Under the pieces are notes generated by a model that saw nothing but the letters and a program-made list of their open reading frames with translations, did not search any database and was not told where the DNA came from. The position numbers and the translations under genes are program-made. This document shows positions 1 through 64,000 of a DNA stretch of 64,000 nucleotides, piece after piece; within the stretch, counting starts at the first letter, position 1, and every line of letters begins with the position of its first letter. This stretch comes from Pseudomonas aeruginosa PAO1. GTDB lineage: Bacteria > Pseudomonadota > Gammaproteobacteria > Pseudomonadales > Pseudomonadaceae. The DNA is taken from the NCBI RefSeq assembly GCF_000006765.1, contig NC_002516.2; one strand, written 5' to 3'.

Positions 1-56
1 GAAACGCCCATCCCTAAATTGCCACTCGGAACCGTGGCATGGACTGTCCAGCTAAC

Positions 57-77
57 AAAAAGCCCCTAAAAAGGGGC
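57..77 (-). terminator. Rho-independent terminator after the tRNA pair
   Basis: Minus strand reads GCCCCT-TTTT-AGGGGC followed by TTTTT, just 3' of tRNA-Met. Confidence 0.65.
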
Positions 78-87
78 CCTGAAAAAC

Positions 88-164
<77 letters not shown>

Positions 165-254
165 TCAAAGCTGGTGCAAGATTATACGACCGACACCCTG
201 ATGGGTCAACCGAACCTTGCGGAGACAAACCCCGCAGGACGGGGCTTGCTTATA

Positions 255-340
255 TGGTACCGAGGAGGGGACTCGAACCCCTACAGCCTATGGCCACTAC
301 CACCTCAAGGTAGCGTGTCTACCAATTCCACCACCTCGGC
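255..340 (-). tRNA. tRNA-Leu (GAG)
   Basis: 86 nt GCCGAGGTGGTGGAATTGGTAGAC...CTACC-TTGAGGT-GGTAG...GGTTCGAGTCCC...ACCA with a long variable arm. Confidence 0.96.
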
Positions 341-353
341 AGAAACCTTTCTC

Positions 354-743
354 TTACTTCTGTTCAGGAGCCGCCGGTACATCGCCTGCACTTTCCGCAG
401 GCTTGGACTGCTCCTGAAGAACCGGCACATCGTCAGCGGCCGGTGCTTTCTCTTGCTTCTGCTCCAGAACTGCCGGATCCGGCAGTCCGATGTGTTGCAG
501 AGCATCAGACTTTTCTTTAGCGAAGTACGCTAAGCCAAGGCTGGTCAAGAAAAAAACCGCTGCCAGTATACCAGTAATCCGACTCAAAAAGGTAGCGGAA
601 CCTTGGCTTCCGAAAACAGTTGCCGAAGCACCTGCACCGAAAGAAGCCCCTGCATCCGCACCCTTGCCATGCTGAACGAGGATCAGGCCAACAAGACCCA
701 ATGCCATCAGCAGATGCACGACAATTACGACCTTTTCCAGCAT
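354..743 (-). CDS. secG: Preprotein translocase subunit SecG
   Basis: [29 protein letters not shown] motif and two TM helices; located between tpiA and tRNA-Leu. Confidence 0.97.
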
Positions 744-745
744 CT

Positions 746-1501
746 TCAGCTTCCCGCGGCACGACAGATCGCGCCGAACTCATCCGCATTGAGGGAGGCT
801 CCACCTACCAGCCCCCCATCGATATCCGGCATGCCGAACAACTCGGCTGCACTTGCCGCCTTTACACTGCCGCCGTAAAGGAGTCGCACACCTTTTGCGA
901 CCTCGGCATTTTCCGCTGCCAGTTGCGCGCGGATCGCCGCGTGCACTTCCTGGGCTTGCGCGGGGGACGCGGTCAACCCGGTCCCGATCGCCCAGACCGG
1001 CTCGTAAGCCACGACTGCGCGAGCAAAAGCTCCAACACCCAACTCGTCGATCACGCTTCCCAGCTGCCTTGCGACAACCTCCAGCGTCTTGCCCGCCTCG
1101 CGCTCCGCCCGGGTCTCCCCGACACACAGCACCGGCACCAGGCCGCACGACTGAGCCGCGGCAAACTTGCGACTCACAACCTCGTCACTCTCGCCGAGAA
1201 TCAGGCGACGCTCCGAGTGGCCCACAAGGACCATGCTACAACCGACATCCGCCAACTGACTGGGAGCAGTCTCACCGGTCAGCGCGCCTTGCATCGGCTC
1301 GACGGCGCTGTTCTGCGCACCTACATCGATCGCCTTGCCGGCCAGGCCCTGGATGACCTGGCTGATGAACAAGCAAGGCGGCATCACAGCCACATCGACT
1401 CCGCTCGGCAACGCCAGCTGACGCAAGCCTTTGATCAACTCGGCCACACTGGAATGCGTACCGTGCATTTTCCAGTTACCGGCCACCAAGGGTCGACGCA
1501 T
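746..1501 (-). CDS. tpiA: Triosephosphate isomerase
   Basis: [29 protein letters not shown] and LVGGASL motifs. Confidence 0.99.
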
Positions 1502-1566
1502 GCTGTACCTCGCGGGGCAAAGTGGGCGCAGATGTTACTCAACAGTTTCCAGACTGGCAAGCAAAA

Positions 1567-2904
1567 TCAAGCACATACCTCAGAAACAATTTTTGCCAGC
1601 TGTTCGGCGTGGGCACGAACGCTAGCTTCCTCGTCGCCCTCGACCATCACCCGGACCAACGGCTCTGTGCCGGATTTGCGCAGCAGGACACGACCGCGAC
1701 CGCCCATTTGCTCGGTGACGCGGACGCTGGCCTCCTTCACCGAGGGGTGCTCGAGCGGATCGTTTTCGCCCTTGAAGCGCACATTGATCAACACCTGGGG
1801 GCACTTGCGAATCCCCTGGCGCGCCTCTGCCAGGGTCTGGCCGCGATGCTTGAGCGCCATCAGCACCTGTAGCGCCGCGATGATGGCATCGCCCGTCGTG
1901 GTGTTCTGGCAGCAGACGATATGCCCCGAATTCTCCCCTCCCAGCATCCAGTTCCGAGCCAGCAGTTCGGCCATCACATAGCGATCGCCGACCTTCGCCC
2001 GCACGAACGGGATATGCAGTTCCTGCAAAGCCAGCTCCAGGCCGAGGTTGCTCATCAGGGTGCCGACCACACCACCTTGCAGCCGCCCGCTTTCCTGCAG
2101 GTCGCGCGCGATGAGGAAAAGCAGTTCGTCGCCATCCACGACCGCACCGGTATGGTCGACCATCATCACCCGGTCGCCGTCGCCGTCGAAGGCGATGCCG
2201 AGGTCGGCATGGTGCTCGACCACCGCAGCCTGCAGGCCATCCAGGTGAGTGGAACCGCACTTGTCGTTGATGTTCAGGCCATTCGGGCTGGCCGCCAGCA
2301 CCGTCACTTCCGCGCCCAGTTCCCGGAAGACGCTGGGAGCGATCTTGTAGGTAGCGCCGTTGGCGCAGTCGAGCACGACCTTGAGACCGTTGAAGTCGGT
2401 GCTGGTCGGCACGCTGCTCTTGCAGAATTCGATGTAGCGCCCCGCCGCGTCATTGATCCGCGAAACCTTGCCGAGACGGGCGGACTCCACCACGGTCATC
2501 GGCGCATCGAGCAGTTCCTCGATCATCAGCTCGACGTCGTCCGGCAGCTTGGTCCCCTGCCCGGAGAAGAACTTGATGCCGTTGTCGTCGTGGGGATTGT
2601 GCGAAGCGCTGATCACCACCCCGGCCTCGGCGTGGAAAGTCCGCGTCAGGTAGGCGATGCCGGGGGTAGGCATCGGTCCCAGCAACAGGGTATCGGCGCC
2701 GGAAGCGGAGAGCCCGGCCTCGAAGGCCGACTCGAACATGTAACCCGAGCTGCGCGTGTCCTTGCCGATCAGGACCCGGCAGTTGCCCTGCCGGCGGAAG
2801 GCCATGCCCACCGCCCAGCCCAGCTTGAGAACGAAGTCCGGAGTAATCGGAAACTCGCCAACACGACCACGGATACCGTCAGTCCCGAAGTATTTTCTGC
2901 TCAT
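1567..2904 (-). CDS. glmM: Phosphoglucosamine mutase
   Basis: [10 protein letters not shown] start (ATG at 2904), ISASHNP phosphoserine loop and DGDGDR motif. Confidence 0.98.
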
Positions 2905-2920
2905 CTTTTGTCTTCCGTGC

Positions 2921-3772
2921 TCAATCCGCCATTTCAACGGCGGAGATCATTCGCATCACGTCGACGGTCGCCGCCACGTCATGCACTCGAATTATCCGTG
3001 CGCCCTTGGCCAGCGCCAGGGCCGCCAGCGCGAGACTGCCGTAGAGGCGTTCGTCCACCTCCCGCCCCAGTACCTTGCCGATCATGCTCTTGCGCGAAAC
3101 GCCGACCAACAACGGCAGGCCCAGACCATGGAGCGCCTGCAGATGCCTGAACAGCACCAGGTTGTGCTCCAGTGTCTTGGCAAAACCGAAACCCGGATCC
3201 AGCAACAGCCGCTCGCGGTCGATTCCGGCCGCCACGCAGGCATCCACACGCTCCTGCAGGAACGCGCCGACTTCCGCCACCACATCCTGGTAGGCAGGCG
3301 CATCCTGCATGGTCTGCGGTTCTCCACGCATGTGCATGAGGCAGACCGCCAGGCCGCTATCCACCGCAGCATCCAACGCACCGTCGCGCTGCAGCGAACG
3401 GACGTCGTTGATCAGACCCGCTCCGAGACGCGCAGTTTCGCGCATGACCGCAGGCGTGGAGGTATCCACCGAAATCACGACGTCCAGTTCGCGGGCGATG
3501 CGTTCGACTACCGGAGCGACCCGCTCCAGCTCCTCCGTCGGAGAAACGCTGCGCGCACCGGGACGGGTCGACTCGCCGCCGACGTCGATGAGCGTTGCGC
3601 CTTCCAGCACCATGCGCTCGGCATGCCGCAGGGCATCGTCCAGCCGGTCGTAACGGCCGCCGTCGGAAAAGGAATCGGGGGTGACATTGAGGATGCCCAT
3701 GACATGTGGGCGGGCCAAATCAAGAACCCGACTGCCGCAAGGCAGTCGGGTCGGGTATTGCGGATTGCTCAT
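2921..3772 (-). CDS. folP: Dihydropteroate synthase
   Basis: [37 protein letters not shown] and IRVHDV motifs. Confidence 0.98.
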
Positions 3773-3781
3773 TCAGGGCTC

Positions 3782-5701
<1,920 letters not shown>

Positions 5702-5899
5702 GTCGTTCAATTGACTACCCTCTGAAGCCGGCTCCGTCCTGGAAACCGCTTCACACGACGGCCAGACTCCTTCCGGCCAAAAGTACTACACAAGCGCCCG
5801 CGCACGCAGGCGTTGTCTGTAACCCTTTATGAACCCTCGCCCGTCCCGGCACAACAGGTCATCGACCAATAGACAGGCTATAGGGTCAATCATTCCAGT

Positions 5900-6523
5900 C
5901 TATTCCCCGCGAAAGCCGCGTGCGAGCAGATACTGTTCCCGCGAACGATCACGCGACGACAGGGGCTTGCGCATCTGTACCTTGTCGAACATTTCCCGGG
6001 CCTGCTTGTGGTACTGGTCGAAACCTTCGCCCTGGAAGATCTTGATCAGGAAATCGCCGCCCGGCCGCAGCACACGGCCGGCCAGGTCCAGCGCCAGTTC
6101 GCAGAGATACATGGCGCGCGGCTGGTCGGCGGCCCGCACTCCACTCATATTGGGGGCCATATCGGAAATCACAAGGTCTACCGGATGATCGCCGATCGCC
6201 TCGAGGATCCGCGCGAACACCGCGTCCTCGGTGAAGTCGCCCTGGATGAAGGTGACGTCGGGGATGCTGTCCATCTCGAGGATGTCCGAAGCGATCAGCC
6301 GGCCACGGTCGCCGATCACCCGGCTGGTGACCTGCGACCACCCGCCCGGCGCGGCGCCCAGGTCGACCACGGTCATGCCCGGACGCAGGATGCGGTCCTT
6401 CTCCTGGATCTCCAGCAGCTTGTAGCTGGCACGCGAGCGATAGCCATCGCGCTGGGCCATCTTCACGTAGGGATCGTCGAAATGTTCTTTCAGCCAACGC
6501 TGGCTGGTTTTGGAGCGGGCCAC
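5900..6523 (-). CDS. rlmE: 23S rRNA Um2552 methyltransferase RlmE (FtsJ/RrmJ)
   Basis: GTG start (VARSKTS), [17 protein letters not shown] and SDMAPN motifs. Confidence 0.97.
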
Positions 6524-6617
6524 GGAATACCTCTTCGGGCACCCCCGGTCGGCGGGGGCAGCATCACTTGGACTAAAACTGGGGTAAAATAGACGACTTT
6601 TTCCCAGGGGTCTGATT

Positions 6618-6932
6618 ATGGCGCTCACTCAAGAGCAGAAGAAACAGTTCAAATCTATCGGTCACCACCTGAAACCGGTATTGATCGTAGCCGAGAACGG
6701 CTTGACCGAAGGCGTTCTCGCCGAACTCGAGCGCGCACTCAACGATCACGAACTGATCAAGGTGAAACTGGCGCTGGCCGAGCGCGACGATCGCCGCGCC
6801 CTGCTCGACGAACTCTGCGCGCAGTCGCGCAGCGACCTGGTGCAAAGCATCGGCAAGATGGCGCTGGTCTATCGGAAGAACCCGAAGCCGAACAAGAATC
6901 TCTCGAACATCAGCCGTTTCGCCGGCATCTGA
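6618..6932 (+). CDS. yhbY: Ribosome assembly RNA-binding protein YhbY (CRM domain)
   Basis: HHLKPV...HELIKVK...IGKMALVYR; divergent from rlmE as in enterobacteria. Confidence 0.93.
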
Positions 6933-6947
6933 TGCCCCATCCAACCA

Positions 6948-6969
6948 AGGTCGGGAAACTTCCCGACCT
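6948..6969. terminator. GC-rich hairpin between convergent yhbY and the membrane-protein gene
   Basis: AGGTCGGGAA-AC-TTCCCGACCT inverted repeat with no clear U-tract. Confidence 0.45.
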
Positions 6970-6972
6970 GGT

Positions 6973-7380
6973 TCAGACGCCTTCCTCGTCCCGCCCCGGT
7001 ACCGGCTGCAACACCAGCAGCAGGCCACACATCGCCACCGCCAGGTAGTTGAACAGCAGCCAGCGCACCGCCTCGGGCGCCAGCCCACGCACCAGGAAAT
7101 ACACCAGGCAGAGCAGCGCGACGGCGAGCAACAACTGACCGCGAAGGTCTCGCCAGAGGCTCCTCGGCCCGTGGCTCGACACCAACACCAGCGCCTGCAG
7201 CGCCGCACAGAATCCGGCGAAGCCGATCAGCAGCGGCGTCAACGCCGCGGCTACGGTTTCCACCAGCAGCGGCGCCAGTCCGGTCTTGGCCAACGCAGGC
7301 AGGACCACGAACTGCAGCAACCAGAGGCCGCCGACCCAGAACGTCTGGGCCAGCAGCCAACTGATCGCGCCTGCGCGCAA
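6973..7380 (-). CDS. Small multi-TM membrane protein (DUF4149-like)
   Basis: 135 aa with four hydrophobic segments, directly downstream of greA. Confidence 0.8.
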   Translation of the reverse strand: MRAGAISWLLAQTFWVGGLWLLQFVVLPALAKTGLAPLLVETVAAALTPLLIGFAGFCAALQALVLVSSHGPRSLWRDLRGQLLLAVALLCLVYFLVRGLAPEAVRWLLFNYLAVAMCGLLLVLQPVPGRDEEGV

Positions 7381-7390
7381 CGGGGCGCGC

Positions 7391-7863
7391 TTAGATATGG
7401 CGAACCTCGACGATCTCGTACTCGACGTCGCCGCCCGGGGTTCTCACCAGCACGGCATCGCCTTCGGTCTTGCCGATCAGCGCACGGGCGATCGGCGAAT
7501 TCACCGAGATCTTGCCACCCTTGATATCCGCCTCGTCGTCGCCGACGATCTGGTAGGTCACGGTCTCGTCGGTCTCGACATTGGCGATGTCGACGGTGGT
7601 GCCGAAGATCACCTTGCCGCTGTGCGGGATGGCGGTGACATCGATGACCTGGGCGTTGGACAGCTTGGCCTCGATGTCGCGGATACGCGCCTCGACCATG
7701 CCCTGCTGTTCGCGCGCCGCATGGTACTCGGCGTTTTCCTTGAGGTCGCCCAGTTCACGCGCTTCGGCGATGGCCTGGCTGATCTGCGGGCGCAGCACGC
7801 CCTTCAGGTGTTTCACTTCTTCTTCCAGGGCGCGGGCGCCCTGGACGGTCATGGGGAACTTGC

Positions 7864-7867
<4 letters not shown>
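7391..7867 (-). CDS. greA: Transcription elongation factor GreA
   Basis: [12 protein letters not shown] and [10 protein letters not shown] motifs; 4 bp overlap with the carB stop. Confidence 0.98.
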
Positions 7868-11085
<3,218 letters not shown>

Positions 11086-11104
11086 GGGACTCTCGTTGCA
11101 ATAA

Positions 11105-11755
11105 TCAGGACAGGGTTGCGGTGGCCAGCTTCACACCAAAGCCGACGAACAGGGCGCCGACGCCCGAAGTGGCGCCGGCAGCCAACCGTTGCCGCCGGCG
11201 GAACCAGGCCGCCAGCCGCACACCGGTGAAAATCAGGAAGCTCAGGTAAAGGGCGCTGACCAGTTCCAGGATCACCGCCAGCACCAGGAACGACAGCCCC
11301 GGATAGGCATAGCCGGGATCGACGAACTGGATGAAGAAGGAGATGAAGAACAGGATCGCCTTGGGATTCGACAGGCTGAGCAGCAGCGCCTTGCGGAACG
11401 GCTGGTGGACATCCACCTGTTCGGCCTGCGCCGCCGTCGCTTCGGGATTGCGCAGCTTGCGCCAGGCGCCCCGCAGCATGCCGACGCCGAGATAGAACAG
11501 GTAGGCCGCACCGAGGTACTTCAGGCCGATGAACAGCATCGGCTCGGCCTTCAGCAGGGACGCCACGCCAAGGGCCGACAGCAGCATCAGCACCGCGTCG
11601 CCGAGGAACACGCCGCAGGCGGCCCGGTAGCCGGTCGCCACGCCACGCTGGGCCGAAGTCGCGAGGACGAACAACGAGTTCGGTCCGGGCAACAGGATCA
11701 CGAAAACCACACCCAGCACGTAGGTCCAGAAATCGGTTATCCCCAGGGTCGGCAT
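11105..11755 (-). CDS. leuE: LysE/RhtB-family amino-acid exporter (LeuE-like), between carA and carB
   Basis: [19 protein letters not shown] and NPKAILFF motifs; about 6 TM segments. Confidence 0.85.
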
Positions 11756-11766
11756 GGCTCTGCTCC

Positions 11767-12903
11767 TCAGCGACGCTCGGCCATCGCCGAGATGAAGCGG
11801 TCGAACAGCGGGGCGACGTCATGCGGACCGGGGCTCGCCTCGGGGTGGCCCTGGAAGCTGAAAGCGACCTTGTCGGTGCGCTCGATACCCTGCAGGGTAC
11901 CGTCGAACAGCGACTTGTGAGTGGCTCGCAGGTTGTCCGGCAGGGTGCTCTCGTCGACCGCGAAACCGTGGTTCTGGCTGGTGATCATCACCACGCCGCT
12001 GTCCAGGTCCTGCACCGGGTGGTTGGCGCCGTGGTGGCCGTGGCCCATCTTCAGGGTCTTGGCGCCAGAGGCCAGGGCCAGCAACTGATGGCCGAGGCAG
12101 ATGCCGAACACCGGGATCTCGGTATCGAGGAATTCGCGGATCGCCTGGATCGCGTAGTCGCACGGTTCGGGGTCGCCGGGGCCGTTGGAAAGGAAGATGC
12201 CGTCAGGGTTCAGCGCCAGCACTTCGCTGGCCGGTGTCTGCGCCGGCACCACGGTCAGGCGGCAGCCGCGCGCCACCAGCATGCGCAGGATGTTCAGCTT
12301 GACGCCGTAGTCGTAGGCCACCACGTGATACGGCAGTTCACCGGCCGGGATCTCCGGGTGACTGTCGCTTTCCAGGTTCCAGACGCTGGAGCGCCACTCG
12401 TAGCGCTCGGCGGTGGTGACCTCCTTGGCCAGGTCCATGCCCTTCAGGCCGGGGAAGGCGCGAGCCAGCTCCAGCGCGCGTTCCTCGGTAGCGTCGGCAC
12501 CAGCCAGGATGCAGCCGTTCTGCGAACCCTTCTCGCGGAGGATGCGAGTCAGGCGACGGGTATCGATGCCGGCGATGGCGACGGTGCCGTTGGCTTTCAG
12601 GTAGTCAGGCAGCGACTGCTTGCTGCGCCAGTTGCTGGCGATCAGCGGCAGGTCGCGAATGATCAGGCCGGCGGCCCAGACACGGTTGGCCTCGGCGTCT
12701 TCCGGGGTGGTACCGGTATTGCCGATGTGCGGGTAGGTCAGGGTGACGATCTGCTGGGCGTAGGAAGGATCGGTAAGGATTTCCTGGTAGCCGGTCATGG
12801 CGGTGTTGAACACCACCTCGCCAACGGTCTGGCCGTCGGCACCGATGGCTTCACCGCGAAAAATGCTGCCGTCGGCAAGTGCAAGTATGGCTGGCTTAGT
12901 CAA
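11767..12903 (-). CDS. carA: Carbamoyl-phosphate synthase small subunit
   Basis: TTG start at 12903 after GGAGG; [22 protein letters not shown] and FQGHPE motifs. Confidence 0.97.
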
Positions 12904-12945
12904 GAAGACCTCCCGTAAATCAAGCCTGACTGGTCGCGCAGGTGT

Positions 12946-13030
12946 AAAAAAGCGGGATGACACCGTGAAGAGTCATCCCGCTTTTTTTCGATTCATGCTG
13001 CGCTGCTTTTAGTGGACACACTAAAGCTGT
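12946..13030 (-). ncRNA. carA 5' leader / attenuator RNA (corresponds to the locus recalled as sRNA P32)
   Basis: Begins just after the promoter at 13031-13059 and ends in the terminator GCGGGATGAC-N10-GTCATCCCGC-TTTTTT. Confidence 0.6.
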
Positions 13031-13059
13031 AGTTTACAGAATCGCGACATTCCGGTCCA
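13031..13059 (-). promoter_or_regulatory. Putative sigma70 promoter of carA
   Basis: Minus strand TGGACC-N17-TAAACT. Confidence 0.5.
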
Positions 13060-13085
13060 CCAATAAGACGACGTGCGGCAGCGCC

Positions 13086-13925
<840 letters not shown>

Positions 13926-13948
13926 TCAGGCCGCGCCCATGGCTTTGT

Positions 13949-15082
13949 TTATAGATCGTCGAAGAAACGCTTCATGCCTTCGAACCAGCCACTGGCCTTG
14001 GGCGAATGCGAGGTGTCGCTCTGCAACGACTTGCGGAACTCCTCGAGCAGCTCGCGCTGGCGCTTGTCCAGGTTCACCGGGGTTTCCACCACCACCTTGC
14101 ACATCAGGTCGCCGGCGCCGCCGCCGCGCACCGGGGCCACGCCCTTGCCGCGCAGGCGGAACAGCTTGCCGGTCTGGGTGCTTTCCGGAATCTTCAGCTT
14201 GACCCGGCCATCCAGGGTCGGCACTTCCAGCTCGCCACCCAACGCAGCGTCGGCGAAACTGATCGGCACTTCGCAGTACAGATGCTTGCCGTCGCGCTGG
14301 AAGATCGGGTGCTCGCGCACATTGACCACCACGTACAGGTCGCCCGCCGGACCACCCATGCTGCCGGCCTCGCCTTCGCCGGTGAGGCGGATGCGGTCGC
14401 CGGTGTCGACGCCGGCCGGCACCTTCACCGACAGGGTCTTCTGCTCTTCCACGCGCCCCTGCCCATGGCAGGAGCCACAGGGATCGGAAATCATCTTGCC
14501 GGTGCCGTGGCAGCGCGGGCAGGTCTGCTGGACCGAGAAGAAGCCCTGCTGCATGCGCACCTGGCCGATACCGCCGCAAGTGGTGCAGGTGACCGGTGTG
14601 GTGCCGGGCTTGGCGCCGCTGCCGTTGCAGGTCTTGCAACCGACCAGGGTCGGCACGCGGATGGTGACGGTGGTGCCACGTACCGCCTCCTCCAGGTCGA
14701 GGTCCAGGGTGTAGCGCAGGTCCGCGCCGCGCTGCGCGCCGCCGCGCGAGCCACCGCGGGCACCGCCGCCACCGAAGAAATCGCTGAACACATCGCCGAA
14801 GATGTCGGAGAAGCTCGCCCCGCCGAAACCGGCGCCAGCGCCCCCACCCATATTCGGATCGACGCCGGCATGGCCGTACTGGTCGTAGGCCGCCCGCTTG
14901 CTGGCATCGGAGAGGACCTCGTAGGCCTCGTTGGCCTCCTTGAACTTGTCCTCGGCTTCCTTGTCGCCAGGATTGCGGTCCGGGTGGTATTTCATCGCCA
15001 GGCGGCGGTAGGCCTTCTTCAGGTCCGCCTCGCTGGCGCCACGCTCAACCCCCAGAACCTCGTAAAAGTCTCGTTTCGCCAT
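13949..15082 (-). CDS. dnaJ: Chaperone DnaJ
   Basis: J-domain HPD, G/F-rich linker and four CxxCxGxG repeats. Confidence 0.99.
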
Positions 15083-15197
15083 AACCTTTCCGTCTCAATT
15101 AAGGACCCTCCAGACACGCCAACGCGGGAGCAGGCTCCCGCGTGGCGGATCATGCGTACCGGCCTGGCCGGCACGCGGGGCAGAAGCAAGCCGGGGC

Positions 15198-17111
<1,914 letters not shown>

Positions 17112-17177
17112 ATTCACTCTCCAGAAACTTTGATTCCGTGCGACCCGCCCGTGGGTCTCGTGCTCGGTTGACTACCC

Positions 17178-17205
17178 AGATGGGGTCGTCGCGTCGAATT
17201 TCAAG
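17178..17205 (-). promoter_or_regulatory. Sigma32 (RpoH) promoter of dnaK
   Basis: CTTGAA-N14-CCCCATCT on the minus strand, overlapping the grpE stop. Confidence 0.8.
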
Positions 17206-17761
17206 CCTGCTCGTCGATGGACGGCGGGGTTTCCGCCGGCGCCTTGCTGACTACCACCATCGCCGGACGCAGCAGGCGGCCGTTGAGCAGGTAGCCTTTC
17301 TGGAACACCTTGAGGACACTGCCCGGCTCGGCCGAAGCGCTTTCCTGCATGGCCATCGCCTGGTGCTGCTCGGGGTTGAAAGGCTCGCCTTCCGGGTTCA
17401 GCGCCTCCACCTGGTAGCGGCGCAGGGTGTCGTCGAACATCTTCAGGGTCAGTTCCATCCCTTCGCGCATCGGCTTGATCGCCTCGTCGTTGGGATCGGA
17501 CATCTCCAGGCCGCGCTCGAGGGTGTCGACCACCGCCAGCAGGTCGCCGGCGAATTTCTCCAGCGCGAACTTGTGCGCCTTCTCGACATCCTGCTCCGCA
17601 CGCCGGCGTACGTTCTGCAGATCCGCGACCATGCGCAGCGCCTGGTCCTGGGCGGCAGCCAGCTGCTCCTCCAGTTCCTGCACGCGGGCGGTCAGGTCCT
17701 CGGCGGCGCCGGTGGGCTGCTCGGGGGTCTGTTGATCCAGGGTCTGCTGTTCGTCAGCCAT
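17201..17761 (-). CDS. grpE: Nucleotide exchange factor GrpE
   Basis: MADEQQ start at 17761; ADLQNVRRR and [19 protein letters not shown] motifs. Confidence 0.97.
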
Positions 17762-17827
17762 GCCACTCTCCTTCAAAAATAAGCTGGCAAATACAAGGCG
17801 AACGCATAAGTTCGCAACGTTGCCGGC

Positions 17828-17856
17828 TATATGGGGACGGCTTTCCACGGTTCAAG
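17828..17856 (-). promoter_or_regulatory. Sigma32 (RpoH) promoter of grpE
   Basis: CTTGAA-N14-CCCCATATA on the minus strand. Confidence 0.85.
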
Positions 17857-17888
17857 GGGCGAGCGGCAATTGCCAGCCGGAAAAAATA

Positions 17889-17904
17889 CTGTATAAATAA
17901 CCAG
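17889..17904 (+). promoter_or_regulatory. LexA (SOS) box upstream of recN
   Basis: CTGTATAAATAACCAG fits CTG-N10-CAG and overlaps a TATAAA -10 hexamer. Confidence 0.88.
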
Positions 17905-17928
17905 ACAAAACCCACGGAGCCGCCCGCC

Positions 17929-19605
17929 ATGCTGGTTCACCTGTCCGTTCACAACTACGCCATCGTCGAGCACCTGGATCTCGAACTCGCTACCGGCATG
18001 AGCGTGATCACCGGCGAAACCGGTGCGGGCAAGTCGATCATGCTCGACGCCCTCGGCCTTACCCTCGGCGACCGCGCCGACAGCGGCGCGGTACGTCCCG
18101 GAGCGGACAAGGCCGACATTCTCGCCAGCTTCGACGTCAGTGCCATCGCCGAGGCCCGCGACTGGCTCGCCGAGCGCGACCTGGAACAGGACGGTCCGTG
18201 CATCCTGCGCCGGGTGATCACTGCCGAAGGTCGCTCGCGTGCCTACATCAACGGCACGCCCTGCCCGCTGGGCGACCTGAAGAGCCTGGGCGAACTGCTG
18301 ATCGACATCCATAGCCAGCACGAGCACCAGTCGCTGCTGAAGAGCGAGACCCACCGGCGCCTGCTCGACGAGTACGCCGGCTGCCAGGAGCTGGCGCGCC
18401 AGGTGCAGCTCGCCGCGCAACGCTGGAAGCAGACCAGCCAGGAACTCGAACGCCTGTCGCGTAGCGGCGACGAACAACGCGCCCGCCACCAGTTGCTCAG
18501 CTACCAGCTGGAAGAACTGGAAAACCTGTCCCTCGGCGAAAACGAACTGGAAAGCCTGGAGCAGGAGCAGAAGACCCTGAGCAACGCCGAAAGCCTGCTC
18601 GCCGCCTGCCGCCAAGTCGTGGAAATGTGCAGCGAGAGCGATGCCGGCAACGTCCTTTCCGCGCTCAATGCCAGCCTCAACCGCCTGACCTCGTTCAGCG
18701 GCCAGCCCGCCGCTCTCGGCGAAGCGGTCAACCTGTTGTCCAGCGCGCAGATCCAGGTCGAGGAGGCGATCGGCGAACTGAACCGCTTCGTCGACCACTT
18801 CGATGCCGATCCCAATCGCCAGCAGCAGGTCGAGGAGCGCCTGGACGTCATTTACTCCCTGGCGCGCAAGCACCGGGTCCAGCCCGCCGAACTGGCCGAC
18901 CTGCAGCAGCGCCTGTTCGACGAACTGGAGGCGCTGAACGCCGACGACGAAGCAGTCGGACGCCTGGGCGACGAGCTGGCCGCCTACGCCCGGCATTACC
19001 AGGAAGAAGCCGAAGAACTGAGCCGCCTGCGCCAGGCCGCGGCCGCACCTCTTGCCGCCAGCGTGGAGCAGGAAATGCAGCGCCTGGGCATGCCCGGGGG
19101 GCGCTTCGCCATCGTCCTGCATCCCGGCGACAGCGCCGAGCCGCAGGCCAACGGACTGGAAAGCGTGGAGTTCCTGGTCAGCGCCAACCCCGGGCAGCCG
19201 CTGAAAGGGCTGGCCAAGGTCGCCTCGGGCGGCGAACTGTCGCGGATCAGCCTGGCGATCCAGGTGATCACGGCACAGACCTCGCGCATCCCCACCCTGG
19301 TCTTCGACGAAGTCGACGTCGGCATCGGCGGCCCCACCGCCGAAGTGGTCGGACAGTTGCTGCGCCGCCTCGGCGAACGCGGCCAGGTCCTCACCGTGAC
19401 CCACTTGCCGCAGGTCGCCGCCCAGGGCCACCAGCACCTGTTCGTGCACAAGGAACGCGGCAGCAGCGAAACCCGTACGGCGGTCGCCACCCTGAACAAG
19501 GCCCAGCGGATCGAGGAGATCGCCCGCATGCTCGGCGGCGTCGACCTGACCAAGGAATCCCTGGCCCACGCGAAGAAACTGGTCAACCTGGCCGCCCAGA
19601 ACTGA
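17929..19605 (+). CDS. recN: DNA repair protein RecN
   Basis: TGETGAGKS Walker A, coiled coil, ASGGELSR signature and FDEVD Walker B. Confidence 0.98.
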   Translation: MLVHLSVHNYAIVEHLDLELATGMSVITGETGAGKSIMLDALGLTLGDRADSGAVRPGADKADILASFDVSAIAEARDWLAERDLEQDGPCILRRVITAEGRSRAYINGTPCPLGDLKSLGELLIDIHSQHEHQSLLKSETHRRLLDEYAGCQELARQVQLAAQRWKQTSQELERLSRSGDEQRARHQLLSYQLEELENLSLGENELESLEQEQKTLSNAESLLAACRQVVEMCSESDAGNVLSALNASLNRLTSFSGQPAALGEAVNLLSSAQIQVEEAIGELNRFVDHFDADPNRQQQVEERLDVIYSLARKHRVQPAELADLQQRLFDELEALNADDEAVGRLGDELAAYARHYQEEAEELSRLRQAAAAPLAASVEQEMQRLGMPGGRFAIVLHPGDSAEPQANGLESVEFLVSANPGQPLKGLAKVASGGELSRISLAIQVITAQTSRIPTLVFDEVDVGIGGPTAEVVGQLLRRLGERGQVLTVTHLPQVAAQGHQHLFVHKERGSSETRTAVATLNKAQRIEEIARMLGGVDLTKESLAHAKKLVNLAAQN

Positions 19606-19626
19606 ACGTTCCTTCAATGGAAAATG

Positions 19627-19654
19627 AAAACGGCGACCCCAGGGTCGCCGTTTT
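19627..19654. terminator. Bidirectional terminator between recN and fur
   Basis: AAAACGGCGACCC-CA-GGGTCGCCGTTTT. Confidence 0.8.
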
Positions 19655-19674
19655 CGCATGGAACCGTTGCGCGA

Positions 19675-20079
19675 CTACTTCTTCTTGCGCACGTAGAGCA
19701 CCAGATTGTGATCGACCAGCTCGAAGCCGCGCTCGCGGACGATTTCCTTCTGGCGCTTCTCGATTTCCGCATCCATGAACTCGATCACCTCGCCGGTATC
19801 GACGCAGACCATGTGGTCGTGGTGGCCGCTATCGGCGAGCTCGAACACGGCATGGCCGCCATCGAAGTTGTGACGCACCACCAGGCCGGCGGCCTCGAAC
19901 TGGGTCAGCACCCGATAGACGGTTGCCAGGCCCACGTCCTCGCCTGCTTCCATCAGCGCCTTGTACACGTCTTCGGCGCTCATGTGGCGTTGCTCGGCCG
20001 AGTCGAGCATCTGCAGGATCTTGACCCGCGGCAGGGTCACTTTAAGGCCGGCTTTTCGAAGTTCGCTATTTTCAACCAT
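19675..20079 (-). CDS. fur: Ferric uptake regulator
   Basis: GLKVTLPR, GLATVYRVL and HHDHMVC motifs. Confidence 0.99.
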   Translation of the reverse strand: MVENSELRKAGLKVTLPRVKILQMLDSAEQRHMSAEDVYKALMEAGEDVGLATVYRVLTQFEAAGLVVRHNFDGGHAVFELADSGHHDHMVCVDTGEVIEFMDAEIEKRQKEIVRERGFELVDHNLVLYVRKKK

Positions 20080-20176
20080 GTCTGCTTTCTCAGCGCGGGA
20101 TGTTTCGCAGTATCCCGGAATACGGGTATGATCGGGCTTTTATTTGCCCAGCCAAGATAGTGGAAGTCGCTCACCG

Positions 20177-20707
20177 ATGCAAAACGCCAAGCTCATGCTG
20201 ACCTGTCTCGCTTTCGCGGGGCTTGCCGCACTCGCCGGTTGCTCGTTTCCTGGCGTCTATAAAATCGACATCCAGCAAGGCAACGTCGTAACGCAGGACA
20301 TGATAGACCAGTTGCGTCCCGGAATGACCCGACGCCAAGTGCGGTTTATCATGGGCAACCCGCTCATCGTCGATACCTTCCACGCCAATCGTTGGGACTA
20401 CCTCTACAGCATCCAGCCGGGCGGCGGTCGTCGCCAGCAGGAGCGCGTCAGCCTGTTCTTCAACGACAGCGACCAGCTGGCCGGCCTGAACGGCGACTTC
20501 ATGCCCGGCGTCAGCCGCGACGAAGCGATCCTCGGCAAGGAAGGCAGCACCACCGTCACCCAGCCGGCCGACCAGCAGAAACCGGAAGCGCAGAAAGAAG
20601 AGCCGCCGAAACCGGGCTCCACCCTGGAACAGCTCCAGCGCGAAGTGGACGAAGCCCAGCCGGTACCGGTTCCGACTCCCGAACCTCTGGACCCCAGCCC
20701 GCAATGA
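20177..20707 (+). CDS. bamE: Outer-membrane lipoprotein BamE (OmlA)
   Basis: Lipobox LAGC, IDIQQGN and [12 protein letters not shown] motifs; divergent from fur. Confidence 0.96.
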
Positions 20708-20722
20708 CGGCTGGCGTTCCAC

Positions 20723-20752
20723 GAAAAAGCCCGGCATTCGCCGGGCTTTTTC
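20723..20752. terminator. Bidirectional terminator between bamE and the RnfH-family gene
   Basis: GAAAAAGCCCGGC-ATTC-GCCGGGCTTTTTC. Confidence 0.85.
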
Positions 20753-20774
20753 ATTTCCGCAGGAAACCCCTCGG

Positions 20775-21080
20775 CTAACCGCCTTCGCGTTCGCTCCGGG
20801 CCCGTGCGGCACGCTGCTTGCGCACCTCCTTGGGATCGGCGATCAGCGGGCGGTAGATCTCCACCCGTTCGCCGGCCTCCAGCACTCGCTCCTCCGGGCG
20901 TGCCAGGAGCTTGCCGAAGATACCCAGCGGGCAACCTTGCACATCCAGCCCTGGAAAGGCCTCGGCGATGCCGGAGAGCAGCACGGCCTCGCGTGCGCTG
21001 GTACCTGCCGGCACGCTCAGGCGCAGTAACGCCTGTCGCTCCGGCAGCGCGTAGACCACCTCGACGGCGATCTCAGCCAT
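20775..21080 (-). CDS. RnfH/RatB-family ubiquitin-like protein
   Basis: VEVVYA...GIFGK...RVEIYRPLIADPKEVRKQRA. Confidence 0.9.
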   Translation of the reverse strand: MAEIAVEVVYALPERQALLRLSVPAGTSAREAVLLSGIAEAFPGLDVQGCPLGIFGKLLARPEERVLEAGERVEIYRPLIADPKEVRKQRAARARSEREGG

Positions 21081-21507
21081 AGAGTTGCTTGGCGCGCTGG
21101 CAGAACGCGTCGACCATGGTGTTGGCGGCCTGGGTGAACAGCGGCCCGAGGGTCGCCTTGACCAGCGGCCCGGCGTAATCGAAGGTCAGGTCGAGGGTGA
21201 TCTTGCAGGCCTTCTCGCCAAGCGCCTTGAACTGCCAGACGCCATGCAGTTCGGTGAACGGTCCGTTTTCCAGGTTCATCTCGATGGAAGCTCCCGGCAC
21301 CAACACGTTGCGGGTGGTGAAGCGCTGGCTGAGGCTACCCTTGGCCACGGTCAGCTCGGCGCGCATCAGGCTTTCGCTCTCCTCCAGGACCTGGCTGGCC
21401 GAACACCAGGGCAGGAACTCCGGATAGCGCTTCACGTCGTTCACCAAATCGAACAGCGCGCGGGCGGGATAAGGCAACAGCGCCGAACGCTGGATATGGG
21501 TGCTCAT
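21073..21507 (-). CDS. ratA: RatA/PasT-family START-domain (Coq10-like) protein
   Basis: LVNDVKRYPEFLPWC and AFCQRA motifs; overlaps the RnfH gene; divergent from smpB. Confidence 0.9.
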   Translation of the reverse strand: MSTHIQRSALLPYPARALFDLVNDVKRYPEFLPWCSASQVLEESESLMRAELTVAKGSLSQRFTTRNVLVPGASIEMNLENGPFTELHGVWQFKALGEKACKITLDLTFDYAGPLVKATLGPLFTQAANTMVDAFCQRAKQLYG

Positions 21508-21782
21508 AGAACTCTCACTTCTGCTGTCGAGCGGGCGACTCCCCAAGCATAGCCGGCGGGACGGCGGCATCCGCCACGGCGGCGCGCTGCGCCCGTCGAC
21601 CGGGGCCAGGGTTCGGCAGAAAAAACGCTCAGCGCAGCCTGACGCCACTTGAAGACTTTTCTTACAAAACCTTGGCCAGCGGCCAGGAAAAGAGTGGGCA
21701 TTGTCCGAAATTCACCTCTATCCCTCAAGCGCGACGCCGCCCCATAGCGGTGAAGCCGGCGACTCCCTATAATGCGCCGCCT

Positions 21783-22262
21783 ATGGCTAAGCAGAAGAAA
21801 CACCCTTCGGGGACCATCGCGCAGAACAAGAAGGCTCTGCACGACTATTTCATCGAACAACGCTTCGAGGCGGGCGTCGCCCTGGCGGGCTGGGAAGTGA
21901 AAAGCCTGCGCGCCGGCAAGGCCCAGTTGGTCGACAGCTACGTGCTGCTCAAGGATGGCGAGGCCTGGCTGCTCGGCAGCCACATCACGCCCCTGACCAC
22001 CGCCAGCACGCACGTGATCGCCGACCCGGTGCGCACGCGCAAGCTGCTGCTGCACAAGCGCGAACTGGGCAAGCTGTTCGGCGCCGTGCAACAGAAGGGC
22101 TACGCCTGCGTCGCTCTGTCGATGTACTGGAAGAAGCACCTGGTCAAGTGCGAGATCGCCCTGGCCAAGGGCAAGAAGGACTTCGACAAGCGCCACACCG
22201 AGAAGGAGCGCGACTCCGATCGGGAGATCCAGCGCGCCATGCGCCACGGCAAGGACGACTGA
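21783..22262 (+). CDS. smpB: SsrA-binding protein SmpB
   Basis: [16 protein letters not shown] and GKKDFDKR motifs. Confidence 0.98.
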
Positions 22263-22284
22263 GCGCGTCCCTGCCCGCGCCTCG

Positions 22285-23058
22285 CTAGTCTTCCTGCACG
22301 CTGCGCCGGCGCTGCGAGCGCTTCATCCTGCGCGCCTCTTCCTGGACCTCCGCCAGGACCTCCTGCACATAGTGGATGTGCTGGTTGGACACCTCCCGGG
22401 CCAGCTCCGCCTGACCGCTGATGATCGCGTCGTATAGGCGCTGGTGCTGCTCCATCAGTTGCGCGCGGGTTTCCGTGCGCTGCGCGTACATCCCGCCGAT
22501 ATTGGTCACCACGTTGCGCCGCAGCAAGTCGAACAGGCCCTTGATGGTGTGCAGCAGCACGGTGTTGTGGCTGGCCTCGGCGATCGCCAGGTGGAAGCGC
22601 GCGTCGGCGGCACCCTCTTCCGCGCTGACCTGGTCGTTGCGCGCATAGCAGGCCTGGAGCGCCTCGAAGGCCTCGGTCAGGCGCTGGTGATCGAGGGAGG
22701 TCGCACGCAGCGCCGCGTAGTAGGCACAGGACCCTTCCAGCGTGTGGCGAAACTCCAGCAGGTCGCGCTGGGCCTCCGGGTTACCCTCCAGCAGGTGCAG
22801 CAGCGGATCGCTGAAAGTCGCGCCCAGCGATTCGGTCACATAGTTGCCGCCACCCTGGCGGCTGACCAGCAGCCCCTTCGCCACCAGTTTCTGGATCGCC
22901 TCGCGCAGCGACGGCCGGGAAACCCCGAACTGCTCGGCAAGCACGCGCTCGGCGGGCAGCCGCTCGCCGGACTTCAGCGTGCCCTCCAGGATCATCGCCT
23001 CCAGTTGCGCAACGATGTCATCCGACAGACGGCGCTGCCTGACCTGACCAAATTCCAT
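22285..23058 (-). CDS. lldR: GntR/FadR-family lactate-responsive repressor LldR
   Basis: N-terminal GntR HTH (LPAERVLAEQFGVSRPSLREA) plus FCD domain; divergent from lldP. Confidence 0.92.
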   Translation of the reverse strand: MEFGQVRQRRLSDDIVAQLEAMILEGTLKSGERLPAERVLAEQFGVSRPSLREAIQKLVAKGLLVSRQGGGNYVTESLGATFSDPLLHLLEGNPEAQRDLLEFRHTLEGSCAYYAALRATSLDHQRLTEAFEALQACYARNDQVSAEEGAADARFHLAIAEASHNTVLLHTIKGLFDLLRRNVVTNIGGMYAQRTETRAQLMEQHQRLYDAIISGQAELAREVSNQHIHYVQEVLAEVQEEARRMKRSQRRRSVQED

Positions 23059-23213
23059 ATCCCGACACCCTTACCCGAAGTTTCGTCGCAAAGCCTCTGC
23101 CATGCGCCCAGCGCGAAAAAGAGAGGAAGCGTACCGAGCCGCTCCCCGCACCACAAGCGAGGCGCCACGAGCCCCGCACGAGCATCCCTAGACAAAAGTC
23201 GTAGACGGGCAAA

Positions 23214-23243
23214 TTGACACGCCGAACGCTCGACTCTTAACCT
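23214..23243 (+). promoter_or_regulatory. Sigma70 promoter of lldPDE
   Basis: TTGACA-N18-TAACCT. Confidence 0.65.
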
Positions 23244-23260
23244 GAGCGCTCGCTTTTGTA

Positions 23261-23277
23261 AATTGGTCTTACCAATT
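23261..23277. promoter_or_regulatory. LldR operator
   Basis: Palindrome AATTGGT-CTT-ACCAATT (PdhR/LldR-type) just downstream of the promoter. Confidence 0.9.
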
Positions 23278-23386
23278 ATGCGAGCTTTGCCAGGTTCGGC
23301 TGCCCAGCGCCCTTGCACACACAGGTCTTGGCGCGTATCCGATCTGGTCACAGGCAAACCCAACAACAATTAGGGAGCCAACCCCC

Positions 23387-25075
23387 ATGCAAGCCTGGCA
23401 ACAACTCTATACCCCCCTGGGCAGTCTCGGCCTGTCGGCCGCCGCGGCCGTCATCCCGATCGTGTTCTTCTTCCTCGCCCTGGCGGTATTCCGCCTCAAG
23501 GGCCACATCGCCGGCAGCATCACCCTGGCGCTGGCCATCGCGGTGGCCATCTTCGCCTTCCACATGCCCGCCGACATGGCCTTCGCCGCCGCCGGCTACG
23601 GCTTCCTCTACGGTCTCTGGCCGATCGCCTGGATCATCGTCGCCGCGGTCTTCCTCTACAAACTGACGGTGAAGAGCGGCCAGTTCGAGGTGATCCGCAG
23701 CTCGGTGCTGTCGATTACCGGCGACCAGCGCCTGCAGGTACTGCTGATCGGCTTCTCCTTCGGGGCCTTCCTCGAAGGCGCCGCCGGTTTCGGCGCGCCG
23801 GTGGCGATCACCGCCGCCCTGCTCGTCGGCCTCGGCTTCAATCCGCTCTACGCCGCCGGCCTGTGCCTGATCGCCAACACTGCGCCGGTGGCCTTTGGCG
23901 CACTGGGCATCCCGATCATCGTCGCCGGCCAGGTGACCGGCATCGACGCCTTCAAGATCGGCGCCATGACCGGCCGCCAACTGCCGTTCCTGTCGATCCT
24001 GGTACCGTTCTGGCTGGTGTTCATGATGGACGGCTGGCGCGGCATCCGCGAAACCTGGCCGGCCGCCATCGTCGCCGGCGGCAGCTTCGCCATCACCCAG
24101 TACCTGACGTCCAACTTCATCGGCCCGGAGTTGCCGGACATCACCTCGGCACTGGTCAGCCTGGTCTCCCTGACCCTGTTCCTCAAGGTCTGGCAGCCGC
24201 AGGGCGCCAGCGAAGCGCTCGCCGCAGGCGGAGGCGCGGCCGTGGCCGTGGCTGGTGGCGGCTTCGGCGGGCAACGCAGCGTCGAACCGTCCGCCTACAG
24301 CTTCGGCGAGATCCTCAAGGCCTGGTCGCCGTTCCTGGTGCTCACCGTACTGGTGACCATCTGGACCCTGAAACCTTTCAAGGCCCTGTTCGCCCCGGGC
24401 GGCGAGCTCTACTGGCTGGTGTTCAACTTCGCCATCCCGCACCTCGACCAACTGGTGGTCAAGGGCGCGCCGATCGCCACCAGCGCCACGCCGATCGCGG
24501 CGGTATTCAAGTTCGACCCGATCTCCGCCACCGGCACGGCGATCTTCCTCTCGGCGTTGGTATCGATGTTCATTCTGCGCATCGGAGCGAAGATTGGTAT
24601 TACCACTTTCAAGGAAGTCCTGGTAGAGCTGAAGTGGCCGATCCTGTCCATCGGCATGGTCCTGGCCTTCGCCTTCGTCACCAACTACTCGGGCATGTCC
24701 ACCACCCTGGCCCTGGTCCTGGCCGGTACCGGCGCGGCGTTCCCGTTCTTCTCGCCGTTCCTCGGCTGGCTGGGGGTATTCCTGACCGGTTCGGATACGT
24801 CCTCCAACGCCCTGTTCAGCTCCCTGCAGTCGACCACCGCGCACCAGATCGGGGTCAGCGACACCCTGCTGGTGGCCGCCAATACCAGCGGCGGCGTGAC
24901 CGGCAAGATGATCTCCCCGCAATCTATCGCCGTGGCCTGCGCCGCGACCGGGATGGTCGGCAAGGAATCCGACCTGTTCCGCTTCACCCTGAAGCACAGC
25001 CTGATCTTCGCCGCGCTGGTCGGACTGATCACCCTGGCCCAGGCATACCTATTCACCGGCATGCTGGTGCACTGA
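23387..25075 (+). CDS. lldP: L-lactate permease
   Basis: [18 protein letters not shown] and GKMISPQS motifs; multi-TM. Confidence 0.96.
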
Positions 25076-25229
25076 CCGCGCCCTGATCGGCCGCGCGTCG
25101 GCGATACTGCGCAGGAAATGGCCCGGGGAGGCTCGCCTACGATCGTAGGCCCGGCTCCCTTGGCCATTTCCGCCGTGTCCCGCTCCACTGCGCTCGATGC
25201 AAAACCTTTCGACACAACGGAAGAGCCCA

Positions 25230-26375
25230 ATGATCATTTCCGCTTCCACCGACTACCGCGCCGCCGCCCAACGCAAGCTGCCGCCGTTCCTCTTCCACTA
25301 CATCGACGGCGGCGCCTACGCCGAGTACACCCTGCGCCGCAACGTCGAGGACCTGTCGGCCATCGCCCTGCGTCAGCGGGTGCTGAAGAACATGTCCGAG
25401 CTGAGCCTGGAAACCCGCCTGTTCGACGAGACCCTGGCGATGCCGGTGGCGCTCGCCCCGGTCGGTCTCACCGGCATGTACGCCCGCCGCGGCGAGGTCC
25501 AGGCGGCGCGCGCGGCGGCGGCGAAGGGCGTGCCCTTCACCCTGTCGACGGTATCGGTGTGCCCGATTGAGGAGGTCGCCCCGGCCATCGACCGGCCGAT
25601 GTGGTTCCAGCTCTACGTGCTGAAGGACCGCGGCTTCATGCGCAACGCCCTGGAGCGGGCCAAGGCCGCCGGCGTCACCACCCTGGTGTTCACCGTCGAC
25701 ATGCCGGTCCCCGGCGCCCGCTACCGCGACGCCCATTCCGGCATGAGCGGCCCCTACGCCGCGCCGCGCCGCATCCTGCAAGCCATGACCCACCCGGCCT
25801 GGGCCTGGGACGTCGGCCTGCTGGGCAAGCCCCACGACCTCGGCAACATTTCCGCCTACCGCGGCAACCCGACCGGACTGGAGGACTACATCGGCTGGCT
25901 GGGCGCCAACTTCGACCCGTCGATTTCCTGGAAGGACCTGGAGTGGATCCGCGAGTTCTGGGACGGCCCGATGGTGATCAAGGGCATCCTCGACCCGGAG
26001 GATGCCAGGGATGCGGTGAAGTTCGGCGCCGACGGCATCGTCGTCTCCAACCACGGCGGGCGCCAGCTCGACGGCGTGCTGTCCAGCGCCCGCGCGCTGC
26101 CGGCGATAGCCGATGCGGTGAAGGGTGAACTGGCGATCCTTGCCGACTCCGGCATCCGCACCGGTCTCGACGTGGTGCGGATGATCGCCCTCGGCGCCGA
26201 CAGCGTGCTGCTCGGCCGCGCCTTCGTCTACGCCCTGGCCGCCGCCGGCGAGGCCGGGGTGCGCAACCTGCTCGAACTGATCGAAAAGGAAATGCGCGTG
26301 GCCATGGTCCTCACCGGGGCCAAGTCGATCGGCGAGATCAGCGCCGACTCGCTGGTCCGCGAACTGGGCGCCTGA
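25230..26375 (+). CDS. lldD: FMN-dependent L-lactate dehydrogenase
   Basis: MIISASTDY start and SNHGGRQLD motif. Confidence 0.97.
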
Positions 26376-26441
26376 GACGCCCACCAGAAAAGCCTGAAAA
26401 CGCCCGGGGCGTGACCGTCGTCCCAGGGCCGAGGAAAGCCG

Positions 26442-29253
<2,812 letters not shown>

Positions 29254-29258
<5 letters not shown>

Positions 29259-29440
29259 GGCGAATAACCACTCGCGGTTATCCGCCGGGCCATGCTCCGC
29301 AGAAGCGGCGGATAGCGCCGCTGGCGCTGTTCGCCCTACCTCACGACTCCCACCGGTAGGGCGAATAACCGCTCGCGGTCATCCGCCGGGCCATGCTCCG
29401 CAGAAGCGGCGGATAGCGCCGCTGGCGCTATTCGCCCTAC
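29254..29440. repeat. Array of four GTAG-family REP palindromes (two tandem inverted REP pairs)
   Basis: Unit GGTAGGGCGAATAACC..GGTTATCCGCC-spacer-GGCGGATAGCGCC..GGCGCT(G/A)TTCGCCCTAC at 29254-29340 and 29355-29440 (101 bp period). Confidence 0.9.
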
Positions 29441-29501
29441 GTCAGGCGAAATGGCTGCTCCGGCGTCGTCGGCCCGCGCCGGGTCGGGCAAAAAATCCGT
29501 C

Positions 29502-29518
29502 GTTAAGCACCTCTTAAG
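29502..29518 (+). promoter_or_regulatory. PmrA box of the speD-speE-orf-pmrAB operon
   Basis: GTTAAG-N5-CTTAAG direct repeat 68 bp upstream of the speD ATG. Confidence 0.8.
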
Positions 29519-29585
29519 TCAGCCGCGCCTATCGTGCCTTCCACCGCGAGGACATCCCTCGCCGAAACGGAAGCAGGAGGCCTTC

Positions 29586-30068
29586 ATGGCAATTCAACCG
29601 TTGCGACTCGATCCGATCACCGTGCTCGGCAAGCAACTGGTCATCGAGCTGTTCGACTGCGTCGACCAGCGCTTCGACGATATCCAGTGGATCGAGGAAA
29701 GCATGCTCGAGGCCGCCCGCCAGGCCAACGCCACCATCATCACCTCGGCGTTCCACAAGTTCAGCCCGATCGGCATCTCCGGCGTGGTGGTGATCGCCGA
29801 ATCGCACCTGGCGATCCATACCTGGCCGGAGTACGGCTATGCCGCGGTCGACGTGTTCACCTGCGGCGACGTACTCGATGGCGCCCAGGCCGTGCGCGTG
29901 CTCAGCGAACGCCTGGGCAGCCGTCGGCACCTGATCTCGAGCATGGACCGCGGCCTCGGCGGCCATCGCCTGGGGCTGCTCAGCCGCAGCCTGGCCGGCA
30001 ATGGCCCGGTCGACGAAGACAGCCCGACCCTGCGCTGGGCGCTGGGCCAGGGCACGGGGGTGGCCTGA
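29586..30068 (+). CDS. speD: S-adenosylmethionine decarboxylase proenzyme (SpeD2)
   Basis: GISGVVVIAESHLAIHTWPEYGYAAVDVFTCG with the pyruvoyl-forming ES site. Confidence 0.93.
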   Translation: MAIQPLRLDPITVLGKQLVIELFDCVDQRFDDIQWIEESMLEAARQANATIITSAFHKFSPIGISGVVVIAESHLAIHTWPEYGYAAVDVFTCGDVLDGAQAVRVLSERLGSRRHLISSMDRGLGGHRLGLLSRSLAGNGPVDEDSPTLRWALGQGTGVA

Positions 30069-31195
30069 TGGATACGCCGATCGAACGCGCCCCGCTGGCT
30101 CCCGACCTGAGCCAGGCCCGTTACGCCGTCGACCTCACCGGCCTGGTGCCGGCGGAGGTCGCCGCCGGGCTGCCGCCGCTGCCGCCGAACCACTTCTATT
30201 TCTATCCGCCGGACCCGCTGCTGGAAGGCGACGGCGCGATCACCGCGATCGAGGACAGCGACCCCTTCGACCAGTACGTCTACCGCCTGCGCCGGGTGCT
30301 CTACCAGGGCCGCACGCGCTGGCAGAACGTGCTGATCGCCGACACCTACAACTACGACCGCGTGCTGATGCTCGACGGCGCGATCCAGAGCGCCGAGAGC
30401 GATGAGTCGCTGTACCACGAGCTGCTGGTGCAGCCGGCCATGCTCGCCCACGACGAGCCGCGCGACGTACTGATCATCGGCGGCGGCGAAGGCGCCACCC
30501 TGCGCGAGGTGCTGTCCCATGCCAGCGTGCGGCGGGCGGTGATGGTCGATCTCGACCGGGAGCTGGTGGAACTGTGTCGCGAACACCTGTTCCAGTGGCA
30601 CCAGGGCGCCTTCGACGACCCACGCTGCGAACTGCTCGCCGAGGACGGCCGGGCCTATCTCGAGCGCGACCCGTCGCTCTATGACGTGGTCATCATCGAC
30701 GTCGTCGACATGCTCGACAACGGCCCGGCCCAGGCTCTCTATACCCGCCAGTTCTACGAGCTGCTGCATTCGCGCCTGCGACCGGGCGGGGTGGTCGCGG
30801 TGCAGGGGCTGGAGTTCTCCCACAGCGACGACAAGCCCCACGCGGCCCTCGCCCGCACCCTGCGCAGTGTCTTCTCCCAGGTCCACAGCTACCGCGCCAC
30901 GGTGCCCTCGTTCCTCTCCTCCTGGGGCTTCCTGCTGGCTTCCGACTGGCTCGACACGAACCACTGGCAGGCCGAGGACATCGACCGACGCATCGAACGC
31001 AAGCTCGGCCCGCTGTGGCTCGACCACCTCGACGGCGACTACCTCAAGGCCTGCTTCGTGATGGACCGGGAAACCCGCTTCCTGCTCGCCCAACCGGGAC
31101 CGGTACTGGAAGACGGCGTACCCTTCGTCGCACCGCCGGATATCGAGGAGATCGAGTTCGGCCCGGCACAATTGCCGGCCCTGGCGAGGACCTGA
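30068..31195 (+). CDS. speE: Polyamine aminopropyltransferase (SpeE2)
   Basis: LDGAIQS, YHELLVQP and IIGGGEG SAM-binding motifs; start overlaps the speD stop. Confidence 0.92.
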   Translation: MDTPIERAPLAPDLSQARYAVDLTGLVPAEVAAGLPPLPPNHFYFYPPDPLLEGDGAITAIEDSDPFDQYVYRLRRVLYQGRTRWQNVLIADTYNYDRVLMLDGAIQSAESDESLYHELLVQPAMLAHDEPRDVLIIGGGEGATLREVLSHASVRRAVMVDLDRELVELCREHLFQWHQGAFDDPRCELLAEDGRAYLERDPSLYDVVIIDVVDMLDNGPAQALYTRQFYELLHSRLRPGGVVAVQGLEFSHSDDKPHAALARTLRSVFSQVHSYRATVPSFLSSWGFLLASDWLDTNHWQAEDIDRRIERKLGPLWLDHLDGDYLKACFVMDRETRFLLAQPGPVLEDGVPFVAPPDIEEIEFGPAQLPALART

Positions 31196-31197
31196 AG

Positions 31198-32058
31198 ATG
31201 TCCGCCGCTCCCCTGGCCAGCGTACCGCTGGCCGTCAACGGCGCGCCCTGCCTGCTGCACCGGGTACGCTTCCGCTCCGCCGCGGACGGCGGCGGCCTGC
31301 CGCTACTGGCCACCCTGCGCGATCCGCAGCCGGCGCTGGCCGTCCTGGCGCAACGCATCGAGCTGAGCGAAGACGCGGAACTGCCGGAGACCGCCGTCGA
31401 CGACGAGCTGCTGGTGATCTTCGCCAACGCCGGGCTACAGACCGGGCACGCCTGGCGCCAGCGCCTGGAAGCCTGGATGGCCGCCGGCGAGGACGAGCGC
31501 CAGCCGACCCTGGAAGCGCCCTCGTTCGGCGAGCGGGTGCTGTGGCGCCCCGGCCGCGCGCTGGTCATCGGCAACCCCGAGCGCTGCCGGGAGCTGCTCG
31601 AAGGCCTGGCCGTCTTCGCCTGGCACGAAGGTCACCTGCGCCGCCTGGAAGGCGAGACCGCGGCGGCCTGGGAACCGGCCCAGGCCGATGTCGAACTGAC
31701 CCAGCTACCGCGCCGTGCCGCCCTGCGGCGCCAGGAACATGTGAACCGGCAGGTGCGACGCACTACACTCTGGCGCATGGCCTATGCCCGCCTGGAGTCG
31801 CACCTGGAGAAGCCGCCGCTGCAACTGAACGGCGCTGTGCGCCGGCTCTACAACGAACTGGCCATGCAGGCCGAAGTGCACGATCGCCTGGCGACCCTGG
31901 ACGACCGCATCGAAGTGCTGCAGGACCTCTACGAACTGGCCGCCGACCGCCTCGGCGAATACCGCTACTTCCGGGGCGAACTGCGGGTCGAATGGCTGAT
32001 CGTCGCCATCCTCCTGCTGGAGGCCGGCCTGAGCCTGTGGGAATTGTGGAATCACTGA
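31198..32058 (+). CDS. Uncharacterised protein with a DUF155/RMD1-like C-terminus and terminal TM helix
   Basis: ATG 2 bp after the speE stop; ends in LRVEWLIVAILLLEAG. Confidence 0.8.
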   Translation: MSAAPLASVPLAVNGAPCLLHRVRFRSAADGGGLPLLATLRDPQPALAVLAQRIELSEDAELPETAVDDELLVIFANAGLQTGHAWRQRLEAWMAAGEDERQPTLEAPSFGERVLWRPGRALVIGNPERCRELLEGLAVFAWHEGHLRRLEGETAAAWEPAQADVELTQLPRRAALRRQEHVNRQVRRTTLWRMAYARLESHLEKPPLQLNGAVRRLYNELAMQAEVHDRLATLDDRIEVLQDLYELAADRLGEYRYFRGELRVEWLIVAILLLEAGLSLWELWNH

Positions 32059-32070
32059 AACGAGGCTGCC

Positions 32071-32736
32071 ATGAGAATACTGCTGGCCGAGGACGACCTG
32101 CTGCTCGGCGACGGCATCCGCGCCGGGCTGCGCCTGGAAGGCGATACCGTGGAATGGGTGACCGACGGCGTGGCCGCGGAGAACGCGCTGGTCACCGACG
32201 AGTTCGACCTGCTGGTGCTCGACATCGGACTGCCGCGCCGCAGCGGCCTGGACATCCTGCGCAACCTGCGTCACCAGGGCCTGCTCACCCCGGTGCTGCT
32301 GCTCACCGCGCGGGACAAGGTGGCCGACCGGGTCGCCGGGCTCGACAGCGGTGCCGACGACTACCTGACCAAGCCCTTCGATCTCGACGAACTGCAGGCA
32401 CGGGTGCGCGCCCTGACCCGCCGCACCACCGGTCGCGCCCTGCCGCAACTGGTGCACGGCGAGCTGCGCCTGGACCCGGCGACCCACCAGGTGACCCTGT
32501 CCGGGCAGGCGGTGGAACTGGCGCCGCGCGAATACGCACTGCTGCGCCTGCTGCTGGAGAACAGCGGCAAGGTGCTCTCGCGCAACCAACTGGAGCAGAG
32601 CCTCTACGGCTGGAGCGGCGACGTCGAGAGCAACGCCATCGAAGTCCACGTCCACCACCTGCGGCGCAAGCTCGGCAACCAGTTGATCCGCACCGTCCGC
32701 GGCATCGGCTACGGCATCGACCAGCCGGCGCCCTGA
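32071..32736 (+). CDS. pmrA: OmpR-family response regulator PmrA
   Basis: RILLAEDD, LVLDIGLP, DYLTKPF and winged-helix RTVRGIGY. Confidence 0.96.
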   Translation: MRILLAEDDLLLGDGIRAGLRLEGDTVEWVTDGVAAENALVTDEFDLLVLDIGLPRRSGLDILRNLRHQGLLTPVLLLTARDKVADRVAGLDSGADDYLTKPFDLDELQARVRALTRRTTGRALPQLVHGELRLDPATHQVTLSGQAVELAPREYALLRLLLENSGKVLSRNQLEQSLYGWSGDVESNAIEVHVHHLRRKLGNQLIRTVRGIGYGIDQPAP

Positions 32737-32759
32737 AAACTGCCTACCGGAGTCCCCCG

Positions 32760-34193
32760 ATGTCCCGTGCCGCCGTCCCCTCCGTCCGCCGGCGCCTGCT
32801 GGTCAACCTGCTGGTCGGCTTCGTGCTGTGCTGGCTGAGCGTGGCGGCGCTGACCTACCACCTCTCGCTGAAGCAGGTGAACCGCCTGTTCGACGACGAC
32901 ATGGTGGACTTCGGCGAAGCCGCCCTGCGCCTGCTCGACCTTGCCACCGAAGACCAGGCCGGCGAGGACGGCTCCATCACCGAGATCATCGAACGCAGCC
33001 GCGAAGCGATCCAGGGTCTGCCCCTGCTACGCCGCGAAAGCGCCCTCGGCTACGCCCTGTGGCGCGACGGCCAGCCGCTGCTGTCGAGCCTCAACCTGCC
33101 GCCGGAGATCACGGCCCAGGGCCCCGGCTTCAGCACCGTGGAAGCCCAGGGCACCCACTGGCGGGTGCTCCAGCTGAACATCGACGGCTTCCAGATCTGG
33201 ATCAGCGAAAACCTGATCTACCGCCAGCACACCATGAACCTGCTGCTGTTCTACTCGCTGTTCCCGCTGCTGCTGGCGCTGCCGTTGCTCGGCGGCCTGG
33301 TCTGGTTCGGCGTTGCCCGCGGCCTGGCGCCGCTACGCGAAGTGCAGGCCGAGGTCCAGCAGCGCTCCGCGCGACACCTGCAGCCGATCGCGGTGGAGGC
33401 GGTACCGCTGGAGATCCGCGGCCTCATCGACGAACTCAACCTCCTGCTGGAGCGTCTGCGCACCGCCCTCGAGGCCGAACGCCGACTGACCAGCGACGCC
33501 GCCCATGAAATCCGCACGCCACTGGCCAGCCTGCGCACCCATGCCCAGGTCGCGCTGCGTTCGGAAGACCCCAAGGCCCACGCCCGCGGCCTGCTGCAAG
33601 TCAGTCGCAGCGTCGAGCGGATCAGCACCTTGATGGAGCAGATCCTGCTCCTCGCCCGCCTCGACGGCGACGCCCTGCTGGAGCAATTCCACCCGGTCAA
33701 CCTCGCCACCCTGGCCGAAGACGTACTCTCCGAACTGGCGCGCCAGGCCATCGACAAGGACATCGAGCTGTCGTTGCACCAGGAGACCGTGTACGTGATG
33801 GGCATCGACCTGTGGCTGAAGGCGATGGTCGGCAACCTGGTGGGCAACGCCCTGCGCTACACACCGGCCGGGGGCCAGGTCGAGATCCGCGTCGAGAATC
33901 GCGCCCAGCACGCCGTGCTGCGGGTGCGCGACAACGGCCCCGGGGTCGCCCTGGAAGAGCAGCAGGCGATCTTCACCCGCTTCTACCGCAGCCCCGCCAC
34001 CAGCAGCGGCGAGGGCAGCGGACTGGGCCTGCCGATCGTCAAGCGCATCGTCGAACTGCACTTCGGCAGTATCGGCCTGGGCAAGGGACTGGAGGGCAAA
34101 GGGCTGGAAGTGCAGGTGTTCCTGCCGAAGACCCAGCCGGACGCGACGCGGCCGCCGGCCAGAGGTCCGGACAGCGGGCGGTCACATATCTGA
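32760..34193 (+). CDS. pmrB: Sensor histidine kinase PmrB
   Basis: Two TM helices, HAMP, H-box AAHEIRTPL, N-box NALRYT and G-box GSGLGL. Confidence 0.96.
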   Translation: MSRAAVPSVRRRLLVNLLVGFVLCWLSVAALTYHLSLKQVNRLFDDDMVDFGEAALRLLDLATEDQAGEDGSITEIIERSREAIQGLPLLRRESALGYALWRDGQPLLSSLNLPPEITAQGPGFSTVEAQGTHWRVLQLNIDGFQIWISENLIYRQHTMNLLLFYSLFPLLLALPLLGGLVWFGVARGLAPLREVQAEVQQRSARHLQPIAVEAVPLEIRGLIDELNLLLERLRTALEAERRLTSDAAHEIRTPLASLRTHAQVALRSEDPKAHARGLLQVSRSVERISTLMEQILLLARLDGDALLEQFHPVNLATLAEDVLSELARQAIDKDIELSLHQETVYVMGIDLWLKAMVGNLVGNALRYTPAGGQVEIRVENRAQHAVLRVRDNGPGVALEEQQAIFTRFYRSPATSSGEGSGLGLPIVKRIVELHFGSIGLGKGLEGKGLEVQVFLPKTQPDATRPPARGPDSGRSHI

Positions 34194-34256
34194 TAGCCTG
34201 CGCATTGGCCGGGAAAGGGATAGGCTAGCGGCTTCGCAACCTCCCAGGAGACCCGG

Positions 34257-34655
34257 ATGAACATCGGTGAAGCGGCGAAGAAAAGCGGACTGACGCCGAA
34301 GATGATCCGTTACTACGAGTCCATCGAGTTGCTCCGCCCAGCCGGACGCAGCGCCAGCGGCTACCGCCACTACAACGAGAACGACCTGCATACCCTGGCG
34401 TTCATCCGCCGTTCGCGGGACCTCGGTTTCTCCCTCGACGAAGTCGGCAAGCTGCTCACCCTCTGGCAGGATCGCCAGCGTGCCAGTGCCGACGTCAAGG
34501 CCCTGGCGGCGCAGCACGTGCGCGAGCTGAATCGCAAGATCGAGGAGCTCAGCACCCTGCGCGACACCCTGCAGGACCTGGTCGAGCACTGCCAGGGCGA
34601 CCACCGCCCCGACTGCCCGATCCTCAAGGACCTGGCGTCTGGCTGCTGCCACTGA
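34257..34655 (+). CDS. cueR: MerR-family Cu(I)-responsive regulator CueR
   Basis: MNIGEAAK..KMIRYYE and the C-terminal CQGDHRPDCPI metal loop. Confidence 0.95.
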   Translation: MNIGEAAKKSGLTPKMIRYYESIELLRPAGRSASGYRHYNENDLHTLAFIRRSRDLGFSLDEVGKLLTLWQDRQRASADVKALAAQHVRELNRKIEELSTLRDTLQDLVEHCQGDHRPDCPILKDLASGCCH

Positions 34656-35190
34656 TATCCAGCAGCGGCCAGCGCGCCGTCCAGTTCTTCTCCCGCAGGC
34701 GCCGCCGGTAGACCTCCGGCTTGCCGGCGAAATGCGCGGTGGGCCGCACCTTCAGCGCCAGCAGGTCGTCGACGCCCAGCGGTGCCAGTAGCTCCAGGCG
34801 TTCGCCGACGAGCCGCAGCGCCACCGCCGTGCACGTTTCCGCCCAGTGGCACAGCGCATCGGCGCAATCCCGGTAGGGCCGGTCGCCGTTGCGCAGGTGC
34901 ATGCGCGCCTGGTTCTTCACCGACCAGGGTACCTCGCAGCGACGGCGCAACGCGGCCTCGAAGTCGGCGTCGGCCTGCGGGTCGAGGGCCCGCGGGGCGA
35001 AATGAAGTACGTCGATGTCCGCCAGCGGCGTGGCTTCGCCGTAGCCATGCAGATGGTCCCATACCGCGTTGCGCACGAAGCCGGCGCCGATCCAGGCGCC
35101 CTCCGGGCCGACCTCGCGCAGCACGCGGAGCAGATGCAGGCGCGAGGAATCGGCGGCGATCAGCGCGAGGATGTCTTCCGCCGTTTTCAT
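34624..35190 (-). CDS. Nucleotidyltransferase-family protein (DUF925-like)
   Basis: MKTAEDIL start with ATGA overlap to the EamA stop; IGAGFVRNAVWD, DIDVLHF, WSVKNQARMH and APLGVDDL motifs. Confidence 0.82.
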   Translation of the reverse strand: MKTAEDILALIAADSSRLHLLRVLREVGPEGAWIGAGFVRNAVWDHLHGYGEATPLADIDVLHFAPRALDPQADADFEAALRRRCEVPWSVKNQARMHLRNGDRPYRDCADALCHWAETCTAVALRLVGERLELLAPLGVDDLLALKVRPTAHFAGKPEVYRRRLREKNWTARWPLLDISGSSQTPGP

Positions 35191-36080
35191 CCCAACCGCC
35201 GCACCGGCCAGGCGAAGCGTCGCAGCAGGCTGGCCGGCAACAGGGTGATGGCCAGCCCGACGAACACCAGCGCGCAGGCCAGCAGGCTGTCCAGGTCGAG
35301 GCGTTCGCCGAGCAGCAGCCAGCCGGCGAGCATGCCCGACACCGGCACCGCCAGGGCGAACGGGGTCACCAGGCTGGCCGGGTAGTGGCGCAGGAGGAAA
35401 CTCCAGATGGCGAAGCCCACCGTGGTCGCGCCGAAGGCGATGTAGAGCAGCGCGCCGAAGCCGCCCCAGCTCATGTTCAGCACTGCGCGCTCGATGGCTT
35501 GCGGACCTTCGAATAGATAGGAAAGCGCCAGCAGCGGCAACGGCGGGACCAGGCTGACCCAGCAGATCAGGCGCAGCATGTCGGTGGCCCCGGAACGCTT
35601 GGTGGCGATATTGGCGAAGGACCAGGCCAGCGCTGCGGCGACCACCAGCAGGAATGCCAGCAGGCTGTCTCCCAGCGGCCGTTCCAGGCCGATCAGGACC
35701 AGCCCCGCCGCCGCCAGCAGGAGGCCGAACAACCCGCGCGGCGTCGGCCGCTCGCCCAGCCACAGGGCGGCGATGAGGATGGTGAAGAATACCTGGCTCT
35801 GCAGCACCAGCGACGACAGCCCGGCCGGCATGCCTTGGGCCATGCCGACGAACAGCAGGCCGAACTTGACCACCCCGAGGAGCACGCCGATCAGCAGGAT
35901 GCGTCCGAACGGCGCCGGCATCGGCCCGCGCAGGACCAGCAGCGGCAGCGCCGCCAGGGCGAAGCGCAGGGCGCAGAACAGCAGCGGCGGGAAGTCGCCG
36001 AGGCCGACCTTGATCACGACGAAGTTCAGACCCCAGATCAGGGTCACCAGCAGGGCGAGCAGGATATGTGCAACAGGCAT
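35187..36080 (-). CDS. EamA/DMT-family transporter
   Basis: IWGLNFVVIK, PPLLFCALRF and LLGE motifs; about 10 TM segments. Confidence 0.92.
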   Translation of the reverse strand: MPVAHILLALLVTLIWGLNFVVIKVGLGDFPPLLFCALRFALAALPLLVLRGPMPAPFGRILLIGVLLGVVKFGLLFVGMAQGMPAGLSSLVLQSQVFFTILIAALWLGERPTPRGLFGLLLAAAGLVLIGLERPLGDSLLAFLLVVAAALAWSFANIATKRSGATDMLRLICWVSLVPPLPLLALSYLFEGPQAIERAVLNMSWGGFGALLYIAFGATTVGFAIWSFLLRHYPASLVTPFALAVPVSGMLAGWLLLGERLDLDSLLACALVFVGLAITLLPASLLRRFAWPVRRLG

Positions 36081-36169
36081 GGCGGCCTCCGGAAAACTTC
36101 AGGCCACGCTAGCAGTTGCGTGCGCAAGGGTCGCGATACAGTTGGCGGGAAAAAACATCCGCCAGCCGC

Positions 36170-37063
36170 TCACTGCAACCAGGGCGGCGGCGGTTCCTCG
36201 CGCTCGCCACGCGGCGCGTCGTCGGCCTGGCGCAGCGCCTGGCGACGCGCCTCCTCGCGCTGCGCGGCCTCGATCTCGCGGAGCACCGCGCGCACGTCGG
36301 CGGCCTCTTCGGCTTCGACGAAGGTGCCGCTGAGCGGGGTTTCCGCTGTCAGCTCGCCGGCTTCGTAGAGCGCCCACATTTCCTTGGCATAGCGGGTCTG
36401 CCTGAGTTCCGGGGCGAAGCGGCCGAAGTAGGCGGCCATGTTGCCGACGTCGCGTTCGAGCATGCTGAACGCATGGTTGTTGCCGGCCGCGTCGACCGCC
36501 TGCGGCAAGTCGATGATCACCGGGCCATCCGGACCGAGCAGGACGTTGAACTCGGAGAGGTCGCCGTGCACCAGGCCGGCGCAGAGCATGGCGACGATCT
36601 GGCGGATCAGGAAAGCGTGGTGGCGCCGTGCCTCGTCGGGCTCCAGCGTCACGTCGTTGAGACGCGGCGCAGCATCGCCGTCGGCGTCCGCCACCAGTTC
36701 CATCAGCAACACGCCATCGAGGAAATCATAGGGCTTCGGCACCCGCACACCGGCCCCGGCGAGACGGAACAGGGCCGCCACTTCGGCATTCTGCCAGGCT
36801 TCCTCCTGTTCGCGGCGGCCATACTTCGAGCCCTTGGCCATGGCCCGCGCCTGGCGGCTGTTGCGGACCTTGCGGCCCTCCTGGTACTCGGCGGCCTGGC
36901 GGAAGCTGCGCTTGTTGGCTTCCTTGTAGACCTTGGCGCAACGCAGGCTGTCGCCGCAACGCACCACATAGACCGAGGCTTCCTTGCCGCTCATCAGCGG
37001 GCGCACGACCTCGTCGATCAGACCGTCTTCGATCAACGGTTCCAGGCGTCTGGGTGTCTTCAT
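36170..37063 (-). CDS. RIO1-like atypical protein kinase
   Basis: SGKEASVY P-loop, CAKVYK, HGDLSEFNVL catalytic loop and IIDLPQ. Confidence 0.9.
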   Translation of the reverse strand: MKTPRRLEPLIEDGLIDEVVRPLMSGKEASVYVVRCGDSLRCAKVYKEANKRSFRQAAEYQEGRKVRNSRQARAMAKGSKYGRREQEEAWQNAEVAALFRLAGAGVRVPKPYDFLDGVLLMELVADADGDAAPRLNDVTLEPDEARRHHAFLIRQIVAMLCAGLVHGDLSEFNVLLGPDGPVIIDLPQAVDAAGNNHAFSMLERDVGNMAAYFGRFAPELRQTRYAKEMWALYEAGELTAETPLSGTFVEAEEAADVRAVLREIEAAQREEARRQALRQADDAPRGEREEPPPPWLQ

Positions 37064-37186
37064 CGGTGCTACGCGGTTCCTCGGGGCCAATGTGTAAGGC
37101 AAAGGGTCTGACGTTATACGGCAAACGCCGTGCCGAGCACAGCCGGACGCGCCGGCTTTCCGCCGGACTGCGCACCGATCGGCGTA

Positions 37187-38368
37187 CTAGGCCGGTGGCG
37201 CGGTGAGTTCGATGCTTTCCGCCACCGCCTGTTCCAGCCGCTGCATCTCCACGTCCAGCGCCTCGGCGCTGTCGGCGTAGCGCCGGGCAACCTCGGCGAA
37301 AGCGTCGGCCACGGCGACGAAGGCCTCCACCAGCCGTGGGTCGAATTCACTGCCGGCGCCGGCCTGGATCAGCAGCACCGCCTCGGCATGCGCCAGCGGC
37401 GGCCGGTAGGCGTGCCGGCTGGTCAGTTCATCGTAGCGGTCGGCCAGGGCGACGATCCGCGCCGCCAGGGGAATCCGCTCGCCCGCAAGGCCTTCCGGAA
37501 AGCCCCGGCCATCCCAGCGTTCGTGATGACTGTAGGCGATCTGCCGGGCGAAGCGGAGGAATCCGGAAGGCTGGCCGAGCCGCCGCTCGGCGCTGGCCAG
37601 GGCGTCGCGCCCGGCGCGGGTATGGCCCTGTAGCAGGGCGGTGTCGGCGGCGTCCAGTTGCCCGGGGTTGAGCAGGACCCGGTCGGGCACCGCGACCTTG
37701 CCGATGTCATGCAACAGCGCCGACTTGCTCAGCAGGTCGACAGCCTCCGGAGTCAGCTCGTCGGCGAACGCCCGCTGCGCCGCCAGGTGCTCGGCGAGCA
37801 GCCTGACATAGCGCTCGATACGCGGAAGATGGCGGCTGCGCGGGTTGTCGCGAAGATCGCCAAGGGTCGCCAGGGCTTCGATGACGGCGTCCTGCAACTG
37901 TTGCAGCTGGCGCGTGCGACGGCGCACTTCGAGTTCCAGGTATTCGCTCTTGTCGCGCAGGAAATCGGCATTGGCCTTCAATTGCAGATGGGTACGCACC
38001 CGCGCCAGGACGATCGGCGGGCTCACCGGCTTGCCCAGGTAATCCACCGCGCCCAGGGCCAGGCCCTGTTGCTCGTCGTCGCGATCGGCGCGGGCAGTGA
38101 GGAACATCAACGGGATGTCGCGGGTCAGCGGATCGGCCTTGAGCCGTCGGCAGACCTCGTAGCCGTCCATGCCCGGCATGTTCACATCGAGCAGGATCAG
38201 GTCCGGGCGCGGCTCTTCGACGGCTGCCCGCAGCCCGGCCGGGCCGCTGCCGGCGGTGCGCACGCGGTACTGCTCCTCGAGCAGCTCGCGCATCAGCAGC
38301 AGGTTGTCCGGGGTGTCGTCCACCACCAGCACGAGTTCCTGCTCGGGCCTGTCCAGCATGCTCTCCAT
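37187..38368 (-). CDS. REC + HD-GYP c-di-GMP/pGpG phosphodiesterase
   Basis: VVDD..LLDVNMP..KP receiver domain; LHDIGK and [11 protein letters not shown]. Confidence 0.92.
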
Positions 38369-38475
38369 CGCCCCTCCGGCCTTCGCTACGGGGCCGCCTG
38401 GCGGCGACCGTCATTCCGTATTGAAGACGCTGGAGACGACTTCTGCACGTCCGGTCAGGCGCCCGGGGCGACCGT

Positions 38476-38673
38476 TCAGGGCGTCAGGCGGAAACGCAGT
38501 GGCGAATCCTCGGCCTCGGCGCCGTTCTCGCTCTCGCCGAAGGCCCGGCGCTCGATGGGGTCCTGGCCGAAATACTCCTTGATCGGCGACTCGATGGCCT
38601 TGCCGCCGGGGCTCACGTGACTGGCGCAACCGCCAAGGAACACCAGGACCACACCGATGACCAGCGCTTTCAT
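38476..38673 (-). CDS. Small lipoprotein (65 aa)
   Basis: MKALVIGVVLVFLGGC signal peptide with lipobox, downstream of a PmrA box. Confidence 0.78.
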   Translation of the reverse strand: MKALVIGVVLVFLGGCASHVSPGGKAIESPIKEYFGQDPIERRAFGESENGAEAEDSPLRFRLTP

Positions 38674-38733
38674 CTTCGTACCCCCGTCAGCCCGGCCCAT
38701 CCGGGCGCTGCGCCGCAGCATGGCGCAGCCCGC

Positions 38734-38750
38734 CTTAGGGATCGCTTAAG
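38734..38750 (-). promoter_or_regulatory. PmrA box upstream of the lipoprotein/HD-GYP genes
   Basis: Minus strand CTTAAG-N5-CCTAAG, same geometry as the box at 29502. Confidence 0.72.
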
Positions 38751-38754
38751 GCAT

Positions 38755-39645
38755 TCAGGCGGCGGCGCGGCTGGCGCGCCACTGGGGCAGGCCGATGAGC
38801 ACCACGGCGCTGATGATCACCAGCATCGCCAGCCCCTCGATACCGCCGATCCGCTCGCCGGCGAACAGGGTGCCGAGCAACACCGCCACCGCCGGATTGA
38901 CGTAGGCATAGCTGGTGGCCGCCGCCGGCCGTACGTTGCGCAGCAGGTACTGGTAGGCGCTGAAGGCGATGATCGAGCCGAACAGGATCAGGTACACCAG
39001 CGCCAGCCAGCCGCTGGTGCTCGGCCAATGCTCCAGGCGCTCGCCGCTGGCCAGGCTGCCGACCAGCAGCACCGCGCCGCCGACCAGCATTTCCGCGGCG
39101 CTGGCCATCGGTCCGGCCGGCAGCGACAGGCGCCGGCTCCACACCGAGCCGAAGGCCCAGGACGCGGCGGCGAACAGGATCAGGCCGGCGCCGGCAGGGC
39201 TGGCCTGGAGGTTCGAACCGAGGTTGAGCAGGACGATGCCGAACAGCCCGAGCACGATGCCGCCCCATTCCAGGGTGGTGTTGCGCTGGCCGAACAACTG
39301 GCTGAACAGCAGGGTGAACAGCGGCACCGTAGCCACCGCGAGGGCCGCCACCCCGGAAGACACGCCCCAGTGCTCGGCCACCGTCACCCCGCCGTTGCCG
39401 CAACTGAGCAGGAGGATTCCGACGACCCCCGCGCCGCGCCACTCGCGCCAGGTCGGCAACGGCGCGCCGCGCCAGCGCAACCAGGCGAACATCAGGCCGC
39501 CGGCGATGACGAAGCGCACCCCGGCCATCAGCATCGGAGGCCAGGACTCGACGCCGAAGCGGATCGCCAGGTAAGTGGAGCCCCAGATGAAGTACAGGGC
39601 GAAGAACGCACCGAAAAGCAACAGCGGAAGGCGACGGGCAGGCAT
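38755..39645 (-). CDS. EamA/DMT-family transporter (YedA-like)
   Basis: YFIWGSTYLAIR, GSIIAFSAY and SYAYVNPAVAVLLG motifs. Confidence 0.92.
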   Translation of the reverse strand: MPARRLPLLLFGAFFALYFIWGSTYLAIRFGVESWPPMLMAGVRFVIAGGLMFAWLRWRGAPLPTWREWRGAGVVGILLLSCGNGGVTVAEHWGVSSGVAALAVATVPLFTLLFSQLFGQRNTTLEWGGIVLGLFGIVLLNLGSNLQASPAGAGLILFAAASWAFGSVWSRRLSLPAGPMASAAEMLVGGAVLLVGSLASGERLEHWPSTSGWLALVYLILFGSIIAFSAYQYLLRNVRPAAATSYAYVNPAVAVLLGTLFAGERIGGIEGLAMLVIISAVVLIGLPQWRASRAAA

Positions 39646-39799
39646 GGAAAGCACTCGACAGGGCAGGCGGGAGAAAGACTTCATTTTATGAGGTCGCTAC
39701 CCGCCGGTTAAGGCACAGCCGCTGGTTATCGGGACGTAACACTTTTCTTTCCATGGAAATCGGCCATGCTTTCCGTCGATTCGACAACCGGGATCCATC

Positions 39800-40267
39800 A
39801 TGGACAAATACGACCGTGCGCTCCTCGCCGCCCTGATCGACAACGGCCGCCTGACCTTCGCCGAACTGGCCCGGCGCATCAACCTGTCGCCCCCGGCGGT
39901 GGCCGACCGGGTGGCCAAGCTGGAGGCCGAAGGGGTGATCACCGGCTACCACGCCTCGGTGAACCTGGCCAAGCTCGGCCTGCCCATCGAGTGCGTGATC
40001 GAACTGCGGATCACCGAGAAGGATTGCCAGTCGGTGCTCGACGAACTGGCCCGGATCCCCCAACTGACCCTCTGCCACCGGATCACCGGCGACGCCTGCG
40101 TGCTGATGAAGGCCGCCGTGGCTTCGATGCCGGAGCTGCAGGACCTGATCGACCGGCTGATGAAGTTCGGCATCAGCAAGACCTCGATGATCCTCTCCAC
40201 CCCCTTCGCCGACCGCCAGCCGGCAAGCCTGCGGGGGCAGGACGGCAATGGCGGATGTGCGGCGTGA
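39800..40267 (+). CDS. Lrp/AsnC-family transcriptional regulator
   Basis: MDKYDRALL..ELARRINLSPPAVADRVAKLEAEGVITGY and RITGD; divergent from the EamA gene. Confidence 0.93.
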   Translation: MDKYDRALLAALIDNGRLTFAELARRINLSPPAVADRVAKLEAEGVITGYHASVNLAKLGLPIECVIELRITEKDCQSVLDELARIPQLTLCHRITGDACVLMKAAVASMPELQDLIDRLMKFGISKTSMILSTPFADRQPASLRGQDGNGGCAA

Positions 40268-40332
40268 GCCCTACGCCGGGGTTATCCGGCAGGCGTCGGG
40301 ATCCGTACTTCATCGCCGCCACGAACCCGAAC

Positions 40333-40366
40333 GGTAGGGCGCATAACGCCAACGGCGTTATCCGCC
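40333..40366 (+). repeat. GTAG-family REP
   Basis: GGTAGGGCGCATAACGCCAACGGCGTTATCCGCC. Confidence 0.88.
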
Positions 40367-40501
40367 GCAGCGGCACTCCCGGCCGATAGCGGAGCCGCCC
40401 TCACCCCAACTCTCTCCCTGAAGAGAGAGGGGATTCTCCGTACAAGCGTCGAATTCGCTGTCTCCAACGCCGCCGACGAACCCGAACCGTAGGGCGCCAG
40501 C

Positions 40502-40536
40502 AAAAAAAAAGGCGGTCCCGTTCGCACGGCACCGCC
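40502..40536 (-). terminator. Rho-independent terminator of the thiolase gene
   Basis: Minus strand GGCGGT-G-CCG-N6-CGG-G-ACCGCC followed by T9. Confidence 0.85.
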
Positions 40537-40590
40537 CAAGTCACGGAGTTGCTTACATCGTCGAGCGACAAGGCCGCTCGCCCTATTGGA

Positions 40591-41868
40591 TTACCGCTCG
40601 ATGATCGCGGTCACACCCTGCCCACCGGCGGCGCAGATGGAAATCAGCCCGCGTCCCTGCTCCGCCAGCGAGAGCAGCTTGGCCAGGTTGGCGACGATCC
40701 GTCCTCCCGTGGCGGCGAACGGGTGGCCGGCGGCCAGTGAGCTGCCCTTGACGTTGAGCTTGCTGCGGTCGATGGAGCCCAGCGGCTGGTCGAGGCCGAG
40801 GCGGGTCTTGCAGTACTCGGGGTCTTCCCAGGCCTTCAGGGTGCAGAGCACCTGGGCGGCGAAGGCCTCGTGGATCTCGTAGTAGTCGAAGTCCTGCAGA
40901 CTCAGGCCGTTGCGTGCCAGCAGCCGCGGCACCGCGTAGACCGGCGCCATCAGCAGGCCCTCCTGGCGATCGACGAAGTTCACCGCCGCCGCCTCGCCGT
41001 CCTTGAAATAGGCCAGGATCGGCAGGCCGCGCGCCTTCGCCCACTCCTCGCTGGCCAGCAGTACCACCGAGGCGCCGTCGGTCAGCGGCGTCGAGTTGGC
41101 CGCCGTGAGGGTGCCGCGCGAACCGCGCTCGAACACCGGCTTGAGGGTGCCGATCTTCTCCAGGTCGATATCCGGGCGCAGGTTCTGGTCGCGGGTCAGG
41201 CCGCGGAACGGCGTCATCAAGTCGTTCTGCCAGCCCTCCTCATAGGCCGCGGCCAGCTTGTGGTGGCTCTCGAAGGCCAGCCTGTCCTGCTCGTCGCGGG
41301 GAATCTGCCAGGTCTGCGCCATCAGTTCGCAGGACTCCCCCATTGACAGCCCGGTGCGCGGCTCGCCGTTGCGCGGGATGGCCGGGACCACGTGGCGCGG
41401 GCGGATCTTCAGCAGGCTCTTGAGCTTGTCCAGGTTGCTCTTGCCGCGGTTGGCCTCGAGGAGAATCTTGCGCAGGCCCTCGTTGACCCCGATCGGAGCG
41501 TCGGAAGTGGTATCGACGCCGCCGGCGATGCCGCTGTCGATCTGCCCGAGGGCGATCTTGTTGGCCACCAGGATCGCCGCCTCCAGGCCGGTACCGCAGG
41601 CCTGCTGGATATCGTAGGCCGGGGTTTCCGGGGCCAGGCGCGAACCGAGCACGCATTCGCGGGTCAGGTTGAAGTCGCGCGAATGCTTCAGCACGGCGCC
41701 GGCCACCACCTCGCCAAGGCGCTCTCCGTGCAGGTTGTAGCGCTCCACCAGGCCTTCCAGGGCGGAAGTGAGCATCTCCTGGTTGCTCGCCGTGGCGTAC
41801 ACGGTGTTCGAGCGGGCGAAGGGAATACGGTTGCCGCCGACAATGGCGACCCGGCGCAGCTGGGTCAT
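40591..41868 (-). CDS. Acetyl-CoA acyltransferase (thiolase, FadA2-like)
   Basis: QACGTG catalytic Cys, IHEAF, GHPFAATG and SICAAGGQG motifs. Confidence 0.93.
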   Translation of the reverse strand: MTQLRRVAIVGGNRIPFARSNTVYATASNQEMLTSALEGLVERYNLHGERLGEVVAGAVLKHSRDFNLTRECVLGSRLAPETPAYDIQQACGTGLEAAILVANKIALGQIDSGIAGGVDTTSDAPIGVNEGLRKILLEANRGKSNLDKLKSLLKIRPRHVVPAIPRNGEPRTGLSMGESCELMAQTWQIPRDEQDRLAFESHHKLAAAYEEGWQNDLMTPFRGLTRDQNLRPDIDLEKIGTLKPVFERGSRGTLTAANSTPLTDGASVVLLASEEWAKARGLPILAYFKDGEAAAVNFVDRQEGLLMAPVYAVPRLLARNGLSLQDFDYYEIHEAFAAQVLCTLKAWEDPEYCKTRLGLDQPLGSIDRSKLNVKGSSLAAGHPFAATGGRIVANLAKLLSLAEQGRGLISICAAGGQGVTAIIER

Positions 41869-42122
41869 GGAAGAACTCCTTGCTGGAATCGTTTACGCCG
41901 AGCCGAGGCTCGACCCGTTAACTGAGCGGTCAGTGGCGCACAGGCTAACCTTAGCCGGTCGCGTCGCATTGGCCGCCCTGCCGTTATCCCGGTCAGCGCG
42001 GTCAATTGCGGCGAACAGGTGGCTGCGTAGAGTTGTCCACACTGTTACCCGCGTTCCCTCGGCATCGTTGGCCGGCGGAATCCACCTTCAGCCTTGGAGC
42101 CTTTCCACCGGGAGCCCGTTCC

Positions 42123-43478
42123 ATGACCGATCGTTACATCGCCTTCGCCAACTCCCCCGTCGGCCGCCGCCTGGTTGGCGCCGTCGGCCTTCCCTCCCCG
42201 CTGCGCCTGGAGCGCTGGCAGGCCGGCCGGGTGCGCCCGGTGGACGGCCCGCTGGTGATCGGCGGGAGCGGCGCGCTGGCCGAGGCCGTGCTGCCCTTCG
42301 CCGGCAAGCTGACCGACGCGGTGTTCGCCGCCGTCGACGGACAGTTCGAGCTGCCGCGCTGGACCGCCGAGCACAGCCCGCGGGCCAAGGCGGTGCTGTT
42401 CGACGCCAGCGGCCTGACCCGCTTCGAGCAGTTGGTGGCGCTGCGCGACTTCTTCCAGCCGGTGCTCAAGGGCCTCGACAAGTGCCCGAAGGTGGTGGTC
42501 CTCGGACGCCCCCCCGAGTCTCTCAAGGACCCGGTCACCGCCAGCGTGCAACGCAGCCTGGAAGGTTTCACCCGCTCCCTGGGCAAGGAAATCCGTCGCG
42601 GCGGCAACGTGCAGTTGCTGTACGTCGGCAAGGGCGCCGAGGACCAACTGGAAGGCGCGCTGCGCTTCTTCCTCTCGCCGAAGAGCGCCTACGTCTCCGG
42701 CCAGGTGATCCGTCTTGCCGCCAACAGCGCCCAGGTCCACGACTGGAGCAAGCCGCTGGCCGGCCAGCGCGCACTGGTCACCGGCGCCGCCCGCGGCATT
42801 GGCGCGGCCATCGCGGAAACCCTGGCGCGCGACGGCGCGGAAGTGGTGCTGCTCGACGTGCCGCCGGCCAGGGAGGCCCTCGAAGGCCTCGCCGCGCGCC
42901 TCGGCGGCCGTGCCGTGGCCCTCGACATCTGCGCCGCGGACGCCGGGCAGCAACTGGTGGAGGCGCTGCCGGAGGGCGTCGATATCGTCGTGCACAACGC
43001 CGGGATCACTCGCGACAAGACCCTGGCGAAGATGAGCAGCGACTTCTGGAACTCGGTGATCAACGTCAACCTCAATGCCCCGCAGGTGCTGACCCAGGCC
43101 CTGCTCGACGGCGGCAAGCTGCATGACAACGGCCGGGTGGTGTTGCTGGCGTCGATCAGCGGCATCGCCGGCAACCTCGGGCAGAGCAACTACGCGGTGA
43201 GCAAGGCCGGCCTGATCGGCCTGGCCCAGGCCTGGGCGCCGGCGCTGGGCAAGCGCGGCATCACCATCAACGCGGTGGCGCCGGGCTTCATCGAGACGCA
43301 GATGACCGCCGCCATTCCGCTGACCATCCGCGAGGCCGGCCGGCGGATGAACTCCATGAGCCAGGGCGGCCTGCCGCAGGACGTCGCCGAAACGGTGGCC
43401 TGGTTCGCCCAGCCGTCGTCCGGCGCGGTCAGCGGCCAGGTGCTGAGGGTGTGCGGGCAGAGCCTGCTGGGGGCCTGA
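42123..43478 (+). CDS. High-molecular-weight 3-oxoacyl reductase (FabG4-like SDR)
   Basis: About 200 aa N-terminal extension plus TGAARGIG, HNAGITRD and YAVSK motifs. Confidence 0.9.
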   Translation: MTDRYIAFANSPVGRRLVGAVGLPSPLRLERWQAGRVRPVDGPLVIGGSGALAEAVLPFAGKLTDAVFAAVDGQFELPRWTAEHSPRAKAVLFDASGLTRFEQLVALRDFFQPVLKGLDKCPKVVVLGRPPESLKDPVTASVQRSLEGFTRSLGKEIRRGGNVQLLYVGKGAEDQLEGALRFFLSPKSAYVSGQVIRLAANSAQVHDWSKPLAGQRALVTGAARGIGAAIAETLARDGAEVVLLDVPPAREALEGLAARLGGRAVALDICAADAGQQLVEALPEGVDIVVHNAGITRDKTLAKMSSDFWNSVINVNLNAPQVLTQALLDGGKLHDNGRVVLLASISGIAGNLGQSNYAVSKAGLIGLAQAWAPALGKRGITINAVAPGFIETQMTAAIPLTIREAGRRMNSMSQGGLPQDVAETVAWFAQPSSGAVSGQVLRVCGQSLLGA

Positions 43479-43515
43479 GGCGGCCCCTGACTCCCCGGCA
43501 ACAGGACGCCGACCC

Positions 43516-43549
43516 GGTAGGGCGGATAACGCCAACGGCGTTATCTGCC
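43516..43549 (+). repeat. GTAG-family REP
   Basis: GGTAGGGCGGATAACGCCAACGGCGTTATCTGCC. Confidence 0.88.
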
Positions 43550-43589
43550 CCTGCACCGGGAAACCACCGGTAGCCCCTTCGGACAGGCC

Positions 43590-44591
43590 CTACCCGCGCC
43601 CCTGCTGCCCGCGCCGGCGGAACTCCACCGGCGTCTCGCCGACCCAGCGCTTGAACGCGCGATAGAAGGTGCTCGGCTCGGAAAACCCGGTGCGTTCGAC
43701 GATCACTTCGATGCGCTCGTCGGTCTTCAGCAGCAGTTCCTTGGCCAGTCGGCAGCGGTAGTCGGTGACCAGATCGTTGAAGCGCACCCCGGCCATCGCC
43801 AGGCGTTCGCGCAGACGTCGGGCCGGCATGCCGAGGCGCGCGGCGACCTGCTCCAGGGTGGCGCCTCCGTCCACCAGCAACTCGCCGATCAGTTCGCGGA
43901 CCTGGCGCACCAGGTCCAGGCGCTCCACCTCGGCCAGTTGCCGGCGCGCCAGCGACTCGTGCATGCGCAGCAGTTCCGGGGCGGCGTGGCGCGAGGGTTT
44001 GTCCAGCACCGCGGCATCGAATACCAGCGCGTAGCGCGGCATGCCGAGGATCGTCGGGCAGCCGTAGACCGCACGGTAGCGCTCCATCGGCGCGCCGGTT
44101 TCGTTCATCAGTTGCACTTCCAGCGGCTTGAACTCGCCCTCGGTGAGCGCGCCGAACAGGCGGATCACCGCGCCGGCGAGCATTTCCGGGAAGTGGCGGT
44201 TGATCGCCGGCGATTCGCCCAGCGACAGCACCGCGCGCTCGCCCTCCACCTCCAGTTGCGCCTGCAGGGTGTCGGACAGCAGGCGTACGTAGCGCAGGGA
44301 ATGGCGCAGGCCGGCGCCGAAGGTATCGCTGGAGAGGAACAGGTATTCCAGGAGCAGGCCGTGGAACGCCGGCAGGTGCTCGGCCAGGTGCAGGCCGACA
44401 TGCTCTTCGCCGCACTCGTCGGCGGCGGCCTTCCAGAACAGGTTCTGTGCGGAATGGGGGAAACGGCCGGCCGGCAGGCCACCCGGCGGCAGCCCGACAC
44501 GGACCAGGACCCGGTCCGGATCGCAGCCGCTGGCGCGCAGGGCGTCGATCACCGGGCGCATCAGCGCTACATCGTCGGTCAGATCACGCAT
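43590..44591 (-). CDS. AraC-family regulator (OruR/ArgR-like N-terminal domain)
   Basis: C-terminal double HTH (LEQVAARLGM..GFSEPSTFYRAFKRWVGETP). Confidence 0.92.
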   Translation of the reverse strand: MRDLTDDVALMRPVIDALRASGCDPDRVLVRVGLPPGGLPAGRFPHSAQNLFWKAAADECGEEHVGLHLAEHLPAFHGLLLEYLFLSSDTFGAGLRHSLRYVRLLSDTLQAQLEVEGERAVLSLGESPAINRHFPEMLAGAVIRLFGALTEGEFKPLEVQLMNETGAPMERYRAVYGCPTILGMPRYALVFDAAVLDKPSRHAAPELLRMHESLARRQLAEVERLDLVRQVRELIGELLVDGGATLEQVAARLGMPARRLRERLAMAGVRFNDLVTDYRCRLAKELLLKTDERIEVIVERTGFSEPSTFYRAFKRWVGETPVEFRRRGQQGRG

Positions 44592-44851
44592 GGTGTTTTT
44601 TCTAGTTATCCATGGGGCGGGCCCATCTTAGGCAGCTTTGCCATCCCCTCTCAAGGAGAGGCCATAGAAATAACCCATCCCGCATGACGGAAAAACCCTC
44701 AGATCGACTAGCCGCCGGCGTGGTCGAAAATCTCGATGCAGACGCATCCCGGAGCCGATTGACCGCCCTGCCAGCGGCGTCGGCCAGGCGGCCAATGCCT
44801 GCTGCGGGTGCTCGACTAAGCTGACAGCCACCTATTTCGAGGAGATGTCCA

Positions 44852-45709
44852 ATGCCCACCGCCTGGCTCGACCTGCCCGCCCCACCCGCCCTGCCCGGCC
44901 TGTTCCTGCGCGCCGCACTGCGCCGCGGCATCCGCGGCAAGGCCCTGCCCGAGCGCGGCCTGCGCAGCCAGGTCACGGTGGACCCGAAGCACCTCGAGCG
45001 CTACCGCCAGGTCTGCGGCTTCCGCGACGACGGCCTGCTGCCGCCGACCTACCCGCACATCCTCGCCTTCCCGCTGCAGATGGCGCTGCTCACCGACAAG
45101 CGCTTCCCCTTCCCGCTGCTCGGCCTGGTCCACCTGGAGAACCGCATCGACGTGCTGCGCGCGCTCGGCGGCCTCGGCCCGTTCACCGTGAGCGTCGCGG
45201 TGGAAAACCTGCAACCGCACGACAAGGGCGCCACCTTCAGCATCGTCACCCGCCTGGAAGACCAGCTTGGCCTGCTCTGGGTCGGCGACAGCAAGGTGCT
45301 CTGCCGCGGCGTCAAGGTGCCCGGCGAAATTCCGCCGAAAGCCGAGCAGGAGCCGCTGCCGCTGGAGCCGGTCGACAACTGGAAGGCGCCCGCCGACATC
45401 GGCCGGCGCTATGCCCGTGCCGCCGGCGACTACAACCCGATCCACCTGTCGGCGCCCAGCGCCAAGCTGTTCGGCTTTCCCCGCGCCATCGCCCACGGCC
45501 TGTGGAACAAGGCTCGCAGCCTGGCCGCCCTCGGCGAGCGACTGCCAGCCTCGGGCTATCGGGTCGAGGTGCGCTTCCAGAAGCCAGTGCTGCTGCCGGC
45601 CAGCCTCACCCTCCTGGCCAGCGCGGCGGCGGCGGACGGCCAGTTCAGCCTGCGCGGCAAGGACGACCTGCCGCACATGGCCGGGCATTGGAGCCGGCTA
45701 CAGGGCTGA
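44852..45709 (+). CDS. Double hot-dog MaoC-like (R)-enoyl dehydratase (HtdX-like)
   Basis: YARAAGDYNPIHLSAPSAKLFGFPRAIAHG hydratase-2 motif. Confidence 0.9.
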   Translation: MPTAWLDLPAPPALPGLFLRAALRRGIRGKALPERGLRSQVTVDPKHLERYRQVCGFRDDGLLPPTYPHILAFPLQMALLTDKRFPFPLLGLVHLENRIDVLRALGGLGPFTVSVAVENLQPHDKGATFSIVTRLEDQLGLLWVGDSKVLCRGVKVPGEIPPKAEQEPLPLEPVDNWKAPADIGRRYARAAGDYNPIHLSAPSAKLFGFPRAIAHGLWNKARSLAALGERLPASGYRVEVRFQKPVLLPASLTLLASAAAADGQFSLRGKDDLPHMAGHWSRLQG

Positions 45710-45790
45710 CGCCGGTCCGCCATGCCTTGAAGCTTCGGGCGCAAAGCCCGAAGCTATGCGGCTGCTTACCGCCACCGCGAAGAATCCCCC

Positions 45791-46096
45791 ATGGACCTGC
45801 ACGAACTCACCGCGCGCCTGCACGCCATCCGCGACCGCAACGACTGGCGCCAATTCCACAGCCCGAAGAACCTGGCCATGGCCGCCAGCGTCGAGATGGC
45901 CGAACTGGTGGAGATCTTCCAGTGGCTGACGGAAGACCAGTCGCGCACGCTGTCGGCCGAGCAGCTCGAACACGCTGGCCAGGAAGTTGGCGACATCGTC
46001 CTTTATCTGCTGCTGTTCTGCGGGGAAACCGGCCTCGACCTGGAACAGGTGGTGCGCGCCAAGCTGGCCGACTGCGAACGGCGCTTCCTGCCATGA
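45791..46096 (+). CDS. MazG-like nucleotide pyrophosphohydrolase
   Basis: DWRQFHSPKNL..EMAELVE..EVGD motif. Confidence 0.88.
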   Translation: MDLHELTARLHAIRDRNDWRQFHSPKNLAMAASVEMAELVEIFQWLTEDQSRTLSAEQLEHAGQEVGDIVLYLLLFCGETGLDLEQVVRAKLADCERRFLP

Positions 46097-46842
46097 GCGA
46101 CCGCCATTTCGACGAACTGGCGACGCGCTTCGCCGAAAAGATCTATGGCGGCGCCAAGGGTGCGATCCGCCTCGCGGTACTCCAGGCCGACCTCGCCGAG
46201 GCCCTCCCGGAGCGACCTCTGCGGGTCCTCGACATCGGCGCCGGGCTCGGCCACATGTCGCTCTGGCTGGCCGCTCGCGGCCACCGCGTAACCCTCGCCG
46301 AGCCAGCGCAACCCATGCTCGACGGCGCCCGCCAGCGCTTCGCCGAAGCCGGGCAGGCCGCCGAATTCATCCAGGCGCCCTGGCAGGAACTGCTCGGCCA
46401 GCTCACCGAGCCCTACGACCTGGTGCTCTGCCACGCCGTGCTCGAGTGGCTGGCCGAACCCCATGCGATCCTGCCGGTGCTGCACCAACTCTGCGCACCC
46501 GGCGGCTGGCTGTCGCTGGCCTTCTACAATCGCGACGCGCTGATCTACCGCAACCTGCTCAAGGGCCACTTCCGCAAGCTGCGCAAGGAACGCTTCGCTG
46601 GCGAGGGGCAGAGCCTGACCCCGCAGCGCCCGCTCGACCCGCGCGAGCTGGAACAGGCGCTGGCAGCGCGTTGGCGCATCGAGGCGCGCAGCGGCGTGCG
46701 GGTGTTCCACGACTACATGCCGAGCGAGTTCCAGGCCAAGGCCGAACGGCTCGACCTGGTGGAAATGGAACTGGCCTACCGCCGCCACCCGGCCTTTGCC
46801 GGGCTTGGCCGCTACCTGCACTGGCTGTGCCGCCCGCAATGA
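46093..46842 (+). CDS. SAM-dependent methyltransferase (SmtA/CmoM-like)
   Basis: ATGA overlap with the MazG gene; VLDIGAGLG, CHAVLEW and GRYLH motifs. Confidence 0.88.
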   Translation: MSDRHFDELATRFAEKIYGGAKGAIRLAVLQADLAEALPERPLRVLDIGAGLGHMSLWLAARGHRVTLAEPAQPMLDGARQRFAEAGQAAEFIQAPWQELLGQLTEPYDLVLCHAVLEWLAEPHAILPVLHQLCAPGGWLSLAFYNRDALIYRNLLKGHFRKLRKERFAGEGQSLTPQRPLDPRELEQALAARWRIEARSGVRVFHDYMPSEFQAKAERLDLVEMELAYRRHPAFAGLGRYLHWLCRPQ

Positions 46843-46907
46843 AAGGCGCAGAATGCAGTCTGAGCCTGCAAGGGCCGCCGACGTAGCGCGGCCACGGAGC
46901 GTCGAGC

Positions 46908-47528
46908 ATGCAATCGCGACTGTTGATCCTGCCGTTACTCGCCAGCCTGGCCGCCCTCGGTGCCTGCCAGGGCGACAATCCCTACCGCGCCAGCTCTCTG
47001 CCCTACCCGCCGCAGCCGGCCACCGCGGCCAATCCCGGCCTCGATCCCGGCGCCTATCCGGCGGCGCCGCGCGACTACGCCCGCTACCGTAGCTGGAGCT
47101 GGGCCGCCGCCGGGGTCAGCGGCTTTCCCCAGGGCCTGGACGACAACCAGTTGCGCGACGCCGTCAGCCAGCAGCTCGACCAGCGCGGCCTGCGCCCGGC
47201 GCGGCCGGGCAGCGCGGCCGACCTGCAGGTCAGCGCGTTCCTGCGCAACGAACTGCGCACCCGCCAGGTTACCGACTACTACGGCGGCTACTACGGCAAC
47301 TACGGCGGCTGGCGCGATCCCTGGTACGGCTATGGCGCCAGCTACCCGGTGACCCGCAGCTACACCGTGCAGGTCACCGTGGTCCGCGTCGAGCTGAACG
47401 ACGCCCGCAGCGGCCAGCCGGTGTGGGGCAACAGCGCCGAGTTCGACTCCGGCGACTCCGCCAGCGAACAGGCCAAGGCCCTGCGCGAAGCGGTGAAACG
47501 GGCGCTGTCGAGCTACCCGCCGGGCTGA
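46908..47528 (+). CDS. DUF4136-like lipoprotein
   Basis: Lipobox LGAC, YRSWSW, QLDQRGL and VWG motifs. Confidence 0.85.
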   Translation: MQSRLLILPLLASLAALGACQGDNPYRASSLPYPPQPATAANPGLDPGAYPAAPRDYARYRSWSWAAAGVSGFPQGLDDNQLRDAVSQQLDQRGLRPARPGSAADLQVSAFLRNELRTRQVTDYYGGYYGNYGGWRDPWYGYGASYPVTRSYTVQVTVVRVELNDARSGQPVWGNSAEFDSGDSASEQAKALREAVKRALSSYPPG

Positions 47529-48448
47529 TCGGCGAGCACCCGGCGGCGGATCGCCTCCATCTTCCTGGGCGAGTTGCTCATCACCGCGTCGGCGCCCAGG
47601 GTGCGCGCGGTGCGGTAGTCCTCGGCGGTCTCGATGCCGAACATCACCACCTTCACCGGCTCGCGGCGCACGCAGTCCATCGCTTTGCGCGTCCACAACT
47701 GCGCCGCCGGCACCTTGTAGGAAGACTCGCCAAGGGTGAAGCGCTCGGTCACCGTCAGTTCGCGGCGCAGCTCGATGCCCATCCAGGTGCCGCCGGCCGG
47801 CGGTGCCTCGCAGCGCTCGCCGAAGGCCAGGCCGACCAGGCGGTTGCGCGTCGCATCGCGGCTTTCGAACTGTCGCGCGCGGTCCGCGTAGCGCTGCGTC
47901 AGGTAGTCGTTGGCGGCCTTCTCGGTGGAATAGAAACGCACCCGCGACCAGGCCTTCTGCCGCTCCAGCTCGCCGGCCACGGCATCGACCAGCGGCTCCA
48001 CCGGCAGCGACTTCATGTCGAGGAACACCGGCACCTGCGGCGGGATCGCCCGCAGCGCCTGGCGCAGCGTAGGAATCCGCAGCGGCTTCTGGCGGTAGGG
48101 ATAGCTGCCGTCCTCGGCCTTGAACATATAGCCGGCGTTCAAGCGCGCCAGCTCGGCCAGGCTCGACTGGCCGACCGCGCCGGCGCCCTGGGTCAGGACC
48201 GCCAGGTCAGCGGGGCGATAGAGCACCGGATGGCCATCGGCGCTCAACTGCACCGACAACCATAGCGCGTCGGCGCCGTTGTCCAGCGCCTTGCGGATCG
48301 CCAGCAGGGTGTTCTCCGGGTAGTCCGCGGTGCCGGCGCGATGGGCCACCAGCAGCGGGCCCGGGCCATCCGCCGGTACCACCGAGCGTGCCTCGACGCA
48401 GCCGGACAGCGACAGGCCCAGCAGCAGGATCGCAATACTTCGATTCAT
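47513..48448 (-). CDS. Glycerophosphodiester phosphodiesterase-family lipoprotein
   Basis: Lipobox LSGC, VAHRAG..PENT and GADAVMSNSP motifs. Confidence 0.88.
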   Translation of the reverse strand: MNRSIAILLLGLSLSGCVEARSVVPADGPGPLLVAHRAGTADYPENTLLAIRKALDNGADALWLSVQLSADGHPVLYRPADLAVLTQGAGAVGQSSLAELARLNAGYMFKAEDGSYPYRQKPLRIPTLRQALRAIPPQVPVFLDMKSLPVEPLVDAVAGELERQKAWSRVRFYSTEKAANDYLTQRYADRARQFESRDATRNRLVGLAFGERCEAPPAGGTWMGIELRRELTVTERFTLGESSYKVPAAQLWTRKAMDCVRREPVKVVMFGIETAEDYRTARTLGADAVMSNSPRKMEAIRRRVLADQPGG

Positions 48449-48579
48449 TTCATTCTCCCGTCACGCCCTATAGGGCGGGTGCTCGCCAACGTTACTTGTG
48501 GAGACGCTTCAAACCCGCGTTTCCTCTTGCCTTTCATCCGGCGCTGAGCTTGGATGTGAACTCTGACTGGAGAAAAACC

Positions 48580-49143
48580 ATGATCCGCCGAATCCTGCTG
48601 CTCGGCCTGCTCCTCAGCCTCGCAGCCTGCGAAACCACCCAGCTCGACCGCGACTTCGACAGCTCCCGCGACTTCGCCGCCTACCGTAGCTGGAGCTGGT
48701 CGCAACCCGCCTTCGAATACCGCCCCGACGACCCACGCATCAAGAGCGACCTCACCGAGCAACGCATCCGCGAAGCCGTCGCCCAGCAGCTCGACCAGCG
48801 CGGCCTGCGTCCGGCCCAGGGCAACGCCAGGGGCGACGTCACGGTGCGCGCCTACCTGATCGTCGACGATCGCCAGGACCAGATCACCACCAACTACGGC
48901 GGCGGTTACTGGGGCGGCTACTGGGGAGGATACTGGGGCGGCCCGGCGATGGCCGAGACGCGCACCGTGAATTACAAGGTTGCCACCCTCCAGGTCGACC
49001 TGTTCGACGGCAAGGACGGCAAACTGGTCTGGCGCGGCAGCGGCGAGCAGATCATGCGCACCAGCCCGCCGAGCCCGGCCGAGCGCGAGCAGGCGATCCG
49101 CGAGACGGTGCAGAAAGTCATGTCGCAATACCCGCCGCGCTGA
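48580..49143 (+). CDS. DUF4136-like lipoprotein (paralog)
   Basis: Lipobox LAAC, YRSWSW, QLDQRGL and LVWRG motifs. Confidence 0.87.
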   Translation: MIRRILLLGLLLSLAACETTQLDRDFDSSRDFAAYRSWSWSQPAFEYRPDDPRIKSDLTEQRIREAVAQQLDQRGLRPAQGNARGDVTVRAYLIVDDRQDQITTNYGGGYWGGYWGGYWGGPAMAETRTVNYKVATLQVDLFDGKDGKLVWRGSGEQIMRTSPPSPAEREQAIRETVQKVMSQYPPR

Positions 49144-49144
49144 C

Positions 49145-49627
49145 ATGCAGCTCAGCCACCGCCCGGCGGAGACCGGTGACCTGGAGACGGTCGCCGGCTT
49201 CCCCCAGGACCGCGACGAACTCTTCTATTGCTACCCCAAGGCGATCTGGCCGTTCAGCGTCGCCCAGCTGGCCGCCGCCATCGCCGAACGCCGCGGCAGC
49301 ACCGTGGCCGTGCACGACGGACAGGTGCTCGGCTTCGCCAACTTCTACCAGTGGCAGCACGGCGACTTCTGCGCCCTCGGCAACATGATGGTGGCGCCCG
49401 CCGCGCGCGGTCTGGGCGTGGCCCGCTACCTGATCGGGGTCATGGAAAACCTCGCCCGCGAACAGTACAAAGCGCGCCTGATGAAGATTTCCTGCTTCAA
49501 CGCCAACGCCGCCGGGCTGCTGCTCTATACCCAGCTCGGCTACCAGCCGCGCGCCATCGCCGAACGCCACGATCCGGACGGCCGGCGCGTGGCGCTGATC
49601 CAGATGGACAAGCCCCTTGAACCCTGA
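49145..49627 (+). CDS. GNAT N-acetyltransferase
   Basis: MVAPAARGLGVA acetyl-CoA motif and NAAGLLLYTQLGY. Confidence 0.9.
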   Translation: MQLSHRPAETGDLETVAGFPQDRDELFYCYPKAIWPFSVAQLAAAIAERRGSTVAVHDGQVLGFANFYQWQHGDFCALGNMMVAPAARGLGVARYLIGVMENLAREQYKARLMKISCFNANAAGLLLYTQLGYQPRAIAERHDPDGRRVALIQMDKPLEP

Positions 49628-49994
49628 CACCCACGCCCAGCGCGTCCTCATCATCGTCTCCAGCGGCCCGAGCACCCCGGCCCGCTGCGCCGCGCCCTTC
49701 CACACCGCCACCCTGCTGGCCTGCATGGACGCCGAGGTGACCCTGTTCCTCAGCGGCGAAGGCGTGCAGTTGGCCCGCCGCGCCGTCGCCGACCAGTTGC
49801 GCGCGCTGGACGGCGGCGAGCCGCTGCGCCACTTCATCCGCCAGGCCCGCGAGGCCGGCGCGCGCCTGCTGATGTGCCGCCAACCCGGGGTGAACATCGA
49901 CGAAAGCGAACTGATCGAGGAACTCGACGAAATCTCCAGCGGCGGCGAACTGGCACGGCTGATCCTCGAATCCGAGCGGGTGCTGACCCTATGA
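49617..49994 (+). CDS. DsrE/DsrF-like protein
   Basis: EVTLFLSGEGVQLA and ARLLMC; overlaps both neighbours. Confidence 0.8.
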   Translation: MNPDTHAQRVLIIVSSGPSTPARCAAPFHTATLLACMDAEVTLFLSGEGVQLARRAVADQLRALDGGEPLRHFIRQAREAGARLLMCRQPGVNIDESELIEELDEISSGGELARLILESERVLTL

Positions 49995-50458
49995 GCGCGA
50001 ACCTGCACGGCCTGGAGTTCCCCGACGGGCTGTTCTACGCCCCGGACTACAACCTGTGGTTGCGCGAGGAAGTCGACGGCAGCCTGACCCTGGGCCTGAG
50101 CGCCTACGGCTGCGCGCTGTATGGCGAAATCTTCGCCTTCACCCCCAAGCGCGACGGCTGGCACATCGAACGCGACCGCAGCTTCGGCGTGGTCGAGTTC
50201 GCCAAGGCTGCCTCCTCGGCCCGCAGCCCGTTGGCCGGGACCCTGCTGGCGAGCAACCCGGCGGTGGTCAAGCGCCCGGCGCTGATCAACCGGGATTGCT
50301 ACGGCGAGGGCTGGATGGTACGGCTGCAACCGGACGACTGGGCCTCGGCGCGGAGCGCGTTTCTCCAGGGAGACGCGGCGCGGGAGGCATTCGCCGAGCG
50401 CATGCGCCTGGATGGGTTCGATCCGCAGCATCCAGGGGTGCAGGCACTGGACTTCTGA
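49991..50458 (+). CDS. Glycine-cleavage H-like lipoyl-carrier protein
   Basis: GVVEFAKAAS (lipoyl Lys), SPLAG and LINRDCYGEGW motifs. Confidence 0.87.
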   Translation: MSANLHGLEFPDGLFYAPDYNLWLREEVDGSLTLGLSAYGCALYGEIFAFTPKRDGWHIERDRSFGVVEFAKAASSARSPLAGTLLASNPAVVKRPALINRDCYGEGWMVRLQPDDWASARSAFLQGDAAREAFAERMRLDGFDPQHPGVQALDF

Positions 50459-50493
50459 GACTCCCGGGTTTTACCCGCACCCCGCTCGCGGAA

Positions 50494-50520
50494 GGCGGAT
50501 AACGCCGCTGGCGTTATTCG
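50494..50520 (-). repeat. 3' portion of a REP split by the IS insertion
   Basis: Minus strand CGAATAACGCCAGCGGCGTTATCCGCC; the missing 5' part GGTAGGGC lies at 51899-51892. Confidence 0.9.
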
Positions 50521-50577
50521 TATATGGACTCCTCCCGGTTTGCCAGTGTTTGTCTTGATTTCAAACCTGTGTACGAC

Positions 50578-50729
50578 TGCATCCGTATATCCGGCTTCAT
50601 GGAGTGGTGTTGCAACTCCCGAGCCCTGATGAAATGCGCGCCTGCATACCTGATCGCCCTAACGGCTTTGCTTCACTGCAGCAGGGAGCCCACGTATAAA
50701 CCAGGTTTCATGCAGGCCGGTTCGACCGG
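50578..50729 (-). ncRNA. Predicted bridge/seek guide RNA core in the IS 3' non-coding end (exact ends unknown)
   Basis: 5' hairpin plus two stem-internal-loop modules carrying target matches (TTATACG, TAGGGCGA) and donor matches (CATTTCAT, ATATAC). Confidence 0.75.
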
Positions 50730-50795
50730 TTCGTCATCATTGTCATTCACTGAGCAATCGTGGTGGATGTTTCAACTACGGTGTGGCAGGAACGC

Positions 50796-51812
50796 TCAAC
50801 CGGGCCGGTAGCATGTCTCCCGGCTGAGTAAAGCCCAAAGGATCCGGGCATTCTTGTTGGCCAGGGCAACGGCGACGACATTGGCAGGACGCCGTTGCAG
50901 CAGACCTTGCAGCCAGCGGCTGCGGGCATCGGTCTTGTTGGCGCAACAGCGCACGACTGCACGGGCGCCATGGATGAGCAAGGTCCGCAAGTAGGTATCG
51001 CCGCGCTTGCTGATGTTGCCCAAGCGCTGCTGCCCGCCCGTGGAGTGCTGCCGTGGCACCAGGCCCAGCCAGGCCGCAAACTGGCGGCCCGTGCGGAATT
51101 GCCGTGCATCACCGGCGGATGCCGCCACCGCGCTGGCGCTGATCGGGCCGATGCCTTCCACCGCCAGCAGGCGCTGGATGCGGGCATCGCCACGTACGTG
51201 AGCCTGAATCTGTCGCTCCAGTCGAGCGATGCGCGCCTCCAGCGTCTGCAATTCATCTTTCAATTCACGCAACAGCTCGCCCATCGGGGCCGGCAAGGGC
51301 GCCGGCTCGGTAGCCATGACCGTTTCGAGCAAGGCCATCGTCGCCGCTCGCCCACGTCGAGTCGCGATCAGCCCGAACTCACCCAGCAAGCCACGCACCT
51401 CATTGCACAACGCCGTGCGGGCCCGCACTAGACGACTGCGCACCCGATGCATCGACTGCACGGCCTGCTGCTCTGCGCTCTTCACCGGGACATAGCGCAT
51501 GCTCGGACGACTGGCGGCTTCGCAGATCGCCTCGGCGTCGTGTGCATCGTGCTTGTCACCCTTGACGTAGGGTTTTACGAACTGCGGTGCGATCAGGCGT
51601 ACCGTGTGGCCCAGCTCCCGCAACTCGCGCGCCCAGTAGTGCGCACTGCCGCAGGCCTCCATCGCCACCAGGCACGGCGGCAGTTGGCGAAAGAAATCCC
51701 GCACCTGTGCCCGCTTGAGTTGGCGACGACATACCACATGCTCGTGACGATCAACGCCGTGCACCTGGAATACTTGTTTTGCCAGATCCAGACCAATGCG
51801 ACTAAGGTTCAT
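50796..51812 (-). CDS. IS110/IS1111-family DEDD transposase/recombinase (338 aa)
   Basis: GLDLAK (D), AMEACG (E), KHDAHDA (D,D), GIGPISA HhH and GLVPRQHSTGG (catalytic Ser loop); purine-rich RBS before ATG 51812. Confidence 0.96.
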   Translation of the reverse strand: MNLSRIGLDLAKQVFQVHGVDRHEHVVCRRQLKRAQVRDFFRQLPPCLVAMEACGSAHYWARELRELGHTVRLIAPQFVKPYVKGDKHDAHDAEAICEAASRPSMRYVPVKSAEQQAVQSMHRVRSRLVRARTALCNEVRGLLGEFGLIATRRGRAATMALLETVMATEPAPLPAPMGELLRELKDELQTLEARIARLERQIQAHVRGDARIQRLLAVEGIGPISASAVAASAGDARQFRTGRQFAAWLGLVPRQHSTGGQQRLGNISKRGDTYLRTLLIHGARAVVRCCANKTDARSRWLQGLLQRRPANVVAVALANKNARILWALLSRETCYRPG

Positions 51813-51946
51813 GCTGACTCCCCCTCCGGGACTTGTGGCTGCACCATTAGTCTGGCGCTTGACGCCGTAGGAGGGAGGAGTCCATTTCATTGCCCTACCC
51901 CAGCTCTCCATCGCCGCCAATCTCCCGCATATCCCCGGAGTCCGCC

Positions 51947-52675
51947 ATGTCCTCACCCCAACCGCCCCGCTTCGACGGCCAACGCTGGAGCAACGCCGAC
52001 GACGACCGCATCGAGGTGCTGCCTGCCGACCCCGCCTGGCCACAACACTTCGCCGCCGAAGCCGAGGCCATCCGCACGGCGCTGGCGCTGCCCGGGCTGG
52101 GCATCGAGCATGTCGGCAGCACCGCGGTGCCCGGGCTCGACGCCAAGCCGATCATCGACATCCTCCTGCTGCCGCCGCCCGGCCACGATCCGCAGCGGCT
52201 GGTAGCCCCGCTGGAGGGCCTCGGCTACCAGTTCTGGCGCGAGAACCCGAACACCCAGCGGATGTTCTTCGTCAAAGGCATGCCGCCCTTCGGCCATGGC
52301 CGCACCCACCATGTCCATGTCATGCCCCTGGCCCAGGCCGACCGCTACCTGCTGTTCCGCGACTGGCTGCGCAACCACCCCGACGACGCCCGCCTCTACG
52401 CCGAAACCAAGCACGCCCTGGCCCGCCGCTACCCCACCGACCGCGAGGCCTATACCCGTGGCAAGGACGAGGTCGTCGCAAGGATTCTCGGCCGGGCGCT
52501 GGCGGCGACGCGGCACCCAATGATACAGAGTGGCCTGGTAAGGGGAGAACGCGAAATGCACGCCAGGGAACTGCGTGAAACGCTGGTCGCCGGCGCGGAA
52601 TCGACGCCAGGCGGCCCCGCCGATACAGCCTATTTCGAGTCGCTGCGCAGCCGGGTAAGCAAGCCCCAGGACTGA
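51947..52675 (+). CDS. GrpB-family protein with a ParD-like C-terminal tail
   Basis: IEHVGSTAVPGLDAKPIIDI, HHVHV, FRDWLR and YTRGK motifs. Confidence 0.88.
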   Translation: MSSPQPPRFDGQRWSNADDDRIEVLPADPAWPQHFAAEAEAIRTALALPGLGIEHVGSTAVPGLDAKPIIDILLLPPPGHDPQRLVAPLEGLGYQFWRENPNTQRMFFVKGMPPFGHGRTHHVHVMPLAQADRYLLFRDWLRNHPDDARLYAETKHALARRYPTDREAYTRGKDEVVARILGRALAATRHPMIQSGLVRGEREMHARELRETLVAGAESTPGGPADTAYFESLRSRVSKPQD

Positions 52676-52697
52676 GGCGGATAGCGTGCTTCGCTCA

Positions 52698-53276
52698 CTA
52701 CTGCGACTGTGCGAGCGCGGCTTCCACCAACCTCTCGATCACCTCCCCCACCCTCCCCGGCTCGCCAACCTCCACCCAGCGCAAATGCGCGAACCGCGGA
52801 TCCTCGCGCAGGCCGGTGTATTTGCGGCGGTTGCCTGCGAAGGTGGTCCATGACCAGAGCAGGATCGAATCCCTGGAGCAGAACGCCATCCGCAGCGATT
52901 CACGGTTGCCGTGGGACAGGCGGGTGCGCAGCAGGCCCCGGGCCAGGGTGCGGCGAAGGACCCGGGAGAACACCGTCCAGCGCCCGAAATTCAGCCATAC
53001 CACGTGGGTGGCGCGGCCCCAGAGCAACTCGCGGACGGCGCTGTAGTTGCCGTCGGCGACCCAGCGCGGCGCCGTCGTCGCCCGCTCCACGGCGTGCTCG
53101 AAGCGTTCGTGGGGCACGGCTTGCCAGCCGGGGCCCCAGTAGAGTCGGTCGAGTTCGACATGCGTACAACCCAGCCTGGCGGCCAGCGCGGCGGAGAAGG
53201 TCGACTTCCCGGCCCCGCTGGTGCCGACCACCACCACACGCAGCGGCGCGCCTCGCTCGGCCTCGACGCAGGTCAT
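52698..53276 (-). CDS. P-loop kinase (adenylate kinase-like / FlaR-type)
   Basis: VVGTSGAGKST, ELDRLYW and WVADGNY; ATGA overlap with the upstream methyltransferase. Confidence 0.85.
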   Translation of the reverse strand: MTCVEAERGAPLRVVVVGTSGAGKSTFSAALAARLGCTHVELDRLYWGPGWQAVPHERFEHAVERATTAPRWVADGNYSAVRELLWGRATHVVWLNFGRWTVFSRVLRRTLARGLLRTRLSHGNRESLRMAFCSRDSILLWSWTTFAGNRRKYTGLREDPRFAHLRWVEVGEPGRVGEVIERLVEAALAQSQ

Positions 53277-54073
53277 GCCTTGACCGCGACCAGCGTGTAG
53301 CACATCGGGATCGCCAGCGGTCCGTCCTCGTAGAGGTCGTAGAGTTCCTCGCGGTTCGAGTGCGGGTACTCCTTGAAGTGACTCAGGCGCAGGCCGGCGC
53401 CGAGCAGCCCGCCGAGGATGTCGCCGAGCGGGTGGACGTACCAGTAGCTGGCGATGCCGGTATCGCTGCCGCTGCCTTCGTAGACGATGGCCTCCCGGGA
53501 TACGTGGGGCGTGTCGGTGAAGTAGTCGTTGCGCAGTTCGAACGGTCGCTCCGACTCGGGTTCGAGCATCTCCAGGAACGGGTGGGTCTCATAGATCGCC
53601 AATTGCCCGCCCGGCTTCAGCAGGCCGCTCACCGAGGCGAAGAAGCGCGCGATGTCGGGCATCCAGTTGAGCACACCGATGGTGATCAGCAGCAGGTCGA
53701 ACTGACCGTTCAGCTCGGCCGGCAGCTCGTAGGCATTGGCTTCGACGAAACGCGGCTGATGCGGCGAGCGCTCGGCCAGTTGCCGCGCCTGGGCGAGGAA
53801 GGCGGCGGACTGGTCGATCCCCACCGCCCGCGCGACGCCGAAGGCGTACAGCGAAAGCACTTCCCGGCCGTTGTTGCAGCCGACCTGGACCGCCGCCTTG
53901 CCGGCCAGGTCCAGATTGCGCAGCACGCCAGCCAGGGTCTCGTCCAGGCAACTGAAGCCGGTTTCCTGTACCGCCAGCGACAATTCCTGCCAGCCGCCGC
54001 CACGCAGGTGACTGTCGGCGGACGCGTCCCAAGCGCGTCGGTTGCTTTCCACCGCGTGTTCAAGATCCGTCAT
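53273..54073 (-). CDS. Class I SAM-dependent methyltransferase
   Basis: QVGCNNGRE, GIDQS, FDLLLITIGVLNW and YETHP motifs. Confidence 0.88.
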   Translation of the reverse strand: MTDLEHAVESNRRAWDASADSHLRGGGWQELSLAVQETGFSCLDETLAGVLRNLDLAGKAAVQVGCNNGREVLSLYAFGVARAVGIDQSAAFLAQARQLAERSPHQPRFVEANAYELPAELNGQFDLLLITIGVLNWMPDIARFFASVSGLLKPGGQLAIYETHPFLEMLEPESERPFELRNDYFTDTPHVSREAIVYEGSGSDTGIASYWYVHPLGDILGGLLGAGLRLSHFKEYPHSNREELYDLYEDGPLAIPMCYTLVAVKA

Positions 54074-54368
54074 GCGAAAACCTCAGAAGTGTTCCCAGGA
54101 AGGCCAGCCGAGTCGCGAACCCGCAGCCCACTCAATCGCGGAATTGCAGCCCGATATGGGCTCGGCAGTCGCGTCGTTCCAGGCTGACTTCCTGGAAAGC
54201 GCCGCAGGCGCGGTTTCTCAGAGGCAGCGTCTGTTCCACCACGGTCACCCGCACCTCGTTCGCCGGTTGGCGCTGCTCGGCGGGTCGCGGCGCCTGACGC
54301 CGGCCGTTCAGGTTGTCGGCCCCGCCTGGCGGGATGCGCCGGCGCGTCGCGGCGATCCGCCTGCATGC

Positions 54369-54737
54369 TCAATAGAGACCGGTGGCGCTGCCCCGCTCGA
54401 ACAGCGGCACCTGGTTGGCCAGGATCATGTTGTAGCTGAGCATGAACGGCACCCCGCCGCCGCTTTCGGCGATCTGGCCTACCCAGCCGATGGGGTTGTT
54501 GAACAGCGATTCGTCGGGGCTGAGCACGCCGACGGCGGCGCTGTCCGGGTCGCCGTCCCAGGTCACGTCGCCCCAGTGCCAGCCGAGGCCACGCACGTAC
54601 TGCGCGCCGATCAGCGCGCCGAGGGCGAAGACCGCCTCGTCGTCGAGGCTGCGCCCCTGCTCCCTCGCATCGCGCACGTAGTCGGTGACGGCGGCGACGA
54701 TCTGCGCCGGCGTCTCGTCCGCGGCGACGCCAAGCAA
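54369..54737 (-). CDS. Hypothetical protein; the true start may be upstream (ACG at 54809)
   Basis: Open frame with host-like codon usage; the frame stays open upstream to 54866. Confidence 0.65.
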   Translation of the reverse strand: MLGVAADETPAQIVAAVTDYVRDAREQGRSLDDEAVFALGALIGAQYVRGLGWHWGDVTWDGDPDSAAVGVLSPDESLFNNPIGWVGQIAESGGGVPFMLSYNMILANQVPLFERGSATGLY

Positions 54738-54999
54738 GGCGAGCCCCTGTGCCTGCAGCTCCGCCAGTTGCTGTTGCAGGTCCGTTGAAAGCGGATTGAT
54801 CTCGGCCGTCCCTGTTCTCCCGAGGCAAGCGTGCGCACCCGTCCGTCGGGCGCGCCATGAAGCGCGTTATCTTACGGCTTCGCGGCGACGAAAGCGCCCT
54901 CCCCAGCCAAACGTAGCGCAGCCGCTAATCGCCTCTTCCCGGAAATGCTGCCTTCGGCTCTACTGGCGAATTTGTGCCATCCATACCCGAGACAGCCCC

Positions 55000-55722
55000 A
55001 TGACGCTGATCGCCGCCGCCCAGAGCTGCGCCCACCCCGCCGACCTGCCACGCAACCTCGACGACCACCTGCGCCTGATGCGTATCGCCCAGGCACGGGG
55101 CGTGCGCCTGCTGGTGTTTCCCGAACTGTCGCTCACCGGCTACGAACCCACCGCTGCCGCCGCCCTCGCCCAGCCGGCGGACACGCCCCTGCTGCAACCG
55201 CTGCGCCAGCTCGCCGAGCAGGCACGGATGACCACGGTGGTCGGCCTGCCGCTGCGCTCGCCGAAGCATGCCAAGCCGCTGATCGCCGCCCTGATCCTCG
55301 GAGCCGACGGCAGCCTCGGCGTCTATGCCAAGCAGCACCTGCACGCGGGCGAGGAACGCCACTTCTCAGCCGGCGACGGCGGCCCCCTGCTGGAGATCGA
55401 CGGCCTGCCGATGGCGTTGGCGGTCTGCGCCGACTTCAGCCAACCCAGCCACCCGGCCCACGCCGCCCGTGCCGGCGCTCGCCTCTACATCGCCAGCGCG
55501 CTGATCGGAGAAAACGGCTACCCGGCCGACTCGGCCCTACTGGCCGGTTATGCCCGCGAGCACGGAATGGGCGTGCTGCTGGCCAACCATGGCGGGCCGA
55601 CGGGTGGCTGGAAGGCGGCGGGCAGGAGTGCGTTTTGGAATGAGCGGGGAGCGCTGGTCAGGGAGACGACGGGGACGGGTGAGACGCTGCTTCTGCTGGA
55701 ACGGACCGAGATAGACGCTTGA
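55000..55722 (+). CDS. Carbon-nitrogen hydrolase (nitrilase superfamily)
   Basis: E-K-C triad: FPELS, YAKQHL, VCADF. Confidence 0.9.
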   Translation: MTLIAAAQSCAHPADLPRNLDDHLRLMRIAQARGVRLLVFPELSLTGYEPTAAAALAQPADTPLLQPLRQLAEQARMTTVVGLPLRSPKHAKPLIAALILGADGSLGVYAKQHLHAGEERHFSAGDGGPLLEIDGLPMALAVCADFSQPSHPAHAARAGARLYIASALIGENGYPADSALLAGYAREHGMGVLLANHGGPTGGWKAAGRSAFWNERGALVRETTGTGETLLLLERTEIDA

Positions 55723-55762
55723 TCCTGTGAGACACGATGGCCGCCGAAAGCGAGCGGAGAAT

Positions 55763-55858
55763 TGGCGGAAGGCAGTGGGAGTCGAACCCACCCAGGAACG
55801 GCTGCCGTCCCCCACCGGATTTGAAGTCCGGCCACGCCACCGGGCGTGATTGCCTTCC
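55763..55858 (-). tRNA. selC: tRNA-Sec (TCA)
   Basis: 96 nt GGAAGGCAATC...GGACTTCAAATCC...GGTTCGACTCC...CTTCCGCCA with long variable arm; close to selAB. Confidence 0.95.
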
Positions 55859-55989
55859 TCTTTGATTTGCAAGAGGTTTTCCTCGAGACGGGAGCTTATC
55901 AGGCCGGGGTCCGAAGAAGAAATGCCGGATGTCATGGAAAGTCGTTCGCATGGCCGGGCGAGCAGAGCGTAGCCCAGCCTCGGAGCACT

Positions 55990-56607
55990 TCACAGGCGTT
56001 TCAGGCAATGGCAGTAGACGAAGTGCTGGACCCGGCCGGCGGGAGTGACGTGGTGTTCGTCGCGGTGCTCGGTGAGCTGGAAGGCGGAGCCGAACTCGGC
56101 GTGCAGTTCGTCGGCGTCGTAGCGCATGACTGGCAGGCCGCTGCATTCGGTCGGGCCGTCGGCGGCGAAGGTGGCGACGATCACGTGGCCGCCGTGGCGG
56201 ACCGCCTTCATCACCTGGCGCACGTAGGCGCGGCGGGCTTCGGCAGTGGTAAGGAAGTGGAACACGGCGCGGTCGTGCCAGACATCGTAGGTGGCTTCCG
56301 GCAGGTCGACGCCGGTAATGTCGCCGGCGATCCAGCGCACCTCTTCGCCGCGCGCGCCGAGGCGGTTGCGGGCGACACGCAGGGCGGCGTCGGAAAGGTC
56401 GAGCACCGTCAGGTCGCCGAAGCCTTCGGCGAGCAGGCCGTCGACCAGGGTCGAGGCGCCGCCGCCGACATCGATGATCGCCGCCTCGCGGGGCGCGCCG
56501 ATGCGTCGGATCAGGTCGAGAGACAGCGTGGCCTCGGCCTGGAACCAGCTCACCGCGTCGGACGGCTTGCTCTCGTATACCCGTTGCCAGTGCTCTCGTT
56601 CGGACAT
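55990..56607 (-). CDS. Class I SAM-dependent methyltransferase
   Basis: VSWFQ, IIDVGGGAS, VLDLS and WHDRAVFHFL motifs. Confidence 0.88.
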   Translation of the reverse strand: MSEREHWQRVYESKPSDAVSWFQAEATLSLDLIRRIGAPREAAIIDVGGGASTLVDGLLAEGFGDLTVLDLSDAALRVARNRLGARGEEVRWIAGDITGVDLPEATYDVWHDRAVFHFLTTAEARRAYVRQVMKAVRHGGHVIVATFAADGPTECSGLPVMRYDADELHAEFGSAFQLTEHRDEHHVTPAGRVQHFVYCHCLKRL

Positions 56608-56701
56608 GACGACCTTCTCCGTGTTGCGCTGCGACCCATTACCCACCAAGGGCGTTAACGGCACATTAACGCCATAGGCGGTGTTGCGACAGGGCCGCTC
56701 C

Positions 56702-58099
56702 TCAACCGTAGGCACCGCGCAGTGACATCACGCCGCGCCTTCGCGCCGCCTGGCGGATCAGCAGTTCGCCCACGGCCAGGGCCAGCGCCACGCCGCCGAC
56801 GATCTTGCCGGCGTAGGCCCAGTCCATCGGCGCGCCGGGGGTGACGACGAACAGGCAGATGCCGGCCAGCACATGCAGCGCGACGAACAGCGCCCAGAGA
56901 CTGGCCAGGCGGTCGCCCAGCGGCATCCGGTAGGGCCGTGGACGCGGGTCGGCGCGGCGCAGGCGGACGAAGGCCAGGCACATCAGCACATAGGGCATCA
57001 TGAAAACCATGGCGAAGATCGACAGCAGGGTCCAGAACAGTTCCTCGGCAGTGTGCGCCACCAGGCCGTAGAGCAGCAGCAGGACGATGCTCACCGCCGA
57101 GGCCAGCACCGCCGAGCCGATCGGCGTGCCGTGGCGCGAATGGACCACGCCGAACAGCGCCGGCAGCTCGCCGGCCTTGGCCGCTTCCACCGCGGCACGG
57201 TTGGTGCCCATGCTCCAGGTGACCATGTTGGTGAAGAGGGTGAACAGGACGAAGGCGCCGACCAGGTCGGCGAGCATCCCGCCGGCGCCGTCGTGGCCGT
57301 AGATGTTGTAGAGGGTATGGGCGAAGATCCGGGTGACGTCGGTTTCCTCGGCCGGTACCGCGGCCAGCACGCCGAGGGTGCCGAAGATGTTGAAGGCGCC
57401 GACGATCAGCCCGGAGATCAGCACCGCGCGCGGGATGTCGCGGCGCGCGTTGCGCATCTCCGCGGCGCTGCAACAGGCCAGCTCGGTCCCCATGATGCCA
57501 TAGACCATCACTCCCAGCGCGGCCATCTGGCCCGGCGAGGACGGGACGATGGAGTCCAGGCTGAAGTCGTTGGCGAAGCCATGGTTCCAGCCGAAGTGCA
57601 GGCCGCCGACGCCCAGGGCGAGCACCGCGAGCAGCTTGAGCAGCGCGCCGAGGTTCGGCAGCCACTTGCCCAGGCGCAGCGCGACCACGTTGAACGCCGC
57701 GGTGAGCAGCGCCAGGGCGATGCCGATGGCGATCTTGCCCCAGAGGCTCAGCTCGGGGAAATAGAAGGCGCCGAGCATGCTGCCGAACAGGGTGTAGACC
57801 GAAGGCATCCACAGTGCGTTGTTGACCCAGTACATCCATGACACCCGGGCCCCCCAGCGGAAGCCGAAGGCGCTGCGCACCCAGTGGTAGACGCCGCCGT
57901 TGGCGGGGAAGGCGGTGCCCAGCTCGGAGGTCATCATGGCCATCGGCAGGAACAGCAGGACCAGCACGTAGAGCCACCAGAACAGGCTCGACGGACCGAG
58001 GGAGGAAGCCAGGGCGATCTGGTCCATGAAGAGCATCGCCGAGACCGTGTAGAGCACCACATCGCGCAACCGCAGGACCTTGTTCTTGTTGTCGTCCAT
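56702..58099 (-). CDS. APC-family amino-acid/polyamine permease
   Basis: About 12 TM segments; ELGTAFPANGGVYHWV and RPYRMP motifs. Confidence 0.92.
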   Translation of the reverse strand: MDDNKNKVLRLRDVVLYTVSAMLFMDQIALASSLGPSSLFWWLYVLVLLFLPMAMMTSELGTAFPANGGVYHWVRSAFGFRWGARVSWMYWVNNALWMPSVYTLFGSMLGAFYFPELSLWGKIAIGIALALLTAAFNVVALRLGKWLPNLGALLKLLAVLALGVGGLHFGWNHGFANDFSLDSIVPSSPGQMAALGVMVYGIMGTELACCSAAEMRNARRDIPRAVLISGLIVGAFNIFGTLGVLAAVPAEETDVTRIFAHTLYNIYGHDGAGGMLADLVGAFVLFTLFTNMVTWSMGTNRAAVEAAKAGELPALFGVVHSRHGTPIGSAVLASAVSIVLLLLYGLVAHTAEELFWTLLSIFAMVFMMPYVLMCLAFVRLRRADPRPRPYRMPLGDRLASLWALFVALHVLAGICLFVVTPGAPMDWAYAGKIVGGVALALAVGELLIRQAARRRGVMSLRGAYG

Positions 58100-58147
58100 T
58101 GGGGTTCTCCTGAATGTTCGGGTGGGGCGCCGGCGGCGCCCCGGCGC

Positions 58148-59554
58148 TTACCGGTGACCGGCGCGGACAAGATCCTCCACGGTTTCCTCGATGCTCTCGC
58201 GCAGCACCCGGACCACGGTATCGACCTGTTCGCGGGTGAGGATCAGCGGCGGCGACATCACGTTCAGGTGGACGATCGGACGAACCAGCAGGCCGCGCTT
58301 CTGCGCCCGCAGGTGGACCCACTCGCCGATGTTCAGGCTTTCCGGAAACAGCGCCTTGCTCGCCTTGTCGGCGACGAACTCGACACAGGCCATGAAGCGC
58401 ATCCCGCGCACGTCGCCGACGATGGGCAGGTCGCGGAGGCTTTGCAGGCGCTCCTCGAAGTAGCGGCCGACCTCGTCGGCGTGGGCGAGCAAGCCCTCGC
58501 GCTCGATGATCTCGATGTTCTTCAGCGCCGCCGCGCAGGCCACCGGGTGGCCGGAGTAGGTGAAACCATGGCTGAAGCAGCGGCCCTTGTCCGGCTCGGC
58601 GATCACCTCCCAGATGCGCCGGGAGAAGATGCACGCGCCCAGCGGCTGGTAGCCGGAGGTGAGGCCCTTGGCGGTGAGGATGATGTCCGGCTGTACGCCG
58701 AACACCGCCTGGCTGGCGAAGAAGTGGCCGAGGCGGCCGAAGGAGGTCACCACTTCGTCGGAGATGTACAGCACGTCGTAGCGCTGGCACAGCTCCCACA
58801 TCCGCCTGTGGTAGCCCGCGGGCGGGACGATCACGCCGCCGGAGCCGAACACCGGCTCGGAGATGAACGCCCCCACCCGGTCGGCGCCCAGTTCGAGGAT
58901 CTTGCGTTCGAACTCGTCCACCAGGCCATCGAGGAACTCGGCTTCGCCCAGCCCTTCCGGAGCGCGGTAGTAATAGGGACAGGCGAGGTGGTGGATGCGC
59001 TCGTCGAGGAAGTCGAACTCGGCCGGCCGGTCGGCGCTCTTGCCGCCCAGCGACATGCCGAGGAAGGTCGAGCCGTGGTAGGCGTTGATCCGCGTGATGA
59101 CGTGCTTCTTGGCGCGCTTGCCGCGGCAGTTCTGGTAGTAGTGCATGAGGCGGATCGCGGTGTCCACGGCGGTGGAACCGCCGGTGGTGAGGAACACGTG
59201 GTCGAGGTCGCCGGGGGCCAGCTCGGCGAGCTTGCGGCAGAGTTCGATGGCGCGCGGGTTGGCCATGTCGCAGAAGGGATTGGAATAGGCCAGCAGGCGG
59301 GTCTGCTCGGCCACGGTGCGAGCCATTTCCTCGCGCCCCAGGCCGATGTTGGTGCACCACATGCCGCCCACCGCGTCGAGGTAGCGGTTGCCGGCGGTGT
59401 CGTAGATATAGGCGCCGTCGCCGGCGGCGATGTTCAGCGAGCCGTTGACGCGGTGGTCGTCGAACACGTGGTAGCCGTGCATGTAGTGGGCCTGGTCGGC
59501 ACGGACCAGGTCGGCGTCGCCGAGGGGGGACGTGGCGTGCAGTCTTGCGTTCAT
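58148..59554 (-). CDS. Class III (omega-amine) PLP aminotransferase
   Basis: YLDAVGGMWC, YHGST, ISDEVVTSFGRLG and TAKGLTSG motifs. Confidence 0.93.
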   Translation of the reverse strand: MNARLHATSPLGDADLVRADQAHYMHGYHVFDDHRVNGSLNIAAGDGAYIYDTAGNRYLDAVGGMWCTNIGLGREEMARTVAEQTRLLAYSNPFCDMANPRAIELCRKLAELAPGDLDHVFLTTGGSTAVDTAIRLMHYYQNCRGKRAKKHVITRINAYHGSTFLGMSLGGKSADRPAEFDFLDERIHHLACPYYYRAPEGLGEAEFLDGLVDEFERKILELGADRVGAFISEPVFGSGGVIVPPAGYHRRMWELCQRYDVLYISDEVVTSFGRLGHFFASQAVFGVQPDIILTAKGLTSGYQPLGACIFSRRIWEVIAEPDKGRCFSHGFTYSGHPVACAAALKNIEIIEREGLLAHADEVGRYFEERLQSLRDLPIVGDVRGMRFMACVEFVADKASKALFPESLNIGEWVHLRAQKRGLLVRPIVHLNVMSPPLILTREQVDTVVRVLRESIEETVEDLVRAGHR

Positions 59555-59700
59555 CGGGCTGTCGCTCTTCTCGGATGGATGCTCCGAGGGTGCAAGAGCA
59601 CCGCGCGGCGGGCCATACCCCATTTTGGGGTAAGCGCTGGGTGCGGCCGACGCGGCTTGCTATCCTGCGGCGACAACGACAAGAACGAGCCGTACCGTCC

Positions 59701-60519
59701 ATGCAGGCCATCGCCCCGAACGCGCTCGACCGCTGGCACGAACACCTGGCGCTGGCGATCCGGCGCCTGCGCCAACCCGACTTCCTCGCCGCGCTGGTCG
59801 ACGCCATCCACCAACTGGTGCCGATCGAGTCGAGCATGATCAGCCTGGAACGCAAGGGCCACGCGCCCACCCTGCTCTACGAGCGCGGCATCGCCGAGCG
59901 CTTCCGCGAGGCGATCATCCGCCGCTACTTCTCTCGCGGCTACCTGCTCGACCCTTTCTGCCTGGCGGTGGAGGAAGGCCTTCCGGAAGGCTTCTACACC
60001 CTCGGCGAGATCGCCCCCGACGACTTCTTCCAGAGCGCCTACTACCAGACCTACTACCTCGGCGCCGGAGCGGTGGAGGACGTCTACTACATCCTCGACC
60101 TCGGCCCTACCGAGAAGCTCTCGATCTGTCTCTACAACGGCCTTTCGGCGAGCCGCTACAGCGACGCCCAGGTCGCCGCCCTCGCCGGCCTGGCGCCGCC
60201 GGTGCTGGAGCTGGCCCGGCAGTTCTGCGCCGGGCGCGCCGACCTCTCGCCGAACCCGCAGGCCGACCTCGCCCCGCGCCTTCAGGAAGTGCTGCGCGGC
60301 TTCGGTCGCGGCGTGCTCACCGACCGCGAACGCGAGGCTTGCCACCTGCTGCTCAGCGGCCACTCGGCGAAATCCAGCGCGCGGCTGATGGACATCTCCC
60401 CGGAGACCGTGCGCATGCACCGGAAGAATCTCTACACCAAGCTGGAAGTCGGCTCGCAGTCGGAACTGTTCGCGCTGTTCATCGAGTGCCTGAGCCAGGG
60501 GCAGCGCGTCGGCCCCTGA
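59701..60519 (+). CDS. LuxR-type HTH regulator with an N-terminal GAF-like sensing region
   Basis: LTDREREAC..GHSAK..ISPETVRMHRKNLYTKL; divergent from the aminotransferase. Confidence 0.9.
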   Translation: MQAIAPNALDRWHEHLALAIRRLRQPDFLAALVDAIHQLVPIESSMISLERKGHAPTLLYERGIAERFREAIIRRYFSRGYLLDPFCLAVEEGLPEGFYTLGEIAPDDFFQSAYYQTYYLGAGAVEDVYYILDLGPTEKLSICLYNGLSASRYSDAQVAALAGLAPPVLELARQFCAGRADLSPNPQADLAPRLQEVLRGFGRGVLTDREREACHLLLSGHSAKSSARLMDISPETVRMHRKNLYTKLEVGSQSELFALFIECLSQGQRVGP

Positions 60520-60522
60520 GAC

Positions 60523-62444
<1,922 letters not shown>

Positions 62445-62448
<4 letters not shown>

Positions 62449-63851
62449 GACAGCTCGCTCCGCAGTCGCGGCAACTGGGCGAGGAACGCCGGCTCGTCGT
62501 CGAGCTGGCGCAGATCGAGCCAGAGGGCGTCGTCGTCGAGCCGACCGATCACCGGCAGCGGCAGCCCGCGCAGGGCTTCCTCGAGGTTGCGCAGGGCGCG
62601 TCCGCGCAGGCGCCTGGGCTGCCGCGGACGCAGGCACAGCGCGGCGCTGGCCAGCCGCGCCACCGGCTGCGCGCCGCTGCCGATCATGCCCAGGGCGTCG
62701 ACCACAGCGACCTCCCAGCCCTCGCCGAGCGCCTCGCCCAGCGCCGGCGCCAGACGCTCGGCCTGGGCGCGGATCTCCGCCGCCGGGCGGCTGAGCAGGC
62801 GCAGGGTGGTCAGGCGTTCGGCGAGGCGGTCCGGATCGCGGTACAGGCCGAGCACCGCCTCGAGGGCGGCGAGGGTCAGCTTGTCGACGCGCAGAGCGCG
62901 CTTGAGCGGGTTCTTCTTGATCCGCCCGATCAGTTCGCGGTTGCCGAGGATCAGCCCGGCCTGGGGCCCGCCGAGCAATTTGTCGCCGCTGAAGGTAACG
63001 ATGTCGGCGCCGTCGGCCAGGGCTTCCTGCACCGTCGGTTCCTTGGGCAAGCCCCAGCGGGTCAGGTCCACCAGGGTGCCGCTGCCGAGGTCTTCCAGCA
63101 GCGGCAGGCCGTGGCCATGGGCGATGGCCGCCAGTTGCGCGGTGGGCACGCTGGCGGTGAAGCCCTGGACGCTGTAGTTGCTGGTGTGCACGCGCATCAG
63201 CAGGCCGCTGCGCGGGCCGATGGCGGCTTCGTAGTCCTTGGCGTGGGTGCGGTTGGTGGTGCCCACCTCGTGCAAGCGCACGCCGGCGCGGGCCATGATG
63301 TCGGGAATGCGGAAGGCGCCGCCGATCTCGATCAGCTCGCCGCGCGAGATGATCCCTTCCTTGCGCGCCCCCAGGCTGTTCAGCGCCAGCAGCACCGCCG
63401 CCGCGTTGTTGTTGACCACGGTGACCGCCTCGGCGCCGGTGAGTTCGCGGATCAGCCCGGCGATCAGGTCGTCGCGGTCGCCGCGCTTGCCGCTGGCCAG
63501 GTCGAACTCCAGGTTCAGCGGGTAGCGCGCGGCCAGGGTGATCGCCTCGATGGCTTCGTCCGGCAGCAGGGCGCGGCCGAGGTTGGTATGCAACACCGTG
63601 CCGGTCAGGTTGAACACCCGCCGCACGCGGCTGGCATGCTGCGCGGCGAGGCGTTCGCCGGCGCGCCCGGCGAGCACCGCCTCGCTCAGTTCGATCTCGG
63701 CGAGGGCACCGTGTCGGGCCGGCTCGCGCAGTTCGTCGAGCAGGTCGCGGAGGGTCGCCAGCAACGCCTCGCGGCCATAGCGCTGGTGCAGGGGAGCGGC
63801 CGCCGCGCTGCGCAGCAGGCGGTCGACCGAAGGCAAGCGAACGGAACTCAT
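62445..63851 (-). CDS. selA: L-seryl-tRNA(Sec) selenium transferase
   Basis: [21 protein letters not shown] and [13 protein letters not shown] (PLP Lys). Confidence 0.97.
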
Positions 63852-63929
63852 GGAGAAACCTTATCCACAGGGTAGGGTCACCGACACGCCCATCATAGAC
63901 GCGTCGGCGCATGCCCGCAGCGTCTTCGG

Positions 63930-64000
63930 CTATTCGCCGCCGGGGGCCAGCAACAGGTTCGGCGAACGCCGCAGGTAGCCGTCCTCGGCCAGGCGCATGT
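63930..64000 (-). CDS. fdhE: Formate dehydrogenase accessory protein FdhE, 3' end only (truncated by the window)
   Basis: Frame reads MRLAEDGYLRRSPNLLLAPGGE* and lies directly upstream of selA. Confidence 0.75.
   Translation of the reverse strand, partial: MRLAEDGYLRRSPNLLLAPGGE

Follow-up and report, generated by a model that had tools for sequence, protein, structure and literature searches.

An intact ISPa11 inserted precisely into a REP palindrome, with a predicted guide RNA downstream of its transposase gene

The segment 50521–51892 of the window (the whole 64-kb stretch of DNA that was analysed) is an intact copy of ISPa11, which splits a REP palindrome at GTAGGG^CGAATAAC (the caret marks the point of insertion or junction here and below). 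We place a probability of about 0.95 on the account as a whole, according to which an intact ISPa11 with an RNA-guided DEDD/serine recombinase inserted precisely into the REP. The REP specificity of ISPa11 was published in 2006 and its RNA-guided mechanism in 2024, and the observation itself is therefore already known. Target choice in this family falls to a seekRNA, or bridge RNA, and does not depend on the protein by itself (Siddiquee et al., 2024, PMC11187229; Durrant et al., 2024, PMC11208160).

The element, left unnamed in the original prediction, is identified as ISPa11 because its transposase is identical at 338 of 338 residues to the ISPa11 protein in supplementary file 6 of Siddiquee et al. 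(2024), its 278-nt non-coding region aligns end to end with the one published there, with few differences, all at garbled PDF text, and its left flank is that of "ISPa11-1" in the six-copy PAO1 alignment of Tobes and Pareja (2006; PMC1525189). The ends, CAATGAAATGGACTCC... and ...GGAGTCCATATA, agree with Additional file 2 of the latter study. By these matches the window belongs to a P. aeruginosa chromosome of the PAO1 type. All features tested against the six PAO1 copies (Tnp, non-coding region, ends, REP target, insertion at GG^CG, lack of duplication) were alike, and no difference was found in the window copy. A megablast search of PLSDB returned no plasmid copies of the element; its sole match was 111 bp in an Aminobacter IS110-family gene.

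Table 1. Features of the ISPa11 copy and its target in the window.
Feature	Coordinates	Strand	Sequence or basis
Complete ISPa11 (1372 bp), IS1111 group of the IS110 family	50521..51892	-	Empty alleles; CP047067 copies
Left part of the interrupted REP, target -7..-1	51893..51899	-	GGTAGGG
Left-end 7-nt terminal extension	51886..51892	-	CAATGAA; its first base, C, is common to element and target
Left sub-terminal inverted repeat	51873..51885	-	ATGGACTCCTCCC
tnp, DEDD/serine transposase (bridge recombinase), 338 aa; stop codon 50796-50798	50796..51812	-	Pfam; published protein
Structured seekRNA/bridge RNA scaffold (predicted), downstream non-coding region	50623..50739	-	Folding and covariation in 25 relatives
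T guide (predicted), 5' side of internal loop	50693..50700	-	UUUAUACG; slot is the reverse complement of the relatives' right flanks
B guide (predicted), 3' side of internal loop	50654..50662	-	UUAGGGCGA
Candidate donor-binding segment	50629..50636	-	CAUUUCAU; complementary to left-end bases 3-10 (ATGAAATG)
-35-like promoter half, completed only in the circle	50541..50546	-	CTGGCA
-10-like hexamer across the joined ends	50522-50521 + 51892-51889	-	TA^CAAT
Right sub-terminal inverted repeat	50524..50536	-	GGGAGGAGTCCAT
Right-end 3-nt terminal extension	50521..50523	-	ATA
Right part of the interrupted REP, target +1 onwards	50494..50520	-	CGAATAACGCCAGCGGCGTTATCCGCC

Read on the minus strand, the junctions are GGGGTAGGG^CAATGAA-ATGGACTCCTCCC on the left and GGGAGGAGTCCAT-ATA^CGAATAACGCCAGCGGCGTTATCCGCC on the right (Table 1). 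The inverted repeats are perfect over 13 bp and, as originally predicted, sub-terminal, being set back by 7 nt at the left end and 3 nt at the right. The 13-nt repeat has exactly two matches in the 64-kb window, at 50524–50536 on the plus strand and 51873–51885 on the minus strand, against 0.06 expected by chance. Non-coding DNA amounts to 80 nt upstream of tnp versus 278 nt downstream. According to Siddiquee et al. (2024), the sub-terminal repeats of IS1111 elements are accompanied by extensions of 7 bp on the left and 3 bp on the right, targets are not duplicated, and earlier reports of duplication arose from misplaced ends. The window copy shares the repeats and extensions of this group, the longer downstream non-coding region, the absence of duplication and the order of the guides (see below).

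Empty sites were sought through the GrpB-like protein encoded next to the element (51947–52672), which was matched by exact sequence in public assemblies. One assembly (L001) carries the element and is identical to the window. In nine further P. aeruginosa assemblies (L002–L010) the element is absent, and the genes for a GCV_H-like and the GrpB-like protein are adjacent. Removing 50521–51892 from the window yields ...GGCGTTATTCGCCCTACC..., which is the same, base for base, as the intergenic sequence of these nine assemblies, the REP included. The insertion is precise: it added exactly 1372 bp and produced no target-site duplication. Because the empty alleles equal the window without the 1372 bp, there is no duplicated target and a single base is ambiguous. 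The empty site has this base (G on the plus strand, C on the minus strand) only once, and it may be counted with either side, so that 50521–51892 and 50520–51891, both proposed in the original prediction, are equally valid coordinates. The nine empty alleles thus uphold its central claim, an insertion into a REP with a 1-nt shared core and no duplication. Its assignment to the IS1111 layout with sequence-specific insertion agrees with the Pfam domains, the downstream non-coding region and the precise empty alleles.

Intact REPs of the same type are found in the window at 29255, 29356, 29428 (minus strand), 40334 and 43517. The expectation that removal of the element rebuilds a REP like those placed at 29254, 40333 and 43516 was borne out by the empty alleles and by the REPs at 29255, 40334 and 43517. 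The region 29254–29440 contains two tandem units, each a convergent REP pair about 100 bp apart, and resembles a BIME cluster; three of its four REPs are within one mismatch of the ISPa11 target GTAGGGCGNATAA, and these three are unoccupied.

Further copies were found by exact transposase look-up, and not among the relatives described below, in which the P. aeruginosa representative genome is absent. The 6.26-Mb genome CP047067, of the PAO1 type, holds six copies, none of which differs from the window copy (100% identity over 1372 bp). They all lie at GTAGGG^CG[A/C/G]ATAAC in one orientation relative to the REP, with A at position +3 in four sites, C in one and G in one; the window copy follows the same GTAGGG^CGnATAAC rule and orientation. 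Insertion at unrelated sequences or multi-base direct repeats, either of which had been named in advance as evidence against a precise, site-specific insertion, was seen in none of them. This agrees with the earlier report that six of six ISPa11 copies in PAO1 split the REP between bases six and seven without direct repeats (Tobes and Pareja, 2006), and with Table 1 of a 2026 review (PMC13604230), which lists GTAGGGCGaATAACCGC as the target of ISPa11 and GG^CG as its insertion point.

The transposase has the domain layout of the IS1111 group, an N-terminal, RuvC-like DEDD domain (Pfam DEDD_Tnp_IS110, PF01548, E = 2e-16) followed by a C-terminal Tnp domain with the putative catalytic serine (Transposase_20, PF02371, E = 9e-25). 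A phmmer search against the PDB matched residues 187–327, in the C-terminal domain, to 8wt6 (IS621, E = 7e-8) and 9t56 (ISCro4, E = 6e-9), and by this similarity the protein is homologous to the IS621-type recombinase. D9, E52, D89, D92 and S257 are invariant in a protein alignment across 16 relatives and, by their motif, are the putative catalytic residues. The alignment leaves out L021 (Pseudomonas sp. 30_B), the closest relative outside P. aeruginosa at 80% identity, which has an in-frame stop in tnp; no sub-terminal repeat pair was found in this locus, and it is possibly a decayed copy. The tnp frame is open for 77 codons upstream of the ATG (50796–52043, minus strand), across the left end and into the flank. 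This is probably of no significance; read-through into tnp from outside would be in frame.

Relatives were collected as transposase matches in species-representative genomes, of which 80 loci with 48–80% identity were kept. Of these, 42 are complete elements, sharing the geometry of 7 nt, repeat, repeat and 3 nt and having very different flanks; 25 of the 42 were used to align the RNA region. The predicted fold of the downstream region, running from 50739 to 50623, has a basal stem and a small hairpin, then a pair of stems enclosing an internal loop of 8 nt per side, and lastly a distal hairpin. The limits in Table 1 are those of the conserved fold and not of a mapped transcript. Because the fold energy by itself is weak (thermodynamic z = -1.15), the argument for a structured RNA is built on covariation. 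Thirteen of the 21 consensus pairs show compensatory changes, and 94.5% of cells are paired, compared with 76% in column shuffles, none of 500 shuffles reaching as high a value. Sliding the partners by 1–3 columns lowers the pairing to 34–47%, and cells changed on both sides number 103, where 31 are expected. A scan of 50300–52100 against Rfam release 15 at E <= 1 matched no bridge RNA or seekRNA family and gave one chance match outside the element. Two forms of the ISPa11 seekRNA have been published, a short one of 96 nt (Siddiquee et al., 2024) and a long one of 172 nt, and both map to the non-coding region downstream of tnp. The window copy itself may be transcribed and active.

The two sides of the internal loop carry the predicted guides. 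The T guide is complementary to the top strand of the target at +1, +2 and +4 to +7 (CG-N-ATAA), with its A facing the variable REP base at +3, and has two mismatches in its eight positions. An exact longest-match search missed the T guide in ISPa11 because of the mismatch at +3, and it was recognised instead by its position in the aligned RNA. The B guide contains TAGGGCGA, which equals the top strand from -5 to +3, and it would therefore pair with the bottom strand. The guides (50700–50693 and 50662–50654) overlap at +1 to +3 of the target, the T match lying 5' of the B match. Siddiquee et al. (2024) give the same arrangement for the 96-nt ISPa11 seekRNA: its two matches overlap in the target, and the top-strand match is the more 5' of them. 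ISPa11 is also one of six elements with a predicted bridge RNA in Durrant et al. (2024), who place this RNA in the right end for IS1111 elements. Across the six occupied sites the target varies at +3 alone, where A, C or G is found, and this is the base faced by the A of the T guide; the guide looks as if made to disregard this polymorphic REP base.

In the 25 relatives both guides occupy fixed positions in the RNA and change together with the flanks. A relative with the target ccacag^cggacatt, for example, has the guides CCACAGCG and AAUGUCCG, while the target gcgcg^agtgggcgg goes with GCGCGAG and CCGCCCACUCG, and gccaa^tcaactag with GCCAAUCA and CUAGUUGA. On average, the junction-spanning match between a loop and its own target is 5.5 nt long for the B loop and 4.0 nt for the T loop. 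With targets permuted 2000 times these means are 1.8 nt (maximum 3.6) and 1.6 nt (maximum 3.2), respectively. As far as such comparison of guides and flanks goes, the covariation in the ISPa11 clade reproduces the published principle that the RNA chooses the site.

The left end of ISPa11 is shared by elements in L031, L057 and L130 and in the short metagenome contigs L104, L111, L117, L118, L123, L126 and L128. They are inserted at GCGTAATC^CG, where another REP-like palindrome, GATTAGCCGAAGGCGTAATC, has its tail, and their B guide is altered to UAAUCCGA. They are cases of natural retargeting to the REP of another host. ISEc11 has reportedly already been retargeted by changing only the RNA guides and the donor flanks.

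Before 2024, the prevailing view was that recombination in this family involves the protein only, the transposase recognising the sequence or hairpin of the REP and the non-coding region having no bearing on the target. REPs are indeed palindromes able to form hairpins, and other REP-seeking elements, such as IS1397 of the IS3 family, have no known guide RNA (PMC1525189). We nevertheless regard this view as very improbable. Relatives whose transposases are 50–80% identical use quite different sites, and both loop strands have changed to match them. TnpPa11 co-purifies with RNAs encoded downstream of tnp, and in ISEc11 the non-coding region is essential (Siddiquee et al., 2024). Furthermore, the opposite arm of the same REP (GAAGGCGGATAA) is left unused, which fits recognition of the sequence by a guide and not of the shape of a hairpin. 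It could also be supposed that the REP halves belong to the element, either as REP-like ends or because they were captured together with it, since every copy is flanked by the same GTAGGG and CGNATAAC. This supposition, to which we give practically no credence, is refuted by the empty alleles, in which nine strains have an uninterrupted REP at the exact locus; moreover, the REP beyond +2 differs between copies whose 1372 bp are identical, and the window also contains other REPs of this type that are unoccupied. Precise, RNA-guided insertion of ISPa11 into a pre-existing REP is the reading preferred here.

On the donor side, CAUUUCAU overlaps or forms the 3' strand of the basal stem and, judged by inspection, changes with left-end positions 6–7 in relatives. 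It may bind the donor, close the RNA or do both, the donor-binding role being suggested by its complementarity to the left end. The basal stem itself (UGAUGA/UCAUCA, 50627–50739, minus strand) is similar to CAATGAA at the left end and to the complement of that sequence, and in relatives it changes when the left end does; it may conceal donor recognition. When the ends were joined in silico, CTGGCA-N18-TACAAT was formed, with 9 of 12 consensus matches and an 18-nt spacer. A scan of the linear element for promoters and terminators found none, and no sigma-70-like promoter in particular. Junction promoters have been reported for the family, and circle formation by ISPa11 is cited (Siddiquee et al., 2024); by analogy, the joined ends of ISPa11 would form such a promoter.

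In the mechanism that we propose, the DEDD/serine transposase would act as an RNA-guided recombinase, and the 278-nt region downstream of tnp would be transcribed into the structured seekRNA or bridge RNA. Each side of its internal loop would pair with a different strand of the REP head. For the B guide, UAGGGCGA, this would be the bottom strand at -5 to +3; the T guide, UUAUACG, would pair with the top strand at +1 to +7, skipping the variable base at +3. The element would leave as a circle in which ATA and CAATGAA abut, and the circle junction would make a promoter for tnp and the RNA. Recombination of the circle with a REP would then take place between G(-1) and C(+1), an exchange point at which donor and target have only the C in common, which would leave no duplication and one ambiguous base. 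Within this scheme, the co-purification of RNA with TnpPa11, the formation of circles and the requirement for the non-coding region (in ISEc11) are taken from the literature, while the identity of ISPa11, its precise insertion, the use of the same site, the conserved fold and the covariation of guides and flanks come from the present analysis.

The one-base overlap bears on how the strands are exchanged in RNA-guided insertion. In nearly all relatives the element and its right flank begin with the same base (C/c, T/t, A/a), and the second base matches only in some lineages (TG/tg, TC/tc, AG/ag). In ISPa11 the second base is A in the donor and G in the target; donor CA (51891–51892) and target CG (50519–50520) share only the C and do not form an identical core dinucleotide. 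Both guides cover +1 and +2 in ISPa11 and in the relatives. Among the few exceptions to the shared first base is L037, a Lysobacterales MAG, whose right flank starts with T where the first base of the element and both guides specify C; this flank was probably point-mutated after insertion. The top strands of IS621 are cut just 3' of its CT core (PMC13626964), and by this analogy +1/+2 would be the core of ISPa11.

An exchange like that of IS621, equally guided by RNA, would use a 2-nt staggered core at +1/+2 (CG/CA), the heteroduplex at +2 being fixed later by replication or repair. It would explain why both guides cover +1/+2, as LTG and RTG cover the CT core of IS621 (PMC13626964), and a dinucleotide common to donor and target does exist in several related lineages (TG/tg, TC/tc, AG/ag). 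A heteroduplex, however, should give two types of junction. The metagenome contigs contain 30 loci with a normal left end, 13 of them gtaggg^CAATGAA, and no match to the alternative left junction (TAGGGCGATGAAATGG or TAGGGCGATGAAATGGACTCC), which is likewise absent from the six genomic copies. We therefore consider this scheme unlikely for ISPa11. A core at -1/+1 is disfavoured because no left flank ends in A among the same 30 metagenome loci. Since only one junction type was seen, albeit in a small sample, an overlap of at most one base or an exchange of one strand pair is favoured by these data. We advance only tentatively, and with considerable doubt, the suggestion that strand exchange in the ISPa11 clade departs from the 2-nt staggered scheme of IS621, either through an overlap of at most 1 nt or through the exchange of a single strand pair followed by replication. 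The latter would also fit the failure to recover a re-joined empty site after excision of ISEc11 (Siddiquee et al., 2024).

The other IS1111-group elements compared (IS4321/IS5075, ISEc11, ISKpn4 and ISPst6) are built like ISPa11, with a DEDD transposase, sub-terminal repeats of 11–13 bp, 7-nt and 3-nt extensions, a long non-coding region after tnp that encodes a seekRNA, a circle with a junction promoter and no target duplication. They differ in their guides and hence in their targets, which include Tn21-family inverted repeats, a linear 12-mer and attC sites; left end and target have four bases in common in ISEc11, compared with one in ISPa11. IS621 of E. coli, from the IS110 group of bridge recombinases (cryo-EM structure 8WT6 and others), has a homologous recombinase, also targets a REP, and has a guide RNA with an internal loop whose sides pair with opposite target strands and overlap at the crossover. 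Unlike ISPa11, it has sub-terminal repeats of only 2–3 bp and encodes its bridge RNA upstream of the gene in the left end; in the window copy the structured RNA lies downstream, and only 80 nt are available upstream. In IS621 an invariant CT occurs in donor and target alike and is found at both boundaries of the inserted element, whereas ISPa11 has CA in the donor and CG in the target. ISPpu9 and ISPpu10 of P. putida KT2440 are likewise IS110-family elements that use one fixed position in the REPs of their host, but with reported 2-bp direct repeats (PMC1525189), another REP, other guides and other transposase lineages. IS1397 and ISKpn1 of the IS3 family share the specificity for REP/BIME palindromes; in contrast to ISPa11 they have DDE transposases, target duplications, no known guide RNA and an unrelated chemistry.

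ISPa11 is among the reference IS1111 elements for RNA-guided recombination, and to this one more copy adds nothing new. The mismatched second core base together with the uniform junctions bears on how strand exchange in IS1111 compares with that in IS621, as a minor point and not as a finding. For the window, the annotation is settled: ISPa11 accounts for the 1372 bp, the REP that it splits is the target, and what lies downstream of tnp is not junk but a gene for a guide RNA.

Follow-up and report, generated by a model that had tools for sequence, protein, structure and literature searches.

The bases at 50521-50546 of the window, by which we mean the whole 64,000-nucleotide stretch of Pseudomonas aeruginosa PAO1 DNA analysed here, raise the question of whether a mobile element carries one half of a promoter at each of its ends and assembles the whole when those ends are joined in a circle. 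The bases in question form the right end of ISPa11, an insertion sequence of P. aeruginosa that has been well studied. We consider it likely that a hybrid promoter (Pjunc) is rebuilt at the junction of the ISPa11 circle, where it would drive the recombinase and its guide RNA, and that it is split again on integration into a REP sequence. By sequence, the joining of the two ends creates a promoter-like site facing the recombinase gene, which is a known trait of the family and not a new finding.

The element is complete, lies on the minus strand and belongs to the IS1111 group of the IS110 family (Table 1). It interrupts a REP sequence and has a GCV_H-like gene and a GrpB gene as neighbours. Its transposase is identical at 338/338 amino acids to the published ISPa11 protein (PMC11187229 supplement; Siddiquee et al. 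2024) and contains two Pfam domains, an N-terminal, RuvC-like DEDD_Tnp_IS110 domain (PF01548, 2e-16) and a C-terminal Transposase_20 domain (PF02371, 9e-25). The 275-nt region 3' of the gene could be aligned to the 'NCR and IS ends' entry for ISPa11 in Supplementary Table 1 of PMC11187229, with 3 mismatches and 2 single-base gaps, few differences that are possibly extraction errors, the reference for this alignment of the NCR and right end having been text extracted from a PDF. The published right end terminates in ...GTCCATATA (PMC11187229).

Several traits of the IS1111 group are present. The long non-coding region lies 3' of the transposase gene (275 nt, as against 80 nt on the 5' side), insertion is site-specific and orientation-specific without target duplication, and perfect 13-bp subterminal inverted repeats are followed outward by extensions of 7 bp on the left (CAATGAA) and 3 bp on the right (ATA). 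The rule for the group is subterminal inverted repeats of 11-13 bp with a left extension of 7 bp (or 6 bp) and a right extension of 3 bp (PMC11187229). Comparison with the named ISPa11 of PAO1 revealed the same transposase, right end, NCR and REP target (GTAGGG/CGAATAAC, the slash marking the insertion point), the same lack of target duplication and no difference, the locus being the one between the GCV_H-like and GrpB genes. A megablast search of the element against plasmids returned just an 8% match, to another IS110 transposase, and a literature search for expression of PA4797 gave no useful result. A 95-aa open reading frame on the plus strand (50524-50811) was dismissed as a spurious gene; it lies antisense to the element's non-coding region and lacks support.

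On the minus strand 50546-50521 reads CTGGCAAACCGGGAGGAGTCCATATA, with CTGGCA at 50546-50541, and the left end, descending from 51892, reads CAATGAAATGGACTCC. The perfect 13-bp repeat ATGGACTCCTCCC occurs at 51885-51873 (minus) and at 50524-50536 (plus), and the window contains no other mismatch-free copy of it. In strains that have the same GrpB gene without the insertion, the GCV_H-like gene and GrpB are separated by a spacer of 116 bp, and the window from which 50521-51892 (or 50520-51891) has been removed equals one such empty intergenic site, L094, base for base. The element is therefore 1372 bp long and made no duplication; the 1-bp ambiguity of the boundary leaves the joined-end sequence unchanged. 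The same protein is encoded six times in CP047067.1, a PAO1-like sequence of 6.26 Mb, and all six copies share their ends, from CAATGAAATGG... to ...GTCCATATA. Outside them only the REP halves are shared, the left one being GTAGGG and the right one CG[A/C/G]ATAAC..., in keeping with the earlier description of ISPa11 in PAO1, where 6/6 copies occupy one REP position without direct repeats (PMC1525189).

REP sequences (GGCGGATAACGCCnnnGGCGTTATTCGCCCTAC) were also seen paired or clustered beside several ISPa11 copies (window 50494-50520 and the flanks of L001 and L004). Resident copies therefore have intact potential targets no more than about 100 bp away.

Table 1. Coordinates in the window of ISPa11, its terminal features and the two parts of its target.
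Feature	Position	Strand	Basis or remark
Complete ISPa11	50521..51892	-	Joined flanks equal the L094 empty site; six copies with identical ends; 50520-51891 equally possible
-35-like hexamer CTGGCA, right end	50541..50546	-	Sequence; kept in relatives
Alternative -35 register TGGCAA	50540-50545	-	17-nt spacer; counterpart of TTGCAA in relatives
Right subterminal inverted repeat GGGAGGAGTCCAT	50524..50536	-	Inside the promoter spacer
Right terminal extension ATA, 3 bp	50521..50523	-	Final TA is the first two bases of the junction -10
Left terminal extension CAATGAA, 7 bp	51886..51892	-	First four bases CAAT complete the -10 TACAAT
Left subterminal inverted repeat ATGGACTCCTCCC	51873..51885	-	Repeat search
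Transposase/recombinase gene, 338 aa	50796..51812	-	DEDD_Tnp_IS110 and Transposase_20
3' non-coding region, seekRNA/bridge RNA	50537..50795	-	PMC11187229 maps the 96-nt ISPa11 seekRNA 3' of tnp
Right part of the split REP target, CGAATAACGCCAGCGGCGTTATCCGCC in IS orientation	50494..50520	-	Six-copy comparison; empty site
Left part of the split REP target, GTAGGG in IS orientation	51893..51898	-	Six-copy comparison; empty site

When the ends are abutted, the sequence becomes ...CTGGCA aaccgggaggagtccata TACAAT gaaatggactcc, or, written with full flanks, ...ACACTGGCAAACCGGGAGGAGTCCATA TACAAT GAAATGGACTCC...; the circle junction is thus ...GTCCATATA joined to CAATGAAATGGAC..., and the predicted junction of the ISPa11 circle reads ...CCATATACAATGAA... 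/ ...GGAGTCCATATACAATGAAATGGACTCC.... A preliminary description of this DNA had proposed that joining right end to left end yields CTGGCA, an 18-nt spacer and TACAAT, and this is what emerges from ends that are fixed by the L094 empty site and the six copies. CTGGCA agrees with TTGACA at 4/6 positions and TACAAT with TATAAT at 5/6, A2 and T6 being matched, so that 9/12 hexamer positions agree together. The -35-like hexamer lies 19-24 nt inside the right end, and the spacer to the -10 is 18 nt, or 17 nt in the neighbouring register. The -10 takes its TA from the right end and its CAAT from the left end, which upholds the further proposal that TACAAT exists only in the circle: being split over both ends, it is absent from the integrated copy.

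We scanned both strands of the circular element, and also the integrated region 50300-52200, for sigma70-like -35/-10 pairs under the criteria of the scan tool, which include a spacing rule. In circular ISPa11 the junction site was the sole site to pass on either strand. The integrated region 50300-52200 contained no passing site (0.5 expected in shuffled sequence), and a native promoter sought in the 80-nt left end and left flank was likewise not found, the best -10-like hexamer there being GGCAAT, which lacks T1 and A2. The ISPa11 site therefore combines the features of a junction promoter: its -35 lies in one end, its -10 is completed by the other, it faces the transposase gene and it is missing when the element is integrated. 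The -35 is nevertheless predicted to be weak, as CTGGCA lacks the first T and needs the 18-nt spacer, and the 17-nt register reaches only 3/6.

When one genome per species was scanned for related elements, 80 loci were found whose transposases are 48-80% identical to that of ISPa11; of these, 51 distinct relatives were kept, with both inverted repeats (ATGGAC.../...GTCCAT) anchored and the 7/3 extension rule applied. At the position of the junction -10, TACAAT occurs in 23/51 and TATAAT in 20/51 (together 43/51). Most relatives have TTGCAA, CTTGCA, TTGGCA or CTGGCA 16-18 nt 5' of this -10, and one (L048) has a perfect TTGACA. The distance of the hexamer is fixed, and right-end sequence further 5' of it is not conserved. 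Under the full promoter criteria the junction passes in 27/51 relatives, the right end with its own flank in 1 and the flank with the left end in 0. The commonest form has TTGCAA and a spacer of 17 nt; in ISPa11 and the elements closest to it a G stands for the second T, and because of this replacement (CTGGCA-18, or TGGCAA-17 with 3/6) the ISPa11 promoter is probably weaker than those of its relatives. About 20 relatives, mostly of an Acidobacteria clade (L038, L044, L050-L066, L072), carry TTGCAT only 14 nt from a perfect TATAAT and failed the spacing rule; relatives of this clade also have longer, 16-bp inverted repeats. In them, either the -35 lies elsewhere or the junction promoter works without a canonical -35.

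An ISPa11 circle was reportedly sequenced by Partridge and Hall in 2003. Among relatives, abutted ends could be found directly, since a junction-spanning search pattern, GTCCATATAYAATGNNATGGAC, matched two metagenome contigs, L102 and L101. The first is 1540 bp long (1-1540) and has an exact 127-bp terminal redundancy, with a period of 1413 bp and the junction TTGCAA-17-TACAAT; it represents a circular assembly path, which requires reads across the junction. In the second (892-2726), the last 446 bp of an element stand head to tail with a full copy, at a junction that reads TTTACA-17-TACAAT. Both encode transposases about 50% identical to that of ISPa11, and they show circles or tandem copies of relatives, not of ISPa11 itself, with exactly the predicted junction. 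The statement, made in the preliminary description, that IS1111 and IS110 elements form circles with junction promoters agrees with the literature (PMC11187229, PMC12288879, bioRxiv 10.1101/2024.01.24.577089). Circles with abutted ends form in the family, and the junction promoter proved active in a few cases (PMC11187229); the same paper, citing Partridge and Hall 2003, gives circles of ISPa11 as shown earlier.

The site had further been said to point into the transposase and a downstream guide region, and it does so, as the region carries the published seekRNA (PMC11187229). The ISPa11 transposase was purified with bound RNA that maps 3' of the stop codon and has a main species of 96 nt, in which the match to the top strand of the REP target lies 5' of the match to its bottom strand (PMC11187229). 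In the window, UAGGGCGA (50661-50654, minus) is identical to the top strand of the target over the insertion point, and UAUACG (50698-50693, minus) is able to base-pair with CGnATA of the top strand, on the right-hand side of that point, with one mismatch, which in our reading of the sequences appears to coincide with the single REP position that varies among the six insertion sites. For the donor, CAUUUCAU (50636-50629, minus) is complementary to left-end ATGAAATG, and AUAUAC (50590-50585, minus) has the same sequence as the right end followed by the adjoining base. When the region is folded at minimum energy, UAUACG and UAGGGCGA are opposed across one internal loop, and CAUUUCAU and AUAUAC flank a second structured region; the fold of the guide region is not stabler than those of shuffled sequences (z = -0.9). 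An Rfam search of 50300-52200 (E up to 1) returned no family, no curated model having matched the guide RNA.

Among the relatives L011-L090 the target-copying segment, the counterpart of UAGGGCG, varies with the flanks and keeps a similar distance from the stop codon; examples are TAGCC/CG, TAATC/CGA, TGACC/TG, GGTAC/TG and CTTTGT/TG. Such tracking of the flanks appears to be natural guide reprogramming, in a comparison of guide and flank that was used qualitatively, its control (the targets of other elements) being weak, with related elements sharing targets.

The guide has a bearing on how the conserved ends should be read. Conservation of the -10 bases is not due to a promoter alone, because they are also the donor site read by the guide (AUAUAC, CAUUUCAU). 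It could be argued from this that the ends are conserved wholly for recombination, through the donor loop of the guide and contacts with the recombinase, that the sigma70 likeness is a weak by-product, and that, as in ISPpu9, most expression of the gene comes from a promoter of the integrated copy that is weak or not of the sigma70 type. The exact match of AUAUAC and CAUUUCAU to the junction bases accords with this argument, as do the native promoter of ISPpu9, which has no hybrid promoter, and the ISPa11 -35 itself, which is just 4/6 and has an 18-nt spacer. We nonetheless judge it unlikely. Pairing with a programmable guide would not by itself keep ATA/YAAT constant while inverted repeats and targets differ, and the -35-like hexamer lies outside both the inverted repeat and the guide-matched segments and varies only among -35-like forms (TTGACA in L048). 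No sigma70-like site is present in the 80-nt left end or the rest of the linear element. Activity is reported for the corresponding junction promoters of ISEc11 and ISPpu10.

A promoter-like site with only 9/12 matching hexamer positions could also be a meaningless chance match, given that such sites occur about 0.5 times per 1.9 kb of shuffled sequence on both strands. What makes this extremely improbable is the place: in first-order Markov simulations a correctly oriented site spanning the junction arose in 0.29% of cases with the composition of the whole IS and in 0.96% with that of the ends, that is, in 0.3-1% at this one place and orientation, and the arrangement is seen again in 27/51 relatives, compared with 1 and 0 for the two linear contexts. 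The same two linear contexts bear on a further explanation. Other insertion sequences activate their neighbours through outward-facing -35 hexamers, and the ISPa11 hexamer faces outward over the right end, so it might build hybrid promoters with flanking DNA and activate neighbouring host genes when integrated, and not act in the circle. However, the integrated flanks supply TATACG or ACGAAT at the -10, neither of which passes, a right-end context passed in only 1 relative, and the GCV_H-like gene, the next one past the right end, lies on the opposite strand and converges on the element. This explanation is, in our view, highly unlikely.

A promoter rebuilt at the junction of the circle has counterparts in characterized systems. 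ISPa11 shares several traits with Pjunc of ISEc11: the -35 is situated in the right end, immediately internal to the subterminal inverted repeat (CTTGCAA in ISEc11, CTGGCAA in ISPa11), the right end terminates in ...CATATA, left-end bases complete the -10, and the site faces the transposase gene and downstream guide region. The two differ in that ISPa11 has a G for the second T of TTGCAA, and in that activity has been reported for the ISEc11 junction (Prosseda et al. 2006, as cited in PMC11187229), whereas we found no such report for ISPa11 in the literature. IS621, IS492 and ISPpu10 likewise have a hybrid sigma70 promoter over the right-left junction of the circle that drives guide RNA and recombinase, and activity has been reported for that of ISPpu10. 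In IS621, a member of the IS110 group, the junction-spanning promoter drives the bridge RNA (bioRxiv 10.1101/2024.01.24.577089) and the guide lies 5' of the gene, directly behind the promoter. The ISPa11 guide, in contrast, lies 3' of the gene and must therefore be released from the 3' portion of a long transcript. Like ISPa11, ISPpu9 of Pseudomonas putida KT2440 belongs to the IS110 family, targets REP sequences and forms circles. Translation of ISPpu9 is limited by a structured 5' leader, and a comparable fold is predicted for ISPa11; ISPpu9 has a native promoter and no hybrid junction promoter, whereas ISPa11 presents the opposite pattern in silico. The ISPa11 junction site is thus a restatement of known biology for a named and studied element.

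We propose the following course of events. In the excised circle the ends would abut and place the right-end -35 18 nt (or 17 nt) 5' of the new -10 TACAAT. From the usual 7-nt distance, the transcript would start near 51882, and transcription from Pjunc would cross the 80-nt left end, the transposase gene and then the 275-nt seekRNA/bridge RNA region. RNA polymerase would presumably use the junction site in P. aeruginosa, producing recombinase and guide region as one RNA from which the guide would be cut out; as one transcript would cover both, recombinase and guide would therefore rise together in the circle. Insertion into a REP would then leave the -35 and -10 1.37 kb apart and turn expression down.

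Translation may modify this outcome. The predicted leader of the transposase mRNA (51790-51886, minus) folds with -38.1 kcal/mol (z = -2.4), and in this fold the ribosome-binding site GGAGGGGGAGUC (51827-51816) is paired with GACUCCUCCCUCC (51883-51871), the left inverted repeat as copied into RNA. The predicted structure would mask translation initiation and so damp the translation of any transcript, including one derived from the junction; with the ribosome-binding site paired, more transcript need not give proportionally more protein. A speculative extension, which we regard as possible but doubtful, is that the left inverted repeat doubles as a recombination mark and a mask of the ribosome-binding site, that the circle raises guide RNA beyond recombinase, and that the weak CTGGCA of the Pseudomonas clade tunes the ratio of guide to enzyme and is not a simple on-switch.

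The preliminary description had concluded that recombinase and guide RNA are switched on only after excision. Structure and direction of the promoter hold, but 'only' is too strong and cannot be literal, as the element cannot be excised without its transposase and guide RNA. Formation of ISEc11 circles needs the guide-encoding non-coding region, so the integrated copy must already be expressed at some basal level, and chromosomal copies of IS621 express their bridge RNA at a low level, excision being performed by the same complex (PMC13626964). The defensible wording is that expression would be boosted after excision.

Together, these observations confirm, in the case of ISPa11, the textbook feedback loop of IS110 and IS1111 elements, in which a promoter is split by integration and rebuilt in the circle, so that transposase and guide RNA are confined to the intermediate of transposition. 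The survey also shows that the -10 (TACAAT or TATAAT, composed of 2 right-end and 4 left-end bases) is nearly universal in the clade and that the place of the -35 is fixed just inside the inverted repeat. Both features can be of use in delimiting poorly annotated IS1111 elements and in picking natural promoters for bridge-recombinase tools.

Follow-up and report, generated by a model that had tools for sequence, protein, structure and literature searches.

The ISPa11 guide RNA region of Pseudomonas aeruginosa PAO1 and its co-variation with REP targets and element ends

The locus carries a complete copy of ISPa11

The stretch of DNA analysed here (the window) comprises 64,000 nucleotides of the Pseudomonas aeruginosa PAO1 genome (NC_002516.2). 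Within it, at 50458-51950, an insertion sequence (IS) sits between two genes on the plus strand, starting 63 bp past the end of an ORF for a GCV_H-family protein (stop at 50458) and finishing roughly 55 bp short of the point where a GrpB-family gene probably begins. The IS is transcribed in the direction opposite to both neighbours, which may affect expression of the downstream gene. The element occupies 1372 bp on the minus strand and encodes a transposase of 338 residues that matches the Pfam families DEDD_Tnp_IS110 (PF01548, 2e-16) and Transposase_20 (PF02371, 9.2e-25) and scores 365.7 bits against the NCBIfam model NF033542, 'IS110 family RNA-guided transposase' (cut-off 140). An N-terminal DEDD/RuvC-like domain is followed by the C-terminal PF02371 domain, the layout required of the IS1111 group, and the motif GL-P----S(T)G that defines the C-terminal domain in this group (PMC11187229) is present in the translation as GLVPRQHSTG. 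All 338 residues are identical to those of the ISPa11 protein given in Supplementary file 6 of PMC11187229, and a protein cluster 99% identical to the transposase carries the name 'IS110-like element ISPa11 family transposase [Pseudomonas aeruginosa]'. The host element is thus ISPa11.

The ends agree with this assignment. The subterminal inverted repeats (sTIRs) form a perfect repeat of 13 bp, within the 11-13 bp of the IS1111 group, and lie inside asymmetric terminal extensions, 7 bp long at the left end and 3 bp at the right, as is usual for these elements; with the extensions CAATGAA and ATA assigned in this way, the remaining flanks join to an intact REP repeat. Non-coding DNA is distributed unevenly: 275 nt follow the stop codon before the IS ends, as against 80 nt 5′ of the start codon, giving the long non-coding region downstream of tnp that is required in the IS1111 group. 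An exact-protein look-up found six copies in P. aeruginosa CP047067.1, all identical base for base to the IS in the window, and one of these occupies the same site between the GrpB-family and GCV_H-family genes. A megablast search of the IS against a plasmid collection found no copy. A further P. aeruginosa assembly with the element at this site, GCA_013415045.1 (L090:600-700), reads GTAGGGC-G-AATGAAATGG at the left junction, one G more than the window and than locus L086, which could be an assembly error or a junction variant at the core.

Table 1. Features of the ISPa11 locus in the window
Feature	Position	Strand	Evidence or remark
Complete ISPa11 copy	50521..51892	-	Ends from sTIR positions and the 7-bp/3-bp extension rule; 0 differences from the CP047067.1 copies
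tnp gene, 338-aa DEDD transposase	50796..51812 including stop codon (ORF 51812-50799)	-	Pfam, NCBIfam, identity to ISPa11 Tnp
Left half of interrupted REP target, GTAGGG	51893..51898	-	Flank reading; matches CP047067.1 sites
Left 7-bp terminal extension, CAATGAA	51886..51892	-	Positions 3-7 plus ATG of the sTIR are the complement of the 5′ donor segment
Left sTIR, ATGGACTCCTCCC	51873..51885	-	Exact 13-bp inverted repeat with 50524-50536
Long seekRNA (172 nt)	50586..50757	-	Published boundaries mapped by arithmetic from stop codon 50798-50796
Short 'peak' seekRNA (96 nt)	~50635..50730	-	Published end (161 = 50635); start 66 (50730) inferred
Small hairpin CCGGT-CGA-ACCGG (CCGGTCGAACCGG)	50717..50729	-	Direct reading and fold
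Target module	50640..50717	-	8-bp closing stem, second short stem, internal loop, apical hairpin
Target-module closing stem	50717-50710 with 50647-50640	-	Includes CCTGCAT 50716-50710 / ATGCAGG 50647-50641
5′ target guide, TTATACG	50693..50699	-	Complement of top-strand CGAATAA (core and right target), one mismatch at the variable REP base
Apical hairpin of target module	GGCT 50690-50687 with AGCC 50667-50664	-	90.8% paired at base among relatives
3′ target guide, TAGGGCGA	50654..50661	-	Identical to top strand: left target, core C, GA
5′ donor segment, CATTTCAT	50629..50636	-	Complement of left-end ATGAAATG
Donor stem-loop	50593..50625	-	4-bp GGCT/AGCC (50625-50622 with 50596-50593) around inner hairpin
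Inner donor hairpin GGAGT/ACTCC	50619-50615 with 50605-50601	-	Inside donor GGCT/AGCC stem
3′ donor segment, ATATAC	50585..50590	-	Right end (AT of sTIR plus ATA) and first left-end base, i.e. the circle junction
Right sTIR, GGGAGGAGTCCAT	50524..50536	-	Pairs with 51873-51885
Right 3-bp terminal extension, ATA	50521..50523	-	Co-changes with 3′ donor segment among relatives
Right half of interrupted REP target, CGAATAACGCCAGCGGCGTTATCCGCC	50494..50520	-	Flank reading; joined flanks like intact REPs

ISPa11 interrupts a REP repeat

The IS is flanked by GTAGGG (51898-51893) and by CGAATAAC reading from 50520 downward, and the joined flanks give GTAGGGCGAATAACGCCAGCGGCGTTATCCGCC, a REP like the intact ones at 29256, 29357, 40335 and 43518. 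All seven insertion sites, that of the window and the six in CP047067.1, read GTAGGG^CG(A/C/G)ATAAC, where ^ marks the insertion point. Insertion at these seven sites is site-specific and without target duplication, and the sole base common to both junctions is one C. The ISPa11 target listed in Table 1 of a 2026 review (PMC13604230) is GTAGGGCGaATAACCGC, with insertion between GG and CG and the variable base in lower case.

The intact REPs of the window comprise a BIME-like cluster of four in alternating orientation (29256-29439), a pair (40335-40369) and a single repeat (43518-43532). Those at 29256, 29357, 40335 and 43518 read TAGGGCG(A/C/G)ATAAC and are thus unoccupied sites that fit both target guides of ISPa11.

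Guide motifs and modules downstream of tnp

In the non-coding region downstream of the transposase gene, a sequence-only reading of this DNA had claimed a small hairpin, a set of stems and several guide motifs on the minus strand, and direct reading finds each of them exactly where it had been placed (Table 1). Its description of TAGGGCGA as identical to the REP top strand across the insertion point is confirmed by the flank sequence, and this segment would pair with the bottom strand of the target. The single mismatch of TTATACG had been attributed to the base that varies among REPs; this is borne out, the third base of CGAATAA, opposite the mismatch, being A, C or G both in the intact REPs of the window and at the six real ISPa11 sites. 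TTATACG lies 5′ of TAGGGCGA, the strand order expected of an IS1111 seekRNA, and both segments include the core C/G. Both the target module and the donor stem-loop appear, as claimed, in the minimum-free-energy fold, and we regard the region at 50578-50729, with high confidence, as the guide RNA gene of ISPa11, which belongs to the IS110 family and within it to the IS1111 group.

Measured against shuffled sequence, the folding energy is unremarkable (z = -0.6 and -1.1), and a scan of 50300-52100 against Rfam 15 (E <= 1) yielded no matching RNA family, only a chance match to COG2908 outside the element. When these 152 nt were shuffled 5000 times with their dinucleotide content preserved, 310 shuffles (6%) contained an 8-mer matching the 24-bp empty site, 232 (5%) one matching the 24-bp circle junction, and 8 (0.16%) both. 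Taken within the window alone, the guide matches are thus moderately improbable and suggestive, not decisive. It could be argued that they arose by chance in a region that is structured for some other purpose, for example to end transcription or to stabilise the tnp mRNA, and both the weak z-scores and the roughly 5% frequency of a single 8-mer match are compatible with such an explanation. The rarity of both matches together in the shuffles is not, the locus has no terminator-like site, an RNA bound to the transposase has been sequenced from this very region of ISPa11 (PMC11187229; bioRxiv 10.1101/2024.04.26.591405), and chance cannot produce the co-variation between guide and site seen among the 49 relatives described below; we consider it exceedingly improbable. 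The decisive support comes from these relatives.

Correspondence with the published ISPa11 RNA

RNA that co-purified with TnpPa11 has been analysed by small-RNA-seq, which revealed a predominant RNA of 96 nt and a longer form, both derived from downstream of tnp (PMC11187229). Each strand of the target is complementary to one segment of the RNA, and the segment for the top strand comes first (PMC11187229). According to Extended Data Fig. 6b of bioRxiv 10.1101/2024.04.26.591405, the long form (172 nt) extends from 39 to 210 nt past the stop codon and the short form (96 nt) ends 161 nt past it. The range printed for the short form, '86-161', gives only 76 nt rather than the stated 96 nt, and '86' looks like an error, so we took its start to be 66. 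These boundaries come from a figure legend and were published for ISPa11, and their placement in the PAO1 window is arithmetic rather than a measurement in the strain. The mapped intervals of both forms coincide with the modules of the sequence-only reading, the short form covering the small hairpin and the whole target module. The predicted LTG, RTG, LDG and RDG of ISPa11 have also been published (Durrant et al., 2024, PMC11208160, Extended Data Fig. 10c), and the predicted donor guides agree with the window in that the donor segments flank a stem-loop.

Neither a sigma-70-like promoter site nor an intrinsic terminator was found in the integrated ISPa11 copy. When the two IS ends are joined in silico, a -10 sequence, TACAAT, spans the junction, with CTGGCA upstream at a spacing of 18 nt. 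This amounts to 9 of 12 consensus matches and nothing beyond them, and would fit the junction promoters described for the IS110 family.

Conservation of the structure among relatives

To collect relatives, one genome per species was scanned with an alignment of 20 homologues, which gave 80 loci with transposases 53-80% identical. Ends and flanks could be placed in 67 of the 80 by means of sTIRs starting ATGG(A/T)C and finishing G(A/T)CCAT, and 49 non-redundant 3′ regions, with 47 distinct right flanks, were aligned using MAFFT. The aligned stretches were first located by a search for the 3′ donor segment, and their position was then fixed independently by the conserved GCCGGAT...G context in the MAFFT alignment. 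L049 and L062 were left out of the alignment; inspected by hand, both show the same donor segment in the same context. The 3′ non-coding regions of L011, L037, L038 and L042 are much longer than usual, at about 400-500 nt compared with about 260-300 nt. The additional DNA of L037 and L038, placed after the guide-RNA modules and before the right sTIR, may be an insertion or cargo inside the element.

In the 49 relatives, the closing stem of the target module shows changes on both sides at all eight of its pairs, with 93.8% of cells paired. For the structure as a whole, both-side changes occur at 21 of 38 pairs and 80.5% of cells are paired, compared with 30-39% when the partners are slid. The covariation score of 0.423 compares with 0.159 for shuffles, none of 500 reaching the observed value, and with 0.091 or less after shifting the partners by 1-3 columns. 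Taken together with its neighbours, the 4-bp donor stem is 98% paired, with both-side changes at two of its pairs, and the inner donor hairpin, while not alignable, folds in 47 of the 49 relatives from unrelated sequence. The small 5′ hairpin of the sequence-only reading is present at the locus, but in its 5-bp form it is a feature of the ISPa11 subgroup, the GGU/ACC core alone being found elsewhere: the core occurs in 46-48 of the 49 relatives and the outer C-G pair in only 12. Since the core is nearly invariant, it cannot be assessed by covariation.

Two helices offered by the single-sequence fold were rejected, namely a long-range helix between GATGAC (~50738-50733) and GTCGTAC (~50577-50570), 62.7% paired among the relatives, and a helix closing the donor module (GCAT/ATGC), 46.9% paired; both show almost no compensatory change. 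RNAalifold in addition joined the conserved GG in the small hairpin to CC in the 5′ donor segment. We take this pairing to be spurious, since the donor positions concerned change with the left end of the element and not with the invariant GG. Directly upstream of the target module, TGATGGC-AAACAGGTCnnACCGG (~50738-50717; alignment columns 30-55) is among the most conserved primary sequence in the alignment and likewise has hardly any compensatory changes; it resembles a site of protein contact or processing more than a helix. The 5′ end that we assign to the short seekRNA (50730) falls within this stretch.

The conserved structure also bears on how the short matches are read. Identity and complementarity to DNA strands cannot, in sequence alone, separate an RNA guide from a DNA-level site, and the matches might be copies of the target and of the IS ends that the transposase binds in double-stranded DNA. 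We think this very unlikely: the segments occupy the loops of helices that compensatory changes have preserved, a hallmark of a folded single strand, the material co-purifying with TnpPa11 is sensitive to RNase, and the non-coding region of ISEc11 works in trans as a transcript (PMC11187229).

Loop segments co-vary with the sites and ends of their own elements

The four loop segments of each of the 49 relatives were compared with the flanks and ends of the same element and with those of every other relative, using 5000 permutations for each segment. All four match their own sites or ends better than those of others (Table 2), and in no case was the observed own-site match reached by any of the 5000 permutations. 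Guide-target co-variation among homologues, which the sequence-only reading had named as a way to check its proposal, was thus found for both target segments.

Table 2. Match of the loop segments to own and other sites or ends in 49 relatives
Segment	Own, mean	Others, mean	Perfect match to own
5′ target guide (7 nt)	5.98	4.06	18/49
3′ target guide (8 nt)	6.73	4.26	5/49
5′ donor segment (5 nt)	4.78	3.84	39/49
3′ donor segment (4 nt)	3.96	3.12	47/49

The donor segments occur in eight distinct states each. Right extensions ATA, GTA, GCA, ACA and CTA, with C or T at the core, are mirrored in the RNA, as are the left extensions ..ATGAA, ..ATGGA, ..ATGGG, ..ATGGT and ..ATGAC, which appear as TTCAT, TCCAT, CCCAT, ACCAT and GTCAT, respectively. 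The part of the 5′ donor segment that is conserved among the relatives corresponds to its last 5 nt in ISPa11, TTCAT (50633-50629), and the 4 nt compared for the 3′ donor segment are its variable positions. In four relatives (L013, L028, L029 and L049) the right flank and the left end begin with different bases, and the RNA follows the left end, which implies that the 3′ donor segment reads the circle junction. The proposal that CATTTCAT and ATATAC match the left end and the circle junction, respectively, therefore holds both at the locus and, through co-variation, in its relatives.

A model for REP-directed insertion and the role of the donor half

In the proposed mechanism, a guide RNA is produced from the non-coding region downstream of the DEDD transposase gene, in the same direction as tnp, and binds the transposase. 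The internal loop of its first structured module holds two short guides. The 5′ guide would pair with top-strand bases immediately to the right of the insertion point and the 3′ guide with the bottom strand left of and across it, so that both jointly would select the GTAGGG^CGNATAAC edge of the P. aeruginosa REP repeats. One RNA would in this way hold target and donor together for strand exchange, and we infer that the donor segments pair with the circle junction during recombination. For ISPa11, others have demonstrated that the RNA co-purifies with the transposase, where it begins and ends, and which two of its segments match the target and in what order (PMC11187229; bioRxiv 10.1101/2024.04.26.591405), and the present analysis establishes the identity of the element, the structure with its compensatory changes and the co-variation of the four segments with their own target and ends. 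The observation made from sequence is confirmed and its interpretation supported, and the system is an already known one, the RNA of ISPa11 having been published in 2024. For an RNA-guided system aimed at REPs, the support comes from the identity with ISPa11, the published bound RNA and the co-variation; for the donor half of the 'bispecific' RNA that the sequence-only reading proposed, it comes from the co-variation and from a published prediction.

The first module, in the form of the 96-nt seekRNA, might be the only part that guides, with the transposase reading the IS ends through the sTIRs, which are long in IS1111 elements and could serve protein recognition; the downstream stem-loop would then be a precursor or processing remnant or a scaffold for transposase binding. 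Such a division of labour draws on experiments with ISEc11, in which a short, target-only RNA of 82 nt gave 42% transposition compared with about 15% for the long form, whose role is, according to the authors, yet to be established (PMC11187229). It does not account for the segments flanking the donor stem-loop, which co-change with the IS ends in eight states each, with perfect matches in 39 of 49 and 47 of 49 relatives and none of 5000 permutations reaching the observed match, and donor guides have been predicted for ISPa11 by Durrant et al. (PMC11208160). We consider a guide that reads the target alone, and with it the remnant or scaffold role of the stem-loop, rather unlikely. The co-variation speaks for selection on the donor segments to match the IS ends, and does not indicate the step at which they act. 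Because the segments track the right extension together with the first left-end base, and positions 3-7 of the left end, through at least eight states, we favour the reading that the donor half of the long seekRNA probably does act as a guide in IS1111-type elements, although a target-only RNA sufficed for ISEc11. If so, these elements would be fully bispecific like IS621, with donor guides that flank a stem-loop instead of lining an internal loop, and the short form might be used at another step or work alongside a second, long RNA.

RNA-guided DEDD recombinases attract wide interest as programmable tools for inserting DNA without double-strand breaks. The locus adds no new system, since ISPa11 itself was used in part of the published work, and its value is as a check, the published architecture having been correctly recovered from sequence alone. 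The comparison of relatives adds independent co-variation support for the donor-reading half predicted for IS1111-type elements.

Comparison with other IS110-family systems

The ISPa11 seekRNA of Siddiquee, Pong, Hall and Ataide (2024, Nat Commun, PMC11187229) belongs to the same element without any sequence difference: the transposase is identical, the REP target is GTAGGG^CGaATAAC, and the RNA lies downstream of tnp with the top-strand match first. That study credits the RNA with target recognition alone and does not assign a role to the long form; the sequence-only reading and the co-variation data add a probable donor-reading role for the second module.

The bridge RNA of IS621 (Durrant et al., 2024, Nature, PMC11208160, with a companion paper on its cryo-EM structure) is likewise a single RNA with target and donor parts that serves an IS110-family DEDD recombinase. 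As in ISPa11, each part has one segment per DNA strand, the two overlapping at the core. IS621 re-forms a promoter at the circle junction, where ISPa11 has the putative promoter given above as a consensus match. The two systems differ in that IS621 encodes its RNA within the left end, upstream of the gene and with the strand order reversed, whereas that of ISPa11 lies downstream; in that the IS621 donor guides line a simple internal loop while the ISPa11 donor segments flank a stem-loop; in the sTIRs, of 2-3 bp compared with 13 bp; and in the shared core, CT in IS621 and, by sequence, a single pyrimidine in ISPa11. ISPpu9 and ISPpu10 of Pseudomonas putida (PMC12288879, PMC1525189) also belong to the IS110 family, insert site-specifically into REPs and form circles. 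Unlike ISPa11, they are members of the IS110 group, without long sTIRs and with the bridge RNA upstream. ISPpu9 has a strong promoter of its own and no junction promoter, and its downstream Ssr9 RNA is not required for transposition.

Variation at the core and at the right extension

In the four relatives with differing bases at the two junctions (L013, L028, L029 and L049), the target guides disagree with one another at the core: the 3′ guide and the donor segment have C, and the 5′ guide ends in A. This final A would be paired with T, which is indeed the first base of the right flank. Among the relatives nearest to ISPa11 (L006, L007 and L011), the 5′ guide ends in a base that does not pair with the core C at all. 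Pairing with the top strand at the core thus seems dispensable. Finally, the RNA of one relative (L047:2309-2488) has GTA where its own right extension is ATA, while its near-twin, L053, has ATA in both; the mismatched element may be a decaying copy or may carry a recent change that is not yet matched.
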